Source: Trueperaceae bacterium
GTDB taxonomy: Bacteria > Deinococcota > Deinococci > Deinococcales > Trueperaceae
DNA length: 64,000 nucleotides
Assembly (NCBI GenBank): GCA_965215565.1
Contig: CBDCDZ010000004.1
Location: 2,240,001 to 2,304,000 of the forward strand
Reading direction: 5' to 3'
Under the pieces are notes generated by a model. The model had not been told where the DNA came from and made no database searches. It saw only the letters and a program-made list of their open reading frames with translations. Shown here piece after piece: positions 1-64,000 of the stretch. The position numbers and the translations under genes are program-made. The first letter of the stretch is position 1. The number at the start of each line of letters is the position of its first letter.

Positions 1-891
1 CAGCTCGACTTAGAGGAGGCGCGCACCAGCTTGAGCGAGGCGCAAAACGGGGTGCGCTCGGCGCGTGACAACCTCACCGTGGGGCTCAACAACTTGGAGA
101 CGATTTTAGATAGAGAACTCGAGCCGAGCGACTTAGAACCCATTCCCGACGACTACCTCGTACAGATTCCGGTTCTACCCACCGTGCTCCAAGCGGCTGA
201 GGATCACCCGACGGTGGTGCAAGCGGAGCAGGGGCTCGAGCTGTCACAACTCAATACGGAACTGCTCGATCCCTCCTACGCCTCGCGCTCGCAGATCGAC
301 AGCGCCGGGACGGGCTTGACGAACGCCCGAGAAGGGCTCCAGGAGACCGAGCGCAGCTTCCGCATCCAGGCGCGCAACCTCTATAACGCGGCGGAGAGCG
401 CTCAGGAGACCTATCAGGTGCAGAGAGAGGCGCTGCGCAACGCCGACGAGCGGCTCGAGACCCAGCGTCAGCGTTTCGAGGGCGGACTCATCGCCCGCAT
501 CGAGCTGAGCCAGGCGGAGCTGTCCAACCTGCAAGCGGAGTTGCAAGCCTTGCAAGCCCGCTACGGCTACCTGACCTCTTTGCTGGACTTACAAGCAGGC
601 ACGATGGTCGCGTTGCCCGGTCCCGAAGCGCTCGACGCCCCGCCAACCGAGCCCATCGAAGCCGAGGCGAGCTTCGCGGCGGCGCAGGGTGCGACGGGGA
701 GCGCGCCGCCCGAGGACGGTTCAGCGCCCGGCTCGAGTTCGAGCAGTTCGGATACTAGCGGCTCAGCACAAGGTAGCGAAGTGCCGAGCCCAACAGATAG
801 CGAAGGTGAGTCCGCGGGTGAAGCGACTGGCGAAACGTCAGGTAGTGCGCCTGGTGGAGAGACCGGCGGCTCACAAGGAGGAAATCCGTGA
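1..891 (+). CDS. TolC-family outer membrane efflux protein (5' truncated by window edge)
   Basis: Frame open from base 1; helical OEP-like repeats (RQRFEGGLIARIELSQAEL); Ser/Gly-rich C-tail; overlaps the MFP start. Confidence 0.8.
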   Translation, partial: QLDLEEARTSLSEAQNGVRSARDNLTVGLNNLETILDRELEPSDLEPIPDDYLVQIPVLPTVLQAAEDHPTVVQAEQGLELSQLNTELLDPSYASRSQIDSAGTGLTNAREGLQETERSFRIQARNLYNAAESAQETYQVQREALRNADERLETQRQRFEGGLIARIELSQAELSNLQAELQALQARYGYLTSLLDLQAGTMVALPGPEALDAPPTEPIEAEASFAAAQGATGSAPPEDGSAPGSSSSSSDTSGSAQGSEVPSPTDSEGESAGEATGETSGSAPGGETGGSQGGNP

Positions 892-2141
892 ACGCCCCCA
901 AACGTTACCTCGCACTCGCACTCGCGCTTCTCCTCACCGCTTGCGGACCCGTGCAGGCGCAAAGTGATGCAGAGGGGAGCGATCAAACGCAGAACCAGTC
1001 TCAGGGCTCCCAATCTTCCAACGTCCGGCGCGTGCGCGTCCTCACCGCCGAACGCGGCGAGCTGACCACGCAGCGGAGCACGTCGGTCAATATCGAGCCG
1101 GGTAAGGAGAGCCAAATCGCCGCCGGGACCTCGGGGCAGGTGGCGAACATCGTCGCGCGCGAAGGGGCGCAAGTCAGGGAAGGCGATACGGTCATCCGGC
1201 TGGACGCGGAAACTGCGCAGCTTCAAGTCGAGAACGCCCGCACCGCCCTGCAGACGGCGCGCGTGAACTTACAGAGCGCCCAGAATTCGTCACAGGAGAG
1301 TACCGAGCAAGCCAGAGCCGCCCTAGACGCCGCGCGCACCAACTTGGAGCTGGCGCGGCAGCAGTACGAGGAGGGGCAGCAGCTCTTCAGCTCGGGCGGC
1401 ATCTCGCAGACGCAGCTCACGCAGTTCAGAGCGCAGTTGGAGCAGTCTCAAGCCTCCTTCCAGCAGGCGCAGGCGAACCTGTCGCAACTGGAGCGCGCGC
1501 CGAGCGAAAACTTGGAGTTGCAGCGCCTTCAGGTGCAGCAAGCGCAGAACCAACTCGCGCAGGCGGAGCGCGCCCTCAGCGACGCCACCATCACCGCGCC
1601 CTTCACAGGCGAAGTCGCCGACGTGTTAGTCGAGCAGGGCGAATTTATCGGCTCGGGCAGCCCCGCTTTTAGGTTGGTGAGCACCGAGGAGCAACTCGCT
1701 AGGTTCTCCGTGCCGCCGCAGGACGCCGGACCTCTCGCCGAGCAAGGGCTCGTCTACATCGACTATAACGGTTTGGATTACGGCGCGCAGATCATCCGCT
1801 CCTCGAGCGTCCCCGGCGAGTCGCGCTTGGTCAACGTCACCGCCCGCGTCTACCCTTCTGAGACGGAGATCCCTGTGGGCACAGTTGCGCAACTCAACTA
1901 TGAAATCACGCTCGCCGAGGGCGTCAAGCTCCCCTCGGGCGCGGTGCGCACCCAGAGTGGGCGGAGCTTCGTGCTCGCGCTCGAGGAGGGCGTGGCGCGT
2001 CAGCGGGAGGTGAGCGTCGCGGGTGAAGCGGGCGGCAGCGTAGTGGTGAACGGTTTAGAACCCGGCACGCGCATCGTCTATCCGCTCCCCGCCGACCTCC
2101 GCGACGGCACCAACGTCGAGATTATTGGAGACGCTCAGTGA
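888..2141 (+). CDS. RND efflux periplasmic adaptor (MFP), lipoprotein
   Basis: Lipobox LLTAC; lipoyl half-motifs (SGQVANIVAREGAQVREGD, ITAPFTGEV); long coiled coil. Confidence 0.9.
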   Translation: MNAPKRYLALALALLLTACGPVQAQSDAEGSDQTQNQSQGSQSSNVRRVRVLTAERGELTTQRSTSVNIEPGKESQIAAGTSGQVANIVAREGAQVREGDTVIRLDAETAQLQVENARTALQTARVNLQSAQNSSQESTEQARAALDAARTNLELARQQYEEGQQLFSSGGISQTQLTQFRAQLEQSQASFQQAQANLSQLERAPSENLELQRLQVQQAQNQLAQAERALSDATITAPFTGEVADVLVEQGEFIGSGSPAFRLVSTEEQLARFSVPPQDAGPLAEQGLVYIDYNGLDYGAQIIRSSSVPGESRLVNVTARVYPSETEIPVGTVAQLNYEITLAEGVKLPSGAVRTQSGRSFVLALEEGVARQREVSVAGEAGGSVVVNGLEPGTRIVYPLPADLRDGTNVEIIGDAQ

Positions 2142-5100
2142 AGAACCTGATTCAACTCTTCGTAACGCGCTTCGTCGCGTCCATCAGCATCTTCGGCGCG
2201 CTGGTGCTCTTCGGTCTCATCGCGTACTTCGAGCTGGGCATCGAGTTCTTCCCAGAAATCTCCATCCCCGTCGTCGCCGTCTCGACGCCTTACGCTGGCG
2301 CAGGACCTGAAGAGGTTGCCCAGGAGCTGACCGAGCCCATCGAGGACTCGCTCGCGACGCTGCCCGGCGTCAGCAGCATCACCTCGACCTCGTCCGAAGG
2401 CTTGAGCGTCGTCATCATCAACTTTAATAACAGCACGGATCAAGACCAGGCAGCGGTGGACGTGGGGCAGCGCCTCGACACTATCTTGAACAGCTTACCT
2501 AGTGACGCGGACGCGCCCATTGTCCAAAAGTTTGACCCGAGCGACGAGCCGATTTTAGACATCGCCGTCGCCGCCCCCGGCGTCTCGCTGACCGAGTTGC
2601 AGCGCTACGTGGACGACAACGTCACGCCCGCACTGCAGCGCGTTGAGGGCATTGCGGACGTGTCTTTAGTCGGCGAGATAGACCGGCAGTTTCAGGTGCT
2701 CTTAAACCCTGACCAACTCGGCTCGTACAACCTCTCGCCTGGTCAGGTCGTGAACGCGATTCGCGCCTCGGCGACGGATTTGCCCATCGGCAGCTTAGAC
2801 GTGTCGAACGGGCGCATCCTGCTGACCGGGCGCAACACGCCCGGCTCGTTAGAAGCGGTTGCCGCCATCCCCGTCGATTCGGCTAGAGGTGTGAGCGTCT
2901 CCGACGTCGCTACGGTGCGCGACAGCTCGCAAGACTTGGAGAGCTTTTCGCGCGTGAACGGCGAACAGGTCGTGCTTTTAGAAGCGCAGAAGACCTCGGG
3001 GGGCAACTCGGTAGCTGCCGCCAACAGGGTGGCGCAGGCGCTAGAAGACCTCGAGCTGCCCGAGGGTTACAGCGCCGAAGTCGTCACCGACACAACTGAA
3101 TTCACCGAGGCAGTCGTGAGCGATACCTTGGTTGAGATCGCTATCGCCGTCGCCGCCGTCGGGCTCACCATGCTCTTCTTCGTCGGGCGGCTCGGCACGC
3201 TCTTGGGCGTCATCTTGGCGATCCCCATCTCCATCACGGGTGCGTTCATCGCGTTTTTCTTCCTGGGTTTCACCTTCAACCTGATGACGCTTTTAGCCAT
3301 CACTGTGGCGGTGGGGCTCGTGGTGGACGACTCTATCGTCGTCGCCGAAAACATCGACCGCTACCGCGACAGGAACCCGCAAGAGGGCGTCGTGGTGGGC
3401 GCAGCGGAGGTCTCGACGCCTGTTTTGGCCTCGACGCTAGCGCTCTTGGCGGTCTTCTTGCCCATCTCCTTCTTGCCCGGCGTTATCGGCGACTTCTTCG
3501 CAACGTTCGGGCTCTCGATGGTCGCGATGATCGTCTTTTCGTACCTCGCGTCTATCTTCTTCCTGCCGATGCTCCTAGCGTACATCCCCAACCCGCTCCC
3601 ACCCGGCTGGCGCGATCTGCCGCGCGCGCTCGGCAAGGCCAAAAGTGACGCCTACTGGGGTCTCAACCTCTTTAAGCGCATCTGGTTCTGGGTGCTTATC
3701 GTCGGCGTCGCCGCGTTTCTCTACACGCAACTCGGACCCTTGTGGCTCCTCGCACTCCTCGCGGTGCCCTTTATCCTCGTCGCCGCGCGCTACCTCGGGC
3801 GGCTCGTCTCGTACCTCTTAGGCGCGGTGGCGCTCAGCGTGTACAGCTTCGGCGACGCGATCACCAACGTGACGCGGGACGCCTACGTGTCGTCGCTAGG
3901 GAGTGTGCTCGCGCGTCCCTGGACCGTGCTTGTCGTGGCTGCGCTCCTCTTTAGTACCCTGGTCTTCGTAGCGCCCCGCATCGGCTTTAACTTCACGCCG
4001 CCCGACGACTCGGGTCTACTCTCCGCGACGGTGGAACTGCCGTCAGGCGTCAATTTGGACGAGGGCAACGCGGTTGCCACGCGCGTCGAACGCGCCCTCT
4101 TGGATGATCCCCTCATCGAGACCTTGCAGGTGACGGTGGGCGCGTCGGACCAGAACGGCGTCTCGTCGGCGGGGCGCATCGCGCTAGGCATCCAACTCGT
4201 CGGCAAGGACGAGCGCACGCGCACCACGAACGAGTACGCGGTGGTATACCAAGGCCGCATAGAGGAGGCTCTCGCGAACGTTCCCGAGGCGGACATCAGC
4301 GTTCAGGCTGGCGACGCGGCCGGCGGACCGCCCCCTTCGGACGTGTACAACTTGACGCTCGCCTCGAACGACTTCGGGGCGCTGCAAGAGCGCGAACCCG
4401 AGATCATTCGCTACCTGGAGAGCCTGCCCTATCTGCGTAATGTGGGCTCGAGCTTGGAGTCCACCGTCAGCGAGCAGGTCTTCGTCCTCAATAACGCCCA
4501 ACTGACCGGCACCGGGCTGAGCGCCTCGGACGTCTACAGCACGCTACGCACCTACAACGTCGGTACGGAAGCCGCGCAAGTTCGCTCGGGCGGCGAAGAC
4601 ATCCCCATCCAAGTCCAGGTCAACCCGCGCTTCGTGCGCGACGAGCAGGCGCTCATCAGCTTGCCCATCTTCGCGCCGGGCTTGGAGTCGCGCGTCCCGA
4701 TCAACTCGCTCGGACGCTTTGAGAGCCGCGCCGCGCCCACCACCTTGAGCCGCTCGAATCAGACCTACTCCGTCAACTTCGAGGCGAACTTGACGACGAG
4801 CGCGCCCCCGCTCCTCACGGTGCGCACCGAGATCGAGGAGGGGCTGCGCCAAGAGGGTCTCATCGGCGACGCGGTCAATATAGGCGACAGCGGCGAACTC
4901 GACCTCGTCGGCGACCTCGCCAGAAACGGTCCTATCGCGTTCGGTTTGGCGCTGCTGCTGACCTACCTCGTCATCGCCACGCAGTTCAATTCGTTCAGGT
5001 TCCCCGTGTACCTCTTGCTCACCGTGCCCCTAGCGCTCATTGGCGTATTTTGGACCTTCCTCTTCACCGGTACCTCGTTCGACATCATCAGCGTATTGGG

Positions 5101-5530
5101 CGTGATCATGCTCATCGGTCTGGTGGTCAAAAATGCGATTTTGCTCCTCGACGTGCTCTTCGAGCAACTTCGCGAGGGGGAGGGCAGCTCGCTTAAAGAG
5201 GCGCTCATTGAGGCGGGGCGGCTGCGCTTTCGCCCCATCGTCATGACGGCTGTGACCGTGGTGATCATCAGCGCGCCGCTCCTCTTGGGTCTCGGTGAAG
5301 GCGCGGAGTTTCGCCGCCCACTCGGCCTGGTTATCTTAGCGGGCGTGCTGACCTCATCGCTCCTGACCTTCTACGTCGTGCCCGCCGCCTTTTACCAGTT
5401 CGAGCGCCGCAACTTCGAGCGGGGCGAGGGCGGCTCGGGCGAGGTTGCCGAAGCGGAGCGTCGGCGCGCGCCGACCGTCGTTGCGCCGCAGCGGACGCCC
5501 AGACCACAGACGGCGGAGAGTAAGTCGTAA
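2138..5530 (+). CDS. RND efflux permease (AcrB/AcrD/AcrF family)
   Basis: 1130 aa; GLVVDDSIVVAENI, GLVVKNAILL and RLRFRPIVMT motifs. Confidence 0.95.
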   Translation: MKNLIQLFVTRFVASISIFGALVLFGLIAYFELGIEFFPEISIPVVAVSTPYAGAGPEEVAQELTEPIEDSLATLPGVSSITSTSSEGLSVVIINFNNSTDQDQAAVDVGQRLDTILNSLPSDADAPIVQKFDPSDEPILDIAVAAPGVSLTELQRYVDDNVTPALQRVEGIADVSLVGEIDRQFQVLLNPDQLGSYNLSPGQVVNAIRASATDLPIGSLDVSNGRILLTGRNTPGSLEAVAAIPVDSARGVSVSDVATVRDSSQDLESFSRVNGEQVVLLEAQKTSGGNSVAAANRVAQALEDLELPEGYSAEVVTDTTEFTEAVVSDTLVEIAIAVAAVGLTMLFFVGRLGTLLGVILAIPISITGAFIAFFFLGFTFNLMTLLAITVAVGLVVDDSIVVAENIDRYRDRNPQEGVVVGAAEVSTPVLASTLALLAVFLPISFLPGVIGDFFATFGLSMVAMIVFSYLASIFFLPMLLAYIPNPLPPGWRDLPRALGKAKSDAYWGLNLFKRIWFWVLIVGVAAFLYTQLGPLWLLALLAVPFILVAARYLGRLVSYLLGAVALSVYSFGDAITNVTRDAYVSSLGSVLARPWTVLVVAALLFSTLVFVAPRIGFNFTPPDDSGLLSATVELPSGVNLDEGNAVATRVERALLDDPLIETLQVTVGASDQNGVSSAGRIALGIQLVGKDERTRTTNEYAVVYQGRIEEALANVPEADISVQAGDAAGGPPPSDVYNLTLASNDFGALQEREPEIIRYLESLPYLRNVGSSLESTVSEQVFVLNNAQLTGTGLSASDVYSTLRTYNVGTEAAQVRSGGEDIPIQVQVNPRFVRDEQALISLPIFAPGLESRVPINSLGRFESRAAPTTLSRSNQTYSVNFEANLTTSAPPLLTVRTEIEEGLRQEGLIGDAVNIGDSGELDLVGDLARNGPIAFGLALLLTYLVIATQFNSFRFPVYLLLTVPLALIGVFWTFLFTGTSFDIISVLGVIMLIGLVVKNAILLLDVLFEQLREGEGSSLKEALIEAGRLRFRPIVMTAVTVVIISAPLLLGLGEGAEFRRPLGLVILAGVLTSSLLTFYVVPAAFYQFERRNFERGEGGSGEVAEAERRRAPTVVAPQRTPRPQTAESKS

Positions 5531-5580
5531 TACGGATTCCAGTTGACTCGCCAGCATAACGAGTCAACTGGAATCCGCAT
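5530..5580. terminator. Long inverted repeat between convergent genes; terminator-like hairpin or miniature repeat
   Basis: ATACGGATTCCAGTTGACTCG / CGAGTCAACTGGAATCCGCAT, 20 of 21 bp paired, 9-nt loop; no U-tract. Confidence 0.6.
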
Positions 5581-5601
5581 CAGGACACCTCGAGGTACGC
5601 T

Positions 5602-6858
5602 TTAAGAATAACGAAGCTTTTGGTAATAGTGGCGCACTGTCTCGGGCAACAGCGCGCGTGCGATGCGTCTAGGCGTCAACTTGAGAAAGGCGGCGATCTG
5701 TTCATCCGAAGGGTAGTTGTCGGGCGAGAAGGACGTGTAGAGCACCTCGTAACGCGCCGCCGCCGCGTTCGCGTCGAGGTTCTCGAGCACGTAGCGCTTG
5801 CCGAACTCGCCCACTTGGGCGCGCAGCGCTTCATCCTCCAGCAGCTCGCGCAGCGCGTTCGTCAGCTCTGTGACGCTCTGACCATAAGGCTTTGCTTTCT
5901 CGAGATGCCTGCCTGCAAAGTTGTAAAAGGCAAGTTGCTCGGTGTCGTCGCGCCCTACCAAACCTGCGTACCCCAACTCGCCTAGTAGAACGACGGGCTT
6001 TTCGAAGAGCATCCCCTCAAACGCCGTGCGCCCTAAGCCCATGACGATGTCAGCCAAGCCGAGGTAGTCGGGCGCACGCGGGGCTTCGTCTTGGACGCTC
6101 ACCGCTAGCGTGGTGCCAGCGGCGCGGTTGATGTCGCTAAAACGCGCCCTAACCTCTTCAAAATCCTCGCGGTTCTCCGGCGGGACGTAACCAATATGTA
6201 CGAAACGCACGTCGTAACCCTCCTTGTGGAGTTGCGCGGCGGCGTCTGCGCCCTGAAGCAGCCCACCCTTGTATTTCCGGCTCACGCGGGCGATGCGCAG
6301 CAAGATCTTCGAAGAGGGCGGCAGGTTGTATTTTTCACGAAAGCGTCCATAGGAGGTTCCGTTATCGTCGCTCACGCGCTCTAGCATCGAAGTAAAGTCG
6401 AGGCGCGCCGGAATGACCTCGATGTCGCCCTCACGAAGTCCCGTCTTCTCGACCAACGCCGCCTTGACCTCATGGCTGAGCGAGATGATGGGCTTCATCT
6501 CCAGCGCCGTGCGCGGCGGTCTGCCGCCGCAAATCGTGTGAAAGACGGGGACGCCGAGCGCTTTGGCCGCTTTCGTTATTTCGGGCACGCCCCTCTTGTC
6601 GAAGGAGTGGACGACGTCTACCTCACCGCGCCCGTGCAGAGTATAGATGAGTTCTTCTAAAGCGGGGTACTGCCCCGCCCAACCCACCGAGATAGGGTGC
6701 ATCTTGAAGCCCGCCTCTTCGATGATGCGGGTGTTTGATCCCGCTACCACGGCAAAAGAGACCTCGTGTCCGCGCCTTTGTAGCGCCTGTGCGATGGTCG
6801 TGGCGGTGCGCGTGTGACCCGCTAGATTGCTATACATATCAACGAATAAAATTTTCAT
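5602..6858 (-). CDS. Glycosyltransferase family 4 (GT-B)
   Basis: MKILFVD...GH..TIAQALQRRGHEVSF N-terminus; GRTAFEGMLFEKPVV C-terminal motif. Confidence 0.85.
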   Translation of the reverse strand: MKILFVDMYSNLAGHTRTATTIAQALQRRGHEVSFAVVAGSNTRIIEEAGFKMHPISVGWAGQYPALEELIYTLHGRGEVDVVHSFDKRGVPEITKAAKALGVPVFHTICGGRPPRTALEMKPIISLSHEVKAALVEKTGLREGDIEVIPARLDFTSMLERVSDDNGTSYGRFREKYNLPPSSKILLRIARVSRKYKGGLLQGADAAAQLHKEGYDVRFVHIGYVPPENREDFEEVRARFSDINRAAGTTLAVSVQDEAPRAPDYLGLADIVMGLGRTAFEGMLFEKPVVLLGELGYAGLVGRDDTEQLAFYNFAGRHLEKAKPYGQSVTELTNALRELLEDEALRAQVGEFGKRYVLENLDANAAAARYEVLYTSFSPDNYPSDEQIAAFLKLTPRRIARALLPETVRHYYQKLRYS

Positions 6859-6876
6859 GACCTTCTCCGTAACCCT

Positions 6877-7083
6877 TAGCAGGTCTCAGCCGTTAGGCTA
6901 GCTGGACCTCATCTGGTTTGAGTGTACGTAAGTTTTGCAAAGCAGCACTCTCACTGTAAAAAACATTGATGAGCACTCACTTTCGGAGATGAAATCCCGC
7001 TCTCAAGCGAAGCTATCTCGCTAGGCTTCGCCCTGCGAGCTGAGAACTGCGGCAATCTGTCTCAGTAAGTCTTGGAAGTGCTA
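6877..7083 (+). mobile_element. MITE-like repeat, family A (degenerate copy with hairpin inserts)
   Basis: Begins TAGCAGGT; contains TCATCTGGTTTGAG and CACTCTCACTGTAAAAAACA, matching the copies at 14661 and 57529. Confidence 0.6.
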
Positions 7084-7283
7084 CCTCTATCCTTTATAGC
7101 GCTAAATATGCAAGCCTGGCTAGCTGTGCCCCCTCTTAGGCTGAGCGACGAACTTTTTAAGAAGTCGCTATTTCCACTACCCGCCGGAATCCTTGACCAT
7201 TCTACTCGCTGGAGCGTCTTTAAGCGGGCGTCGCTAGAGCGTAGAACAGAGTTGCGTACGCTCAACTGCTTGCAAGCGTTTGT

Positions 7284-8546
7284 CTAACCTGAGTAGTGGC
7301 GGAGCCTGTGCAGGTAGTGGTGCACCTTGCCGGGGGTCAACGCTTTTGCCACGCGCCTAGGTGTGAGCTTGAGGTGCGCCGCGAGCTGCTTGTCGGAAGG
7401 GTAGTTTTCGGGGACGAAGGACGTGTAGAGCGCCTCGTAACGCTCCGCCGCTATGTTCGCGTCGAGATTTTTCAGCACGTAAGCGCGGCCGAACTCGCCG
7501 ACGCGGACGCGCAAGGCTTCGTCCTCGAGCAGCTCGCGCAGCGTGCTCTTGAGTTCGCCGACGCTCTGCTCGTAAGGCTTCGCCTCTTTAAGGTGCCGCC
7601 CCGAAAAATTGTAAAAGGCGAGCGGCTCGGTGTCGTCGCGCCCTATCAAACCCGCGAAACCCGCCTTGCCGATGATGAGCGTAGGTTTTTCAAAGAGCAT
7701 CCCTTCGAAGACCGTACGGCCCATTCCGACGACGACGTCAGCCATGCTCAAGTAGTCGGGCGCGTGTGGCGCTTCGTCTTGGGCGCTCACAGCGAGCGTC
7801 GTGCCTGCGGCGCGGTTTATCGCCTCAAACTGCGCCTTGACCTCCTCTAAGTTCGCTTCATCGTCTGAAGGGACGAACCCGATGTGAACAAAGCGCACGT
7901 CGTAACCCTCTTCGTAGAGCCGCGCCACAGCGTCTGCGCTTTGCAGGACGCCCTTGGTGTACTTCGTCGAGAGGCGGGCGATGCGCAAGACGATTTTCGA
8001 GGTCGGCGGCAAGCCGTACTTCTCGCGAAAGCGCCGCTGCGCCGCGCCACTACTGTCCTCGGCGCGGCGCAGCAGCGCCTGGGCGTCGATACGAGCGGGG
8101 ATTACCTCGATCTCATCTTCACGAAAGCCGCTTCGCCCTAGCAAGTCGTGCTTGATCTCGTGGCTAAGCGAGATGAGCGGCTTTAGCTCCAACACTCCCT
8201 GGGGCGTTTTGCCGCCACAAATCGTCCGAAATACGGGTAGGCGCAGCGTTTTAGCTGCCTTGACCGTCTCGGGCAGACACCTCGTATTAAACGAATGAAC
8301 GACGTCCACCTCGCCGCGCCCGTGCAGGTCACTGATGACCCTCTCCATATCGGGGCAGCGCCCTGCCCAGCGCACGGGAACGCGGTAAATGGGCAACCGA
8401 GCAGCTTCGATAACGTCCGCTCTCGAGCCCTCAGCGACGACGAAAGAAACGCGGTGTCCGCGCCGCTCTAAAGCTTGGGCGATAGTGGTGGCGGTGCGGG
8501 TATGACCTGCAATATCCGCCAACATGTCAACGAACAAAATCTTCAT
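7284..8546 (-). CDS. Glycosyltransferase family 4, paralog of 5602..6858
   Basis: Colinear and highly similar to 5602..6858 (AGHTRTATTIAQAL, QDEAP, LAFYNF). Confidence 0.85.
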   Translation of the reverse strand: MKILFVDMLADIAGHTRTATTIAQALERRGHRVSFVVAEGSRADVIEAARLPIYRVPVRWAGRCPDMERVISDLHGRGEVDVVHSFNTRCLPETVKAAKTLRLPVFRTICGGKTPQGVLELKPLISLSHEIKHDLLGRSGFREDEIEVIPARIDAQALLRRAEDSSGAAQRRFREKYGLPPTSKIVLRIARLSTKYTKGVLQSADAVARLYEEGYDVRFVHIGFVPSDDEANLEEVKAQFEAINRAAGTTLAVSAQDEAPHAPDYLSMADVVVGMGRTVFEGMLFEKPTLIIGKAGFAGLIGRDDTEPLAFYNFSGRHLKEAKPYEQSVGELKSTLRELLEDEALRVRVGEFGRAYVLKNLDANIAAERYEALYTSFVPENYPSDKQLAAHLKLTPRRVAKALTPGKVHHYLHRLRHYSG

Positions 8547-8570
8547 GTGTTCTCCTACGTTAGTGCTACG

Positions 8571-9908
8571 TTAGTGCCCTCGCCCGCCCACTTTTGCGGT
8601 GAGTCTATCCGTGAGCTTACCCAAGAAGTCGAAGTCGCTCCGCCGGTACCGCAAGAGGTCGCCTAAGGGCAAGTCAACTGCCTTTGAGTAAACCAGTACG
8701 AATACCAGCGCCGAGAGCGAATAGCTGAGCGTCGAAGCGATCGCCGCGCCGTTCGCCGCATACTGAGGGATGAGTAGCACGTTGAGCACGATGTTAAAGA
8801 GCACCGCCGGACCCGCGACGTAAAGCGCTAGCCAGGGACGCCCTTTGCTCACCAAGTCCATATTGAGTACTTTGAACGCTGTGAACGCGACGATGCCGGG
8901 CAAGAGAAGTCTGGTCACAAGCACGCTAGGCGTAAAGTCTTGACCGTAAACGAGCGGAATAAAATACCCGACGACGACGAATAATCCGGCGCTGCCCACC
9001 AGCGCAACAACGAACGTTACGCGCATCAGCTTAGCAACGTTGCGCGTGAACGCTTTGGGGTCTTTTGCGTTGGCACCTTTTGAAAAGAGCACCGCGCTGA
9101 GCGCGGCGGGCAGTTGCCACAGCAGCTCGGCTAAGCTCACCCCCTGGGTGTACTGCCCCACCTCAGTCTTCGTGCTGAGCTGCTGCAAGATCACGATATC
9201 AACCTTGTAGTTGAGCCCCAACACGAAAAGTGCGGCGGCGTAGACGACGCCTAAACTCAGCATCTGCCGCGCTACATTGGGTATGAACTTCGCTTTGAGC
9301 GAAGCGTGCCTCGAAATCAGCCAGAGCGAATAGAGCGCTAAGGAGGCGCTAGCGATGGTGCCCGCGACGAGCGCGCCCGTAACGTAGAGCCCCGCTAAAC
9401 CGACGAGCAGCAAAATAGCGACGAGCCTAACGAACGCGATGAGCCAACTCGTGAAGGAGAAGCGCTGTATCTGCTCCTTGCCCAGAAAGATGCCCGAAGA
9501 GTACGAGTTGACGAGGCTCGTAGGGATCGTCGAGAGCGCGAGCACGATGAGCGGCAGCGTGAAGTTGGGGTCGTTGACGAAATAGTAGACGCACGCGCCA
9601 ACTGCGAGGCTCAGCGCCGAAGAGACCCACACGAAAAACATCGTGACCGAGATGACGTCCGCCTCGGAATGCTCCTTTTTGCCGAGCTGATAGACCGTTG
9701 CCTGCCGGATGCCCAAGTTCGCCAAGCTCGTGATCAGCGAGGGGAACACGAGAATCGCCGCGTAGATACCCTTACCTTCTGGTCCTAAAAAACGCGCTAG
9801 GGCGACACCTGTAGCGAAGGTCAGCGCGAGCATGACAAAGCGGCTTTTCATGACGCTGAGGGCGTCGCGGATGAAACTCCGCTTCGCGGGAGCAGCGCTA
9901 GAAGACAT
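8571..9908 (-). CDS. Polysaccharide flippase (Wzx/MOP family)
   Basis: LARFLGPEGKGIY motif; ~12-14 TM segments; LLIPQYAANGAAIA. Confidence 0.9.
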   Translation of the reverse strand: MSSSAAPAKRSFIRDALSVMKSRFVMLALTFATGVALARFLGPEGKGIYAAILVFPSLITSLANLGIRQATVYQLGKKEHSEADVISVTMFFVWVSSALSLAVGACVYYFVNDPNFTLPLIVLALSTIPTSLVNSYSSGIFLGKEQIQRFSFTSWLIAFVRLVAILLLVGLAGLYVTGALVAGTIASASLALYSLWLISRHASLKAKFIPNVARQMLSLGVVYAAALFVLGLNYKVDIVILQQLSTKTEVGQYTQGVSLAELLWQLPAALSAVLFSKGANAKDPKAFTRNVAKLMRVTFVVALVGSAGLFVVVGYFIPLVYGQDFTPSVLVTRLLLPGIVAFTAFKVLNMDLVSKGRPWLALYVAGPAVLFNIVLNVLLIPQYAANGAAIASTLSYSLSALVFVLVYSKAVDLPLGDLLRYRRSDFDFLGKLTDRLTAKVGGRGH

Positions 9909-10169
9909 GCGCCGTCCTCACTACTTTCATCTGCTTATTTTCGCGCCGCCCTATCCGTAGTTGTGTTGACACGCTGCTCCTTACCTAAGTACCTTTCACG
10001 TACCGCCAAGTATCTTAGCAGGTGCGCGCGCGTGACTGCAGAGATATATCACAGAGACGCGCCAGAGATGCAGTGCAAAAATTACGGCGGATCGGCTCAG
10101 AAGAGGGTGTTGGCATTCTCACGCCGATAACCCGGACGCGGGAGGTGTGACGAGCAGTGTCGCGCGGGC

Positions 10170-11894
10170 TCACGCGCCTTTTATACGCTTGAAAAAGGCT
10201 GCGTCAGAGATGAGCGTCTCATGCATTTCAGCGACGAGATAGATTCGGAAGGCGCTCCGGTTGGGCGGCATGTTGGGCTGCCGCAGCGCACGCTTGCCGA
10301 GGCGCTGCACCCTTTCCGGAAGGCGACGTTTGAGCGCCTGCAGCAAGCGCCGCTGGCTGAACGCCGAATCCTCACTCGTAGGGGTTGCGACGCTTAAATT
10401 CTCGGCGACGTGCCCTATAAAAGGCGCAGGAAAAATATCCGCGGCTCGGCTCGAGCTGAGCACGTCGCGCAGATAGGCGACGACTCGCGCGTCCCTAAGC
10501 AGATCGCCCCTAGCGCGCGTCGCTTCGCGCGTTGCGAAAGCGATGCCAGGTCCCTCCTCGGAGACGATGTCTCTAAAGAGCTGCTTATTGGTCCTTAGAA
10601 CATCGGGTAAGGTCCGTACCTGCTTCACTAACCTGCCGGTGATAAGAGGATTGAAGAGTTCGACGTACGGACAGGTGAGGTCACTCAGTGCGGCGAGCAC
10701 CGAGGGAACTCTAAATTCATGGTAGAGGCGGTCGCGCCAGAGCGCTAGACTCTCTTCCGGCTGCTGATGTAGCGCCTCTGGCAGGGGCTGCGCAGGCAAG
10801 TGCGCCTCCAAGTTTTGAAAGTCGCTTGTGAGAAGAAGCCCTAACGAGCGGCGGACGTCCCACACAGTATTGACTCGGTTCCAGCCGAAACCCTCATCGC
10901 CCCGGACGACTCCCTCAATTCCCCCCTCGAACAGGCGTTTCCAAATCTCGAAGCCGTCGGTATAGGCGTAGACGTGGTCGATTCTGCCCTCGCCCGCGAT
11001 TAGAAAGCGGCGAAAGATCACCTCGGTGGGCTCGTCCGAAGCGTCCGTTTCGAAGTAGCGATGTCGAGTGCCGAAGTGTGCAGCGAGCGCCTTAGCGACG
11101 TAAGCGTCGCTCTGTTTATCCTCTAAGGCACTCTTTTTACCCCAAGTAAGCGTCTGGAGCCCCTCGCGCCCTCCTAAGCCCATCAGAATAGCCCGGCTGT
11201 CGTAACCTCCAGAGAGAGGTAGCGCCCACTTGCTGTAGTCTAAGTCGAGGCTACCCAGCACATCCTCTAAGGTCTCCCTCAGCCGCCGCTTATGCTCCTC
11301 TAAACTGAGGCTTTCAGGTTGAAACGTAGCGGGGGTCTGCTCAGCGCTGAGATGCCACGTAACTCGGTCGAGGCGGAGACGCGCGTCCCCCCGGAGGCAT
11401 CTGAGTCGCCGGTCCCAAACGTTGTCGGGACCCAGATGACCCGCTGAAAGCATCCAAAGAGGAGCCGTCTCGTCAGGTTCGAAGCTTCCTAGCAGCGCGA
11501 TGATGGCACGCTGTGAGGTCGCCGCGATGAAAACCGTATCCGTCTGCACATACCAAATCGTACGCGAGGCGAGCACGTCACTCACGATCTCTACAGTATC
11601 TGCGTCGCTGCGGAAAAGGGCAAAGGTACCTTCGGGAACGCTCGCCCCAGGACGCCACCAGTCTGGCGAAGAATCAATTCTCTTACCTAACAGCAGGCTC
11701 GCTCGCTGCGTCAGCGCAGTGCCGCTAGGGTTATAGGCGACGATGCTGACGCCGCTATGCTCGAGGTAGCGAGGCTGCTGAGCCTCGATGTTATCTGGGA
11801 GTAGCCGCTCACTCAGGCGTTCCAGGCGCTCACGCAGCCCCGCCCAAGAGACGTCATCTGCATTTCTCGGGCAGACTAGTACCGCTTTCGACAC
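10170..11894 (-). CDS. Asparagine-synthase-related ATP pyrophosphatase (probable polysaccharide amidotransferase)
   Basis: LPLSGGYDSR PP-loop and RGDEGFG; located in a glycan cluster. Confidence 0.75.
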   Translation of the reverse strand: MSKAVLVCPRNADDVSWAGLRERLERLSERLLPDNIEAQQPRYLEHSGVSIVAYNPSGTALTQRASLLLGKRIDSSPDWWRPGASVPEGTFALFRSDADTVEIVSDVLASRTIWYVQTDTVFIAATSQRAIIALLGSFEPDETAPLWMLSAGHLGPDNVWDRRLRCLRGDARLRLDRVTWHLSAEQTPATFQPESLSLEEHKRRLRETLEDVLGSLDLDYSKWALPLSGGYDSRAILMGLGGREGLQTLTWGKKSALEDKQSDAYVAKALAAHFGTRHRYFETDASDEPTEVIFRRFLIAGEGRIDHVYAYTDGFEIWKRLFEGGIEGVVRGDEGFGWNRVNTVWDVRRSLGLLLTSDFQNLEAHLPAQPLPEALHQQPEESLALWRDRLYHEFRVPSVLAALSDLTCPYVELFNPLITGRLVKQVRTLPDVLRTNKQLFRDIVSEEGPGIAFATREATRARGDLLRDARVVAYLRDVLSSSRAADIFPAPFIGHVAENLSVATPTSEDSAFSQRRLLQALKRRLPERVQRLGKRALRQPNMPPNRSAFRIYLVAEMHETLISDAAFFKRIKGA

Positions 11895-12157
11895 ATTGCG
11901 TCCTCTCTACTGCTCAAGTTACAACAGCGCTAAAATCAGTACACTATAAGGACGCCTGGTTACACGTTCCATACATAAAATCACAAGGCTGAAAATCACA
12001 AGTAACAAACAAGGGGTTTCAACCCCTTGCTTTGACACCACGTCCAGATAGAGCCACTACCTCACAAGGCTGACTTCTGCTGTCTCATACCTCTTCAGGG
12101 CGACCTCGGCGAACGTGTATCTGCGCTCACTTGGCTGAGGCAAAGCGGCAACGCACT

Positions 12158-12895
12158 CTAACGGCTCGGTGAGGTTTCGCGTACCAGCCGTACGAACCGT
12201 GCGAGCCTCGGAAAGCGGTGCCACCTCTTGCGGTCTAGTCCGACGCGGTATGCCCATTCGAGCCTGAGCGCCCGCGTCCAAGGTGGCGTCCTCTTGACCT
12301 CGCCCGAGAGCACGTCGAGCGCCCCGCCCACGCCGATCATCAGCGGCACGCCCAAGGCGTCTCTATGGCTGTCCAAGAAAAGTTCTTGCCCTTCGCCCAA
12401 ACCTGCCAGCAAGAGGTGGGCGTCACTGCGGGCGACGTGCTCGAGGACGCGCGGCACCTCATCAGGACGCCTGAAGTAACCGTGCTCCACGCCCGCAATA
12501 ACCGTGCCGTAACGCCCACGCGCCACCTCCGCTGCCCGCTGCGCCACGCCCGGTTTCGCCCCCAAAAAGTAGACGCGCAGCCGCGCCCCGCCCAATGCCA
12601 GAATCCGCTCCATTAATTCGACGCCCGGCACGCGCCCCGGCAGCGTCACGCCGAAGCGCCGCGCCGCCCAAGTGATGCCGACGCCGTCAGCGACGGTGAG
12701 GTCAGCGCCCCGCAGGGCGCGTTTGAGGTCTGGATGCGTCTCGGCTTGCACTACGATTTCGGGATTTAGTGTGACGAGGAGTTTGGGAGAGCCCGCGTTC
12801 AGACACTGCGCCACGCTCCACTGCGCCGCCTCGTCCAGGGTACAGCGCGCAACCTTGTAGCCGAGCACATCGACCTCTTGCACCGCCTCGTTCAC
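12158..12895 (-). CDS. WecB/TagA/CpsF family glycosyltransferase
   Basis: VTLNPE, ADGVGI, RVPGVEL, IGVGGALD and LEWAYR motifs. Confidence 0.92.
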   Translation of the reverse strand: MNEAVQEVDVLGYKVARCTLDEAAQWSVAQCLNAGSPKLLVTLNPEIVVQAETHPDLKRALRGADLTVADGVGITWAARRFGVTLPGRVPGVELMERILALGGARLRVYFLGAKPGVAQRAAEVARGRYGTVIAGVEHGYFRRPDEVPRVLEHVARSDAHLLLAGLGEGQELFLDSHRDALGVPLMIGVGGALDVLSGEVKRTPPWTRALRLEWAYRVGLDRKRWHRFPRLARFVRLVRETSPSR

Positions 12896-13065
12896 GGTTG
12901 GACGTACCTAAAAGAGACTCGAGCTTTAATGCTTTTGAACCCGCGCACGTGAAAGATAGTAACACGCGCCTGTCGAACTGTCCTGTCGAACTGCCCCATC
13001 AACCTATTCGGGCGGCTGCAACGCATCTGACGGTTCGCTCGCGCCTCGCGCGGTAGGCTTGCTTC

Positions 13066-14634
13066 GTGTCCACTTCACCCGAATCCTTCAGCGAGCGCTA
13101 TCTCGGGGGCGCGCTGTCCGACTTTTACAGCCTCGAGCCCACCGACGTGGGCGCAGCCCTGGACCTACCGCGCGCCGCCGACAGGGACGCCCTCACCCGA
13201 GCCCTGCGCCGCTACGCCGACAAGCTGAACGCGCCAGGAGCCGTTTTCACCTCTTTGGACGCTCTGACGCACAGGGACAGTCGCGCCGTCGTCACCGGGC
13301 AACAAGTCGGACTTTTACTCGGACCGCTCTACACCCTCTCTAAAGCGGTTACGGCGGTCAATCTGGCCCGAAGGCTCAGCACTGAAGAGAAGCCCGTCGT
13401 GCCGATTTTCTGGCTCGCCTCGCAAGACGGCGACAGCGACGAGATCAATCACGCTTACCTGCTGGGCTTTGACGAGAAACTGCGCAGGCTCGAGCTTCCC
13501 CTACCCGCTGACGTGCCTGCTGGACGAATCAGGCTCGAGCCGAGTTGGGTAGAGACCGTCACTGCCTCTCTGCGCGCGCTGAGCGCTCACGAGCCCTACA
13601 AAGAGGCTTACCGAGACGAGGTGCTAGAACTCGTCTCGAGCGCCGCCGAACGCGCCGAGACGGTTGCGGACTGGTTCGCCGCAATGCTCTACGACCTCTT
13701 AGGCGCTGAGGGGCTCGTCATCCTTAACCCCTTGGAGCCCGACGTCGCGCCCCTCTTCCGCCCTACTATAGAAGCTGAGTTAGACGAGCCAAGGGCGTCC
13801 TCGCTAGCCATCAACGGCGCAGGCGAAAAGCTCCGTGAAAGGGGCTTCGCGCCGCAACTCGGGCGCGGCGAGGAGGCGACGAACCTCTTTTTAGAAGAGG
13901 ACGGTCAACGTCGCTTGCTCCGCTTTGGCGAGCCCGAGTTCTATACCGAACGCAACCTCTACACCTCGGACGACCTGAGAAAGATTCTGGACGAAGACCC
14001 GAGCCGCCTCACACCCGCCGCAGGCTTGCGCCCCATCACCCAAGACGCTGCGCTACCTACCGCCGCCACCGTCGTCGGGCCGGGCGAGCTGCGCTACTTC
14101 GCGCAACTCAAAGGGGTGTACGAAGCGCACTGCGTCGCGATGCCTCTCATCTACCCGCGCATGGAGGTCACAATCTTAGAGCCACCCGCGCGGCGTATTT
14201 TAGAAAAGTACAACCTCTCTGCTGAAGCGGTGCAAGCGGACTTTGGTTCTATCTACGACGAGTTGCTTCTAAATCTACGGGGTCACGGTGAAGCGTTCGA
14301 GCGGAGTTTGAGTGAGCTAGAGAGGGTAGCGAAAAACCTCACGGCGCACGTCGCGGCGATCGACCCGACGCTAGAACGAACCGTGGAGCGCGGCGAGGAA
14401 CACATGCGTAAGACCGTGGAACGCTTCCGCTTCAAGAGCGCGCGCGCCCTGCGCAAAAGAGACACCCTCGCGTCTGAGCAGTTCAAGCGGTTAAAAGCGC
14501 ACCTCTTGCCGACGGGCAAACCCCAAGAGCGCGTGCTGAGCCCCTTCAGCTTCTTTTTGAAACTCGGCGCGAAGAACGTGGTGGAGCGTCTTTTAGCGCT
14601 CCCCGCCGAACGCTCGCATGAGGTGAAGTTCTAG
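13066..14634 (+). CDS. bshC: Bacillithiol biosynthesis cysteine-adding enzyme
   Basis: VVTGQQVGLLLGPLYTLSK, FWLASQD, GPGELRYFAQL, PQERVL. Confidence 0.92.
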   Translation: MSTSPESFSERYLGGALSDFYSLEPTDVGAALDLPRAADRDALTRALRRYADKLNAPGAVFTSLDALTHRDSRAVVTGQQVGLLLGPLYTLSKAVTAVNLARRLSTEEKPVVPIFWLASQDGDSDEINHAYLLGFDEKLRRLELPLPADVPAGRIRLEPSWVETVTASLRALSAHEPYKEAYRDEVLELVSSAAERAETVADWFAAMLYDLLGAEGLVILNPLEPDVAPLFRPTIEAELDEPRASSLAINGAGEKLRERGFAPQLGRGEEATNLFLEEDGQRRLLRFGEPEFYTERNLYTSDDLRKILDEDPSRLTPAAGLRPITQDAALPTAATVVGPGELRYFAQLKGVYEAHCVAMPLIYPRMEVTILEPPARRILEKYNLSAEAVQADFGSIYDELLLNLRGHGEAFERSLSELERVAKNLTAHVAAIDPTLERTVERGEEHMRKTVERFRFKSARALRKRDTLASEQFKRLKAHLLPTGKPQERVLSPFSFFLKLGAKNVVERLLALPAERSHEVKF

Positions 14635-14660
14635 GTTGAGCAACTCACACATTTTGAATA

Positions 14661-14771
14661 TAGCAGGTATCATCTGGTTTGAGCCAATCTCACATGATAG
14701 AACAACGACTAGCACGCACATTATCGGATAATATCTGCGCTATTTCAGTCCAATACTTCTGATAACCGCTA
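14661..14771 (+). mobile_element. MITE-like repeat, family A (compact copy, TA-flanked)
   Basis: TA-TAGCAGGTATCA...TGATAACCGCTA-TA; near-identical inverted copy at 44634-44791. Confidence 0.75.
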
Positions 14772-14890
14772 TAGTCGTCAGATAGTGACTTTGGGGCATA
14801 TCCAGCAGGTTCGCGCATCGTCAAAATTCAAGCTGTGATGTCCGAAGATAACGCTGACCTCTTGTGTAGCGGAGAAGTCGAGAGTAGGTT

Positions 14891-16027
14891 ATGACCAAAC
14901 CCAAAATCGCCATCGGCTGGATTCTCGCCTCAAAGCTCACCGACACCGCGCTCGCGGCGCGCTACGACGAGGCGAGCGAAAGGCTGCTCGCACACCTTCA
15001 GGCGCAGTTCCCTTCGTTTAACTGGCAGCTTGAGCGCGTCGAGCGCCGCGCTTTTCCCGCCGCCGGGCTCCTCAAACCGCTTCCCCTCTTAGAACTCGGC
15101 GCAGAGGAGAAACTCCATCACCAGTGGGACTTTGCTCTCGTCGTCGTGCCGAACGATCTAGAGCCGAGGCAACGCATCTCGACTTTAGGAATTCCCTCAT
15201 CGGCGCTCGAAGTGGCGGTGCTCTCGAGCGCCCGCCTCGGCCCTCACGACGCGCTCCCCGAACGTTTAGCCACCCTCGCGCTGCACCTCTTAGGACACCT
15301 CTTCACCCTGGAATATGCCGACGAGGGCCCGATGTGCCCGCCAGATGAGGTAGCGCGGCTCACCTTAGAGCCCTTCCCGAAAGCGCAGTACGAAACCGCG
15401 CAAGATGCGCTGCGAGATGTAGCGGACGCGAGGCTCGAGGAGACCAACACCCGTTGGAACGTCGTCACCTTCTACTTCCGCGCCTTTTTCAGCGATCCGA
15501 GTTCTATAATGCGGAGCATCTGGGGTTACGCGCCCTGGAAGATGCCGCTCTATCTGGGGCGTTTGACGGCGACGGTCATCGTCTCGCTGCTGTTCTTGCT
15601 CCTCACCGCCGAGTCGTGGGAGGCGGGCACGAACTCGCGGCTCGTTTGGCTCCTCGCTGGCTCGGGGGCGGCGATCACGGCCTCGAGCCTGTTCATCTTC
15701 TACGGACAAAATTTAGAGCAGCTCGGTCACGGCCCCGGCAGCGGCTGGAGCGAACAACTCGCCCGGAGCCGCATTGTCTTATTCGGCACGCTCTTCGCCG
15801 GGATGATTTCGCTCTGGTTCGTCCTCTTCTTCTTGCTATTCATGGTCTCCTACGCGCTCCCTCTCGGCGTCGTTGCAGGCTGGTCAGGCTTCGAGCCCGC
15901 CGACTTGCCCCGCCTCAATTACGTGATGTTCATGGCGTCGATTGGAATTTTGGCGGCGGCGCTAGGTGGAAATTTGGAGGACGAGGGGGAGATTAAAGCG
16001 GCGCTGTTTTTCGACGAAGAGGTTTGA
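14891..16027 (+). CDS. Membrane protein: degenerate archaemetzincin-like N-domain plus ~4 TM C-domain
   Basis: AVLSSARL...ERLATLALHLLGHLFTLEY..GPM, then hydrophobic helices with TAESWEAG and ASIG; SD-like sequence upstream. Confidence 0.6.
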   Translation: MTKPKIAIGWILASKLTDTALAARYDEASERLLAHLQAQFPSFNWQLERVERRAFPAAGLLKPLPLLELGAEEKLHHQWDFALVVVPNDLEPRQRISTLGIPSSALEVAVLSSARLGPHDALPERLATLALHLLGHLFTLEYADEGPMCPPDEVARLTLEPFPKAQYETAQDALRDVADARLEETNTRWNVVTFYFRAFFSDPSSIMRSIWGYAPWKMPLYLGRLTATVIVSLLFLLLTAESWEAGTNSRLVWLLAGSGAAITASSLFIFYGQNLEQLGHGPGSGWSEQLARSRIVLFGTLFAGMISLWFVLFFLLFMVSYALPLGVVAGWSGFEPADLPRLNYVMFMASIGILAAALGGNLEDEGEIKAALFFDEEV

Positions 16028-16109
16028 AAGGTTTACACAGGAGATACGATCCAGATTTCTTCCGCCGCGCAAAGAGATAACCCATAGCGGTAGCTACGGG
16101 TTAAATAGC

Positions 16110-16487
16110 CTAGACTCCTGTAGAGAAGTTTAGCTGTTCGGACAGTTTGGCTCGAGCGCTTCTAGCTTCTCGATAGCGAAAGCGACACACTCTGACAAGG
16201 TTTCTGCCCGAGTTTCCACTATAACGTCGGGAAACGAACAGGCAAAACGACTCGTTCCAATCTCTGCTACCAAGATAACGTGTGTCAGTATAGGAAGAAC
16301 TAACACGCGCACGTAATACCTTGTTTTCTAAGCCTCCACCCAGAAACTCGAACTTACTTCTCGTATCCGCCGCGGGAGGGTAGACTCTCAGATACCCGGC
16401 GAGCGCATCTGTGTGGAGCAAATTGGATTCAGAAAACGTCTTGATGTCCCACGTTGCCTCAAACTGTCTATTTTTTTTACCGTCCAT
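16110..16487 (-). pseudogene. Possible frameshifted gene remnant, unknown function
   Basis: AT-richer segment with two overlapping minus-strand frames (16110..16487 and 16130..16312); no recognisable motif. Confidence 0.2.
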
Positions 16488-16677
16488 GATGTAGATGCCC
16501 GGCTTATTCCGGGTTTGAATATGTTGACCACGGCTAGTTTACCTCTGCAATTCAAGCGGCGCGAAGTTAAGCGGTTGAATGGTGGAGGGGCGGCGGAGAT
16601 ACTTTGCGCTTAATCGCCCGAGCCCCCATCCTACCTGCTAAACTGAGTTTATCCGCATTTGTAAATGGAGAAAAATT

Positions 16678-16878
16678 ATGCGCGACTTTTTTAGAGAACT
16701 AGGGAAGATCGAGATTAGTCCTTTAGGGTTAATCGTAGTGGTAGCGGTTGGCTATATCGCTCTTATTTCTGCGCTAGCGTCTTATATAGGCGAGCCAGAC
16801 TTAGTAGTGAGCAACGTAGCGGCTCTAGGAGGAGCCTTTTTAGGCTCTTTCCTCATGTCAGCCCTTTTAAGTCGGTAA
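16678..16878 (+). CDS. Small 2-TM membrane protein
   Basis: GGAG SD before ATG; two hydrophobic segments; downstream hairpin. Confidence 0.6.
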   Translation: MRDFFRELGKIEISPLGLIVVVAVGYIALISALASYIGEPDLVVSNVAALGGAFLGSFLMSALLSR

Positions 16879-16925
16879 CCCTAGCTGTCACCGAAAGCTG
16901 AATTTACCCTTTAGTTTTTGGTACG

Positions 16926-16961
16926 GAGATGTAGGCTTACGCCTGCATCTCTTCACTTTTT
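16926..16961 (+). terminator. Probable intrinsic terminator
   Basis: GAGATGTAGGC-TTAC-GCCTGCATCTC followed by TTCACTTTTT. Confidence 0.55.
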
Positions 16962-17090
16962 GCTCAGAGCGTAGGCGTAAGGGGATGGAATCCCCTCTGT
17001 CAACCTTGCGTTCTTCGCCAGGGCGCAGGTGATCGCTGGGTCTCGAGCTTTCTCACTTTCCCCCCTCAAAGAGGTGCGCTACACTGCGCT

Positions 17091-17717
17091 ATGGATTTTC
17101 AAACGGAGCGCGAACTCAAATTTTCTTTAATGGACGAGTCGCTAGAAGAGGAGGCGTTGCAACTCGGCTTGGAGACGGAGGGTTTCAGCCTCGGACCTCA
17201 GCGTGTGGAGGTGCACCGTGACCTCTACTTCGACACGAGAAGAGGTCATTTGGAGCGCTCAGGCTTGGCGCTCAGGCGGCGCGTGATCAACGGCGGCGCG
17301 CCTCTCGCGACGCTCAAGGCGGCGGGCACGGCGCGGGGGGCGTTGCACGTCAGGGACGAGCTAGAGCTTCCATTCGAGGGTGAGGCGTGGCCGCGAGAGG
17401 TCCGCATGAGAGTGGCGGAGGTTGCGCCGCTCATCTCGCTGCAGCCCGTGGTGGCGCTGACGACGGAGCGCACCCGCTACCTCGTAGGGCGCAGAGGGGA
17501 AGAGGTGGCAGAGCTATCTTTCGATAGCGTGGAGGCGAAACGCTCGGGGGAAGAGGTGAGCGTGCATTTTGCGGAGTTAGAAATCGAGGCGCTACGGGCG
17601 GACGCTGACTTGGAGCGTATCGCGGGGGTGCTCGGTAAACTCTTAGCGCTCACCCCGAGCGGCGTGAATAAGCTAGAGCGCGCTTTGGCCCTTCTCAGTT
17701 TGGGCGCGTGGGCTTAA
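17091..17717 (+). CDS. CYTH domain protein
   Basis: ERELKF, DLYFDT, LALRRR, TLK and ELEIE motifs. Confidence 0.9.
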   Translation: MDFQTERELKFSLMDESLEEEALQLGLETEGFSLGPQRVEVHRDLYFDTRRGHLERSGLALRRRVINGGAPLATLKAAGTARGALHVRDELELPFEGEAWPREVRMRVAEVAPLISLQPVVALTTERTRYLVGRRGEEVAELSFDSVEAKRSGEEVSVHFAELEIEALRADADLERIAGVLGKLLALTPSGVNKLERALALLSLGAWA

Positions 17718-17741
17718 ACCTATGGATTTGGGAGCACAAGT

Positions 17742-18311
17742 GTGACGCTCTACCTCATTCGCCACGCGCAAGCCGACGCGCGCGGACCCAAATATCCTGA
17801 CGACAGTCTTCGTCCACTCGTTGCCAAAGGTCACAAGCAAGCAAAGGCGCTAGCGAGGGCGTTTCATGTTCTTGGCGTACGGTTGGATAGACTGTTCTCG
17901 AGCCCCTACACTAGAGCGCTGGAGACCGCCCAGCCGTTGGGGGAGCAGCTCGAGGTGAAAGTTGAAACGCTCGCCGAACTGACCTCTTCGCGTTATCCAC
18001 AGCTCTTGGGGCGGCTTGTGGATAAGGGTGTGGATAAGGGTGTGGACAACCTCATGCACGAAGGGGCGAGCGAACCTGTGGATAAGGGTGTGGATAACTC
18101 GAGAAGTAGCACCGCAGACGGCGCGCACGTCGCCCTCGTCGGTCACGAACCCTACCTGAGCGAGCTGACCTCTTACCTCTTGACGGGGGACGCTTGGGAG
18201 GTCAGCATAAAATTCAAAAAAGCGATGGTGGTGCAACTCGGGGGACGCTTGGAGGCGGGTAAAATGACGCTTCAAATGATGACGCCCGTGAGCGTGTACA
18301 GGAAGTTTTAG
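17742..18311 (+). CDS. sixA: Phosphohistidine phosphatase SixA with an internal VDKG-repeat insertion
   Basis: LYLIRHA, SSPYTRALETA, ALVGHEP; adjacent to the CYTH gene. Confidence 0.85.
   Translation: MTLYLIRHAQADARGPKYPDDSLRPLVAKGHKQAKALARAFHVLGVRLDRLFSSPYTRALETAQPLGEQLEVKVETLAELTSSRYPQLLGRLVDKGVDKGVDNLMHEGASEPVDKGVDNSRSSTADGAHVALVGHEPYLSELTSYLLTGDAWEVSIKFKKAMVVQLGGRLEAGKMTLQMMTPVSVYRKF
17993..18097. promoter_or_regulatory. Cluster of six DnaA boxes inside sixA
   Basis: TTATCCACA at 17993-18001; TGTGGATAA at 18017, 18029, 18077 and 18089; TGTGGACAA at 18041. Confidence 0.85.
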
Positions 18312-18369
18312 CGCGCAGCTTCGTTCTATAGCGCCTACTCCGCCCTCGCGAGGTCCGTTATGGTGAGCT

Positions 18370-19314
18370 ATGGAGAGAGTGGAAGAACGTCCTGTTTTAG
18401 TCATCGCGGGTGCGTCCGGTGTCGTCGGTACGCACCTCATCCATCAGGCTAGAGAGCGCTACAACATCCGCATCCTGACGCGCCGCAGCAACATCCAAAC
18501 GCCTGCGGGCGTCACGCCTGTCGTGTGGAACCCGACTGCGGCTAAAGAGGGAGACGAGGCGGCGCTGCTCAGCGTCGGTGAAGCGCTTTCGGGCGCGGCG
18601 GCGCTCGTCAACCTTGCGGGTGCGTCGATTGCGGACGGAAGGCTGGGCGAAGACCATAAACGCCGCGTCCTGGAGAGCCGCGTCGACAGCACGAAGACGC
18701 TTTTGGCAGCGCATAAACGTAGCGCCGCGCCGCCGGGCGTCTGGCTGCAAGGCTCAGCGACGGGCTATTACGGCGACGCGGGCGAACGCGAACTCACAGA
18801 GGACGCGCCGAGCGCCGAGGATTTCTTTCTCGCGGACGTGTGTAAAGCGTGGGAAGCAGCCGCCGAGAACGCGAACGGTGCACGTCTCATCGTCAGCCGC
18901 ACCGGGCTCGTTCTCGCCCAAGATGCCCCCGCGTGGCAAAAAATGCTCTTGCCCATCAAACTTTTCGTGGGCGGGCGCTTCGGCGACGGCGAGCAGTGGT
19001 ATCCGTGGATCGACGCCGACGACCTCGCGCGGGCGCTGCTCTTTCTTACCGAAAATAGCGAGAGTAAAGGCGTCTACAACCTCTCTGCGCCGGAGCCCGT
19101 GCGCCAGATTGAGCTTGTCGAGCGGGCAGCGCGGCGCTTAGGACGCCCCGCCATCTTCCCCACACCTGCGCCGCTCCTGCGCCTAGCCATTGGTGAAGTC
19201 GCGGACGCGCTCCTCTTGCCGAGCGCCAAGGTGATACCAGCGAAGCTGCAAGCCGAAGGCTTCACCTTTCAGCGCGCGCATATAGGGGATGAATTGGATA
19301 AGCTTCTCGCCTGA
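18370..19314 (+). CDS. TIGR01777-family NAD-dependent epimerase (YfcH-like)
   Basis: IAGASGVVG, VNLAG, SATGYYG, GGRFGDGEQWYPWI. Confidence 0.92.
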   Translation: MERVEERPVLVIAGASGVVGTHLIHQARERYNIRILTRRSNIQTPAGVTPVVWNPTAAKEGDEAALLSVGEALSGAAALVNLAGASIADGRLGEDHKRRVLESRVDSTKTLLAAHKRSAAPPGVWLQGSATGYYGDAGERELTEDAPSAEDFFLADVCKAWEAAAENANGARLIVSRTGLVLAQDAPAWQKMLLPIKLFVGGRFGDGEQWYPWIDADDLARALLFLTENSESKGVYNLSAPEPVRQIELVERAARRLGRPAIFPTPAPLLRLAIGEVADALLLPSAKVIPAKLQAEGFTFQRAHIGDELDKLLA

Positions 19315-19402
19315 AGTCTATCTTTTGGAAAAAATATGTACATTCTGACATTTCCCTAGCGCTCACCCCGTCACCGCCCGTTTCTTGGTACGCTAGTTCA
19401 CT

Positions 19403-20131
19403 ATGTCCAAGCTTTCTCCGTCCACCTTACGCGGCTACCTCGTGCACGTTTACACCGCCTCGACGCTCATCTTCGTGACGCTGGCAGCGCAGTGGATCAT
19501 CGAGGGGACCTACCGCTGGGCGTTGGCCGCGCTCGCCGTGACCATCATTATCGACGCCACCGACGGCGCGTTGGCGCGCAAGTGGCGCGTGAAGGAGACG
19601 GCGGCGGGCATCGACGGCGAACTGCTCGACAACATCGTGGACTTCGTCTCGTACGTCGTGGTGCCGATGCTCTTTATGCTCCAAGCGCAGATGTTCACCC
19701 CGCCGATGACGCTCTGGATGGCGTTCGCGATGTTCGCGAGTGCGTTCGGGTTCTCGCGCACCACCGCCAAACTCGCCAACGAGGGCTTTTTCGTCGGCTT
19801 CCCCTCGTACTGGAATATCATTGTGTTTTACCTCTACTTGCTCCAGACGCCGCCCTTGCTCAACACGGTGCTCGTCGTGCTGCTCTCGCTCTCAGTGTTC
19901 GTGCCGCTGCGCTTTCTCTATGTGAGCCGCTTGTCCAAGGGGCGCACGCTGCACCTCGGGCTCGGCTTCATCTGGGGTGTTCTGTGCCTCGCAGCACTCG
20001 CCATGGAGGCGAGTACGGTGCGCACGCTCATCTTGTATCTCTCGCTCGTCTACCCGCTCTACTACACGGCGCACTCGCTCCAGCTCGACTTCAAACTGCG
20101 CCAAGAGCAGCGCGAAGCCCTTGCGGACTGA
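19403..20131 (+). CDS. CDP-alcohol phosphatidyltransferase, phosphatidylcholine-synthase-like
   Basis: VHVYTAS, DATDGALAR...DGELLDNIVD, FVGFPSYWN. Confidence 0.85.
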   Translation: MSKLSPSTLRGYLVHVYTASTLIFVTLAAQWIIEGTYRWALAALAVTIIIDATDGALARKWRVKETAAGIDGELLDNIVDFVSYVVVPMLFMLQAQMFTPPMTLWMAFAMFASAFGFSRTTAKLANEGFFVGFPSYWNIIVFYLYLLQTPPLLNTVLVVLLSLSVFVPLRFLYVSRLSKGRTLHLGLGFIWGVLCLAALAMEASTVRTLILYLSLVYPLYYTAHSLQLDFKLRQEQREALAD

Positions 20132-20134
20132 GGG

Positions 20135-20980
20135 TTAGTAAGGCTGCCTGAGCGCGTCCTGAACGGCGCGTATCATGACGCCAATAGGCGCGTCCTCACC
20201 CGTCCACGCTCTGAACGATTCCGCCCCCTGATAGACGAGCATCGGCACGCCGTTCTGCACCTTTAGCCCCTCGCCCTCAGCGTCTTTGAGGAGGCGCGTC
20301 TTTTCGGGGCGGTAGATGAGGTCGCAGACCGTGCCCCGGTTGGGGAGCAGTCCGGGCGGTAGGGGGGAGAGGTTGGGGTTGGTGCCCTCGTGCTCCAAAC
20401 CTACCGAGGTCGTGTTGACCAAGAGGTCCGCGCCGCGCACCGCTGTGTCTAAAGCGCGAAAGTCCACCGCTTCGATGTCGCCGTAGTCACTGAACTCGAG
20501 CCCCAACGTTTCCGCCTTCTCCTGCGTCCGGTTGAATACCTGCAAGCGTTTGACGCCCGCGTTAAGGAGCGCGTAAGCGACCGCCCTACCCGCGCCGCCC
20601 GCGCCCAAGAGCACCGCGCGCAGTCCTCTCGGCTCGAGGTCCGCGTCTTCGATGAGCCCTCTTATAAAACCCGTCGCATCCGTGTTTTCCCCGATCAAGC
20701 GTCCATCTCGGTTGATAATCGTATTCACCGCGCCCATCGCCTGCGCCGCGTCCGTCAGCTCATCCATAAAGGGCAAGACCGTGAGCTTATGCGGCACGGT
20801 GACGTTCGCGCCGTAACTTTCCCCTTCGCGCAACCTCTCCATCACTTCGGGGAGTTGCTCGGAGGTTACGTCTAGCGCCTCGTACGTCGCGTCTAAGCCG
20901 AGTTCAGCGAACGCGGCGTTGTGCATCGCCGGGCTGAGCGAATGCCCAGCCGGATGCGCCAAGAGGTACGCCCGCTTCAC
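20135..20980 (-). CDS. aroE: Shikimate dehydrogenase
   Basis: [36 protein letters not shown]. Confidence 0.95.
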
Positions 20981-22053
20981 GCTTCAACAGTTTGGGAAGC
21001 GCCCTGAGATACGGCGTCACGGATGACCTCTTGGATGATGGTGGCAGCCCTCGTCATGTCTTCATCCGTGATGTGATAATGCGTCACCAAGCGAATCGTC
21101 TGCGCGCCGAGCGCGTTGCACAAAACGCCCCTTTCCGCCATCTTTTCAGCAATAGCGGCGGCATTGGGAACGTGAAAGTAAACCATGTTGGTCTGCACGG
21201 TGGATAAGTCCAAGGTGACCTCGGGAAGTTGGACGAGCGCCTCAGCCAAACCCCGCGCCCGCGCGTGGTCCTCACCGAGCCGCCCCGCCATCTCCTCCAC
21301 CGCGATGATACCCGCTGCTGCCAACACGCCCGCTTGCCGCATCCCGCCGCCCAACATCTTGCGGTAGCGGTGCGCCTCTTTGATGAAGTCCTTGGAACCC
21401 AAAAGCACCGTGCCGACGGGCGCGGCGAGCCCTTTGCTCAAGCAGAGGGAGACGGAACCGAAGGGCGCGCACAGTTCAGCTAGGCTCACGTTCAGCGCCG
21501 CCGCTGCGTTCGCTGCCCGCGCGCCGTCTAGGTGAAGTGGTAAACCTTCCTCTCGTGCGAGTTGCGCAACCTCATGGCAGCGCTCCAGAGGCACAACGGT
21601 TCCGCCCGCTTTGTTGTGCGTATTCTCGAGCACGATCATCCCCGTCGGCGCTTGGTGGATGCTGCGATGGACCGCACCTCTTATGTCCTCGACTTCAGGA
21701 GTGCCCAGCGGCGCAGGGACGAGGCGCGGCAGTGCGCCGCTGATGACCGCCATCGCGCCGAGTTCGTACTCGTAGACGTGTGCGCCCTCTGGGACGATGA
21801 CCTCTTGCCCGCGCTTGGTGTGCACAGCGATGGCGATTTGGTTACTCATCGTGCCTGACGGCATCAAAAGTCCCGCCTCAAAGCCCGTACGTTCAGCCAG
21901 CATCTCTTGAAGCTTGTTGACGGTAGGGTCTTGTCCGTACACATCGTCGCCGACGTGCGCGTCCATCATCGCGCGGCGCATTTTTGGGGTGGGTTGGGTG
22001 ACGGTGTCGGAGCGTAGATCAATAGGGGAGTCAGTAGAATCGGTCGTTTGCAT
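20977..22053 (-). CDS. ltaE: Low-specificity L-threonine aldolase
   Basis: [29 protein letters not shown]. Confidence 0.95.
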
Positions 22054-22089
22054 AGCGTTATTCTACCTATGCTCTCTGTGCCGAGGGTG

Positions 22090-22632
22090 TTAGACGCGCT
22101 CGAGCCCCCTACGCGCTCCAGCCGGAAGCTCCACCCGAATCGGATCGTTGACCCTGACCTCACCGCCCATAAGCACCACGCTCATCACGCCCGCCTTGCG
22201 AATCAGGTTGCCCTCTTCGTCGTGGTCGAGCACCGCTTTCATCAGCCCGCCTTGAAACTTATCGAGTTGCGCACAAGGGTTACGCAAGCCGGTTAGTTCC
22301 AACACTACCTCTTCACCGATGTAAAGCCGCGCACCCCTCGGCAGAGCGAGCAAGTCAACCCCTCTTGTCGTGATGTTCTCGCCCATATCGCCCGCCGCAA
22401 CGTCAAAGCCTTTTGCGCGTAGTTCGTCGTGAAGCTCCGTATGGATGAGATGAACTTGTCGCAAGTTAGGCTGCGTGGGGTCGGCGGCGACTCTCGAGCG
22501 GTGCTTGACCGTTTCGCCCATGTGCGCGTCGCCTTCGACGCCCAGACCCTTCAAGAGTCGGATGCTCGTTTGGTTGGTTTTGCTGAAGGTATGCGCTTTG
22601 CTGCGGCTGACGGCGGTGACTTTGGTGTTCAT
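22090..22632 (-). CDS. MOSC domain protein
   Basis: GVEGDAH, GENITT, TGLRNPC. Confidence 0.9.
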
Positions 22633-22644
22633 ACTCGCGCCTCT

Positions 22645-23118
22645 CTAAAAGAGCGTTTCGTCCTCTTGTCGTATCTTAAAAAGCGCTTTCGGATAACGGT
22701 TTAGAAGGGGCGAATCAGGGAAATCTTCGGGATGCGCGTAGCAAAGCTCCAAGGATTCTCCGTCCAGCCCATTTAGGGTGCCACCTATTACTTTACATAG
22801 AAAAGCGACGGTTGTGACCTCGAGCCTGTCTCCATTCGGATAAGTATGACGATGATTCGTACCGCCGAACACGCCCGCCACCTTTTTGGGCACGACATGA
22901 AGCCCTGTTTCTTCATAAACCTCGCGCACAACCGCCTCGGCTGGCGTTTCACCGGGGTCAATCGCGCCACCAGGTGCACACCACGTACCGTCATCACGTC
23001 TTTTCTGCAAAAGAACGCGCCCGTTATCATCGTAGATAATCGCCATTACGCCAGGATTGAGAATTAGCTCATGCCCAATGGCGGCGCGTATCTTTTTGAG
23101 ATATTCAGAAATCGGCAA
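22645..23118 (-). CDS. NUDIX hydrolase
   Basis: Nudix box GGAIDPGETPAEAVVREVYEETGL. Confidence 0.9.
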   Translation of the reverse strand: MPISEYLKKIRAAIGHELILNPGVMAIIYDDNGRVLLQKRRDDGTWCAPGGAIDPGETPAEAVVREVYEETGLHVVPKKVAGVFGGTNHRHTYPNGDRLEVTTVAFLCKVIGGTLNGLDGESLELCYAHPEDFPDSPLLNRYPKALFKIRQEDETLF

Positions 23119-23119
23119 G

Positions 23120-24082
23120 CTACGCGCCGACTAACGACTCTTGCTCGCTCACGTACCACTCCCAAAAGCGCTCCACGCCCTCTTGCACCGAAACGGTGGG
23201 GTTGAAGCCTAGAAGCTCCCTCGCCTTACTCGTGTCGGCGTAGGTGACGTAGACATCGGCGGGCAGTTTGGGCTGCGGGTTGAGGTTCGCTTTTTTGCCT
23301 GCAATCTTCTCCATCGTCTCGATAAAGTCCGCGAGAGGCAGCGGCTCGCCGCGCCCTAAATTGATAATTTCGTAGCCCAAGGGTTTGTCAATCGCGGCGA
23401 CGAGACCTTTGGCGATGTCCTCCACGAAGGTCCAGTCGCGGCGCATGTCGCCCTCGTAAAGAGGGATTTGCTTGCCCTTGTAGATGCTTTCCGCCAAGAG
23501 GTAGGGCATCATATCGGGGCGTCCATTGGGACCGTACACGGTGAAAAAGCGCGTTGCGGTGAAGTTCAGATTGTAGAGCGTATGGTAGGTGTAGCCCAAG
23601 AGTTCGGCGGCGCGTTTGGCGGCGGCGTAGGGCTGCGGGGGCTTTAAGCAGGGGTCCGTTTCGACAAAAGGAATCGTCTCGGTGCTGCCGTAAATCGAAG
23701 AGGTCGAGGCGAAGACGAAATTGCCCACGCCCGTCTCCAGTGCCGCGTCCATGAGGTGCTGCGTCCCGTTAAGGTTGACCTCCATATACAGCGCGGGATT
23801 CTGGACCGAGTTGCGCACGCCCGCCATCGCCGCGATGTTCGCCACCACATCGAAGTTCTCGTCCCTGAAGAGGTCTTTGACCTCGTCGCGGTTACGGATG
23901 TCACCCTTAACCATCCTGAAGAGGTCGTACTGAGCCAACCGCTTTGCGTTGGCCCGCTTTTTCGCGGGGTCGTAGTAGTCGTTGAAGTTGTCTAGACCGA
24001 CGATGGTGTCGCCGCGTTCTAAGAGCATCTGGGCGGTGTGGCTGCCGATAAAACCGGCTGCGCCTGTAACGAGAATTTTCAT
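23120..24082 (-). CDS. NAD-dependent nucleotide-sugar epimerase (UDP-glucuronate 4-epimerase-like)
   Basis: TGAAGFIG, YAAAK, RFFTVYGPNGRPDM. Confidence 0.9.
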   Translation of the reverse strand: MKILVTGAAGFIGSHTAQMLLERGDTIVGLDNFNDYYDPAKKRANAKRLAQYDLFRMVKGDIRNRDEVKDLFRDENFDVVANIAAMAGVRNSVQNPALYMEVNLNGTQHLMDAALETGVGNFVFASTSSIYGSTETIPFVETDPCLKPPQPYAAAKRAAELLGYTYHTLYNLNFTATRFFTVYGPNGRPDMMPYLLAESIYKGKQIPLYEGDMRRDWTFVEDIAKGLVAAIDKPLGYEIINLGRGEPLPLADFIETMEKIAGKKANLNPQPKLPADVYVTYADTSKARELLGFNPTVSVQEGVERFWEWYVSEQESLVGA

Positions 24083-24265
24083 AGTGTGGCTCCTAAACCG
24101 AGGTTGCTCTGAATTTCCATGAGTTACCTAAAGACCGAGGCAAGTCGCTCGTGCTCGAGCCTACCCGAAATTCACATGAAGCGATATGAACAATGTGGCT
24201 TTTTTCGCGTGAAAGCTCGTCAGCTAGTCGGGGTTTTAGCGGGTCAGGTTTTCGGTTTTCCCTGA

Positions 24266-25615
<1,350 letters not shown>

Positions 25616-25700
25616 CTTTATCGTCACCACTTTCAACTGCGACACACCTATATTTACTATAGATGTGTAACTCAATATTGGGCACCTTGACCGCGCCGTT

Positions 25701-25923
25701 TAGAGCAGTTTAGCAAGCAAACCTCAACATGCCTGACAGATAGGGAGCGGTGCAAAGCAAATCCCCCTCGAGTCGCTTCTTATTCGAGGGGGGTTGCTCA
25801 GGGTAAATGGCGTACTCGGACGTACTCGCGCAGTATCTCTTTTTCTACATGAAGGAGGATGACGCTAAGGTGAAGCTCATGAGAGAGCGAGGTTGGCGTT
25901 TAGATCGCTCGAATTGCGCTCTA
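25701..25923. repeat. Possible TAGAGC-ended miniature element with an internal hairpin
   Basis: TAGAGCAGTT...AATTGCGCTCTA ends; internal CCCCCTCGA/TCGAGGGGG stem; right end coincides with the blh stop codon. Confidence 0.35.
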
Positions 25924-26991
25924 ATGAGTTTTTGATGAGGTGAGGCTAGGCGTGCTATTCGGCTCTAAGTCCATCATCGCCACCACAACGAGGTGCGGTT
26001 TCGTCAGCGCGCTGATCAAGATGAGGTAGAGCGCGACGAAGCCCTCTAAAGAGATGATTCTCTCCGCGTTGAAGAGGTAGAACCCGCTCAGCAAGCAGAG
26101 AGCGGCGAAGGTGACGGGCAAGAGGTCTAGGGTGAGCCGCCTGACGGGAGGATACAGGTGCCCCTGGGCGACTTGCGCCGCGTCCCTCGGATGCAGGATG
26201 AGAAGACGCCCCAAATGCCTCAGCGAGTGCCAGAAGAGGAAGTAAACGCCTATGGACATGTACGCGGGTACAAGCGTGAAAAGCAGAATGAGGAGAAGAA
26301 CTTCTGCGCCGTCTACCGCGAGCAGTTGGGCATTCGGCGCAGCGCGCACCGCGTTAAATGCGTAAGCAAGCAGCCCTACTGTGAGTAAACAGAGGAGCGG
26401 GACGACGAGCCAGGGCGAGGTGAGCGTGAGCGTCGTATCAGCCAGCCCGAGTCCCGTAGCGGCGTGGCGGTACAAGCTTTCGGCGGTCTCGGGAAAGGCC
26501 AAAACGGGCAGTACGATGGGCAAGCTGCCCCGCACCAAAAGCGTCACCCAAGCGCCCCAACGCGTTGGGCGCGCTCTCCCTAAGAAAATCTCCAAAAAGC
26601 GCTGATCGCCCTGACCCCAGTGCCACACCGTCGCGGCTAGAAAGCCGATAAATGCAACTGCCGGTTGCCAGAGCCAGAGCCCCAGGTAGAGCGCCGCCAC
26701 CGCGACGTAGGCCAGCAGGTAGAGGGCGACGCCCAGGGGTTTACGCCCCCAGGTGAGCCCGAGCCGCGCCGGGATGAGGTGGTCTAGTGCGCCGTGCGGC
26801 AGACCTAAAAGCACGATACCTAATAGGAGCGGGTAGAGCGCGTACGTTTCGGTAAGGTGCGGCGCGGCGAGTTGTAAGCCCAGCGCGAGCAGGACGAAAG
26901 AGGCTGGCACAACCGTTAGGAAGGGGGCGAGCCGTACCTCTGCGCCCACACGCTGGTTCCTTCTCACTGCACCTGAACTGAACTCGAGCAT
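25921..26991 (-). CDS. blh: Brp/Blh-family beta-carotene 15,15'-dioxygenase
   Basis: Four His motifs GLPHGALDH, WHWGQGD, FWHSLRH and LTKPH in a polytopic membrane protein. Confidence 0.88.
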   Translation of the reverse strand: MLEFSSGAVRRNQRVGAEVRLAPFLTVVPASFVLLALGLQLAAPHLTETYALYPLLLGIVLLGLPHGALDHLIPARLGLTWGRKPLGVALYLLAYVAVAALYLGLWLWQPAVAFIGFLAATVWHWGQGDQRFLEIFLGRARPTRWGAWVTLLVRGSLPIVLPVLAFPETAESLYRHAATGLGLADTTLTLTSPWLVVPLLCLLTVGLLAYAFNAVRAAPNAQLLAVDGAEVLLLILLFTLVPAYMSIGVYFLFWHSLRHLGRLLILHPRDAAQVAQGHLYPPVRRLTLDLLPVTFAALCLLSGFYLFNAERIISLEGFVALYLILISALTKPHLVVVAMMDLEPNSTPSLTSSKTH

Positions 26992-27361
26992 TCACCAAAC
27001 TTTACGGCACGCAGGGCGAGAAGTAAAGGTTCGTTTCTTACAGTTCGCCTTCTGAAGCGTTCTTGGCTGCAACTCCTGCGGTAGAGGGGAGTTTGATGCT
27101 AGATAGCAGGCCAGCTTCGCGAGCTACCGTTGATACCGCTGCTTCAACTCTTAAAACGCCTAGTTCTTGAAAGATACGCCTTGTACCAGCGCTGCAAACC
27201 CGGGGTGTGCGTACTGCTCTAACTTTGTCTATCGCATTGTGAAAAATCCTCTAAACGGTGTCACCCAAGTGCTTGTGGTTTTTCGAACATCCTCGCCCTA
27301 CACAGTCTCTAAGTACAGGTGTATCTATAGCGGAATAGGGATTCTATGCTTCACTAAGTTT

Positions 27362-27760
27362 ATGAACGCGCAGCGTACGAGTCAAAATTTAGCGCACAGC
27401 GCATCGACGAGATGGGCAAGCTTAGAGACGGAATATGGGGTTACGATGAGCATAGAGGCAGAATTCAACGAGTTGGAAAGGGCGTTTGGCGTCGCGGCTG
27501 AAGCGACGGAGCACCTGCTCGGCGAGTACGCGCTTTTTGTGCTCGAGCACGAAGAGGTCACTGCATTTTTGCAAGATTATCTTTGCGCGCTCAAATACGA
27601 TTTTGGGCTCGCGCTTTATAATTTCGACGGCAAACGCGCCGAAGAACTTTTAGAGGACGTTCAGACGCTCTTCGGTGAAGCGCAGCTCAAGGTCAACCGA
27701 GGGGTTATCCCCTCCCCCCAGCAGGTGAGCCATACCGTGCTCAGCAAGACGGGCTGGTAG
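27362..27760 (+). CDS. Hypothetical protein (start uncertain: 27362 or 27446)
   Basis: Protein-like acidic/helical C-terminal portion of ORF 27167..27760. Confidence 0.5.
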   Translation: MNAQRTSQNLAHSASTRWASLETEYGVTMSIEAEFNELERAFGVAAEATEHLLGEYALFVLEHEEVTAFLQDYLCALKYDFGLALYNFDGKRAEELLEDVQTLFGEAQLKVNRGVIPSPQQVSHTVLSKTGW

Positions 27761-27771
27761 GAAGCTTACTT

Positions 27772-28305
27772 TCAGCCTGTCCTCACGTATACGAAGCGGC
27801 TCAGCAGTGCACCGAGTAGAAGGCTCGGCAGCGCGATATAGACGAGCAGCGGGTCGGCTGTCACCTCGGGGCGGAAGAACTTGACGAGTTCGACGCCTAG
27901 CGCGAGAGAGCCTCCTGCAACGAGCGCAATGACGAATGCTTGCGGCGTCCCCCTACGAAACAGCCAAGAGGTCAAGAAGTACCCGAACGTCAGGTAGAAC
28001 ATTCCGTGAATTACCTGCGAGAACGTATCCGTCTCCTGCTCGGGTAAGACCGCTTGCAGCGCAATAATCACCACCGTCATCAGCACGTAGATACCCGCCC
28101 AACGCTGCTGCCGCCTGGCTTTCTCTGTAGATTTCCCCGTGAATTTCTCCGCGGCTTTTTCGTTGCGCGGCTCGAGCTTTTCTTTCTTAGGTGCGGGTTT
28201 AGCGGTCTGCACTCTCTTCGTCTGCCGCGACCCTCGGCGCTTATCGCGCTCCTTCTCGCGCTTTTTGTCAGATTTTTCGGTGGCTCTGCGGAGTTGCCTG
28301 TTCAT
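27772..28305 (-). CDS. Membrane protein with basic N-terminal tail
   Basis: MNRQLRR start 6 nt after TACAGT; 4 TM helices. Confidence 0.7.
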   Translation of the reverse strand: MNRQLRRATEKSDKKREKERDKRRGSRQTKRVQTAKPAPKKEKLEPRNEKAAEKFTGKSTEKARRQQRWAGIYVLMTVVIIALQAVLPEQETDTFSQVIHGMFYLTFGYFLTSWLFRRGTPQAFVIALVAGGSLALGVELVKFFRPEVTADPLLVYIALPSLLLGALLSRFVYVRTG

Positions 28306-28359
28306 AAGGTTACTGTAACAGGTTAAGGGACGCGCCGCCGTTCGCTGGTACGGAACGGA

Positions 28360-28407
28360 GAGCAATGAGTAAAAATCTTTAGACTCATTGCTCGTTTCTC
28401 ATTGCTC
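28360..28407. repeat. GAGCAAT/ATTGCTC heptamer-repeat hairpin
   Basis: GAGCAATGAGT...ACTCATTGCTCGTTTCTCATTGCTC. Confidence 0.75.
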
Positions 28408-28445
28408 GCTCTCCTGTGCAGCAACTTCCCACTCCACGGGTAGCG

Positions 28446-29801
28446 CTAGTCCGACAACGCCACATTCGCCGCCACTAAGAGTGAATCCCACACGCCGCTA
28501 AAGGGCGGTGCGTACGCCATGTCGAGGTCGGCTAGGTCGGCGAGGGTGCCGCCTTTGAGGAGGAGCGCGGCGATAGCGTCCACGCGCTTGACGGCGTCGC
28601 CGTAGCCCGCGAGCTGTGCGCCCAGCAGTTTTTGCGAGCCTTTCTCCCAGACGAGCGTGACGGTGAGGGGCGACTTGTCGGGGTAGTAGCCCGCGTGGTC
28701 CGTGTCTTCGATGCAGAGGCTCTCTGCGTCGAAGCCCGCCTCCTGCGCGGCTTGCTCGTTAAGACCCGTCGTCGCAAAGGCGCGCTCAAAAACCTTGGTG
28801 ACGGCGGTGCCTAAAACGCCCTTGAACGACGCCTCTTTGCCCGCGATGACCGTGCCCGCCACGCGCCCCTGCTTGTTCGCGGTGTCGCCTAAGGGCAGCC
28901 AGGTCGGTTTGCCTGTAAGCATATGACGCGCCGCTGTCACGTCGCCTACGGCGTAGATGTCCGCTACGTTCGTGCGCAGCTTTTCGTCCGTTAAGATGGC
29001 GTTATTTGGTCCAAGCTCGAGCCCCAACCCCTTCGCCAACTCACTGTTCGGCTTCACACCCGCCGCCATAATCACGAGGTCGGCGTTTAGCGTCTCCTCT
29101 CCCTCACCCGTTTTCATGACGACGCGCTCGACGCTGCCATCCCCTTCGAAGCTGGTGACTTCGGTGCCTAAGTAGACATCCACGCTGTTGTCTTTAAGCT
29201 CGCAGCGGGCGATTTCGGAGTAGTCGGGGGTAATGGACGCCAAGAGGTGCTCGGACCTTTCGGCGACGCTCACATGGAGCCCGGCTAGCGTGAGGGCTTC
29301 CGCCATCTCGAGCCCGATATACCCCCCACCTACGATGACCGCGCGCGCCGCACCCTCAGTCGCTTTCGCAATCGCCGCCGCGTCCTCCATACGCCGCAAG
29401 GTATAGATGTTCTCCAGGTCCATTCCCGGTAAATCCGGTCTAATGGCTTGTGCTCCCGTCGCTAGCACCAAGACGTCGTAAGACACACTAAAGGTATCGC
29501 CCGACTCCAGGTTCTTGACCTCGAGCGTGCGGTTCTCGTGGTCTATGTCTGTCACCTCGTGGCGCACCTTGACCTCGACGCCCTGCTCCGCCATCTCCTC
29601 GGGCGAACGCGAGACCAACTTCTCCAAATCGGGGATCAGCCCGCCGATGACGTAGGGCATCCCGCACGCCCCGTATGAAATGTAGTGGCTCCGCTCGAAC
29701 ACGGTGACCTCGAGGTCAGGGTTCTCCCGCTTAGCCTTCGACGCCGCGCTCATGCCCCCCGCGACACCTCCGATAATGAGGACTTTCTTTGTGTTGGACA
29801 T
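28446..29801 (-). CDS. FAD-dependent CoA-disulfide reductase / NADH oxidase family protein
   Basis: GGVAGGMSAA, SYGACGMPY, GGGYIGLE, YAPPFS. Confidence 0.9.
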   Translation of the reverse strand: MSNTKKVLIIGGVAGGMSAASKAKRENPDLEVTVFERSHYISYGACGMPYVIGGLIPDLEKLVSRSPEEMAEQGVEVKVRHEVTDIDHENRTLEVKNLESGDTFSVSYDVLVLATGAQAIRPDLPGMDLENIYTLRRMEDAAAIAKATEGAARAVIVGGGYIGLEMAEALTLAGLHVSVAERSEHLLASITPDYSEIARCELKDNSVDVYLGTEVTSFEGDGSVERVVMKTGEGEETLNADLVIMAAGVKPNSELAKGLGLELGPNNAILTDEKLRTNVADIYAVGDVTAARHMLTGKPTWLPLGDTANKQGRVAGTVIAGKEASFKGVLGTAVTKVFERAFATTGLNEQAAQEAGFDAESLCIEDTDHAGYYPDKSPLTVTLVWEKGSQKLLGAQLAGYGDAVKRVDAIAALLLKGGTLADLADLDMAYAPPFSGVWDSLLVAANVALSD

Positions 29802-29873
29802 AAGGATAAGTCTACGCCCGCACCGCACCGCGCGCCGTAGCGCGCCCTTTCTTTCGTGCTACACTTTGGGATT

Positions 29874-31061
29874 GTGACTCAGGATTTTGCGGACGCTGCT
29901 GCCGAGACGAACCGGAGATTGCTCGAGCTAGCCCAAACCTACGGCACGCCGACGTACGTTTATGATTTAGACAGGGTGAGCGCTCAGGTGGACGCACTGC
30001 GTGGGGCGTTGCCCGGAGCGGACCTCCATTACGCCGTAAAAGCCAACCCCTGCGGCGCGGTGCTGCGGCATCTGGCGAAGCAAGGGCTCGGCGCTGAGGT
30101 CATCACCTTAGGCGAGTTGGAGCGGGCGCTCCGTGCGGGCTTCCCGCCTGAACGCATCCTCTTGGGTGGACCTAAACAAGACGCCGCGCTCAGAAGTCGC
30201 GCTGTTCAAGCAGGCGTTAAACTAGTGAGTTTAGACAGTGTGTCGCAGTGGAGAGGATGGGAGCAGGCCTTTCAAGGTCAAGAGGTCAACGTGCGTTTCC
30301 TCGTGCGCCTCAACCCTGCACTCGACCCCTGTACGCACGAACATCTGGCGACGGGAGCAGCCGAGTCCAAGTTCGGAATGACGCTAGGCGAGGCGCAAGA
30401 GGTTGCCGAGGCGTTGGGCGATAAACTTTCAGGCTTTCACGTCCACGCGGGCTCGCAAATCGCCGAGATGAGCGTTTACGATGAGATTTTCTCTACGCTC
30501 AGACCTCTTTACGAACGCTTCAGGGGTGCTGACACGCTCGACTTGGGCGGTGGCTTCGTAGTGCCGAACTTTCCTCTGACGCGGTTTGCGGAAAAGGTTT
30601 CGAGTCTCGAAGATTTAGACGTGAAGTTGATTTTAGAGCCCGGACGCTACCTCGTCGCGCAGAGCGGCGTGCTGCTCACCCAAGTCCTCCACGTTAAAGA
30701 GGGCGCACGCCGCCATATCATTGCCGACGCGGGCATGGCGGATTTGCTTCGCCCCGCCCTCTACGGCGCGGCGCACCCAATTCGCGTGCTCACCTCAGAT
30801 GGAGACGTCGGTATGAACGAAGTGGACGTGGACGGACCGCTCTGCGAAAACGCGGACCGCTTAGGGCGCGGCGTTCGGCTTCCCGAGGTGAAAAGTGGTG
30901 ACCTCTTGGCGGTACGGGAGGCGGGCGCGTACGGCTTCACGATGGCGTCGAACTACGCCTCGTCGCTGCGCCCGGCTGAGGTCGTCGTTCAAAGCGGCGA
31001 GGCGCGGCTGGCGCGGCGGCGCGAAGAGGTTGAGGACTTGTGGCGGCTCGAGTGTGATTAG
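29874..31061 (+). CDS. lysA: Diaminopimelate decarboxylase family (group IV PLP decarboxylase)
   Basis: YAVKAN, SKFG, HVHAGSQ, EPGRYLV, GPLCE, GAYG. Confidence 0.85.
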   Translation: MTQDFADAAAETNRRLLELAQTYGTPTYVYDLDRVSAQVDALRGALPGADLHYAVKANPCGAVLRHLAKQGLGAEVITLGELERALRAGFPPERILLGGPKQDAALRSRAVQAGVKLVSLDSVSQWRGWEQAFQGQEVNVRFLVRLNPALDPCTHEHLATGAAESKFGMTLGEAQEVAEALGDKLSGFHVHAGSQIAEMSVYDEIFSTLRPLYERFRGADTLDLGGGFVVPNFPLTRFAEKVSSLEDLDVKLILEPGRYLVAQSGVLLTQVLHVKEGARRHIIADAGMADLLRPALYGAAHPIRVLTSDGDVGMNEVDVDGPLCENADRLGRGVRLPEVKSGDLLAVREAGAYGFTMASNYASSLRPAEVVVQSGEARLARRREEVEDLWRLECD

Positions 31062-31115
31062 GGGAAAGGTGGTTTCGTGAGGCGTAACATTGAGCGGGAC
31101 GACTCTTGGAGGCTT

Positions 31116-31176
31116 TTAGCCGTTAGCGGTTAACCGTTAGCTCTTGCTTTTAAGCTAACAGCTCATACCTAACTGC
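31116..31176. repeat. TTAGCnn heptamer-repeat hairpin (family 2)
   Basis: TTAGCCG TTAGCGG TTAACCG TTAGC...GCTAACAGCTCATACCTAAC. Confidence 0.6.
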
Positions 31177-31200
31177 CCAAACATCGTATCCTCAATCTCT

Positions 31201-32043
31201 ATGGATTTAGACGCAACCTTATCCCCTATCATCGAACGTTTTTCAGGACGAGTGAGCGTCGCCTTGCAACGCAATTCAGACGGCTTCTCCTACACGCATA
31301 ACGCCACCCAAACGATGAGCGCCGCCAGCCTCATCAAACTGCCCATCCTCGTGGGGACGCTCGAGCAAGTAGCGGGGGGGAGGCTCGAGCTTACGACCCG
31401 CTACGAACTCAAAGAGGAAGAGCAGGTAAGTGGCTCGGGCGTGCTGCACGTGCTCCAGCCGGGACTACTTCTCACCTTACGCGACCTCTTGACCCTCATG
31501 ATCGTCGTCAGCGACAACACCGCGACGAATATGCTCATTGACATTGCAGGGCGAGAGCGCGTGAACGACTTCTGCGGACGCGCCGGGTTGCGCCAGACCT
31601 ACCTCGTCGGCAAGCTGCAACTGCCCGAAGAAAAGCGCAATGAGGAGCAAAGGCGCGGCGGCAATAACGTCACATGTGCGGCGGACGTGCTCGGGCTGCT
31701 GACCTCTTTGCAGCGCGGCGACCTCTTGCCGCCAGAGCTGACGGCGTTAGCCGTAAAGATTCTCAAAAAGCAGCAGTTCACCGAAGCGTTGGCGCGGTAC
31801 TTGCCGACGGACGCGGAACTTCATTCGGACGCCGTGAGCGTCGCGTCGAAGAGCGGGTGCATACGCGGCGTGTGGCACGACGCGGGCGTCGTCTACGACG
31901 CTTCGGACCGCCCTCTTTACACGCTCGTTGTGATGACCTCGGAGTCGGAAGACAGGTCATTCAGCTTCGAGCAGGAGGGGATGCTGCTGATTGCGGAGGT
32001 CTCGAGGCGCGTGTTCGAGTTTATCCGGGAGGACGCTTTATGA
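31201..32043 (+). CDS. Serine hydrolase, class A beta-lactamase-like fold
   Basis: ASLIK (SxxK), SDN and KSG motifs. Confidence 0.9.
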   Translation: MDLDATLSPIIERFSGRVSVALQRNSDGFSYTHNATQTMSAASLIKLPILVGTLEQVAGGRLELTTRYELKEEEQVSGSGVLHVLQPGLLLTLRDLLTLMIVVSDNTATNMLIDIAGRERVNDFCGRAGLRQTYLVGKLQLPEEKRNEEQRRGGNNVTCAADVLGLLTSLQRGDLLPPELTALAVKILKKQQFTEALARYLPTDAELHSDAVSVASKSGCIRGVWHDAGVVYDASDRPLYTLVVMTSESEDRSFSFEQEGMLLIAEVSRRVFEFIREDAL

Positions 32044-32429
32044 GCGAACGCCGTTTCATCACCCAGGGTCTGGGCTTGCCCCGCTGGAGCAACCCTATCA
32101 GCCACGCAGTCGTGGTAGGAAAGACCTGCTACGTCAGCGGACAGCTTTCTGTGAGCGAAGCAGGCGAATATGTTGCTGGAAGCTACCGAGAGGAAGCAGA
32201 AAGAGCCTTCTCTAACTTCTTCGCTGCGCTCGGCGCGGCTGGGTTTTCTCGAGACGAAGTCGTCTTTATCGATATCGCCTTTGCGGACCTCGCGCAACTC
32301 GGTGAGGTCAACGACCTCTTCATCGACCTCTTCCCCGAAGGACGCCGACCCGCTAGGACGATTTACGAAGCGGCGGCGCTCCCTTTCGGCGGCAAAGTCA
32401 AGGTGACGGGCACGGCAGTTAAAGATTAG
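32040..32429 (+). CDS. RidA/YjgF family protein
   Basis: SHAVVVGKTCYVSGQL...PART..AAALP; ATGA overlap with the upstream gene. Confidence 0.88.
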   Translation: MSERRFITQGLGLPRWSNPISHAVVVGKTCYVSGQLSVSEAGEYVAGSYREEAERAFSNFFAALGAAGFSRDEVVFIDIAFADLAQLGEVNDLFIDLFPEGRRPARTIYEAAALPFGGKVKVTGTAVKD

Positions 32430-32574
32430 CCCTGTGAATAGCGTCAGACGTACGTCGAAGAGGCAAACGAGTAGGCAGTGATAGAACGTAGAGATGACGC
32501 AAGATGAAGAATCTATGAGCTGCGCGTGCGCTCTGAACAGCCGCCTTGTACGGCGGCTTGCTAGACTGAGATTC

Positions 32575-33126
32575 ATGCTCCGACTTAGTTTACTTAGCCT
32601 CACGCTGCTCGCCCTTCTTGCGGGATGCGCGCCGAGCACATTTTCCAGCGTGCAGAGCGTCCCGCCGCCCCAGGTGGACGCCGACGCCTGGGAGCGCCTC
32701 ACCTACAGTATGGGGGACGACCTGGCCTCCTCGAGCCTCCGCGAAGGCGCGCTCAGCCTCCAACCGGTGCGCCTCACCGACGAGGGCGAGAGCTACCGCC
32801 TGCGCGTGGACTACTGGGGCGACACTTGGCTTCTGATTCCGCCCGGTCCCTCCTTACGCCTCACTATAGACGGACGCCCGTTGGTGCTTTCGGGTTTAGG
32901 CAGCAGCGGCGGGCGCGGCGTGCGCACCATCAGCGCCTACGCCAGACGCTATGAGCGCGCGGAATATCCGGTCTCTTTAGACCTACTTGGGCAACTCAGC
33001 CAGGCGAATATCGTCGGCGTGACGGTGACGGGCTCGAGGGACTTAGAGCGCATCTTAGACCGGCGCGACCTGGAGCGCTTCGTCACCTTTTACACGCAGG
33101 TCAGCGCGACGAGCCAGCGGAAGTAG
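32575..33126 (+). CDS. Hypothetical lipoprotein
   Basis: Signal peptide with lipobox LLAGC; TAGACT 7 nt upstream of ATG. Confidence 0.7.
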   Translation: MLRLSLLSLTLLALLAGCAPSTFSSVQSVPPPQVDADAWERLTYSMGDDLASSSLREGALSLQPVRLTDEGESYRLRVDYWGDTWLLIPPGPSLRLTIDGRPLVLSGLGSSGGRGVRTISAYARRYERAEYPVSLDLLGQLSQANIVGVTVTGSRDLERILDRRDLERFVTFYTQVSATSQRK

Positions 33127-33269
33127 CATTACCGCGTTCTTCGCGCATAGCGGACTTTGAGTCCACAGCGGCACGCCCAATTTGCCAACTTTTTGCTATA
33201 GTCAGCTTAGCGTATGTGAACGTCAGTAACCGAGTTGCAAAAGATGTAGCGCCGAAGTGAGGTAGCCCG

Positions 33270-34526
33270 ATGACCGTAACCGAACCCAAACCCAACACCT
33301 TACATATCAGCACCGCAGAGCGCGACGACGCGCTCTTCTCCCTCATCGACCAGGAATACGCGCGTCAGCGTGACGGCTTAGAACTCATCGCCTCGGAGAA
33401 CTTCACCTCGCAGGCGGTGATGGAAGCCGTCGGCAGCGTCCTGACCAACAAATACGCCGAGGGCTACCCCGGCAAGCGCTACTACGGCGGCTGCGAAGTC
33501 GTGGATGAGGTCGAGCGCTTAGCGATTGACCGCGCCAAGGAACTCTTCGGTGCAGCCTGGGCGAACGTGCAACCGCACTCGGGCTCGACGGCGAACTTCG
33601 TCATCTTCCACACCTTTTTGGAGCCCGGCGATACCATCATGGGCATGGACCTCTCACACGGCGGTCACTTGACGCACGGCAGCCCCGTCAACCTCTCGGG
33701 CATCCTCTTCAACGTCGTCTCTTACGGTGTGGACGAAGAGACCGAGCGCATTGACTACGAGGCGGCGCGAGAACTCGCCAAAGAACACAAACCGAAGCTC
33801 ATCATCTGCGGCGCAACGGCGTACAGCCGCGAGGTAGATTTTGCGAAGTTCCGCGAGATCGCTGACGAAGTCGGCGCGACTTTACTCGCGGATGTCTCAC
33901 ACATCTCTGGGCTCATCGCGGGCGGCGTCCACCCGAGCCCGCTGCCCCACGCGCACGTCACCATGACGACGACGCACAAGAGCTTGCGTGGTCCGCGCAG
34001 CGCCATCATTCTCTCCAACGACGAGGAGATCGGCAAGCGCATCGACAAGATGATCTTCCCCGGCTCACAGGGCGGACCCTTAGAACACGTCGTCGCAGGC
34101 AAAGCCGTGGCGTTCTTTGAAGCCCTCCAGCCCGAATTCAAGACCTACGCGCAGCAGATTGTCAAAAACGCGCAGGCACTCGCGAGCGCCCTTCAGGAGA
34201 GAGGCTACCGCGTCGTCTCAGGCGGCACGGACAACCACAACTTCCTCTTGGACCTCACGCCCAAAGACATGAGCGGTAAAAAGGCGCAGAACGTCCTCGA
34301 CGAAGCGGGCATCACCGTCAACAAAAACACCATCCCTTTCGACACGCGCTCGCCTTTCGTGACCTCGGGCGTCCGCATCGGCACGCCCGCCTTGACTACA
34401 AGAGGGATGAAAGAGGACGAGATGCGCACCGTCGCGGCGTTTATCGACCGGACGCTTTCGGGCGAGAGCCCCGAGACGATTCGCGCCGAGGTTAAAGCGT
34501 TCGCTCAGCAATATCCGATGCCCTAA
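33270..34526 (+). CDS. glyA: Serine hydroxymethyltransferase
   Basis: [34 protein letters not shown]. Confidence 0.98.
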
Positions 34527-34611
34527 AAGCAGTTGAAAGCAACGAGCAATGAGTTGAAAGTAAAAGTCAAAGACCTTTAACTCATTGCTCATTGCTCGGA
34601 ACTCATTGCTC
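34527..34611. repeat. GAGCAAT/ATTGCTC heptamer-repeat hairpin
   Basis: AAGCAACGAGCAATGAGTT...AACTCATTGCTCATTGCTC. Confidence 0.8.
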
Positions 34612-34613
34612 TT

Positions 34614-35255
34614 ATGATGTTTGAGTTGGATCATTTAGTCGTTGCGGCGCGAGACTTGGACGAGGGTACTGCTTTCGTCCAGGACCTTCTAGGTATGCCG
34701 CTAGAACCTGGCGGCAAACACACCGCAATGGGGACGCACAACTGTCTGCTCAACTTGGGAGATGGGGCGTACTTAGAGGTCATCACCACTGACCCAGACG
34801 CACCTGCCCCTGATAGACCCCATTGGTTTGGTATGGATACGCAAGAGGTTAAACGAAAGTTAGAAGCGGGACCGATACTGCTTCATTGGGTGGCTCGAGC
34901 GAAAAAAGATATCACTCTTCAAAATACCGACATTTCCGAGGACATCTTCGGGCGCGTCACGCCGATGCAGCGCGGCGACCTGAACTGGCTCATCACGGTT
35001 CCTGATGACGGGCATCTGCCGGGAGACGGCGTCATCCCGACGCTCATTGATTGGGGCGGTGCGCCGCACCCGACGACGAAGTTGCCAGATAGAGGGCTGA
35101 AGCTCGTTCAGCTACGCGGGTTCCATCCGAGACCGGGAGAGGTGAGAGGCGTGCTTGCTGAGTTGGGTTTGGAAGGGGTTATCGAGCTTTGCGAGGGTGA
35201 GGTAGGGCTCGAGGCTGACACCAAAACATCGAACGGCGTTGTGACGCTCCGGTAG
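34614..35255 (+). CDS. VOC (glyoxalase-like) family protein
   Basis: LDHLVVA, GGKH..MGTHN, YLEVI, PTLIDW. Confidence 0.85.
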   Translation: MMFELDHLVVAARDLDEGTAFVQDLLGMPLEPGGKHTAMGTHNCLLNLGDGAYLEVITTDPDAPAPDRPHWFGMDTQEVKRKLEAGPILLHWVARAKKDITLQNTDISEDIFGRVTPMQRGDLNWLITVPDDGHLPGDGVIPTLIDWGGAPHPTTKLPDRGLKLVQLRGFHPRPGEVRGVLAELGLEGVIELCEGEVGLEADTKTSNGVVTLR

Positions 35256-35353
35256 GTATGATTCAGCGATACATAACGTGCTCCTACGCTGTCCGCATCA
35301 TACTCGAGCTTTGCGCTTATCCGTTGGCTGTAAGAAGTTTCAGTACCAAGCTA

Positions 35354-35408
35354 TCAGCCGTTAGCGTTTAGCTGTTAGCAAAGGATTTTTGGCTAATACC
35401 TAAGCGCT
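35354..35408. repeat. TTAGCnn heptamer-repeat hairpin (family 2)
   Basis: TCAGCCGTTAGCGTTTAGCTGTTAGC...GCTAATACCTAAGCGCT. Confidence 0.6.
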
Positions 35409-35464
35409 TTGAGTTGAGACACTGCGCTTGGAACGGCGTGATGTGTTCTTGCAAGACCTGAGTA

Positions 35465-36697
35465 TCACCCCTTTACTTTCGCATGATGCTTTCCTAGAAT
35501 CACATACGCTAGAGCTGCCCCAGGCAGCAAAAAAGCGTATCCGATCAAGATCGCAGGCGTGAGCCCGAGCGCGCTCTGGAGCGCGCCCATCCCCAGGTAG
35601 AGCACGCCCGCCGTGCCCCACGTCAACCCCATCAGCATCCCCGACGCGGTGGCCACCGCGTGCGGCGCGAGGTCTTGCGCGCTCACGACTAAAAGCGGAA
35701 TCGCCGCGTTCGCCATCAAACCGGCGAGCGCCACATTGACGAAGAAGAGGGCTGAGCCCGTCGGTACGAAGAGCGTGGTTGCCATCAAGGGTAGCGCCAA
35801 GAGGATGCTGCCGACGACCAACAAGCGGCGGCTCACCTTGTCATCTAGCGCACCTGAAATCACCACGCCTAAAGCCGCCGCCGCGTTATAAACGCCCAAC
35901 GTCCAACCGATCATCACGCTGTCGCGTGCAAATCCTTGCGCGACCAACCAAAGCGGCATCGCGTTGAGAAAGGTGACGTACGCGAGCGAACGCAGTACGC
36001 CCACCGCGCAGAGCACGCCGATGGGTCCCATGAAGAGGTCTAAGTCGAAGAGTTTGGAGCGCTTGTGTGCGGGCGACCGCTCTTGAGGCGGCGCGAAAAG
36101 GAGGAGCACCAGCCCGATGAGCACGCCCGGAACCGCGAGGTAGGGCACCGCACCCGTGCCGTAGTTGGCAATCACCGCCAGCACGACCACAGGCGCAACC
36201 GCCGAGCCGAAGGGTCCGCCCGCCGTAAAGACGCCGACGCTCAGCCCCTCGCGCCGACTCGCCGCTCTCACCATCGAACTCGCCGCCGGGTGAAACGCCG
36301 CCGAGCCGAGCCCACCCACTGCCAAGAGGAGCACCAGCACCCACACGCTCGGCGCAACCGCCAAGAGGCTCATCAAAACCGAACCCACGATGAGCCCGAG
36401 CGCCGCTAATCGCCGTTTGCCCCAGCGGTCCGAAAGCGCGCCCATGACGGGTTGCAGCACGTTCGATGAGATAGAGACCACCGCGACGAAGCTCGCCAGG
36501 GCCGTTTCGCTCAGGGTAAAGCGAGCTTGCAGCGTCGGCAGCAAGACCGACAAGATGTTGGCGAAGGCGTCGTTGGCGCTGTGCGCGAGGACCAAGAGGA
36601 GCGAGAGCCCCGTGCCCGTGATGACGGTACTGCGGCTCGAAACGTCCCCACTAGATTGTGCAGCTTCGGCAGATTTTGTAATGGACTTAGGGGGCAT
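35465..36697 (-). CDS. MFS transporter (Fsr-like)
   Basis: AHSANDA, QPVMGALSDRWG, AAFHP; ~12 TM; start 5 nt after TAAAGT. Confidence 0.88.
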   Translation of the reverse strand: MPPKSITKSAEAAQSSGDVSSRSTVITGTGLSLLLVLAHSANDAFANILSVLLPTLQARFTLSETALASFVAVVSISSNVLQPVMGALSDRWGKRRLAALGLIVGSVLMSLLAVAPSVWVLVLLLAVGGLGSAAFHPAASSMVRAASRREGLSVGVFTAGGPFGSAVAPVVVLAVIANYGTGAVPYLAVPGVLIGLVLLLFAPPQERSPAHKRSKLFDLDLFMGPIGVLCAVGVLRSLAYVTFLNAMPLWLVAQGFARDSVMIGWTLGVYNAAAALGVVISGALDDKVSRRLLVVGSILLALPLMATTLFVPTGSALFFVNVALAGLMANAAIPLLVVSAQDLAPHAVATASGMLMGLTWGTAGVLYLGMGALQSALGLTPAILIGYAFLLPGAALAYVILGKHHAKVKG

Positions 36698-36793
36698 AAA
36701 ACACTTTACGGCGGTAGAGAGGTGGAGCATGAAGGTCAAGCGTCATTGCAGTATAAAGCTCGAGACCCTGCCCAAAACCTCTAAGGTGTAAAT

Positions 36794-37294
36794 GTGGACG
36801 TAACCTACCGCAAGCTGCTACCTGCTGACGCGAAGCGCTACCGAGCTGTTAGGTTGGAAAGCTTGCAGCAGCACCCCGAGAGCTTCTGCGCCAACGTTGA
36901 AGAACAAAGAGCGCTTCCAGAGTTGAGATTTGAGACGTTCATTAAACAGCGCGACCCCCGTCACTTCATCGTAGGCGCGTTCAGCCGGGGCGACCTTATC
37001 GGCATCTGCGGCTTCGCGGAAGATGACGCTGCGCCAAAAGGAACTGGAACGCTCATTCAGATGTACGTTCGGAGCGCATTTGGCGGGCAAAAAGTCGGTC
37101 TGGGTCTCGTGCGAGCTACGCTCGGTGAGGCGTTCGCGCTACCAGAGATTGAGCGTGTAATGCTCGAGGTCAAAAAGGGCAACCGCCGCGCTGTTCACGT
37201 TTACGAGCAAACAGGATTTCTAACGGTTGACAGAGAAGAGAATGAGCCTACCCGTGACGACACTCGGCTTATGGTCATTCACGCTCAGCGTTAG
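36794..37294 (+). CDS. GNAT N-acetyltransferase
   Basis: MYVRSAFGGQKVG; NRRAVHVYEQTGF. Confidence 0.88.
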   Translation: MDVTYRKLLPADAKRYRAVRLESLQQHPESFCANVEEQRALPELRFETFIKQRDPRHFIVGAFSRGDLIGICGFAEDDAAPKGTGTLIQMYVRSAFGGQKVGLGLVRATLGEAFALPEIERVMLEVKKGNRRAVHVYEQTGFLTVDREENEPTRDDTRLMVIHAQR

Positions 37295-37397
37295 GGGTGC
37301 AAAAGCCGGTTCTAAGCCCAAAGTCCTAGCAGTACCTGGGGTTAAAGACCGATGGAACCTCCCCGGCAGGAGCCTAAACTCGAGCTAGGAGGTCATC

Positions 37398-37448
37398 ATG
37401 ACAGATCGAATTGGCAATTTCTTTGAACGGCGAAGAGGTCGCACGTGA
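37398..37448 (+). CDS. Putative 16-aa leader peptide MTDRIGNFFERRRGRT
   Basis: AGGAGGT SD at 37387; stop overlaps the SDR start (GTGA). Confidence 0.5.
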   Translation: MTDRIGNFFERRRGRT

Positions 37449-38161
37449 GCCGGGTTGCCCTCGTCACCGGCTCGAGCCTCGGCTTAGGCTTTACTCTAGC
37501 GGACTTTTTGGCGGCGCAAGGCTACGACTTGGTGCTGACCGCGAGAAACGAAGAGGTTTTAGAGGATAGCGCAGCTAAGATTAGAGGCGCAGCAAGAGGT
37601 CGCGTGATCGCGCTTGCAGGCGACGTGAGCGAGGCGGCGCACCGGAAGGCGCTTATAGACAAAGTCGCAGAACTCGGCGGGCTGGACCTGCTCGTCAACA
37701 ACGCTTCGGATTTGGGACCGAGCCCGCTCCCTCATCTGAAAGATTATCCGCTGGAGAGGCTCGAGCGGCTCTACCACGTCAACGTCTTTGCACCGCTTGG
37801 GCTTATTCAAGGCGCGTTGCCTCTGCTCAGAGATGACGGGCTGATTGTGAACCTCTCCTCGGACGCGGCACGGGGCGCTTACGAGGGCTGGGGCGGGTAC
37901 GGGTCCAGCAAAGCCGCTTTGGACCTCTTGACCGCAACCCTCGTCAACGAAGGCGTGCGTGCGGTGAGCGTCGACCCCGGCGACATGCGCACCGCAATGC
38001 ACCAGGCCGCCTTTCCGGGCGAGGACATCTCAGACCGCCCGCTTCCCGAAGTGACGCTGCCTTTTTGGGCGTGGCTCTTGGGGCAAGACCCTAAAGAGGT
38101 CAGTGGAGGGCGCTTCCAGGCGCAAGGCGAGCGGTGGGAAGTGAAAGCGGTGTCGGCATGA
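37445..38161 (+). CDS. SDR family oxidoreductase
   Basis: TGSSLGLG, NNAS, YGSSK. Confidence 0.92.
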   Translation: MSRVALVTGSSLGLGFTLADFLAAQGYDLVLTARNEEVLEDSAAKIRGAARGRVIALAGDVSEAAHRKALIDKVAELGGLDLLVNNASDLGPSPLPHLKDYPLERLERLYHVNVFAPLGLIQGALPLLRDDGLIVNLSSDAARGAYEGWGGYGSSKAALDLLTATLVNEGVRAVSVDPGDMRTAMHQAAFPGEDISDRPLPEVTLPFWAWLLGQDPKEVSGGRFQAQGERWEVKAVSA

Positions 38162-39285
38162 AGTTAGCGGAGTTGGACTTCCCTAGACCGGCGGCCCTCC
38201 AAGCCACCGAGCCCGCCGAGTTTCGCCCGGACGTCAAAGCGCGCGACGGCGTGCGGCTCCTCGTCAGCGCGCAGGCGGGCGCACGGAGCACGCATCACCA
38301 CAGCCGCTTCGCGAATCTGGCGAACTTTTTAGACGTGGGCGATTTGCTCGTCGTGAACCGCAGCGCCACGCTCCCCGCGAGTTTGAGCGCCGAAGGGCGC
38401 GTCGGTCCTTTTATCCTCAACCTCTCGACGCGCTATAGCCTCGGAACGGGTGACACGAACGGTAGAGCGGAGGTGTGGCTCGCCGAACCGAGGTGGCGCT
38501 ATGACCGCCCCGGACCGCTGCCCCTTAAAGCAGGCGAGCCTATCCGCGTGGCAAATTTAGAAGCCACCTTGCTCCGACCTCACCCGGGGCTGCCGAGGCT
38601 GTGGTTCGTCAGGTTGGAAGGTGACGTGTCCGCCACCATGCAGCGTTACGGTGAGCCGATTCGCTACGGCTATGTGGAGAAACCCTACCCCCTCTCTACG
38701 TACCAAACCATTTTTGCCGATACGCCAGACACGACTACAGGTAGCGCTGAAATGCCCTCCGCCGCGCGACCTTTCAGCGAGAAAGTCTTGGCGTGTCTGA
38801 CGAATAAAGGCGTCGGGTTGGCGAAGATCACCCTCCACACGGGCGTGAGCAGCCTCGAGCTGACCGAAAACGACATCGAAAATCACACCCTCTTCGCCGA
38901 ACCCTTCGAAGTGACACAAGAGGTGGCTGACGCAGTGAACGAAACGAGGGCGAGAGGTCAGCGCGTGATTGCGGTGGGCACTACCGTCGTGCGGGCTTTG
39001 GAGTCGGCGTGGGACGGCGCTCGTAACGGTGGTGAGGTACGTTCGGCAAGAGGGTTCACGCGGCACTACGTCCATCCGGGGCGCGGTGTGGACGCGGTGG
39101 ACGGTCTCATCAGCGGCTTTCACGATCCCAAAGCGAGCCACTTGGCGATGCTCTACGCCTTGGCGGGCAGAGACCTCATCCGGGAGGCTTACGAGGAGGC
39201 GGTGAAAGCGGGCTACTTGTGGCACGAGTTCGGTGACAGTCACTTGATACTGCCCGAGAAGAGGTCTGAACGGAGTCCGGGGTGA
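38158..39285 (+). CDS. QueA-like S-adenosylmethionine:tRNA ribosyltransferase-isomerase family protein
   Basis: YQTIFA..GSAEMPSA, TLHTG, IAVGTTVVRALES, WHEFGDSHLI; ATGA overlap with SDR. Confidence 0.85.
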   Translation: MKLAELDFPRPAALQATEPAEFRPDVKARDGVRLLVSAQAGARSTHHHSRFANLANFLDVGDLLVVNRSATLPASLSAEGRVGPFILNLSTRYSLGTGDTNGRAEVWLAEPRWRYDRPGPLPLKAGEPIRVANLEATLLRPHPGLPRLWFVRLEGDVSATMQRYGEPIRYGYVEKPYPLSTYQTIFADTPDTTTGSAEMPSAARPFSEKVLACLTNKGVGLAKITLHTGVSSLELTENDIENHTLFAEPFEVTQEVADAVNETRARGQRVIAVGTTVVRALESAWDGARNGGEVRSARGFTRHYVHPGRGVDAVDGLISGFHDPKASHLAMLYALAGRDLIREAYEEAVKAGYLWHEFGDSHLILPEKRSERSPG

Positions 39286-39689
39286 TTCAAGGGCTCGATC
39301 ACGCGGCCATCTGCGTTTCGGATATCGAGAAGTCGGTGGCGTTTTACCGCGACGTGTTGGGAATGCGAATGGTGGACTCGAGACCCCCCGAGACCTCCTC
39401 CTACCTCTGGCTCAACTTCGGTCCCGGTCAAACGCTCAACTTAACGCTCGCGCCCGAGCAAACACCGAAGGTATTAGCGGAAAAGACAGGACTCAACCTC
39501 TTTGCCCACCTCGCGTTTCGTGCGCCGAGAAACTTCTTGACGCAACTCAAACCTAAGCTCGAGCATCTCGGCGTGCTCAAACATGAGTCCGCTACCGGGC
39601 TCTACTTCACCGACCCTGACGGGAACTTTTTAGAGGTGACTTGCTGGCGCGAGCACGCACTTCAAGCGGCGGGGCAAGCGCACTGGTAA
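39282..39689 (+). CDS. VOC family protein
   Basis: LDHAAICVSDIEKSVAFYRDVLG; YFTDPDGNFLE. Confidence 0.9.
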   Translation: MIQGLDHAAICVSDIEKSVAFYRDVLGMRMVDSRPPETSSYLWLNFGPGQTLNLTLAPEQTPKVLAEKTGLNLFAHLAFRAPRNFLTQLKPKLEHLGVLKHESATGLYFTDPDGNFLEVTCWREHALQAAGQAHW

Positions 39690-39712
39690 GCTCAACATTA
39701 GGAAGGAACCTC

Positions 39713-40519
39713 ATGCCCAACTTCATCTGCATCACCTGCGGCACGCAGTTCGCCGAAACGCCCACGCCGCCCGAGCACTGCCCCATCTGTGAGGACGAGC
39801 GGCAGTACGTGAATCGCGAAGGGCAGAGGTGGACGATACTGAGCGATTTGCAGAAAGAGCATCGCAACCGGATAGAAAGGCTCGAGCCCAGCCTCACAGG
39901 TATCGGTACCAAGCCTAAGTTCGCCATCGGACAGCGAGCACTTTTGGTGCAAACGGCCGAGGGCAACCTCTTGTGGGACTGCGTCAGTCTAATTGACGAG
40001 ACGACGACTAAAGCGCTGAATGAGTTGGGCGGCGTACAAGGGATTGCGATTTCGCACCCACACTACTACAGCTCGGTAATTGAGTACGCCAGGGCCTTCC
40101 GCGCCCCCGTCTACCTCCACGCCGCCGACCGCGCGTGGGTCATGCGCTCCGGTGAAGAGACCCAGTTCTGGGACAGCGAAACAAAAGACCTCTTCGGCGG
40201 CTTGACGCTGCTGCGTTTAGGCGGACACTTCGCCGGGGGAACGGTGCTGCATTGGCGGGACGGCGCAGGCGGACGCGGCGCGCTCCTCACGGACGACATC
40301 ATCCAGGTGATTCCAGACAGGCGCTTTGTCAGCTTCATGTACAGCTATCCGAACCTCATCCCGCTGCCTGCCAGGAAGGTCAGGCATATTGCCGAAAGCG
40401 TCGAACCGCTCAAATTCACCCGCATCTACGGCGCTTGGTGGGACGCGGTAGTTGAAGAGGACGCGAAAGAGGCGGTGCGACGCTCGGCAGAGCGTTACAT
40501 TGGGGCGATTGAGCCGTGA
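39713..40519 (+). CDS. MBL-fold metallo-hydrolase with N-terminal Cys motif
   Basis: CITCG...CPICEDERQY; ISHPHYY; GGHF. Confidence 0.88.
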   Translation: MPNFICITCGTQFAETPTPPEHCPICEDERQYVNREGQRWTILSDLQKEHRNRIERLEPSLTGIGTKPKFAIGQRALLVQTAEGNLLWDCVSLIDETTTKALNELGGVQGIAISHPHYYSSVIEYARAFRAPVYLHAADRAWVMRSGEETQFWDSETKDLFGGLTLLRLGGHFAGGTVLHWRDGAGGRGALLTDDIIQVIPDRRFVSFMYSYPNLIPLPARKVRHIAESVEPLKFTRIYGAWWDAVVEEDAKEAVRRSAERYIGAIEP

Positions 40520-40879
40520 TTGAGGCAAGTTTTGCGAGTTGGATGCAACGTTTGGGAGAACCGCGACGCCCAAGCTGCTGCCAACCTCTTCAGCGCGGGC
40601 GTACGCTATCAAGAAAATCCTTTCGACGAACCGCTTAGAGGGCGCGAAGAGGTCCAAAGGTATTGGCAAGAGATGATCGCGGGGCAAGAAGAGGTCAGCG
40701 TGTCGTTTGAAGCTATGGCAGTGACGGCTGAGCGAGCCGTGGTCAACTGGCAAACGCGCTACATGGATGTCGAGACTCGAGAACGAGCCGTAGTCAACGG
40801 CGTGAGCGTCGGAAGGTTTGGCAGCGAAGGGTTGTGTGAGGAGTGGCTCGAGTGGTGGCAAAAACGAAAGCAAGCGTAA
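40516..40879 (+). CDS. NTF2/SnoaL-like protein, apparently frameshifted near the 5' end
   Basis: WENRDAQAAANLF..YQENPF...GREEVQRYW in one frame; natural N-terminus MIEASFASWMQRLG in another frame. Confidence 0.65.
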
Positions 40880-40888
40880 GCTAAGAGG

Positions 40889-42019
40889 ATGCCAGATAAG
40901 CTCGAGCAGCGCTTAGAGGAACTCTCCACCTTGAACGCGGTAGGCGACATCTTAAACGCCGAAGGGGACTTTTCGGTAGCCGTTGAACAAGCTCTGGAAC
41001 GCCTCGTGGACCTCTTGGATTTGAAAGCGGGGTGGGTCTTTCTGACCCGCGTCTCGCAGGGCGACAGTCACAGAGGAAGTTTTCGAGTTGCTGCGGTGAC
41101 TGGGCTTCCCCCGGCACTAAGTCGTGACAACGCTGCACCTCTTTGCGGCGGCCTTTGTGACTGTCAGTGGCTCTTTAAGCAGGGCAAGTTGGACAAGGGC
41201 GTCAACATGGTGCACTGTAGCCGCTTAGAAGCGGCGACGGAGGATAAAGAGGGCTTGGAGCTTCACACCAGTATGCCGCTCTTGGGGCAGCGCGGTCCGG
41301 TGGGCATTCTCAACCTCGCCGCAACGGGGGAGGGGCGCTTCGACGCGGACACGCTCGCTTTTTTGACGACGGTGGGGCGGCAGTTGGGCACCGCGTTCGA
41401 GCGCTCCAAGCTGCAAACCGAACGGGAGCGAGAGGCGCGCTACGCCGCGACGCTAGAGGAGCGCCAACGCCTCGCCACCGAGATGCACGACTCGGTGGCG
41501 CAGCTTCTCTTCGGGGCGGAGTTGTCCCTCAGGGTGGCGCAAGAGGGACGGGGCGAGCAGCGCGAGCGTTCTTTAGTGAGGAGCAGCGAACTCGTGAGCA
41601 GCGCGCTGGGCGAACTGCGCGGCTTAGTCGAGGTCTTGCGCCCCGCCGACCTCTCGCAGGGCTTACCGAGTGCGCTCTCGCGTTTAGCGCAGCGCACGCA
41701 GGAGACGGGCGTGAGGGTGCACCTCGAGACCGAACCTCTCACCTTTTCGGACGCTCACGCCGAAGCCCTCTACCGCGCCGCCCAAGAAGCCCTCCACAAC
41801 GCGCTCAGGCACGCGGGCGCAGAAAATATCTGGATTCGTCTGCTGCGCGTCGGGCAAGAGGTCAAGCTGAGCATCGAGGATGACGGTCGAGGGCTAGATG
41901 AAGTTGAGTATGGACTTGGGCTCAGGAGCATAAAAGCGAGGGCTGAGTCACTTAGTGGGAGGCTCGAGCTGACCTCTTCTCAAGGTTTGCACCTCGAGGT
42001 CACCCTTCCTCATGGCTGA
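40889..42019 (+). CDS. GAF-domain sensor histidine kinase (HisKA_3), YhcY/AirS-like
   Basis: Cys-rich GAF (LCGGLCDC...HCSRL); ERQRLATEMHDSVAQ H-box; EALHNALRHA; DDGRG. Confidence 0.9.
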   Translation: MPDKLEQRLEELSTLNAVGDILNAEGDFSVAVEQALERLVDLLDLKAGWVFLTRVSQGDSHRGSFRVAAVTGLPPALSRDNAAPLCGGLCDCQWLFKQGKLDKGVNMVHCSRLEAATEDKEGLELHTSMPLLGQRGPVGILNLAATGEGRFDADTLAFLTTVGRQLGTAFERSKLQTEREREARYAATLEERQRLATEMHDSVAQLLFGAELSLRVAQEGRGEQRERSLVRSSELVSSALGELRGLVEVLRPADLSQGLPSALSRLAQRTQETGVRVHLETEPLTFSDAHAEALYRAAQEALHNALRHAGAENIWIRLLRVGQEVKLSIEDDGRGLDEVEYGLGLRSIKARAESLSGRLELTSSQGLHLEVTLPHG

Positions 42020-42632
42020 GACTTCCAAAACCCGCCTCGTCATCGTAGACGACCACCCCGTCGTGCGCGAAGGGCTCAAGGCATTTTTGGAGCTGCAATT
42101 CGAAGTCGCGGGCGAAGCAGGGGACGCGGTTTCCGGGCTCGAGCTAGTACGCAAAACGCAGCCCGAACTCGTACTTTTAGACGTGCAACTCCCCGGTGAG
42201 AACGGGCTGCGGCTCCTCCCCAAGCTCCTAAATTTAGACCCACCCCCCAAAGTTCTCGTGCTGACGAGCTTTTTAGAAGAGGACTATCTGCGCGAGGCGT
42301 TGCGGCTAGGCGCGTCGGGCTTTTTAGTCAAACATTCGGCACCGGATAGACTCGCGGACGCCCTGCGCGCCGCTCTAAGAGGTGAATTACCACTCGATCC
42401 AGAAGCGGTGAGAATGCTCGCACAACCGTTCGACGACCCGTTGGGGAGTCTGACCTTCAGAGAGCGCGAGGTCTTGGGTCATCTCGCCGAGGGCGTGAGC
42501 AACAAGCGCATCGCGTCAGTCTTAGGTATTGCTGAAAAAACAGTCAAGGTGCATGTGAGCAGCATTCTCGCTAAGTTAAACGTGAAAGACAGGGTGCAAG
42601 CGGCGCTGTATGCGAGGGAGAGAAGGTTATAG
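42012..42632 (+). CDS. NarL/LuxR-family response regulator
   Basis: VDDHPVVREG, LLDVQLP; LuxR HTH EKTVKVHVSSILAKL. Confidence 0.95.
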   Translation: MAETSKTRLVIVDDHPVVREGLKAFLELQFEVAGEAGDAVSGLELVRKTQPELVLLDVQLPGENGLRLLPKLLNLDPPPKVLVLTSFLEEDYLREALRLGASGFLVKHSAPDRLADALRAALRGELPLDPEAVRMLAQPFDDPLGSLTFREREVLGHLAEGVSNKRIASVLGIAEKTVKVHVSSILAKLNVKDRVQAALYARERRL

Positions 42633-42633
42633 A

Positions 42634-42686
42634 AGCAATGAGCAACGAGCAATGAGCAAAACCCTTTAGACTCATTGCTCATTGCT
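42634..42686. repeat. GAGCAAT/ATTGCTC heptamer-repeat hairpin
   Basis: AGCAATGAGCAACGAGCAATGAGC...ACTCATTGCTCATTGCT. Confidence 0.8.
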
Positions 42687-42782
42687 ATTAAACGCGCCAA
42701 CCTTCCCCGCAAACTGTAACGTCCTCAACGCCCTCCACTGGTTGTGGTATGACTAGAGCAACCTCTCGAGGAGACCTTACCT

Positions 42783-43325
42783 ATGCCCACACATTCCGTG
42801 ACCATCGGCAGCGAACAGCGCGACCTTCCTATCATCAACGTCGGCGACGTGTCCGTAGCGCTGCTCAATCTCTTGGGCGACACCAAGCTCACCGAAGCGG
42901 CGGCGGACGAACTCCTCAAGCAGATGCCCGAGAACGTGGACACTTTCGTCACGCCCGAGGTTAAAGCCGTACCTCTTGCCCACGCCATGAGCGCGCGCAC
43001 AGGGATTCCTTACGTCGTTGCCCGTAAGACGGAAAAGCCCTATATGATAGGCGCGGTCAGCAAGAGCGTCGTCTCGATCACCACAGGCAAGCCGCAGAAC
43101 TTGGTCATCGACGGCTCGAACAAGCCGCAGATCGAGGGTCAGCGCGTCGCCATTGTGGACGACGTGGTGAGCACGGGAGAGACCTTGCGCGTGTTGAGCG
43201 AACTTATCGACGAGATGGGCGGGAAAGTTGTGGCGACGTTTGCCGTGCTGACCGAAGGCGACGAGCGGGACGACGTGATTACGCTCGGGCATCTGCCGCT
43301 CTACCCTGAAGATGCAGGTCAATGA
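42783..43325 (+). CDS. Purine phosphoribosyltransferase (adenine/xanthine PRT-like)
   Basis: PRPP-binding motif VAIVDDVVSTGET; VARK. Confidence 0.88.
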   Translation: MPTHSVTIGSEQRDLPIINVGDVSVALLNLLGDTKLTEAAADELLKQMPENVDTFVTPEVKAVPLAHAMSARTGIPYVVARKTEKPYMIGAVSKSVVSITTGKPQNLVIDGSNKPQIEGQRVAIVDDVVSTGETLRVLSELIDEMGGKVVATFAVLTEGDERDDVITLGHLPLYPEDAGQ

Positions 43326-43434
43326 TTTAGCTAGGCCTAACTAAGTGGCAGTGCAGCACACGTTAACCGCTGATGTGGCGCTAGTGTGGAGGTGGGTTGC
43401 AAACCCACCTCTTCATCATTTCAGAGGAGATACC

Positions 43435-44610
43435 ATGCGCTCAACCCTCGTCAAAGGCACGCTGCTTGTGACAAGTACGCTCACGGTGATGTCGGGGGCG
43501 ACGATTTCTCCCTCGTTACCCGCAATTCAGGCGTACTTTTCGGACGTGCCCAACGCTGACTACTGGGTGCGCTTGGTCTTGACGATGCCCGCGCTTTTTA
43601 TCGTTATCGGCGCGCCTATCGCGGGCGTACTCACGGATAGTTGGGGGCGCAAAGGCTTACTGACCGTGTCGGTGGTCCTCTACGGACTCGCGGGCGCGTC
43701 GGGAGTTGTGCTAGATACACTGTGGGCGCTTCTCGCCGGACGTGCGCTTTTAGGTTTGGCGGTGGCGGGCGTTATGACGACAGTTACAACGCTTTTCACC
43801 GACTACTATAAGGGCGACGAACGCGCCCAGCTTTTAGGTTTACAGGCGACCTTTATGAGTTTGGGTGGCGTGCTCTTTCTATCCTTGGGGGGCGTACTGG
43901 CTGACCTGAGTTGGCGTTTTCCCTTCCTCATCTACCTCTTCGCGTTTGTCCTCTTGCCCTTTATCGCTTTCGCGCTGTACGAACCGGAGCGGCAGACAAA
44001 TAGTAGCAGTGACGCACCTCTTTCACACCTTCCGTGGCGACTGCTGAGCATCATCTACGGGGTGGCGCTCGTCATGCAAGTGGTGTTCTACACCGTGCCC
44101 GTGCAGCTTCCCTTTTATTTAGGGCAGCTCCTCAGCGCCAGCGCTACGCAGAGCGGCTTAGCCATCGCCGCCGTGACGGTTTTTAGCGCCGTCGCTTCCA
44201 CCTTTTACGGCAGATTCCAAAAGCGCTTCGGCTTCGTCGTTATCCTCGTCGTGTCTTTAGCCGTGATGGGCGCGGGGTACATGGTGATTGGGGCGGGCAG
44301 CGGCTACCTCACTATCATGACGGGGCTCGCCTTGGGCGGCGTCGGGCTCGGGCTGATGATGCCGAACCTCAACACGTGGCTCTCGGAGCGCGTACCTGAC
44401 CAGCTTAAAGGACGCGCCCTCGGCGGGCTGACGCTCTTTTTTTTCTTGGGGCAGTTTCTGTCGCCTATCGCCACGCAGCCGCTCGCCAATGAGGTGGGTC
44501 TGGCGCTGATGTACGTAGCGGGCGGCGGCTCGCTCATTCTCCTAGCCGTGCTCTTCGCACTTTTGCGGCAGCCTGTCATGCGGGTAGCAAGAGCGGCTGA
44601 AGGAAGATAA
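43435..44610 (+). CDS. MFS transporter
   Basis: GAGGAG SD; GVLTDSWGRK motif A; ~12 TM. Confidence 0.9.
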   Translation: MRSTLVKGTLLVTSTLTVMSGATISPSLPAIQAYFSDVPNADYWVRLVLTMPALFIVIGAPIAGVLTDSWGRKGLLTVSVVLYGLAGASGVVLDTLWALLAGRALLGLAVAGVMTTVTTLFTDYYKGDERAQLLGLQATFMSLGGVLFLSLGGVLADLSWRFPFLIYLFAFVLLPFIAFALYEPERQTNSSSDAPLSHLPWRLLSIIYGVALVMQVVFYTVPVQLPFYLGQLLSASATQSGLAIAAVTVFSAVASTFYGRFQKRFGFVVILVVSLAVMGAGYMVIGAGSGYLTIMTGLALGGVGLGLMMPNLNTWLSERVPDQLKGRALGGLTLFFFLGQFLSPIATQPLANEVGLALMYVAGGGSLILLAVLFALLRQPVMRVARAAEGR

Positions 44611-44633
44611 GGACGGGTTTTGAATAGCCAATA

Positions 44634-44791
44634 TAGCGGTTATCAGAAGTATTGGACTGAAATAGTGCAGATTTCACAGCTTTGCTGTAACGGAACTTCA
44701 TCCGACAATGTGCGTGCTAGTCGTTGTTCTATCATGTGAGACTGGCTCAAACCAGCTCCGACCGTAGGGAGACAGACTTTGATACCTGCTA
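44634..44791 (-). mobile_element. MITE-like repeat, family A (TA-flanked, two inserts)
   Basis: Reverse complement of 14661-14771 with inserts around 44676-44698 and 44756-44779. Confidence 0.75.
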
Positions 44792-44984
44792 TATTCAGAA
44801 TTTGGCGGAATCTAGCCTCTCAGAACTAACTTACACATAATAAGCATAGTACACAAAAAACATAGGTTGTAGAGCACTCCCCTTGACACGTTGGAGACGG
44901 GGTTTCTCTATTTTTCTCATCTCGAGTCGTGTCCTGCTGCGGGTTTCTTCCCCGACGTAACGTGAAAATTGGAAGAGGTCAAAA

Positions 44985-44993
44985 TGCTATGAT
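44985..44993 (+). promoter_or_regulatory. Possible extended -10 promoter of dnaG
   Basis: TGCTATGAT about 70 nt upstream of the dnaG ATG. Confidence 0.4.
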
Positions 44994-45063
44994 GTCCTAC
45001 TAATTTCGTAGCCTCTCACCTTGCCCCCCCGCCTCACCTCTCACCCCCAGGAGCCCGCCACCT

Positions 45064-46905
45064 ATGCCCAGCGATGCCAAAGAACGCATCCGCGAACGCC
45101 TCGACATCGCCGAGGTGGTAGGTGAGACGGTTGCTCTCAAACCGTCGGGCAAGGGGCGCTTAAAGGGGCTCTGCCCCTTCCACAGCGAGAAGACGCCCTC
45201 GTTCCACGTCTTACAGGACAAGGGCTTCTACTACTGCTTCGGCTGTCAGGCGAAGGGCGACGTCTTCGACTTCGTGATGCAGACGCAGAACGTCCAGTTT
45301 TATGAGGCGCTCTCGTACTTGGGGCAACGCGCGGGCGTCGAGGTCACGCCCGCGACGCCGCAGACTAACAAACGCCGCGACCTCTTCGACGTGAATAAGG
45401 TGGCGCTGGAGTTTTTCCGCGCCAACCTCTCTGGCGTCGCCGAAAGCTACCTCTTAGACCGTAAGCTCACGCCCGAAAACTTGGAGAAGTTCGAGTTGGG
45501 CTTCGCGCCTGACGGCTGGGACAACCTCTTGAAGTACGCGCTGAATAAGGGTGTGTCTGAGCGCGACCTCTTAGACGCGGGGCTCCTCGCTGAGTCGGAT
45601 TCTGGAAGGCGCTACGACAGGTTCCGCAACCGTGTCATGTTCCCTATCAAGGACTACTTGGGGCGGACGGTGGGCTTTTCGGGGCGTGTGTTAGACGACT
45701 CATTACCGAAATACATGAACACACCCGAAACCGACATTTTCAACAAGGGCGAACTCCTCTACGGCTTAGACCTCGCTAAGAGCGCCATTCGCGACACCGG
45801 CGAGTGCATTGTCGTTGAAGGGTACATGGACGTGATTGCGCTCCACCAGACGGGCTTTGAAAACGCGGTGGCGGCTTTGGGCGCAACCCTAACCGCGGAG
45901 CAAGCCGCGCAACTGAGCCGCTTGGACGTGTCCAAACTCCTCCTAGCCTTCGACGCGGACGAGGCGGGGCAGCGGGCGGTGCTTTCGGGTTTGGAGCAGT
46001 CCGTCGGGCGGCAGTTCTTGGTGCGGGCGGTGCGCGTCCCGCACGGCAAAGACCCCGCCGACGCGGTGCTAGGCGGCTTCATTAAGGAATTTCGAGGTGC
46101 GCTCTCGGGCGGTGTGTCCGAGGTCGAGTTTCGCTTTCAAAGTATGTTGGCGAAGTATGACCGCAACACCGTAGAGGGCAAGAAAGCCATCTTGCAAGAC
46201 CTCTTGCCCGCATTGCAACCCCGTGACGTCTTCGACCCCGTCGCTTCGGAGATGCGCCGCTTAGTCATCGACCACCTCAAGATCGAGGGCTCGAGGCTGG
46301 ACGAGTGGGTCAGTTCCAAGACGCGCCGCCACAGTGGGTCAAGGGGTGCCCTAAACGAAACGCAAGTCAAAGGAATGCAGCGGCAGGGAAGCACGTCGCA
46401 AGTTGCGGTCATCGAGTTAGAGACCATCGCCCTCTTGCTCTTAGAGCCCTACCGCCTCCGCGAACGCTTGCTGACGCTCGAGGCGTCGCTCCCCTCTGAA
46501 GGCGACTCCCTCTTACGCGAATTTCACGCCATCTGCGAAGCCGAAGATTACGACGACCAGCGCGTCTTACTCCACTACCGCGAACGCGACGAAGGGCGCA
46601 TCCTCTTCGAGCGGCTTTTCGCCGAGCGGCGCGACGAGGAGATGCGAATCGATGTGGACGGGCATCTGCAGAAGTCACTCTCACGCTTACGCGAACTCTA
46701 CCTCACGGGCGAAAAGGAGAACCAGCGCAAGAGGCTCTTAGAGCGGATGCAAGAGGTCAGCTCGTACCTGACCGACCCGAATTTGCCCACCGACAAGCTC
46801 CAGCAGTATTACGCCGAACTGAGAGAGATCAACGCGATGCTCTCAGCGAGAGACGCCGAGAGAAGGATGCGGATGCCCGCAGGACACGTGAAGAAGCGGC
46901 GGTAG
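45064..46905 (+). CDS. dnaG: DNA primase
   Basis: CHC2 finger CPFH...CFGC; DRFRNR; KYMNTPET; TOPRIM VEGYMDV, FDADEAG. Confidence 0.97.
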   Translation: MPSDAKERIRERLDIAEVVGETVALKPSGKGRLKGLCPFHSEKTPSFHVLQDKGFYYCFGCQAKGDVFDFVMQTQNVQFYEALSYLGQRAGVEVTPATPQTNKRRDLFDVNKVALEFFRANLSGVAESYLLDRKLTPENLEKFELGFAPDGWDNLLKYALNKGVSERDLLDAGLLAESDSGRRYDRFRNRVMFPIKDYLGRTVGFSGRVLDDSLPKYMNTPETDIFNKGELLYGLDLAKSAIRDTGECIVVEGYMDVIALHQTGFENAVAALGATLTAEQAAQLSRLDVSKLLLAFDADEAGQRAVLSGLEQSVGRQFLVRAVRVPHGKDPADAVLGGFIKEFRGALSGGVSEVEFRFQSMLAKYDRNTVEGKKAILQDLLPALQPRDVFDPVASEMRRLVIDHLKIEGSRLDEWVSSKTRRHSGSRGALNETQVKGMQRQGSTSQVAVIELETIALLLLEPYRLRERLLTLEASLPSEGDSLLREFHAICEAEDYDDQRVLLHYRERDEGRILFERLFAERRDEEMRIDVDGHLQKSLSRLRELYLTGEKENQRKRLLERMQEVSSYLTDPNLPTDKLQQYYAELREINAMLSARDAERRMRMPAGHVKKRR

Positions 46906-46925
46906 AAACGCGCTAGAATGAGGTT

Positions 46926-47471
46926 ATGAGCACGGCAAAAGTCCTTAACTTTATCAGCGTTGACGAATACTTAGAGGGTGAGAAAACCTCTTTCGTCAAG
47001 CACGAATACGTTCACGGGCGTGTATTTGCGTTAGCAGGTGCAAGCGACCACCACAACCGCGTCGCGGGCAACGTCTTCGCTCTCCTCTGGGGCGCAGCGA
47101 AACGCCGAGGTTGCCGCCTCTACATCAGCGATATGAAGGTGCGCATTCCTAATGGACGCTTCTACTATCCTGACGTAATGGCGGTGTGCCAAGATGACCC
47201 GAACAACTACTACAAGGAAAATCCTTGCCTTATCGTTGAGGTGTTGTCGGCTTCAACCCAGAGTACAGACCGCCGCGAAAAAGCTGAGGCGTACTTCTCA
47301 CTTCCTAGCCTGACGGCGTACCTCATGATCGATTCCCAAACATGGCACGTCGAGGGCTACCTTCGCACGCCCGAGGGCTGGAAAGCGCGAACGTGGCGTG
47401 AAACGGAAGAGGTTGAGTTCGGCTGCTTAAAGACCTCTCTAGCATTCTCCGACATCTACGCAAGCCTGTAG
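46926..47471 (+). CDS. Uma2-family endonuclease
   Basis: KHEYVHG, YYPDV, IVEVLS.ST, DRREK. Confidence 0.9.
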   Translation: MSTAKVLNFISVDEYLEGEKTSFVKHEYVHGRVFALAGASDHHNRVAGNVFALLWGAAKRRGCRLYISDMKVRIPNGRFYYPDVMAVCQDDPNNYYKENPCLIVEVLSASTQSTDRREKAEAYFSLPSLTAYLMIDSQTWHVEGYLRTPEGWKARTWRETEEVEFGCLKTSLAFSDIYASL

Positions 47472-47480
47472 AATAGGACT

Positions 47481-48026
47481 ATGAGCACCGCGAAAGTTCT
47501 CAATTTCGTGAGCGTAGAGGAATACTTGGAAGGTGAAAAGACCTCTCCAGTCAAGCACGAGTACGTTCATGGGCGGCTCTTCGCGTTTGCGGGCGCGAGT
47601 GACAGGCATGTGCGCATCGTCATCAACCTAACCAAGCGCTTGGACGACATTAGCCAACAAAAAGGCTGTCAACTCTACACCACCGACATGAAAGTCCGCA
47701 TTCCCGAAGGGCGTTTTTACTATCCTGATTTGCTCGTCACCTGCGAACAGGAAAACGACGCCTATTACAAAGAGCATCCCTGCCTCATTGTGGAGGTCTT
47801 GTCCCCCTCGACATCTGGTATAGACAGACGTGAAAAAGCCGAGGCGTATTTTACTCTGCCGAGTCTGAGCACGTACATTATGATTGACGCGCAGACGCAG
47901 CACGTTGAGGGTTATATCCGCACGCCCGAGGGCTGGAAAGCGCAGACGTGGCGTGACGCGGAAGAGGTTGAATTTGGCTGCCTCGAGACCTCTTTACGCT
48001 TCTCCGATATTTATGTAGGGCTCTAA
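47481..48026 (+). CDS. Uma2-family endonuclease (tandem paralog)
   Basis: Same motifs and identical length (181 aa). Confidence 0.9.
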   Translation: MSTAKVLNFVSVEEYLEGEKTSPVKHEYVHGRLFAFAGASDRHVRIVINLTKRLDDISQQKGCQLYTTDMKVRIPEGRFYYPDLLVTCEQENDAYYKEHPCLIVEVLSPSTSGIDRREKAEAYFTLPSLSTYIMIDAQTQHVEGYIRTPEGWKAQTWRDAEEVEFGCLETSLRFSDIYVGL

Positions 48027-48030
48027 AAAC

Positions 48031-48117
48031 AGTAATGAGTTGAAAGCAACGAGCAATGAGTAAAAATCAAAGCCTTTCCACTCATTGCTCGTTGCTCATT
48101 GCTCGTTGCTCATTGCT
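48031..48117. repeat. GAGCAAT/ATTGCTC heptamer-repeat hairpin between convergent genes
   Basis: AAGCAACGAGCAATGAGT...ACTCATTGCTCGTTGCTCATTGCTCGTTGCTCATTGCT. Confidence 0.85.
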
Positions 48118-48613
48118 AAACTCTCGTTACCTCTTCCACCTTTCCACGCTTCACATCGTAAATCGCTCCGATAATCGGCACATCGTCAGGGATGAGCGCG
48201 GTGTTGCGAAGCTTTTTCACGTCGCTCTCTACGCTCTCCTGCAAATCGGTGAAGGTCAAAAACTCCATGCTCGTGTCCACCCCTAAGTCCTCCTTGATCT
48301 TCACAGCAATATCCTCGTCGGTGGCGCTCATCATGCCGCAGTCCGTGTGCTGGATGACGATGACCTCTTGCGTGCCGAGCATCCGCTGGGAGATGACGAG
48401 CGAGCGGAGCGCGTCCTCGGTGACTCTGCCGCCTGCGTTGCGAATCACGTGGGCGTCGCCTAGTTCTAAACCTAGAAACTTTTCGGGGTGAAGCCGCGCG
48501 TCCATGCAGGTGAGGATGGCAACCTTGCGTTGAGGCGGTGAAGACAACTCACCACTACCAAAATTTTGAGCGTATTGGTGATTAGATTTTAGTAAGTCGT
48601 CAAACATTGCCAT
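48116..48613 (-). CDS. Beta-class carbonic anhydrase
   Basis: TCMDAR, RNAGG, HTDCG. Confidence 0.93.
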   Translation of the reverse strand: MAMFDDLLKSNHQYAQNFGSGELSSPPQRKVAILTCMDARLHPEKFLGLELGDAHVIRNAGGRVTEDALRSLVISQRMLGTQEVIVIQHTDCGMMSATDEDIAVKIKEDLGVDTSMEFLTFTDLQESVESDVKKLRNTALIPDDVPIIGAIYDVKRGKVEEVTRV

Positions 48614-48614
48614 A

Positions 48615-49103
48615 TTACTCCCCTCTCCACGGACCCCAAAAGCGGTCTTCGTCCGGTAGAGGATACCCCGCCGTTTTGAGCGCTAGCAGAATTTGACCTC
48701 TATGATGCGCGTCGTGAATCATCATATGAATGAGAAACGCCTCTGCGCTGGGGTGAGGTAACGTTCCTCTGTCACCTTCCGGTTTACTTTGTACCACCTC
48801 GAGTACCGCCTGCTCCGTTTGGGTCATCACGTCGCGAACTCGCGCCAAGTTTTTTTCGGCGATAAAGGTGTCTGAAAAGTAGGTATCCGCTTCAGCGTTG
48901 TAGAGGTCAGGCAGTGTGTCAAGCTGCGCGTCCAACCTAGAACCCCAATCCTTCATTACACCCGCCATGTGCGCTAAATGTTGCGCCACGCTGTTTTCAC
49001 CGCCGGGCGTCTGCGCGTCCAACATCTCTTCGGTCAGATGATTGAGAAGCTCACGGTTGACCCGCGTGTTCGCTCGCCACGCCTCCGCTATATCGTTAGC
49101 CAT
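48615..49103 (-). CDS. DinB family protein
   Basis: SVAQHLAHM; HDAHHRGQI. Confidence 0.88.
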   Translation of the reverse strand: MANDIAEAWRANTRVNRELLNHLTEEMLDAQTPGGENSVAQHLAHMAGVMKDWGSRLDAQLDTLPDLYNAEADTYFSDTFIAEKNLARVRDVMTQTEQAVLEVVQSKPEGDRGTLPHPSAEAFLIHMMIHDAHHRGQILLALKTAGYPLPDEDRFWGPWRGE

Positions 49104-49121
49104 ACTGGTGCCTCCTTACCT

Positions 49122-49925
49122 CTAGCTTACACTTGAAGAATCTTTGTTAGAGAACTTTCTAGCCAACGCCTCCGCCACCACCTCATCCTCTTCGACCCCG
49201 CGTTGTTTTGCCTGTAAACGGTACGCCTCGATGACCTCAGTGGGAAGTTGCAACAGTACGTAGCGGTGCGTTTTGTCGCGGCTGTGGTAGGTGTAAAGGG
49301 CGTTCACGCCCAAGACCCAAGCCGCGCTGAGCGAGAGACCTGCCAAGATGTCCGAGGGATAGTGAACTTGCAAGTAGAGCCTCGAGGCGCTGATCCCTAA
49401 AACCATCACCGTGCCAACAAGCGCGGCGAGAGGTCGCCAGCGCGGGACGAGGCGCGACACCACCAGATAGACGGACAAGAAAAACGCCATGCTCCCAGTC
49501 GCGTGACCGCTCGGAAAGGAGGGCGAGGCGGTCTGCCAAAAGTCCACGTCGGGGAAGAGGTTGGGGCGGGCCCTCCCAAAGGCGTATTTGGCGAGCAGCA
49601 TGATGAGCGACGCGCCGCCCATACTAAGCGCAAAAAAGACCGCTTCGTGCTTCGCAACGAACCAGAGCCCAAAGGCGGCGAGGACAGACAAGCCGATCAT
49701 GATCTCGACCCCGCCCACTGTGCTCAAGAAGAGCGCGATATTCGTCAAGGTTGGATTGATGAGCGTGTAAAACCAGCTTAAAATCGGCTCGTCAAAGAAG
49801 AAGCCGCCCCGGTCATAGAGGGTGTCCACTAGCTCGATAAAAGCCCAGAGTCCACCTAAAAGTAAGCCCCAGTAGAGGACCAAGCGCCAACTGAGGCGGG
49901 AGAGGAGCGTTTTGAGTGCGTCCAT
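49122..49925 (-). CDS. PAP2 family phosphatase
   Basis: KxxxxRARP, SFPSGH, SRLYLQVHYPSD. Confidence 0.92.
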   Translation of the reverse strand: MDALKTLLSRLSWRLVLYWGLLLGGLWAFIELVDTLYDRGGFFFDEPILSWFYTLINPTLTNIALFLSTVGGVEIMIGLSVLAAFGLWFVAKHEAVFFALSMGGASLIMLLAKYAFGRARPNLFPDVDFWQTASPSFPSGHATGSMAFFLSVYLVVSRLVPRWRPLAALVGTVMVLGISASRLYLQVHYPSDILAGLSLSAAWVLGVNALYTYHSRDKTHRYVLLQLPTEVIEAYRLQAKQRGVEEDEVVAEALARKFSNKDSSSVS

Positions 49926-49984
49926 GAAGAGGTCATCTTACCTTAGCTCGAGCAGCGTTTGACCTTCTTCATACACCCCTGGCT

Positions 49985-50629
49985 TCATGCGTCCCTGGGC
50001 AAAAATAAATTCACTACCATCACCCAAGCAATCCCCATCGCTAAACCGCCGAAGATGTCGGTGGGGTAGTGCGCTTGAATGTAGAGCCTCGAGATCACAA
50101 TCCCTACCACGAGCAAGATGCTGAAAATCGCAAAAGGAACGCGGTATTGTGGCAACTTTCTGTCGATGATGAGGTAGAGTGCCAGATACAGCGCCATCCC
50201 GCTCGTCGCGTGCCCGCTCGGATAGGCGGGCGTCGAGGATGAGTGACCGGGCAGTGCCGGAAACATACCCGGACGCTCTCTACCGACGGCAAACTTCAGC
50301 GTCGCCGAAATCGCCGAGGCTCCCGCTAAACTGACAAAGAAAAAGAGGAGTTCGTCTTTGGCGAAGCGCCACAGCAGCAAGAGAATTACAGCAGCTATGC
50401 CAATACTCATCGGCACGCCGCCGATGAAGCTCACGGCTTCCATAAATATGGTTAGCGTAGGTCCGCGCATTTCGAAGAAGTAGCGCATGATGGGCGTCTC
50501 GAAGGCGAGCCGCCCATTGGTGAAGATGACCCAGACTGTAAAAGCAACGGCGGTGATGGCGTTGAAGATGAGGAAACTCCAGTAAATCCCGCATTGCGTT
50601 TTAGACGTATGAGATGACGATTCGACCAT
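49985..50629 (-). CDS. PAP2 family phosphatase
   Basis: KFAVGRERP, YPSGH, SRLYIQAHYPTD; AGGAGG SD before MVESS. Confidence 0.92.
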   Translation of the reverse strand: MVESSSHTSKTQCGIYWSFLIFNAITAVAFTVWVIFTNGRLAFETPIMRYFFEMRGPTLTIFMEAVSFIGGVPMSIGIAAVILLLLWRFAKDELLFFFVSLAGASAISATLKFAVGRERPGMFPALPGHSSSTPAYPSGHATSGMALYLALYLIIDRKLPQYRVPFAIFSILLVVGIVISRLYIQAHYPTDIFGGLAMGIAWVMVVNLFLPRDA

Positions 50630-50675
50630 GTTCTGCCCCTCCTGAGAACGACGCAATGATGGTTGAGTTTACCTC

Positions 50676-50697
50676 TACACCTCAGCGCTGAGGTGTA
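50676..50697. promoter_or_regulatory. Perfect 22-bp palindrome, putative operator
   Basis: TACACCTCAGCGCTGAGGTGTA between divergent PAP2 and mqnE. Confidence 0.5.
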
Positions 50698-50786
50698 CAT
50701 TTGTTGACTCCAAACAACGCTATTTGTGAAAGGTTGTGCAAGCTGCGCACCATCAGATTGTGCACCGCAAGACTATAATGAGGTCA

Positions 50787-51911
50787 ATGATTGCCGCGCT
50801 TAAAGACCTCTATATCAGCGACCCTAAGCTCGAGCCCCTAGCCGACAAGGTCTTAGAGGGCAAGCGCTTGACCTTTGACGAGGGCATGACCCTTTTCAGA
50901 ACGCACGACTTCCCTACCTTGGCTCGCTTAGCCGACATCGTGCGCGAGCGCAGAGTGGGCGATAAAGCGTATTACGTTCACTCTTTGCGCCTTTCTCAAA
51001 CCAATGTTTGCTACGTCGGCTGTACCTTCTGCGGCTTCCAGCGCAAGTTGGGCGAGGAGGGCGTCTGGGACATGGACCTAGAGGACGTGTGGGCGTACAT
51101 GGCGGAGCACCACCACCCCGAGCTAACTGAAATCCACATCTCCTCGGGGCATCACCCTAAGCGCAAATGGGACTATTACCTAGACCTCGTCGCCGGGCTC
51201 ACCGAGCGCGGCTACCAGGTCAAGGCGTGGACGGCGGCCGAGATTCACCACTTCACCAAGATCACGCGCCCGCGCAAGACGTATAAAGAGGTCTTGTCCG
51301 AGCTTAAAGAAGTCGGGCTCGTCGCGATGCCCGGCGGCGGCGCGGAAATCTTTGCTGAAGAGGTCAGGCGCAAGATTGCACGGGCGAAAGTGACGGCGGA
51401 AGGGTGGTTGGAGGTTCACCGCACCGCCCACGAACTTGGCATTCCGACGAACGCCACCATGCTCTACGGACACGTCGAGACCTTGGAGGACCGCATGGAC
51501 CATATGCTTAGGTTGCGCGAACTTCAAGACGAGTCCCCTGGCTTCTTCTCCTTCATCCCCTTAGCTTTTCAGCCCGACAACAACCCATTAGCCAAAGAAC
51601 TCAACAAGAGCGAGTTCACCACGGGCCTGGACGACCTGCGCAACTTAGCCGTCGCTCGCATCATGCTGGATAACTTCCCGCACATCAAGGGCTACTGGAT
51701 CATGATCACGCCCGAGTTGACCCAAGTGACCCTCTCGGCGGGCGTCTCGGACATCGACGGGACGATTAAAGACGAGCGCATCGCGCACGCATCGGGGGCG
51801 AGTACGGAGACGGGCATGACCGAAGCGGAGCTGATTCGGCTCATCAAGGATGCGGGGCGGGTGCCGGTGAAGCGGGATGCGCTTTATAACGAGTTAGAAG
51901 TTCACGCCTGA
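50787..51911 (+). CDS. mqnE: Aminofutalosine synthase (radical SAM)
   Basis: TNVCYVGCTFC; PGGGAEIF; NATMLYGH; DNFPHIKGYW; TATAAT 7 nt before ATG. Confidence 0.92.
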   Translation: MIAALKDLYISDPKLEPLADKVLEGKRLTFDEGMTLFRTHDFPTLARLADIVRERRVGDKAYYVHSLRLSQTNVCYVGCTFCGFQRKLGEEGVWDMDLEDVWAYMAEHHHPELTEIHISSGHHPKRKWDYYLDLVAGLTERGYQVKAWTAAEIHHFTKITRPRKTYKEVLSELKEVGLVAMPGGGAEIFAEEVRRKIARAKVTAEGWLEVHRTAHELGIPTNATMLYGHVETLEDRMDHMLRLRELQDESPGFFSFIPLAFQPDNNPLAKELNKSEFTTGLDDLRNLAVARIMLDNFPHIKGYWIMITPELTQVTLSAGVSDIDGTIKDERIAHASGASTETGMTEAELIRLIKDAGRVPVKRDALYNELEVHA

Positions 51912-52295
51912 ATGACCTTAGAGCTTCTCCCCACCTCTCTCGCCGTCTGCCACCTACCTGCTGACGCCCAACTTCCCACGTGGATTTCCGGCGACTTCCA
52001 AAGCGTCACGCGAACGCCCGAAGAACTCTCAATTATCTGTGACGCGAAAGAGGTTCCCGAAGAGGTGCAAGCTGAAAGAGGTTGGCGCGGGTTGCGGGTT
52101 GCGGGAACGCTCGAGTTTTACCTCACGGGAATTTTAGCCTCACTAGCCTCACCTCTTGCTAAAGCGGGTATCAGCATCTTTGCGCTGTCAACTTTCGACA
52201 CGGATTACCTCTTGGTCAAAGAGGACGTGCTCGAGCCCGCCATTCAAACCCTAAAAGCTGAGGGACATGAAATCATCCAAGAGGTCAGCGCGTGA
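51912..52295 (+). CDS. ACT domain-containing protein
   Basis: SVTRTPEELSIIC; LTGILA; STFDTDYLLV. Confidence 0.88.
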   Translation: MTLELLPTSLAVCHLPADAQLPTWISGDFQSVTRTPEELSIICDAKEVPEEVQAERGWRGLRVAGTLEFYLTGILASLASPLAKAGISIFALSTFDTDYLLVKEDVLEPAIQTLKAEGHEIIQEVSA

Positions 52296-53134
52296 ATCTC
52301 TCGAACCTCTTACCCGAAGCGCGGCAGACGAGTAAGACCGTGGAGCGTCTAGGCATCGTCTCGTATACGAACGTCGCACCGCTGCACTGGGGTTTGGAAC
52401 CCTGGCGCGGTGCGGAATTCGTGCGCGGCGTACCGACGGAACTCAACCGGATGCTCTTAGGCGGCGACATTGACTTGACGCTCATCTCGAGCTACGAGTT
52501 CTTGCGCCGTAGTGACGAACTCAAGGCGTTACCGGACTTCTCCATCTCAACCCTCGGACCTGTTTATAGCGTGATGCTCTTTCACTGGGAGCCGTGGGAT
52601 GACCTCTCGGGCAAGCGCATCGCTCTAACGACGGATTCCGCGACGAGCGTGCAGCTTCTGAAAGTTTTGCTGAAAGAGTCGGGTATCGACGCTGAATTCG
52701 TGGCGATGGAGCCAGATTTAGACCTTATGCTAGAACAGTGCGACGCCGCGCTGCTCATCGGCGATAGTGCGCTGATTGAGGCGGTGGAGCCGCGTCAAAT
52801 TAGCGGGAGAACACCTCTCGTCACCGACTTGGGCGAAGCCTGGTATGCGCTGACCCGCTTGCCCTTTACCTTCGCGGTGTGGGCGTCGCGCAAGGATAAT
52901 CCGCCTTCGGAGAAACTCGTGTCGGAGTTGCGCCGCGCTCGTGAGGCTGGGCTCGGCCAGCTTGCTGAGGTTGCGAGAGCCGAAGCGGACCATCTCGGGC
53001 TGTCACCGCTCGTCATCCAGCGCTACTTGAATAACTTCCGCTACTACTTGGAGCCGCCTGACCGCGACGGGCTCACAACTTTTGCGCAGAAGAGTTTAGA
53101 TAGAGAGGTCGATCCTCAATTTTGGACATTCTGA
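52292..53134 (+). CDS. mqnA: Menaquinone biosynthesis protein, chorismate dehydratase
   Basis: SYTNVAP, GPVYSV, SATSV, LLIGD, DLGEAW...LPFTFAVW. Confidence 0.9.
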   Translation: MNLSNLLPEARQTSKTVERLGIVSYTNVAPLHWGLEPWRGAEFVRGVPTELNRMLLGGDIDLTLISSYEFLRRSDELKALPDFSISTLGPVYSVMLFHWEPWDDLSGKRIALTTDSATSVQLLKVLLKESGIDAEFVAMEPDLDLMLEQCDAALLIGDSALIEAVEPRQISGRTPLVTDLGEAWYALTRLPFTFAVWASRKDNPPSEKLVSELRRAREAGLGQLAEVARAEADHLGLSPLVIQRYLNNFRYYLEPPDRDGLTTFAQKSLDREVDPQFWTF

Positions 53135-53150
53135 TAGACCGATGAAGAGT

Positions 53151-53744
53151 CTACAGGAGCGTCCGGCTCATCACGTTTCGCTCGAACTGCTCGGCCCGCT
53201 CAGGGTCAGGTATCTTGGCTTTCATCATCTCGATGGCTTCGCCTATGCCTGAGGCTTGCGCCAAGACGTTGCGGCAGACAATGCTCGCCATCGGTCCGAT
53301 GTGCTCGGCTAGGGCGTCCTCGAACGCGATTTTAGCGACGGTAGAAAATTCGAAGGGCGCGTCGCTCGGCGCAACCGGCGTCGCGGGTTCGGCGCTCGGC
53401 GCAGCGCTAGCTGTGGACGGCTGCGTGGGCGCTGCAGCGGCGGCTTGCCCCAACTGCGCAAAAATCTCCTCATTGCTAGGCAGCGCGGCTGCCTCGTTGC
53501 CCGCGCTCTGTCCCTCGTCAAAGTTGCACTGACCCACTCGAATTTGCTTCACGAGACCGAGCGCGTCTAGCCCACGCTTGATGCGGTAGCGAATGGCGAC
53601 GATGCGCCCCGCCTCCAGGCCGAACTGCGCGGTGTGGTTGTTGCCGGTAATAATGCGTAAGACGCCCGTGCGCTCCTCTTCGCAAAGCGCTTTAAGCACC
53701 TGGACAATCTGCTGAAGCGGAAGGTGGGTTTTGTTCGGAATCAT
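53151..53744 (-). CDS. DUF4388/PatA-N-like domain protein with C-terminal IGPMA helical domain
   Basis: L..LCEEERTGVLRI...FGLEAGRIV...GLDAL...NFDEG; Ala/Pro linker; LAEHIGPMASIV. Confidence 0.65.
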   Translation of the reverse strand: MIPNKTHLPLQQIVQVLKALCEEERTGVLRIITGNNHTAQFGLEAGRIVAIRYRIKRGLDALGLVKQIRVGQCNFDEGQSAGNEAAALPSNEEIFAQLGQAAAAAPTQPSTASAAPSAEPATPVAPSDAPFEFSTVAKIAFEDALAEHIGPMASIVCRNVLAQASGIGEAIEMMKAKIPDPERAEQFERNVMSRTLL

Positions 53745-53760
53745 AAAGTCTCCCACGCCG

Positions 53761-53799
53761 GAGACCTCTTTAACAACACCCTTAGGTTCAAGAGGTCTC
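53761..53799. other. Inverted repeat between two co-directional genes
   Basis: GAGACCTCTT...AAGAGGTCTC. Confidence 0.45.
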
Positions 53800-53818
53800 T
53801 TAGGTTAGACAGAGCCCC

Positions 53819-55219
53819 TTAGCGGGCCTCCTGTGAGGCGTTAAGCTCTTCGAACGCCATCTTGATGCTGACGCCCATGCGCTCGACGGCGCGAGCTAGC
53901 GTACCGATTTCGTCGCCGCGTTTCGTCTCGCGAATCTCTTCACCGAGTTCACCCCGACTTATATTCTCAGCCGCTTTAGTCAGACTCTGGATAGGCTCAA
54001 CCAAGCGGCGAGCCATAAGCGACGCGACGATAACGACGAAGAGCACCGTGCCGATGAGCAAAAAGAGCGCGTTGCGCTCAGCGGCGCGGAGCCCTGCAAA
54101 GGCTTCGGCGTAGTCTTGTTGCACGATGAGCGTCCAACCGAGGTCAGTCGTTGCGGTGCGGGCGACGACCTCTTTGCCGCCCTGTTCAAAGACGACTTGT
54201 TGACCGGCGGGCGCGGCTAGAGCGGGGTAGTTGCTCAAGTCTTGCAAGGTTTCAGTGATGAGTTCGGGGCGTCCGTGAGCAATGGCTTGACCCGTTTCAC
54301 CGAGCAAGATAGCGTAACCTGTTTTGCCGATGCTCGCGGCTGTAATGGTGTTAGAGACATCCTCGAGGTGTGAGGCGAACGCGAGCACGCCACCGAACGC
54401 TCCGTTATCCTCCTGGATAGGTCCTGAAAGGATGAGCGCGGGCTTACCCGACGAGCGCCCAATAAGCACTTGCTGACCGATAGGCTCACCTTGCGCAACC
54501 TGCTGGAAGTACTGCCTGTCGCCGTAAAACCTGAGCGACCCACCGTCACTACGTCCGACGTTGTTGCCCTCGGCGTCCATCGTAAAGATGAGGTACGTCC
54601 AGTCATACGTGTTGTTAATGCTCTCTAAAATCGGGTTTTGCTCGCCCGCCTGCATCGACTTCATCCCGTTCAAGCTCGCGTTCTGCTCGATAACGCTCAA
54701 GTTGGTGCTAATCCAAGCGTCGACCTCGCCCGCGAGTTCGTCCGCAGTTTGGCGCAAGCTCGCCTCGGTTGCCGCTCGCGCTTCGGCGCGCGCCTGTGCG
54801 TTGGTAATGAACCAGAGCGCACCCAAAGGCACGAGCGACACCAGGAACATGGTCAAGAGCACTTGTGGAAAGATTTTGAAGCCGCCCTTAGACCCGCTTG
54901 CTTTAGCCTCTTTCGCTGCTTTCGCCGACTTGCCGCTGCCGATGAGTTTGGCGATATTGGGCAAGTCAGCGCCGCCTTCGTCCGTGATTTGGCTCGACGC
55001 GAACGAGACGATGGGCGAAGGCAGCGTGCTCATCATGTCCACAGCCGCTTTGCCGTTTAAGTTGCCGTATTCCGCCTTGACAAGTCTTCCTTTGAGCACG
55101 TGCAGCGTGCCGTAGACCTGCTTTGCGCCCTCTTTGCCCGTGACGGACAAAAATCCTGTCGCCTTTTGCTTGCGCGCCTTTTGCAGCGCTTTGCGAAATT
55201 CCTCTGACCTGACTGCCAT
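53819..55219 (-). CDS. Membrane receptor: DUF4388-like, TM, dCache, TM, HAMP; no catalytic output domain
   Basis: KATGFLSV..LHVLKGRLVKAEY; DRQYFQQ...SSGKPALIL Cache; PIQSLTKAAENISRGEL..DEIGTLARA HAMP; stops shortly after HAMP. Confidence 0.75.
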   Translation of the reverse strand: MAVRSEEFRKALQKARKQKATGFLSVTGKEGAKQVYGTLHVLKGRLVKAEYGNLNGKAAVDMMSTLPSPIVSFASSQITDEGGADLPNIAKLIGSGKSAKAAKEAKASGSKGGFKIFPQVLLTMFLVSLVPLGALWFITNAQARAEARAATEASLRQTADELAGEVDAWISTNLSVIEQNASLNGMKSMQAGEQNPILESINNTYDWTYLIFTMDAEGNNVGRSDGGSLRFYGDRQYFQQVAQGEPIGQQVLIGRSSGKPALILSGPIQEDNGAFGGVLAFASHLEDVSNTITAASIGKTGYAILLGETGQAIAHGRPELITETLQDLSNYPALAAPAGQQVVFEQGGKEVVARTATTDLGWTLIVQQDYAEAFAGLRAAERNALFLLIGTVLFVVIVASLMARRLVEPIQSLTKAAENISRGELGEEIRETKRGDEIGTLARAVERMGVSIKMAFEELNASQEAR

Positions 55220-55409
55220 AATGTTCTCCTCTAATCTCTAGGGTGGAAATGTGCGGTTTGCCTCTAGGCGATAGTAAGGTGACAAGATTGAGTGGCGTCG
55301 GAAGAATTTCGCACGTAACGCAGCGGTGTGAATTCTCCTACTTTAAGTCCACTGACAAATTCTGCTAGCGGCACGGACCGCTTCGCCGTCAGCGCCTATG
55401 ATGAGCGAT

Positions 55410-56126
55410 ATGCCCACCCTCACCGATATCCGCACGTTTTTGAGTCTCTACCTCTCCGCCGAGCGCTTCGGCGACGACCAAAACGGAATCTACCGAGCGT
55501 CAAATGAAGCGTTAGGTAGACCTGTCAAGCGTGTAGGACTGCTGCTCGAGCCCTTCCCCAAACTCGCCGATTGGACGAAGAAGAACCGCTTGGACGCCCT
55601 TTTCATCCACCGCCCTTGGAAGTTGGAGAAGATGAAGCTGCCCGCTGAAGAGATAGGCATCTTGGCGTACCACTATGCGTTCGACGAGCTTTTGACAACA
55701 GGCTACAACCCGCGCTTGGCGGATATTTTGTTGATGGAAGGGCTCGAGGTCCTAGGGCACAAGGAGGGCAGACCTTTGGGCATGATAGGCGACGTTCCCA
55801 AGGTCAAGTTAGAAACCTTTCATGCGCAAGTTGAAGAGGTCTTCGGCGGTTTAGAGGGCGCTTATCTCGAGGCGGAACCCGGCAAAGAGGTCACGCGGGT
55901 TTGCGTCGTCGGGGCGATGCGCGACACGCTCGTCCACGAAGCGCATGAACGCGGCGCGAACGTCTATCTCACCGGGCAGTATAGAGATCACGCGCAAAAA
56001 GCCGTGGACGACACGAGCATGAATATCTTAGAGATAGGGCACGAGCGCTGCGAAAGGTGGGGCTTGCGGGCGTTAGCGGGTGTGCTGCGAGAAAGGTACG
56101 CCGACCTCTTCGTCACCGTGAGGTGA
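55410..56126 (+). CDS. Nif3-like dinuclear metal center protein
   Basis: ALFIHRP, YHYAFD, YLTGQ, GHERCE. Confidence 0.8.
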   Translation: MPTLTDIRTFLSLYLSAERFGDDQNGIYRASNEALGRPVKRVGLLLEPFPKLADWTKKNRLDALFIHRPWKLEKMKLPAEEIGILAYHYAFDELLTTGYNPRLADILLMEGLEVLGHKEGRPLGMIGDVPKVKLETFHAQVEEVFGGLEGAYLEAEPGKEVTRVCVVGAMRDTLVHEAHERGANVYLTGQYRDHAQKAVDDTSMNILEIGHERCERWGLRALAGVLRERYADLFVTVR

Positions 56127-56204
56127 ACATTCGCCCGCGCTGCCGACGCCCCCGGAGCACCCTCGGCGCGTGTTACGCTCTTTCGCAACGTCTCCCCGAG
56201 GAGG

Positions 56205-56816
56205 TTGAGCGTGGCATATGTAGTGATCGAAGGTCCCATCGGCGCAGGCAAAACGAGCTTGGCGCGGCTCCTCTCCGAGCAGTTGCAAGCGCGGCTCGTT
56301 CTAGAGGTAGTCGAAGAAAACCCCTTTCTGGCGTCCTTCTACGAGGACCCAGGGCGCTACGCCTTTAGCGCCCAGACCTTTTTTCTTTTATCCCGCTACA
56401 AGCAGCTTCAAGACTTAGCCCAAGGCGCACTCTTTTTCGAGCACACGGTGAGCGACTACCTCTTCGACAAAGACTTCATCTTCGCGTCTCTAAACCTCCG
56501 AGGGGACGAGTGGGCTCTCTACAGGGAGCTTTACGGGCAGCTCAAACCCAAACTGCCCCAACCCGACTTGACCGTCTACCTTCGCGCCGCGCCCGACCTC
56601 TTGTTACAGCGCATCGCTAAGAGAGGTCGCCCGTTCGAAAAGGATATTGGGGCGAGCTACCTCCGCGCTCTAGGAACAGCGTACGACGACCTCTTCGAGC
56701 ATTACGGCGCGCCGCTCCACACCGTCGAAGCGGCGGCGTACGATTTCGTGGAACGTGAGCCGGACCGTCAGAGGTTGGTAGAGGATATTTTGCAGTTGGT
56801 AGAGCAGCGTGTTTAG
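56205..56816 (+). CDS. Deoxynucleoside kinase
   Basis: IEGPIGAGKTSL; FFLLSRY; RIAKRGR. Confidence 0.92.
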   Translation: MSVAYVVIEGPIGAGKTSLARLLSEQLQARLVLEVVEENPFLASFYEDPGRYAFSAQTFFLLSRYKQLQDLAQGALFFEHTVSDYLFDKDFIFASLNLRGDEWALYRELYGQLKPKLPQPDLTVYLRAAPDLLLQRIAKRGRPFEKDIGASYLRALGTAYDDLFEHYGAPLHTVEAAAYDFVEREPDRQRLVEDILQLVEQRV

Positions 56817-56911
56817 CGCGCCGCAGTTTAACCGCGCGTGGCTCGAGTTCGCCGAACGGTAGCCTCGAGCATGACTCAGGCATTTTCCCTTCAGCTAGGT
56901 TCCGTCTAACT

Positions 56912-57550
56912 ATGTACGTCGCGGTTGCAGGCAACATCGGCGTCGGCAAGTCGAGCCTCACGGCGCGCTTGGCGGAGCGCTACGCTTTAGAGCCTGTCTA
57001 CGAGGCGGTGGACGAGAACCCTTACCTCGAGGATTTTTACAAGGACATGGCGCGCTACGCCTTTCACTCGCAAATTTTTTTCCTCTCGCGCCGCTTGGAG
57101 CAGCACTTAGCGCGGGTCAACCCGGGCAGCCGCGTCATTCAAGACCGCACGATCTACGAGGACGCTGGCGTGTTCGCCCGCAACCTCTTCGAAGAGGGCG
57201 TTATGGACGCCCGCGACTTCGGGAGCTACCGCGCCATGTACGACGCCATTCGCCGCACACTTAAAGCGCCTGATCTGCTCATCTACCTGCGCTCGAGCGT
57301 CCCCACCTTGCAGCGCCACATCGAGCAGCGCGGGCGAGACTACGAAGCTACGATTCAACCCAGCTATTTAGAGAGGCTGAACCGACTCTATGACGAGTGG
57401 ATAGGAGCGTACGACCTCTCGCCCAAACTCACCTTGGACGCCGACAAGCTCGACTTTGTGAACCGGAGCGAGGATTTGCAAGAGGTCATGAGGAGACTGG
57501 AGCCCTACGGCTTGACCTCGCCTATTCTTGGCAGTTCCAGAACATACTGA
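56912..57550 (+). CDS. Deoxynucleoside kinase
   Basis: AGNIGVGKSS; QDRTIYED; RGRDYE. Confidence 0.93.
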   Translation: MYVAVAGNIGVGKSSLTARLAERYALEPVYEAVDENPYLEDFYKDMARYAFHSQIFFLSRRLEQHLARVNPGSRVIQDRTIYEDAGVFARNLFEEGVMDARDFGSYRAMYDAIRRTLKAPDLLIYLRSSVPTLQRHIEQRGRDYEATIQPSYLERLNRLYDEWIGAYDLSPKLTLDADKLDFVNRSEDLQEVMRRLEPYGLTSPILGSSRTY

Positions 57551-57639
57551 GATGGATGAGCGCAGATATCATTCCTGAATGTGCGTGCTGGACAGTGTTT
57601 TCTACAGTGAGAGTGTCTGAGACCAGATGATACCTGCTA
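57529..57639 (-). mobile_element. MITE-like repeat, family A (diverged copy overlapping the kinase 3' end)
   Basis: GCGCAGATATC...AATGTGCGTGCT...ACCAGATGATACCTGCTA matches the 14661 and 44634 copies. Confidence 0.65.
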
Positions 57640-57658
57640 TCTACCGTAAAGTAGAGAG

Positions 57659-59143
57659 GTGAACCTTCGTGACCTCTTACGAGCCTCGGGCTTGGCCGCA
57701 CCCGAGCGAGACTCGAACCCTACAGTAAGCGGTGTCGTCCAAGATACCAGGAACGCGGAAGAACCGGGCTTCGTCTTCGTCGCCCGGCGCGGGGAGGCGT
57801 TTGACGGCTATCAGTTTGCGGCTAAAGCGGTGCAACTCGGCGCGGTCGCCGTCGTGGGTGAGGCGTCTGAAGAGGAGACCCGGCACACCTCTTGGTCCGA
57901 AAAAGTCCCACACGTTCACGTTCAAAACGACAAGGTTGCCGTCGCGAAGCTTGCGGCGGCGTTTTACGGGCGTCCGTCGGCGTCGCTTTTCACGCTAGGG
58001 GTCACAGGTACGGACGGCAAGACAACGACCGCTTACCTGCTCCATCACCTCTTGTCGGGGAGCCACAAGACCGGGCTTCTCTCGACGGCGGGCGTGAGGT
58101 TAGGGGGCGAGCGGCTCGTTTCTGAAGGTCACTTCACCACCCCCGAAGCGCCCCAGGTTCAGAGCGTTCTCGCCCAGTTTCGTGACGGTGGCTGCTCGCA
58201 CGCCGTCATCGAGTCGAGTTCGCACGGCTTCGCGCTGCGCCGCTTGGATGAGGTGGACTACGACGTCGGCGTGTGGACGAACCTCTCACCGGAGCACCTG
58301 GACTATCACAAGACGTTTGAAGCGTACCGGGGCGCTAAAGCAAGCTTGATGCGCCGCGCCGCGGTGAGCGTGCTGAACGCGGACGAGCCCGAGTTTTCCT
58401 ACTTCGCGGGTCAAGCTAAAGAGGTCATCAGCTACGGGGCAAACGCGGAGGCGGACTACCGGGCGGTGGACGTCCGCGAGGCGGCGGGGCGCTTGACGTG
58501 GGGGCTCGAGACTGAGGGCAGGAGCTTCAAAGCTGCCTTGCCGATGATCGGGCGTTACAACGTCCATAACGCGCTAGCAGCGCTCGCAGCGGCGCAGCGG
58601 ACCGGGCTCGAGATAGAAACACTGCTCGAGAGGTTGGCCACCTTTCCTGGCGTCCCCGGACGGATGCAGCTCGTCCAGCGTCAACCCTTCGCCGTCGTCG
58701 TGGACTTTGCCCACACCGCGCCCGCGTTGGAAAAAGCGCTGCGCGCCGTTCGCCCGCAAACCGCAGGGCGGCTCATCGCCCTAGTCGGGGCGGCGGGCGA
58801 ACGCGACCCCGGCAAGCGTGCGCCCTTGGGACGTGTGGCGGCGCAGCACGCCGATATTGCGATCTTCACCGAAGAGGACTCGCGCTCGGAAGACGCTGGG
58901 GTGATTTTGGCGGAGATGGCGCGGGGCGCGGAAGAGGTCAGTGCGGCGCGCGGTGAAGTCTGGCTCGAGCCTGAGCGCCGCGCGGCCATTCAAAGAGCGG
59001 TGCGCCTCGCGCAACCCGGCGATCTCATCCTGCTGGCGGGAAAAGGTCATGAGACGACGCTCGAGCGCAAGGACGAAACCATCCCCTGGGATGAGGTAGC
59101 GGAGGCGCGGCGGGCGCTGTCTGAACGCGGTACTCTCACCTAA
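57659..59143 (+). CDS. murE: UDP-MurNAc-L-Ala-D-Glu--diamino acid ligase
   Basis: GVTGTDGKTT, TTPE, ESSSHG, EHLDYH, VPGRM, DFAHT, AGKGHE. Confidence 0.95.
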   Translation: MNLRDLLRASGLAAPERDSNPTVSGVVQDTRNAEEPGFVFVARRGEAFDGYQFAAKAVQLGAVAVVGEASEEETRHTSWSEKVPHVHVQNDKVAVAKLAAAFYGRPSASLFTLGVTGTDGKTTTAYLLHHLLSGSHKTGLLSTAGVRLGGERLVSEGHFTTPEAPQVQSVLAQFRDGGCSHAVIESSSHGFALRRLDEVDYDVGVWTNLSPEHLDYHKTFEAYRGAKASLMRRAAVSVLNADEPEFSYFAGQAKEVISYGANAEADYRAVDVREAAGRLTWGLETEGRSFKAALPMIGRYNVHNALAALAAAQRTGLEIETLLERLATFPGVPGRMQLVQRQPFAVVVDFAHTAPALEKALRAVRPQTAGRLIALVGAAGERDPGKRAPLGRVAAQHADIAIFTEEDSRSEDAGVILAEMARGAEEVSAARGEVWLEPERRAAIQRAVRLAQPGDLILLAGKGHETTLERKDETIPWDEVAEARRALSERGTLT

Positions 59144-59273
59144 CGTAGGTGCATCTCATCCGCGCTCGTCCTTCCGCCCCTATAATTCCCTACCTCTCGG
59201 TGCGCCGAACACCGGCGGCGTCGGCTCAATGATCTATTCAATTCTGTTTTACGGCTTCACTTAAAGGAGGGTG

Positions 59274-59315
59274 ATGAACGCTAATCTGATGAACTGCCTG
59301 GGGGTTCATTCATGA
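59274..59315 (+). CDS. Putative 13-aa upstream ORF MNANLMNCLGVHS
   Basis: AAGGAGG at 59264-59270; stop overlaps the antiporter start (ATGA). Confidence 0.35.
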   Translation: MNANLMNCLGVHS

Positions 59316-61078
59316 CCTTCAGCACCCTCAACCTCTTGCTCGTCTTAGTCGCCGCCTTCGCGGGCGGACGCCTTGCGGTGCGCCTCGGCTACCCGGCGGT
59401 TTTGGGTGAAATCATGGCGGGCATCGTCTTAGGTCCGCCGCTTCTAGGGCTCCTGTATGCGAGCGACGCGCTCATGGTCTTGGCGGACTTAGGCGTCTTG
59501 CTCATGATGATGTTCGTCGGCATGGAGGTCAACTTCAAGGAGTTACAGCGCTCGTCCAAAGGTGGGCTGTACGCTGCGCTGGGCGGATTTGTCGTTCCGT
59601 TCGTTTTAGGCGTCGCGGTGATGCTCTTTTGGGGCGAGCCGCTCATCGCGGCGCTCTTCGTGGGCGTGGCGATGGGCGTGACCTCTTTAGCAACCAAGTC
59701 GCGCATCTTGACCGACTTGGGCATCTTGGATACGCGCATCGCGAGCGTGATGATGGCGGGAGCGCTCATCGCGGACACCTTGTCGCTTCTCTTTTTCGCG
59801 AGCATCTTGGGCGTGGCGGAGGCGGGGGGGCTCGAGCTGCTCGGCACCTTGTGGCTCCTCGCCCGCGTGTGCCTCTTTTTCGCGGCGTCGTGGCTGCTCG
59901 GGCTCTACGTCGTCCCGCCCCTCTACCGCTGGCTCCGCAAGCGCGGGCTTACCAGCCGCACCTTCCACGCGACGCTGGCGCTTATTATCGCCCTGACCTT
60001 TGCTGAACTCGCGGAGCTAGCCGGGCTGCACGGCATCTTGGGCGCGTTTTTAGCGGGGATGTTCCTGCGCGAAGCGATCAGCGAGCGCCGTCTGTCGCAC
60101 GAACTCACCGAGTTAGTGCGCGACGTGTCCATCGGCTTTCTCGCGCCCGTCTTCTTCTTGACCATCGGCTTCGAGGTGTCGTTCGGGATGTTGGGGCAGA
60201 GCCTCGGTTTGCTGCTCACCGTCATCGTCGTCGCAACGGTAGGCAAGATCGTCGGCACGCTGCTGTTTTACCTCTGGAGCGGCGGCGCTTGGCGCGAAGG
60301 TTTGGTCATCGGCATGGGGATGAACGACAGAGGGGCAGTTGAGATCATCTTAGCGGGCATCGCCCTGCGCGCCGGGCTCATCAGCAGCGAGGTCTTTTCC
60401 ATCCTGGTAGTCATGGCGGTGGTTACGACCGCGACGGTGCCGCTCCTCCTGACGTGGGGCGTGGGCTGGCTCAAAGAGCGCGGCGAACTAGCCCGCGCTG
60501 GCTCGGAGCGGCGGGGCGTCGTCATCGTCGGGGCAGGTCCGGTAGCGCGGATTCTGGCGCGTGAACTGAGCGCGTCGCGCCCGGTAACGCTCGTGGACAC
60601 CAATCAGACGAACTGTGACGAAGCGGCGGCGCTGGGGCTCAGCGCGGTGCACGGCGACGCCTTGGACGACGCGCCGCTGCTCGACGCGGGCGTCGAAGGG
60701 GCGGGGCTCCTCATCGGTCTGACGCCCAACGCCGAAGTCAACGTTTTGGTTGTCAAACGCGCCGCCGAAGAGTTCTCTGTGCCCGAATGTTACGCGCTCC
60801 TCACCAAAGGGAGCGACGGCGGGCTCTTTCGGCAGCTCGAGCGCACGGGCGCACAGCCCCTTTTCACCAACCCGGTCAGTCTGCTCGAGTGGGACTATGA
60901 CCTCATCATGGCGCAAGCCCAGGAGTTACTTCTCACTACCGATCAGGAAGGGAGGCTCGAGGGGGCGAACGCCGCCCTACTCCCTCTCGTCGTGCGGCGC
61001 GGGCGAGCGAATAGGCTCTTTAGAAGCGTTCAAGATTTGCAAGTGGGCGACGAGGTGGTGGCGCTTGGGCGGGGCTGA
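59312..61078 (+). CDS. CPA2 cation:proton antiporter with C-terminal TrkA_N/RCK domain
   Basis: PAVLGEIMAGIVLGP; ILGAFLAG; RGAVE; IVGAGPVA...VHGDA. Confidence 0.9.
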   Translation: MTFSTLNLLLVLVAAFAGGRLAVRLGYPAVLGEIMAGIVLGPPLLGLLYASDALMVLADLGVLLMMMFVGMEVNFKELQRSSKGGLYAALGGFVVPFVLGVAVMLFWGEPLIAALFVGVAMGVTSLATKSRILTDLGILDTRIASVMMAGALIADTLSLLFFASILGVAEAGGLELLGTLWLLARVCLFFAASWLLGLYVVPPLYRWLRKRGLTSRTFHATLALIIALTFAELAELAGLHGILGAFLAGMFLREAISERRLSHELTELVRDVSIGFLAPVFFLTIGFEVSFGMLGQSLGLLLTVIVVATVGKIVGTLLFYLWSGGAWREGLVIGMGMNDRGAVEIILAGIALRAGLISSEVFSILVVMAVVTTATVPLLLTWGVGWLKERGELARAGSERRGVVIVGAGPVARILARELSASRPVTLVDTNQTNCDEAAALGLSAVHGDALDDAPLLDAGVEGAGLLIGLTPNAEVNVLVVKRAAEEFSVPECYALLTKGSDGGLFRQLERTGAQPLFTNPVSLLEWDYDLIMAQAQELLLTTDQEGRLEGANAALLPLVVRRGRANRLFRSVQDLQVGDEVVALGRG

Positions 61079-61204
61079 GAGGTTGTCAGCACTGAAGCTA
61101 CCTAGAGTCAGCCAAGCAGGTGCGAAAAGTCAAGATTCGGTAGTGCGCCTAGAGACGCTGTCGAAGCCTCTCGTCCTCGCAGCCTCGCCGCGCTACAATA
61201 CCTC

Positions 61205-62485
61205 ATGCGTTCAACTGACCTGATCGACCAAAAGCGCCGAGGCGAAAGCCACAACCGAGAGGATTTAGAGGCCTTTATCCAGGGATATGTTGCGGGCGAC
61301 GTGCCCGATTATCAGGTGTCGGCGTGGCTCATGGCGGTGTGCTGGCGCGGCATGAACCCGCAAGAAACCGCCGAGCTGACACAAATCATGGCGGGCTCGG
61401 GCGACACTTTAGACCTTTCCAACCTCTCGCACACAGTAGACAAACACTCCACAGGCGGCGTCGGCGACAAGACGAGCCTGGTGCTCGCGCCCCTTTTAGC
61501 CTCTTGCGGCGCAACGGTTGCCAAGATGAGCGGGCGCGGGCTCGGGCATACGGGCGGGACTATTGATAAGTTGGAGAGCGTCCCCGGTTTCCAGACGGAC
61601 ATCAGCGAGGAGAGGTTTTACAAGCAGGCGCGAGAGGTGGGCGCGGTCATCGCGGGGCAAAATAGAGACCTAGCGCCCGCCGACGGGCTGCTCTACGCCC
61701 TACGCGACGCCACCTCCACCGTCGAATCGCTGCCACTCATCGCCAGCTCCATCATGAGCAAGAAGCTCGCGGGCGGGGCGCACTCCATCGTGCTGGACGT
61801 AAAAGTCGGCAGCGGCGCGTTCATGAAAACGCTGGACGATGCGCGCGAACTCGCCCGTGCAATGATCGACATCGGCGAACGGGCGGGGCGGGGCGTGCGC
61901 GCCGTCCTGAGCGGCATGTCCGAACCGCTCGGCTGCGCGGTGGGCAACACCTTAGAGGTGCAAGAGGCGACGCGCTGCCTACAAGGGGAAGGACCGGAGG
62001 ATTTGCAGGATTTGTGCCTTACGCTCTCCGAGCACGTCTTAGCGGCGTCGGGCTTGGAGGTGACGCGCGCGCAGTTAGAGGAGAAACTCCAGAACGGTGA
62101 AGCCTACGCGAAATTCGAAGCGTGGGTAGAGGCGCAAGGGGGAGACGTATCAGCGCTGGAAAGTTTGGAACTCGCCCCTGAACGCTACGAACTCAGCGCG
62201 GAAAAGAGCGGCAAACTCGCCGAACTGAACGCGCTCGCCGTCGGCCAAGCCGTCAAAGTTTTAGGTGGCGGACGCAGCAAAAAGGGAGATGAGATAGACG
62301 CGGGCGTCGGCGTCATGCTCCGCGCCAAAATCGGTGATGAGATAGACGAGGGCGCGCCCTTACTAACAATCTATCACCGCAACGAAAGAGGCCTCCAGGA
62401 CGCGCTAAAGCTACTTGAGAAAGCCGCCGATATCAGCCAAGAAGAGGTGGATGCGCCGCCGCTCATCTTCGAAACGCTGCCATAA
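61205..62485 (+). CDS. pdp: Pyrimidine-nucleoside (thymidine) phosphorylase
   Basis: DKHSTGGVGDK; KMSGRGLGHTGGTIDKLES; SIMSKK. Confidence 0.95.
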   Translation: MRSTDLIDQKRRGESHNREDLEAFIQGYVAGDVPDYQVSAWLMAVCWRGMNPQETAELTQIMAGSGDTLDLSNLSHTVDKHSTGGVGDKTSLVLAPLLASCGATVAKMSGRGLGHTGGTIDKLESVPGFQTDISEERFYKQAREVGAVIAGQNRDLAPADGLLYALRDATSTVESLPLIASSIMSKKLAGGAHSIVLDVKVGSGAFMKTLDDARELARAMIDIGERAGRGVRAVLSGMSEPLGCAVGNTLEVQEATRCLQGEGPEDLQDLCLTLSEHVLAASGLEVTRAQLEEKLQNGEAYAKFEAWVEAQGGDVSALESLELAPERYELSAEKSGKLAELNALAVGQAVKVLGGGRSKKGDEIDAGVGVMLRAKIGDEIDEGAPLLTIYHRNERGLQDALKLLEKAADISQEEVDAPPLIFETLP

Positions 62486-62493
62486 ACTGAGAG

Positions 62494-62892
62494 GTGGACG
62501 CGCTCTACCTTTCGCAGCGTACCCTCAAAGAGGTGCTAGGGCACGCCCGCGCCGCGCTGCCTAACGAGTGCGTCGGCTTGCTCTTCGGTTACGGAAATAG
62601 GGTTAAAAGGCGTGTCCCGCTAACGAACGTTGCGGACGCTTCGGCGCGCTACTTCGCCGCTCCCGGTGAGCTTTTCGCGGCTTTACGAGAGGCGGAAGCC
62701 GAAGGTGACGACCTCTTAGCTATCTATCACTCGCATCCGAACGGACGGCAAACGCCTTCTGAAACGGATTTGAAAGAGGCGCGTTACAGCGCAGCGCACC
62801 TCATCGTCGCGCCTCAGCTCGGCGTGGTGAGGGCGTTTATGTTGAACGAAGTGCGAGAGGTTGATCTTATCGTGGAGCGCAGTGAACTTTGA
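62494..62892 (+). CDS. Mov34/MPN/JAB (M67) metallopeptidase
   Basis: PNECVG; YHSHP....PSETD JAMM motif. Confidence 0.9.
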   Translation: MDALYLSQRTLKEVLGHARAALPNECVGLLFGYGNRVKRRVPLTNVADASARYFAAPGELFAALREAEAEGDDLLAIYHSHPNGRQTPSETDLKEARYSAAHLIVAPQLGVVRAFMLNEVREVDLIVERSEL

Positions 62893-62926
62893 AGAGGTGT
62901 TTATCGCTATCCGGTAGGCTGGACGT

Positions 62927-63298
62927 GTGAACGTCTTTAGCACGTTTGGTCCAAGGGTGAGGCTCGAGCTTGAGAATCAAGAACGCCTCTTTTTTAGAAG
63001 GTTGTTCGTTCTCATTGAGAATATGCTTGCAACTCGCAACCTCTCAGTTGAGGAGCACACCGCTATTTTCGGTGAGGACATACATAAAGCTGAAGAGATG
63101 ATTACGCCTTTTAGAACACGTAGCTCAGTTGTGCTCGAGTGTTCGCCTGAAGAGGTAGAAATTTTGGAAAAAGCTATCCGCTTAGCTTTGCGAAGCAGCT
63201 ACTTCGAAGACCGCTTTAGGCTGTTGCTCGGACTTGATAAACTTCAAGCAAGAGCGTTACTAGATCAACTCAACAAGGCGAAAGATGGCTTAAACTAA
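62927..63298 (+). CDS. Hypothetical protein
   Basis: 123-aa ORF in an AT-richer segment; TAGGCT upstream of GTG. Confidence 0.55.
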   Translation: MNVFSTFGPRVRLELENQERLFFRRLFVLIENMLATRNLSVEEHTAIFGEDIHKAEEMITPFRTRSSVVLECSPEEVEILEKAIRLALRSSYFEDRFRLLLGLDKLQARALLDQLNKAKDGLN

Positions 63299-63302
63299 CC
63301 CT

Positions 63303-64000
63303 ATGTTCAGCAAAGATCAACTTGACCGCTACGCCCGCCACATCATCTTGCCCGGTGTGGGCGCGGCGGGTCAAAAGAGGCTGTTGGAATCCAAAGCCCT
63401 CATCGTCGGCGCGGGCGGCTTGGGCTCGCCTATCTTGCTCTACCTCGCGGCGGCGGGCGTCGGCACGCTCGGCGTGGTGGACGACGACGTGGTGGACATG
63501 AGCAACTTGCAGCGGCAGGTGATTCACAGCGCGAAGCGGTTGGGGGAGAAGAAAACGGATTCGGCTCGAGCCTCACTCGAAGACCTCAACCCCGATGTCG
63601 AGGTTGTCTCGCACGAGGTGAGGCTGGACGCCGACAACGCTTTAGACATTCTTAAAGGCTATGACCTCATCCTGGACGGCTCCGACAACTTCCCCACGCG
63701 CTACCTCGTGAACGACGCCTGCGTGCTGCTCGGCAAACCTCTTCTCTACGGCGCAATGGCGCAGTTCGAAGGGCAGGTCAGCGTGCTCCACGCGGAAACC
63801 GAAAGCGGCTTGGGTCCATGCTACCGCTGCTTGTACCCGGAGCCGCCGCAGCCCGGCGCGGTTAGAAGTTGCGCGGAGGCGGGCGTGTTCGGGGCGCTGC
63901 CTGGCGTGATCGGGAGTCTGATGGCAACTGAAGCGATCAAGCATCTAGTCGGCTTAGGCGAGACGCTCGCCGGGACGCTGCTCCACTTCGACGCGCTGCA
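63303..64000 (+). CDS. moeB: MoeB/ThiF-family E1-like adenylyltransferase (3' truncated; absent from the ORF track)
   Basis: My translation: MFSKDQLDRYARHIILPGVGAAGQKRL...IVGAGGLGSP...DMSNLQRQ...DGSDNFPTRY...PCYRC...SCAEAGV. Confidence 0.92.
   Translation, partial: MFSKDQLDRYARHIILPGVGAAGQKRLLESKALIVGAGGLGSPILLYLAAAGVGTLGVVDDDVVDMSNLQRQVIHSAKRLGEKKTDSARASLEDLNPDVEVVSHEVRLDADNALDILKGYDLILDGSDNFPTRYLVNDACVLLGKPLLYGAMAQFEGQVSVLHAETESGLGPCYRCLYPEPPQPGAVRSCAEAGVFGALPGVIGSLMATEAIKHLVGLGETLAGTLLHFDAL

Follow-up and report, generated by a model that had tools for sequence, protein, structure and literature searches.

An in-frame array of DnaA boxes in a sixA-like gene of a Trueperaceae bacterium is a probable dual-coded DnaA-binding site

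Why does a short stretch inside an intact protein-coding gene carry six DnaA boxes? Outside the origin, DnaA sites have been described almost exclusively as intergenic elements, and in a few model species; such an array also touches on the question of how Deinococcota restrain DnaA without the regulators of Escherichia coli or Bacillus. Here we follow up an original prediction, made for a window of 64,000 nucleotides (assembly GCA_965215565.1, contig CBDCDZ010000004.1, positions 2,240,001 to 2,304,000), that a sixA gene of a Trueperaceae bacterium encodes in frame a box cluster that doubles as a replication-control locus. Positions given without a contig name are those of the window; C4 denotes the chromosome contig of the source genome (G000), and G001, G002, G005 and G054 are relatives to which we refer repeatedly.

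Results

Six boxes in frame in an intact gene

The features of the locus are as follows.

17091..17717, + strand: CYTH-domain gene (PF01928), 24 bp upstream of sixA
17742..18311, + strand: sixA-like phosphohistidine phosphatase gene (open reading frame; TIGR00249, PF00300), 189 aa, frame intact
17993..18001, + strand: box 1, perfect, in the opposite orientation to boxes 2-6; overlaps codons R-Y-P-Q at the start of helix 85-97
18017..18049, - strand: proximal triple, boxes 2 (18017-18025) and 3 (18029-18037) perfect, box 4 (18041-18049) with one mismatch; 3-bp spacers; LVDK-GVDK-GVDN
18039..18113, + strand: predicted disordered loop, residues 100-124 (AlphaFold2 pLDDT); hosts boxes 4-6
18077..18097, - strand: distal double box, boxes 5 (18077-18085) and 6 (18089-18097), both perfect; 3-bp spacer; PVDK-GVDN
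18370..19314, + strand: TIGR01777 (YfcH-like) oxidoreductase gene, downstream of sixA

The sequence TTATCCACA occurs on the + strand at 17993 and on the - strand at 18017, 18029, 18077 and 18089; with the box at 18041, which has a single mismatch, this makes six boxes in 105 bp, in frame in sixA and at the positions predicted. The claim that the window holds no further perfect box was likewise borne out, in that the six matches to TTWTNCACA in the window are five sixA boxes and a single degenerate site at 27238. Shuffles of the window gave a mean of 1.58 such matches, and 1 of 100 reached six, a comparison that ignores clustering. A 12-bp repeat had also been proposed; it holds within the groups 18017/18029/18041 and 18077/18089, but the two groups stand 36 bp apart. 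Five of the boxes thus form three same-direction pairs, each 3 bp apart and each qualifying as a double DnaA box (two same-direction boxes with a gap of 2-3 bp), and the 12-bp unit encodes xVD[KN]. Of the 2- and 3-bp gaps only the latter keeps the frame, so any double box within coding sequence has to appear on this strand as xVD[KN]-xVD[KN].

From YPQL to the strand before GHEP the product has 41 residues, versus 17 in the shortest close homologues. The insertion amounts to ~24-27 residues, 20 of which are box units, rather than the ~30 originally estimated, and box 1 lies outside it, encoding RYPQ of a conserved helix. A contig of the same sample matches 17500-18185 with zero differences, and a ~90%-identical contig from another study spans 17500-18199 with 69 differing letters and no gap. 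The length of the array is therefore not private to the assembly.

The open reading frame passes the TIGR00249 (sixA) cut-off narrowly (76.2 versus 74.5 bits), its structural model matches E. coli SixA (1ujb; E 2.6e-12 in a structure comparison), and among 39 homologues R7, R58 and H135 are invariant and H8 is nearly so. The gene product thus combines the family score, the fold and the RH...R...H residues of SixA, the last of which we take to be catalytic. The AlphaFold2 model has a mean pLDDT of 87.8 and falls below 50 at residues 100-110 and 114-124 alone, which agrees with the tolerant loop postulated earlier; boxes 2-3 correspond to the end of the helix that precedes this loop in the model. 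The CYTH gene adjoins sixA also in G001, G002, G005 and G054.

The array is distinct from the origin of replication

The origin, a cluster of 13 boxes, occupies C4:2668750-2668944 between dnaA (C4:2669673-2671022) and dnaN and is nearly identical in G001, G002 and G005. It shows a box-GC spacer-trio arrangement with an AT-rich flank (the trio being judged by eye against the available sections of PMC8287927), and its best 40 bp reach 80% AT. The sixA array lies 411 kb from this cluster, its best 40 bp reach at most 60% AT, and inspection by eye found no trio run beside its boxes, such a run being seen at oriC only. The view that the array is not oriC, having neither dnaA/dnaN nor an AT-rich unwinding element nearby, was therefore upheld. 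Cumulative GC skew is weak on C4, with a minimum at 3.15 Mb and a maximum at 0.29 Mb versus dnaA at 2.67 Mb, and the contig ends do not overlap; because the skew does not turn at the dnaA locus, the distance between array and origin is provisional. In G000, G001 and G005 this distance is 411, 215 and 201 kb (9.4, 4.7 and 4.5% of the contig). The array is on the other side of oriC in G005 and on a different contig from oriC in G002.

Box groups in the genome and in the family

The chromosome contig carries 37 perfect boxes, a number that is unremarkable, as it is reached by 166 of 1680 9-mers of the same composition. The arrangement is more telling: TGTGGATAA is the 9-mer with the most tandem loci (period 10-13), with 5 loci, among 548 9-mers having any, and 69,498 of the 69,691 9-mers seen 15-60 times have none. 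When loci with two copies within 60 bp were counted, one other 9-mer of the same composition also had 5. We counted 12 double boxes in the genome (2-3 bp gap, one perfect box, partner with at most two mismatches): four at oriC, three in sixA, two at trpF, two in a channel gene and one beside ilvD. Three of the eight double boxes outside oriC thus sit in sixA. With six boxes in 105 bp, judged against the tandem 9-mer control, the array is a non-origin cluster in the sense of at least four boxes that lie close together away from oriC more often than chance allows. The genome has four non-origin box groups in all, the others being at the trpF 3' end, upstream of probable ilvD and in frame in an ion-channel gene (PF07885), so that the array is not the unique control locus that had been envisaged. 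A perfect tandem box pair was present in 47 of 128 family genomes, origins and the unpublished genome G110 included, and in none of the 128 for the reversed control.

The non-origin cluster at or behind the trpF 3' end (C4:2727217-2727421 in G000; L160 and L207, loci L194-L223) recurs in the family: 26 of the 29 genomes parsed contain at least three boxes within 500 bp, counting boxes with at most one mismatch. The count was 0/29 upstream and 0/29 for the reversed control, and L209, which has no anchor motif, was dropped. The arrangement is conserved, with same-direction boxes and an opposed pair (its gap often 4 bp) followed, after ~130-155 bp, by one or two more boxes. Some of these boxes overlap the last trpF codons.

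The ion-channel gene contains three perfect in-frame boxes, 3 bp apart, that read LVDK-PVDK-SVDN (C4:3502474-3502506; L158, L176). Its G001 orthologue (88% identical) has a shorter, box-free IDNSADN, and no match was found at the repeat position of the G002 orthologue (L178); the triple may be either a recent gain or a sequence that decayed in G001. A perfect double box at C4:3190716-3190736 (L159), upstream of a gene that we take to be ilvD, is identical in G001 (L044). Intergenic perfect double boxes with 2-bp gaps were seen in G001 (L042, L043) and G002 (L045), with no perfect pair at the matching places of the source genome, which points to site turnover within the genus. Elsewhere in the family, in-frame double boxes occur as AVDK-AVDK in G018 (L175:1978-1998), presumably in a gene for a ribosome hibernation factor-like protein, and as AVDK-VVDK in G046 (L167:2046-2066), presumably in a DNA methyltransferase gene.

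The xVD[KN] unit in homologous proteins

Of 138 homologues found, 120 were listed; those that carry a taxonomic name are Trueperaceae. As close homologues we took the 25 that were nearest in identity and loop type, with the query among them, and apart from the genomes with readable DNA these are proteins only. Two to five VD[KN] units were present in 15 of the 25, one in six and none in four, whereas none of the 94 other parsed, more distant homologues among the matches listed had a unit; P0047, which lacks the GHEP anchor, was dropped from this comparison. With at least two units in 15 of 25 close homologues, the array is not an isolated recent slippage product; its conservation, which had been raised for the whole phylum, extends over a genus-level clade and not phylum-wide. 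Because the 25 close homologues are kin, these counts are not independent.

The peptide varies within narrow bounds. Among the close homologues, 58 of 61 VD dipeptides continue with K or N (background 6%), the two residues that GTG-GAT-AA permits. Eight amino acids (L, P, G, A, V, S, I and D) occur directly before the unit; M, W, K, Q and E, none of which has a codon ending in T, precede none of the 58 units, compared with frequencies of 22% in the proteome and 13% in the remainder of the loop. In 41 of 42 intervals the distance between units is a multiple of four residues, and 14 of the 25 contain the peptide of the distal pair, xVD[KR]xVDN. VNK variants would also fit TTWTNCACA if coded GTG-AAT-AA. 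The 15 proteins with an array share 68-93% identity in their cores (median 77%), and their flanking loop residues diverge.

In a tree of 33 sequences, built without the loop and with a weakly supported backbone, the short-loop group P0014/15/18/19/30 was placed among array-bearing sequences, which suggests that the array was lost in this subclade. Within one 90% cluster the units decay, as seen in P0003 versus P0122. The same loop holds long, unrelated, box-free low-complexity insertions, Ser/Asp-rich in G002 (L003) and Lys/Ala-rich in G005 (L004), so this loop takes insertions anyway.

Boxes retained at the DNA level

We tried 42 sixA genes and aligned 41, L069 being dropped for want of a parsable gene. 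A perfect box is present in 4 of the 41, namely those of the source genome, G001, G002 and G005; among the remaining 37, which include G110, four hold one scattered one-mismatch match. The gene of G001 has two reverse perfect boxes 3 bp apart, that of G002 a forward and a reverse perfect box 15 bp apart, and that of G005 a perfect forward box and a reverse box with one mismatch, separated by 6 bp. The box 2 position is perfect in both G001 and G002, and box 1 is perfect in G002 and G005 and absent in G054, a member of the genus of G005 whose sixA is without any box. A scan of metagenomes for the locus returned 80 loci at 30-38% identity, none of them close.

At four-fold sites of sixA beyond the array, identity to G001, G002 and G005 is 74, 51 and 43%. 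VD[KN] is encoded as a perfect box in 4 of 251 cases elsewhere in the genome, compared with 4/5 in sixA, 2/2 in that of G001 and 1/1 in that of G002. Using the share of codons retained in 27, 20 and 11 orthologous genes (G001, G002, G005), we estimated the neutral probability of retention per box as 0.095 for G001 (two kept), 0.080 and 0.108 for G002 (both kept) and 0.002 for box 1 of G005 (kept), figures that assume independent sites and a conserved peptide and that concern sites picked after the fact. Three relatives thus keep perfect boxes in rare codons, with DNA readable for three genomes of the genus. A kept peptide with destroyed boxes, named beforehand as evidence against DNA-level function, was encountered in part: box 1 of G001 was lost through two synonymous changes with RYPQ kept, and 4 of the 25 close homologues are without VD[KN]. 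Dual coding under DNA-level constraint is supported by perfect boxes kept in rare codons and by a peptide that varies as the DNA motif permits. Judged from the genes and proteins of these relatives, our comparison shows that box retention across the genus-level clade follows the DNA motif rather than the peptide.

Discussion

On these sequence comparisons we hold it highly probable that the array has been under DNA-level selection for DnaA binding, and this stretch of DNA probably doubles as coding sequence and DnaA docking site. We favor, as a reasonably likely account of its role, an auxiliary non-origin DnaA-binding site, dual-coded and similar to the Bacillus clusters, that would titrate DnaA. 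The titration reading draws on the several box groups per genome at changing places, on the regulators that the genome appears to lack and on precedents in B. subtilis and E. coli. PF00308 has one match only in the genome (there being no Hda-like second DnaA-family gene), and no YabA or SeqA was found in this genome, which is 99.99% complete. Deletion of six non-origin clusters leads to early initiation in B. subtilis (PMC3245932, available text), and evidence for DnaA titration in E. coli is given in the accessible part of a preprint (bioRxiv 10.1101/2024.10.07.617004). The loss of box 1 in G001, the box-free sixA of G054, the varying copy number and a subclade without the array count against titration. 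So do the ordinary total of boxes, the box-free insertions that the same loop takes, the missing ion-channel triple of G001, the intergenic position of all eight stable B. subtilis sites (PMC2533591), and a strong in-vitro DnaA site inside rplB that is unbound in vivo, possibly owing to transcription (PMC4447404).

That DnaA could recognize such boxes is consistent with work on a relative: Deinococcus radiodurans DnaA binds TTATCCACA, with a Kd of 2.9 uM for a single box and of 0.37 uM for seven (PMC7988490, in part). In E. coli, DnaA binds in vivo mainly to pairs 2-3 bp apart, and most of this binding is lost when the gap is 4 bp (PMC11317965, in part). The local DnaA keeps R399, P423, D433, H434 and T436. 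We take these to be most of the residues that read the box.

Such an array could have arisen in steps. A near-match in the helix end (LVD[KN]) may have become a box, after which 12-bp units would have been gained, lost and decayed by slippage in a loop that tolerates them, with 9 + 3 bp as the one preferred spacing that keeps the frame. Selection would then keep at least one double box, and DnaA dimers would bind the pairs and be kept from oriC. The sixA array and the trpF, ilvD-side and ion-channel groups may jointly buffer free DnaA and restrain early initiation, each site contributing part of the effect.

By analogy, the sixA array would work most like a B. subtilis DnaA-box cluster built of double boxes, although it is not intergenic. 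Like those clusters, it belongs to a set of dense consensus groups off oriC, several per chromosome, partly conserved and partly lineage-specific, and it may likewise lie within a fraction of the chromosome from the origin (PMC2533591 and PMC3245932, available sections). Unlike the eight stable B. subtilis sites, all of which are intergenic according to the accessible text of PMC2533591, it is inside an intact gene, where it dictates, in frame, a tetrapeptide repeat. For the B. subtilis clusters both binding and a deletion phenotype were shown (PMC2533591 and PMC3245932, in part), whereas the sixA array is known from sequence. Its three same-direction pairs, 3 bp apart, also resemble the double DnaA boxes of E. 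coli (Stringer 2024; PMC11317965, in part). There, as far as the available text goes, one box is usually degenerate and the pairs are mostly upstream of genes, with 2 of 16 regions intragenic (PMC11317965), whereas in sixA both boxes are perfect in two pairs and lie within a coding loop.

The E. coli datA locus lies about a tenth of the chromosome from oriC. The sixA array is likewise a non-origin cluster, at a provisional distance of roughly a tenth of the chromosome from oriC, and could in principle titrate DnaA as well. ATP hydrolysis driven by datA depends on an IHF site located between its boxes 2 and 3 (PMC5835720, accessible part); four PF00216 (HU/IHF-family) genes are present in the source genome.

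A more far-reaching version of the titration reading, which we offer as a speculative possibility, is that this clade, for which our searches returned no Hda, SeqA or YabA, may tune initiation by mobile 12-bp double-box modules that arise, expand and decay in tolerant protein loops. The gene sixA presumably acts in phosphate or stress signalling; RNA polymerase passing through it would clear the array of DnaA and make it a transcription-switched sink that gates free or reactivated DnaA, beside a family-wide DARS/datA-like trpF element.

Several other explanations have to be weighed. Bound DnaA might act locally, as a roadblock or attenuator of a CYTH-sixA-yfcH transcript whose level would thereby be tied to the replication cycle. 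Roadblocks by DnaA inside transcribed regions have been described (PMC11317965, in part), and the three genes are closely spaced and kept together in G001 and G002, where the yfcH-like gene is also a neighbor of sixA. It is, however, absent from the 12-kb loci of G005 and G054 and thus unlinked from sixA there, a promoter scan of 16500-19500 (a weak test) found no sigma-70-like promoter, and a search of the open literature found no SixA-DnaA link. As double boxes at unrelated, changing loci in the genus fit a site count better than the control of one operon, we regard a local effect as rather unlikely.

The repeat could also be neutral or nearly so, with a chance box in the helix end, 12-bp duplications, and persistence by recent common descent. 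Slippage alone would explain the four-residue lattice, and a copy number from 0 to 6, box-free insertions in the same loop and the decay seen between P0003 and P0122 are what such a process would leave. It accounts less well for units kept across cores of 68-93% identity while the flanking loop diverges, for spacer residues that vary while the third-position constraint holds, for rare codons kept despite 26-57% divergence at four-fold sites, and for the DnaA box being the top tandem 9-mer of the genome. We consider neutrality unlikely.

A DARS-like element, in which boxes 1 and 2 would hold a head-to-head DnaA dimer, release ADP and reactivate DnaA, is suggested by the box order of E. coli DARS1, in which boxes I and II are opposed and III is oriented as II, with a 3-bp gap between the reverse boxes. 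The forward-reverse pair is kept in G002 and, with a 6-bp gap, in G005. The 15-bp gap of the source genome and G002 is about one helical turn beyond the 5 bp of DARS1 and DARS2, but it is not 5 bp; box 1 is lost in G001, the array is coding and not intergenic, and E. coli Q208, which is needed for DARS activity, is Asn here, at N191 (PMC6868365, accessible text). We did not file the array as a DARS because the 5-bp gap and Q208 are missing. The trpF cluster, which is more conserved and has a 4-bp opposed pair in many genomes, would be the better DARS- or datA-like candidate, and a DARS function of the sixA array appears quite unlikely.

Selection on the peptide itself, with xVD[KN] as an extended amphipathic helix or a SixA binding motif and the boxes as a by-product, would fit the well-kept VDKGVDN and a first unit in a predicted helix. 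It is very unlikely given that Pro or Gly precedes 27 of the 58 units, that the loop is predicted to be disordered and that K and N interchange; nor would it explain the codon choice. Although six boxes lie in 105 bp and GC skew does not clearly mark the dnaA locus, a second or back-up origin is extremely unlikely beside the 13-box, 80% AT origin with its trio arrangement between dnaA and dnaN, features that sixA (at most 60% AT, no trio run) does not share.

Intragenic DnaA sites as such are already in print (dnaN, yceQ, rplB and codV). In the open literature, outside which most subscription journals fall, we found no in-frame box array described for sixA or for Trueperaceae, nor any account of such arrays as a class. 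Under the titration reading, a dual-coded array offers a clean test of initiator titration, as it could be removed by silent recoding with the protein untouched. Its protein-level footprint, xVD[KN] at a four-residue period, would allow such sites to be found from protein databases alone. A regulatory DNA motif would here shape a protein sequence, and a repeat of this kind would mislead a reader who took it for a peptide motif.

Some further observations concern the neighborhood and the genome. An antisense open reading frame at 17850-18440 was rejected as a gene, since it has no Pfam match and the antisense frames of G001, G002, G005 and G054 have at least three stops each. The bacillithiol biosynthesis gene bshC (TIGR03998, above cut-off) lies 3 kb upstream at 13066-14634, and is outside the 12-kb sixA loci of the four relatives. 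A second tandem 9-mer family (GTTGCCAAA / GGTTGCCAA), also with a period of 10-13, is present at three loci of C4.
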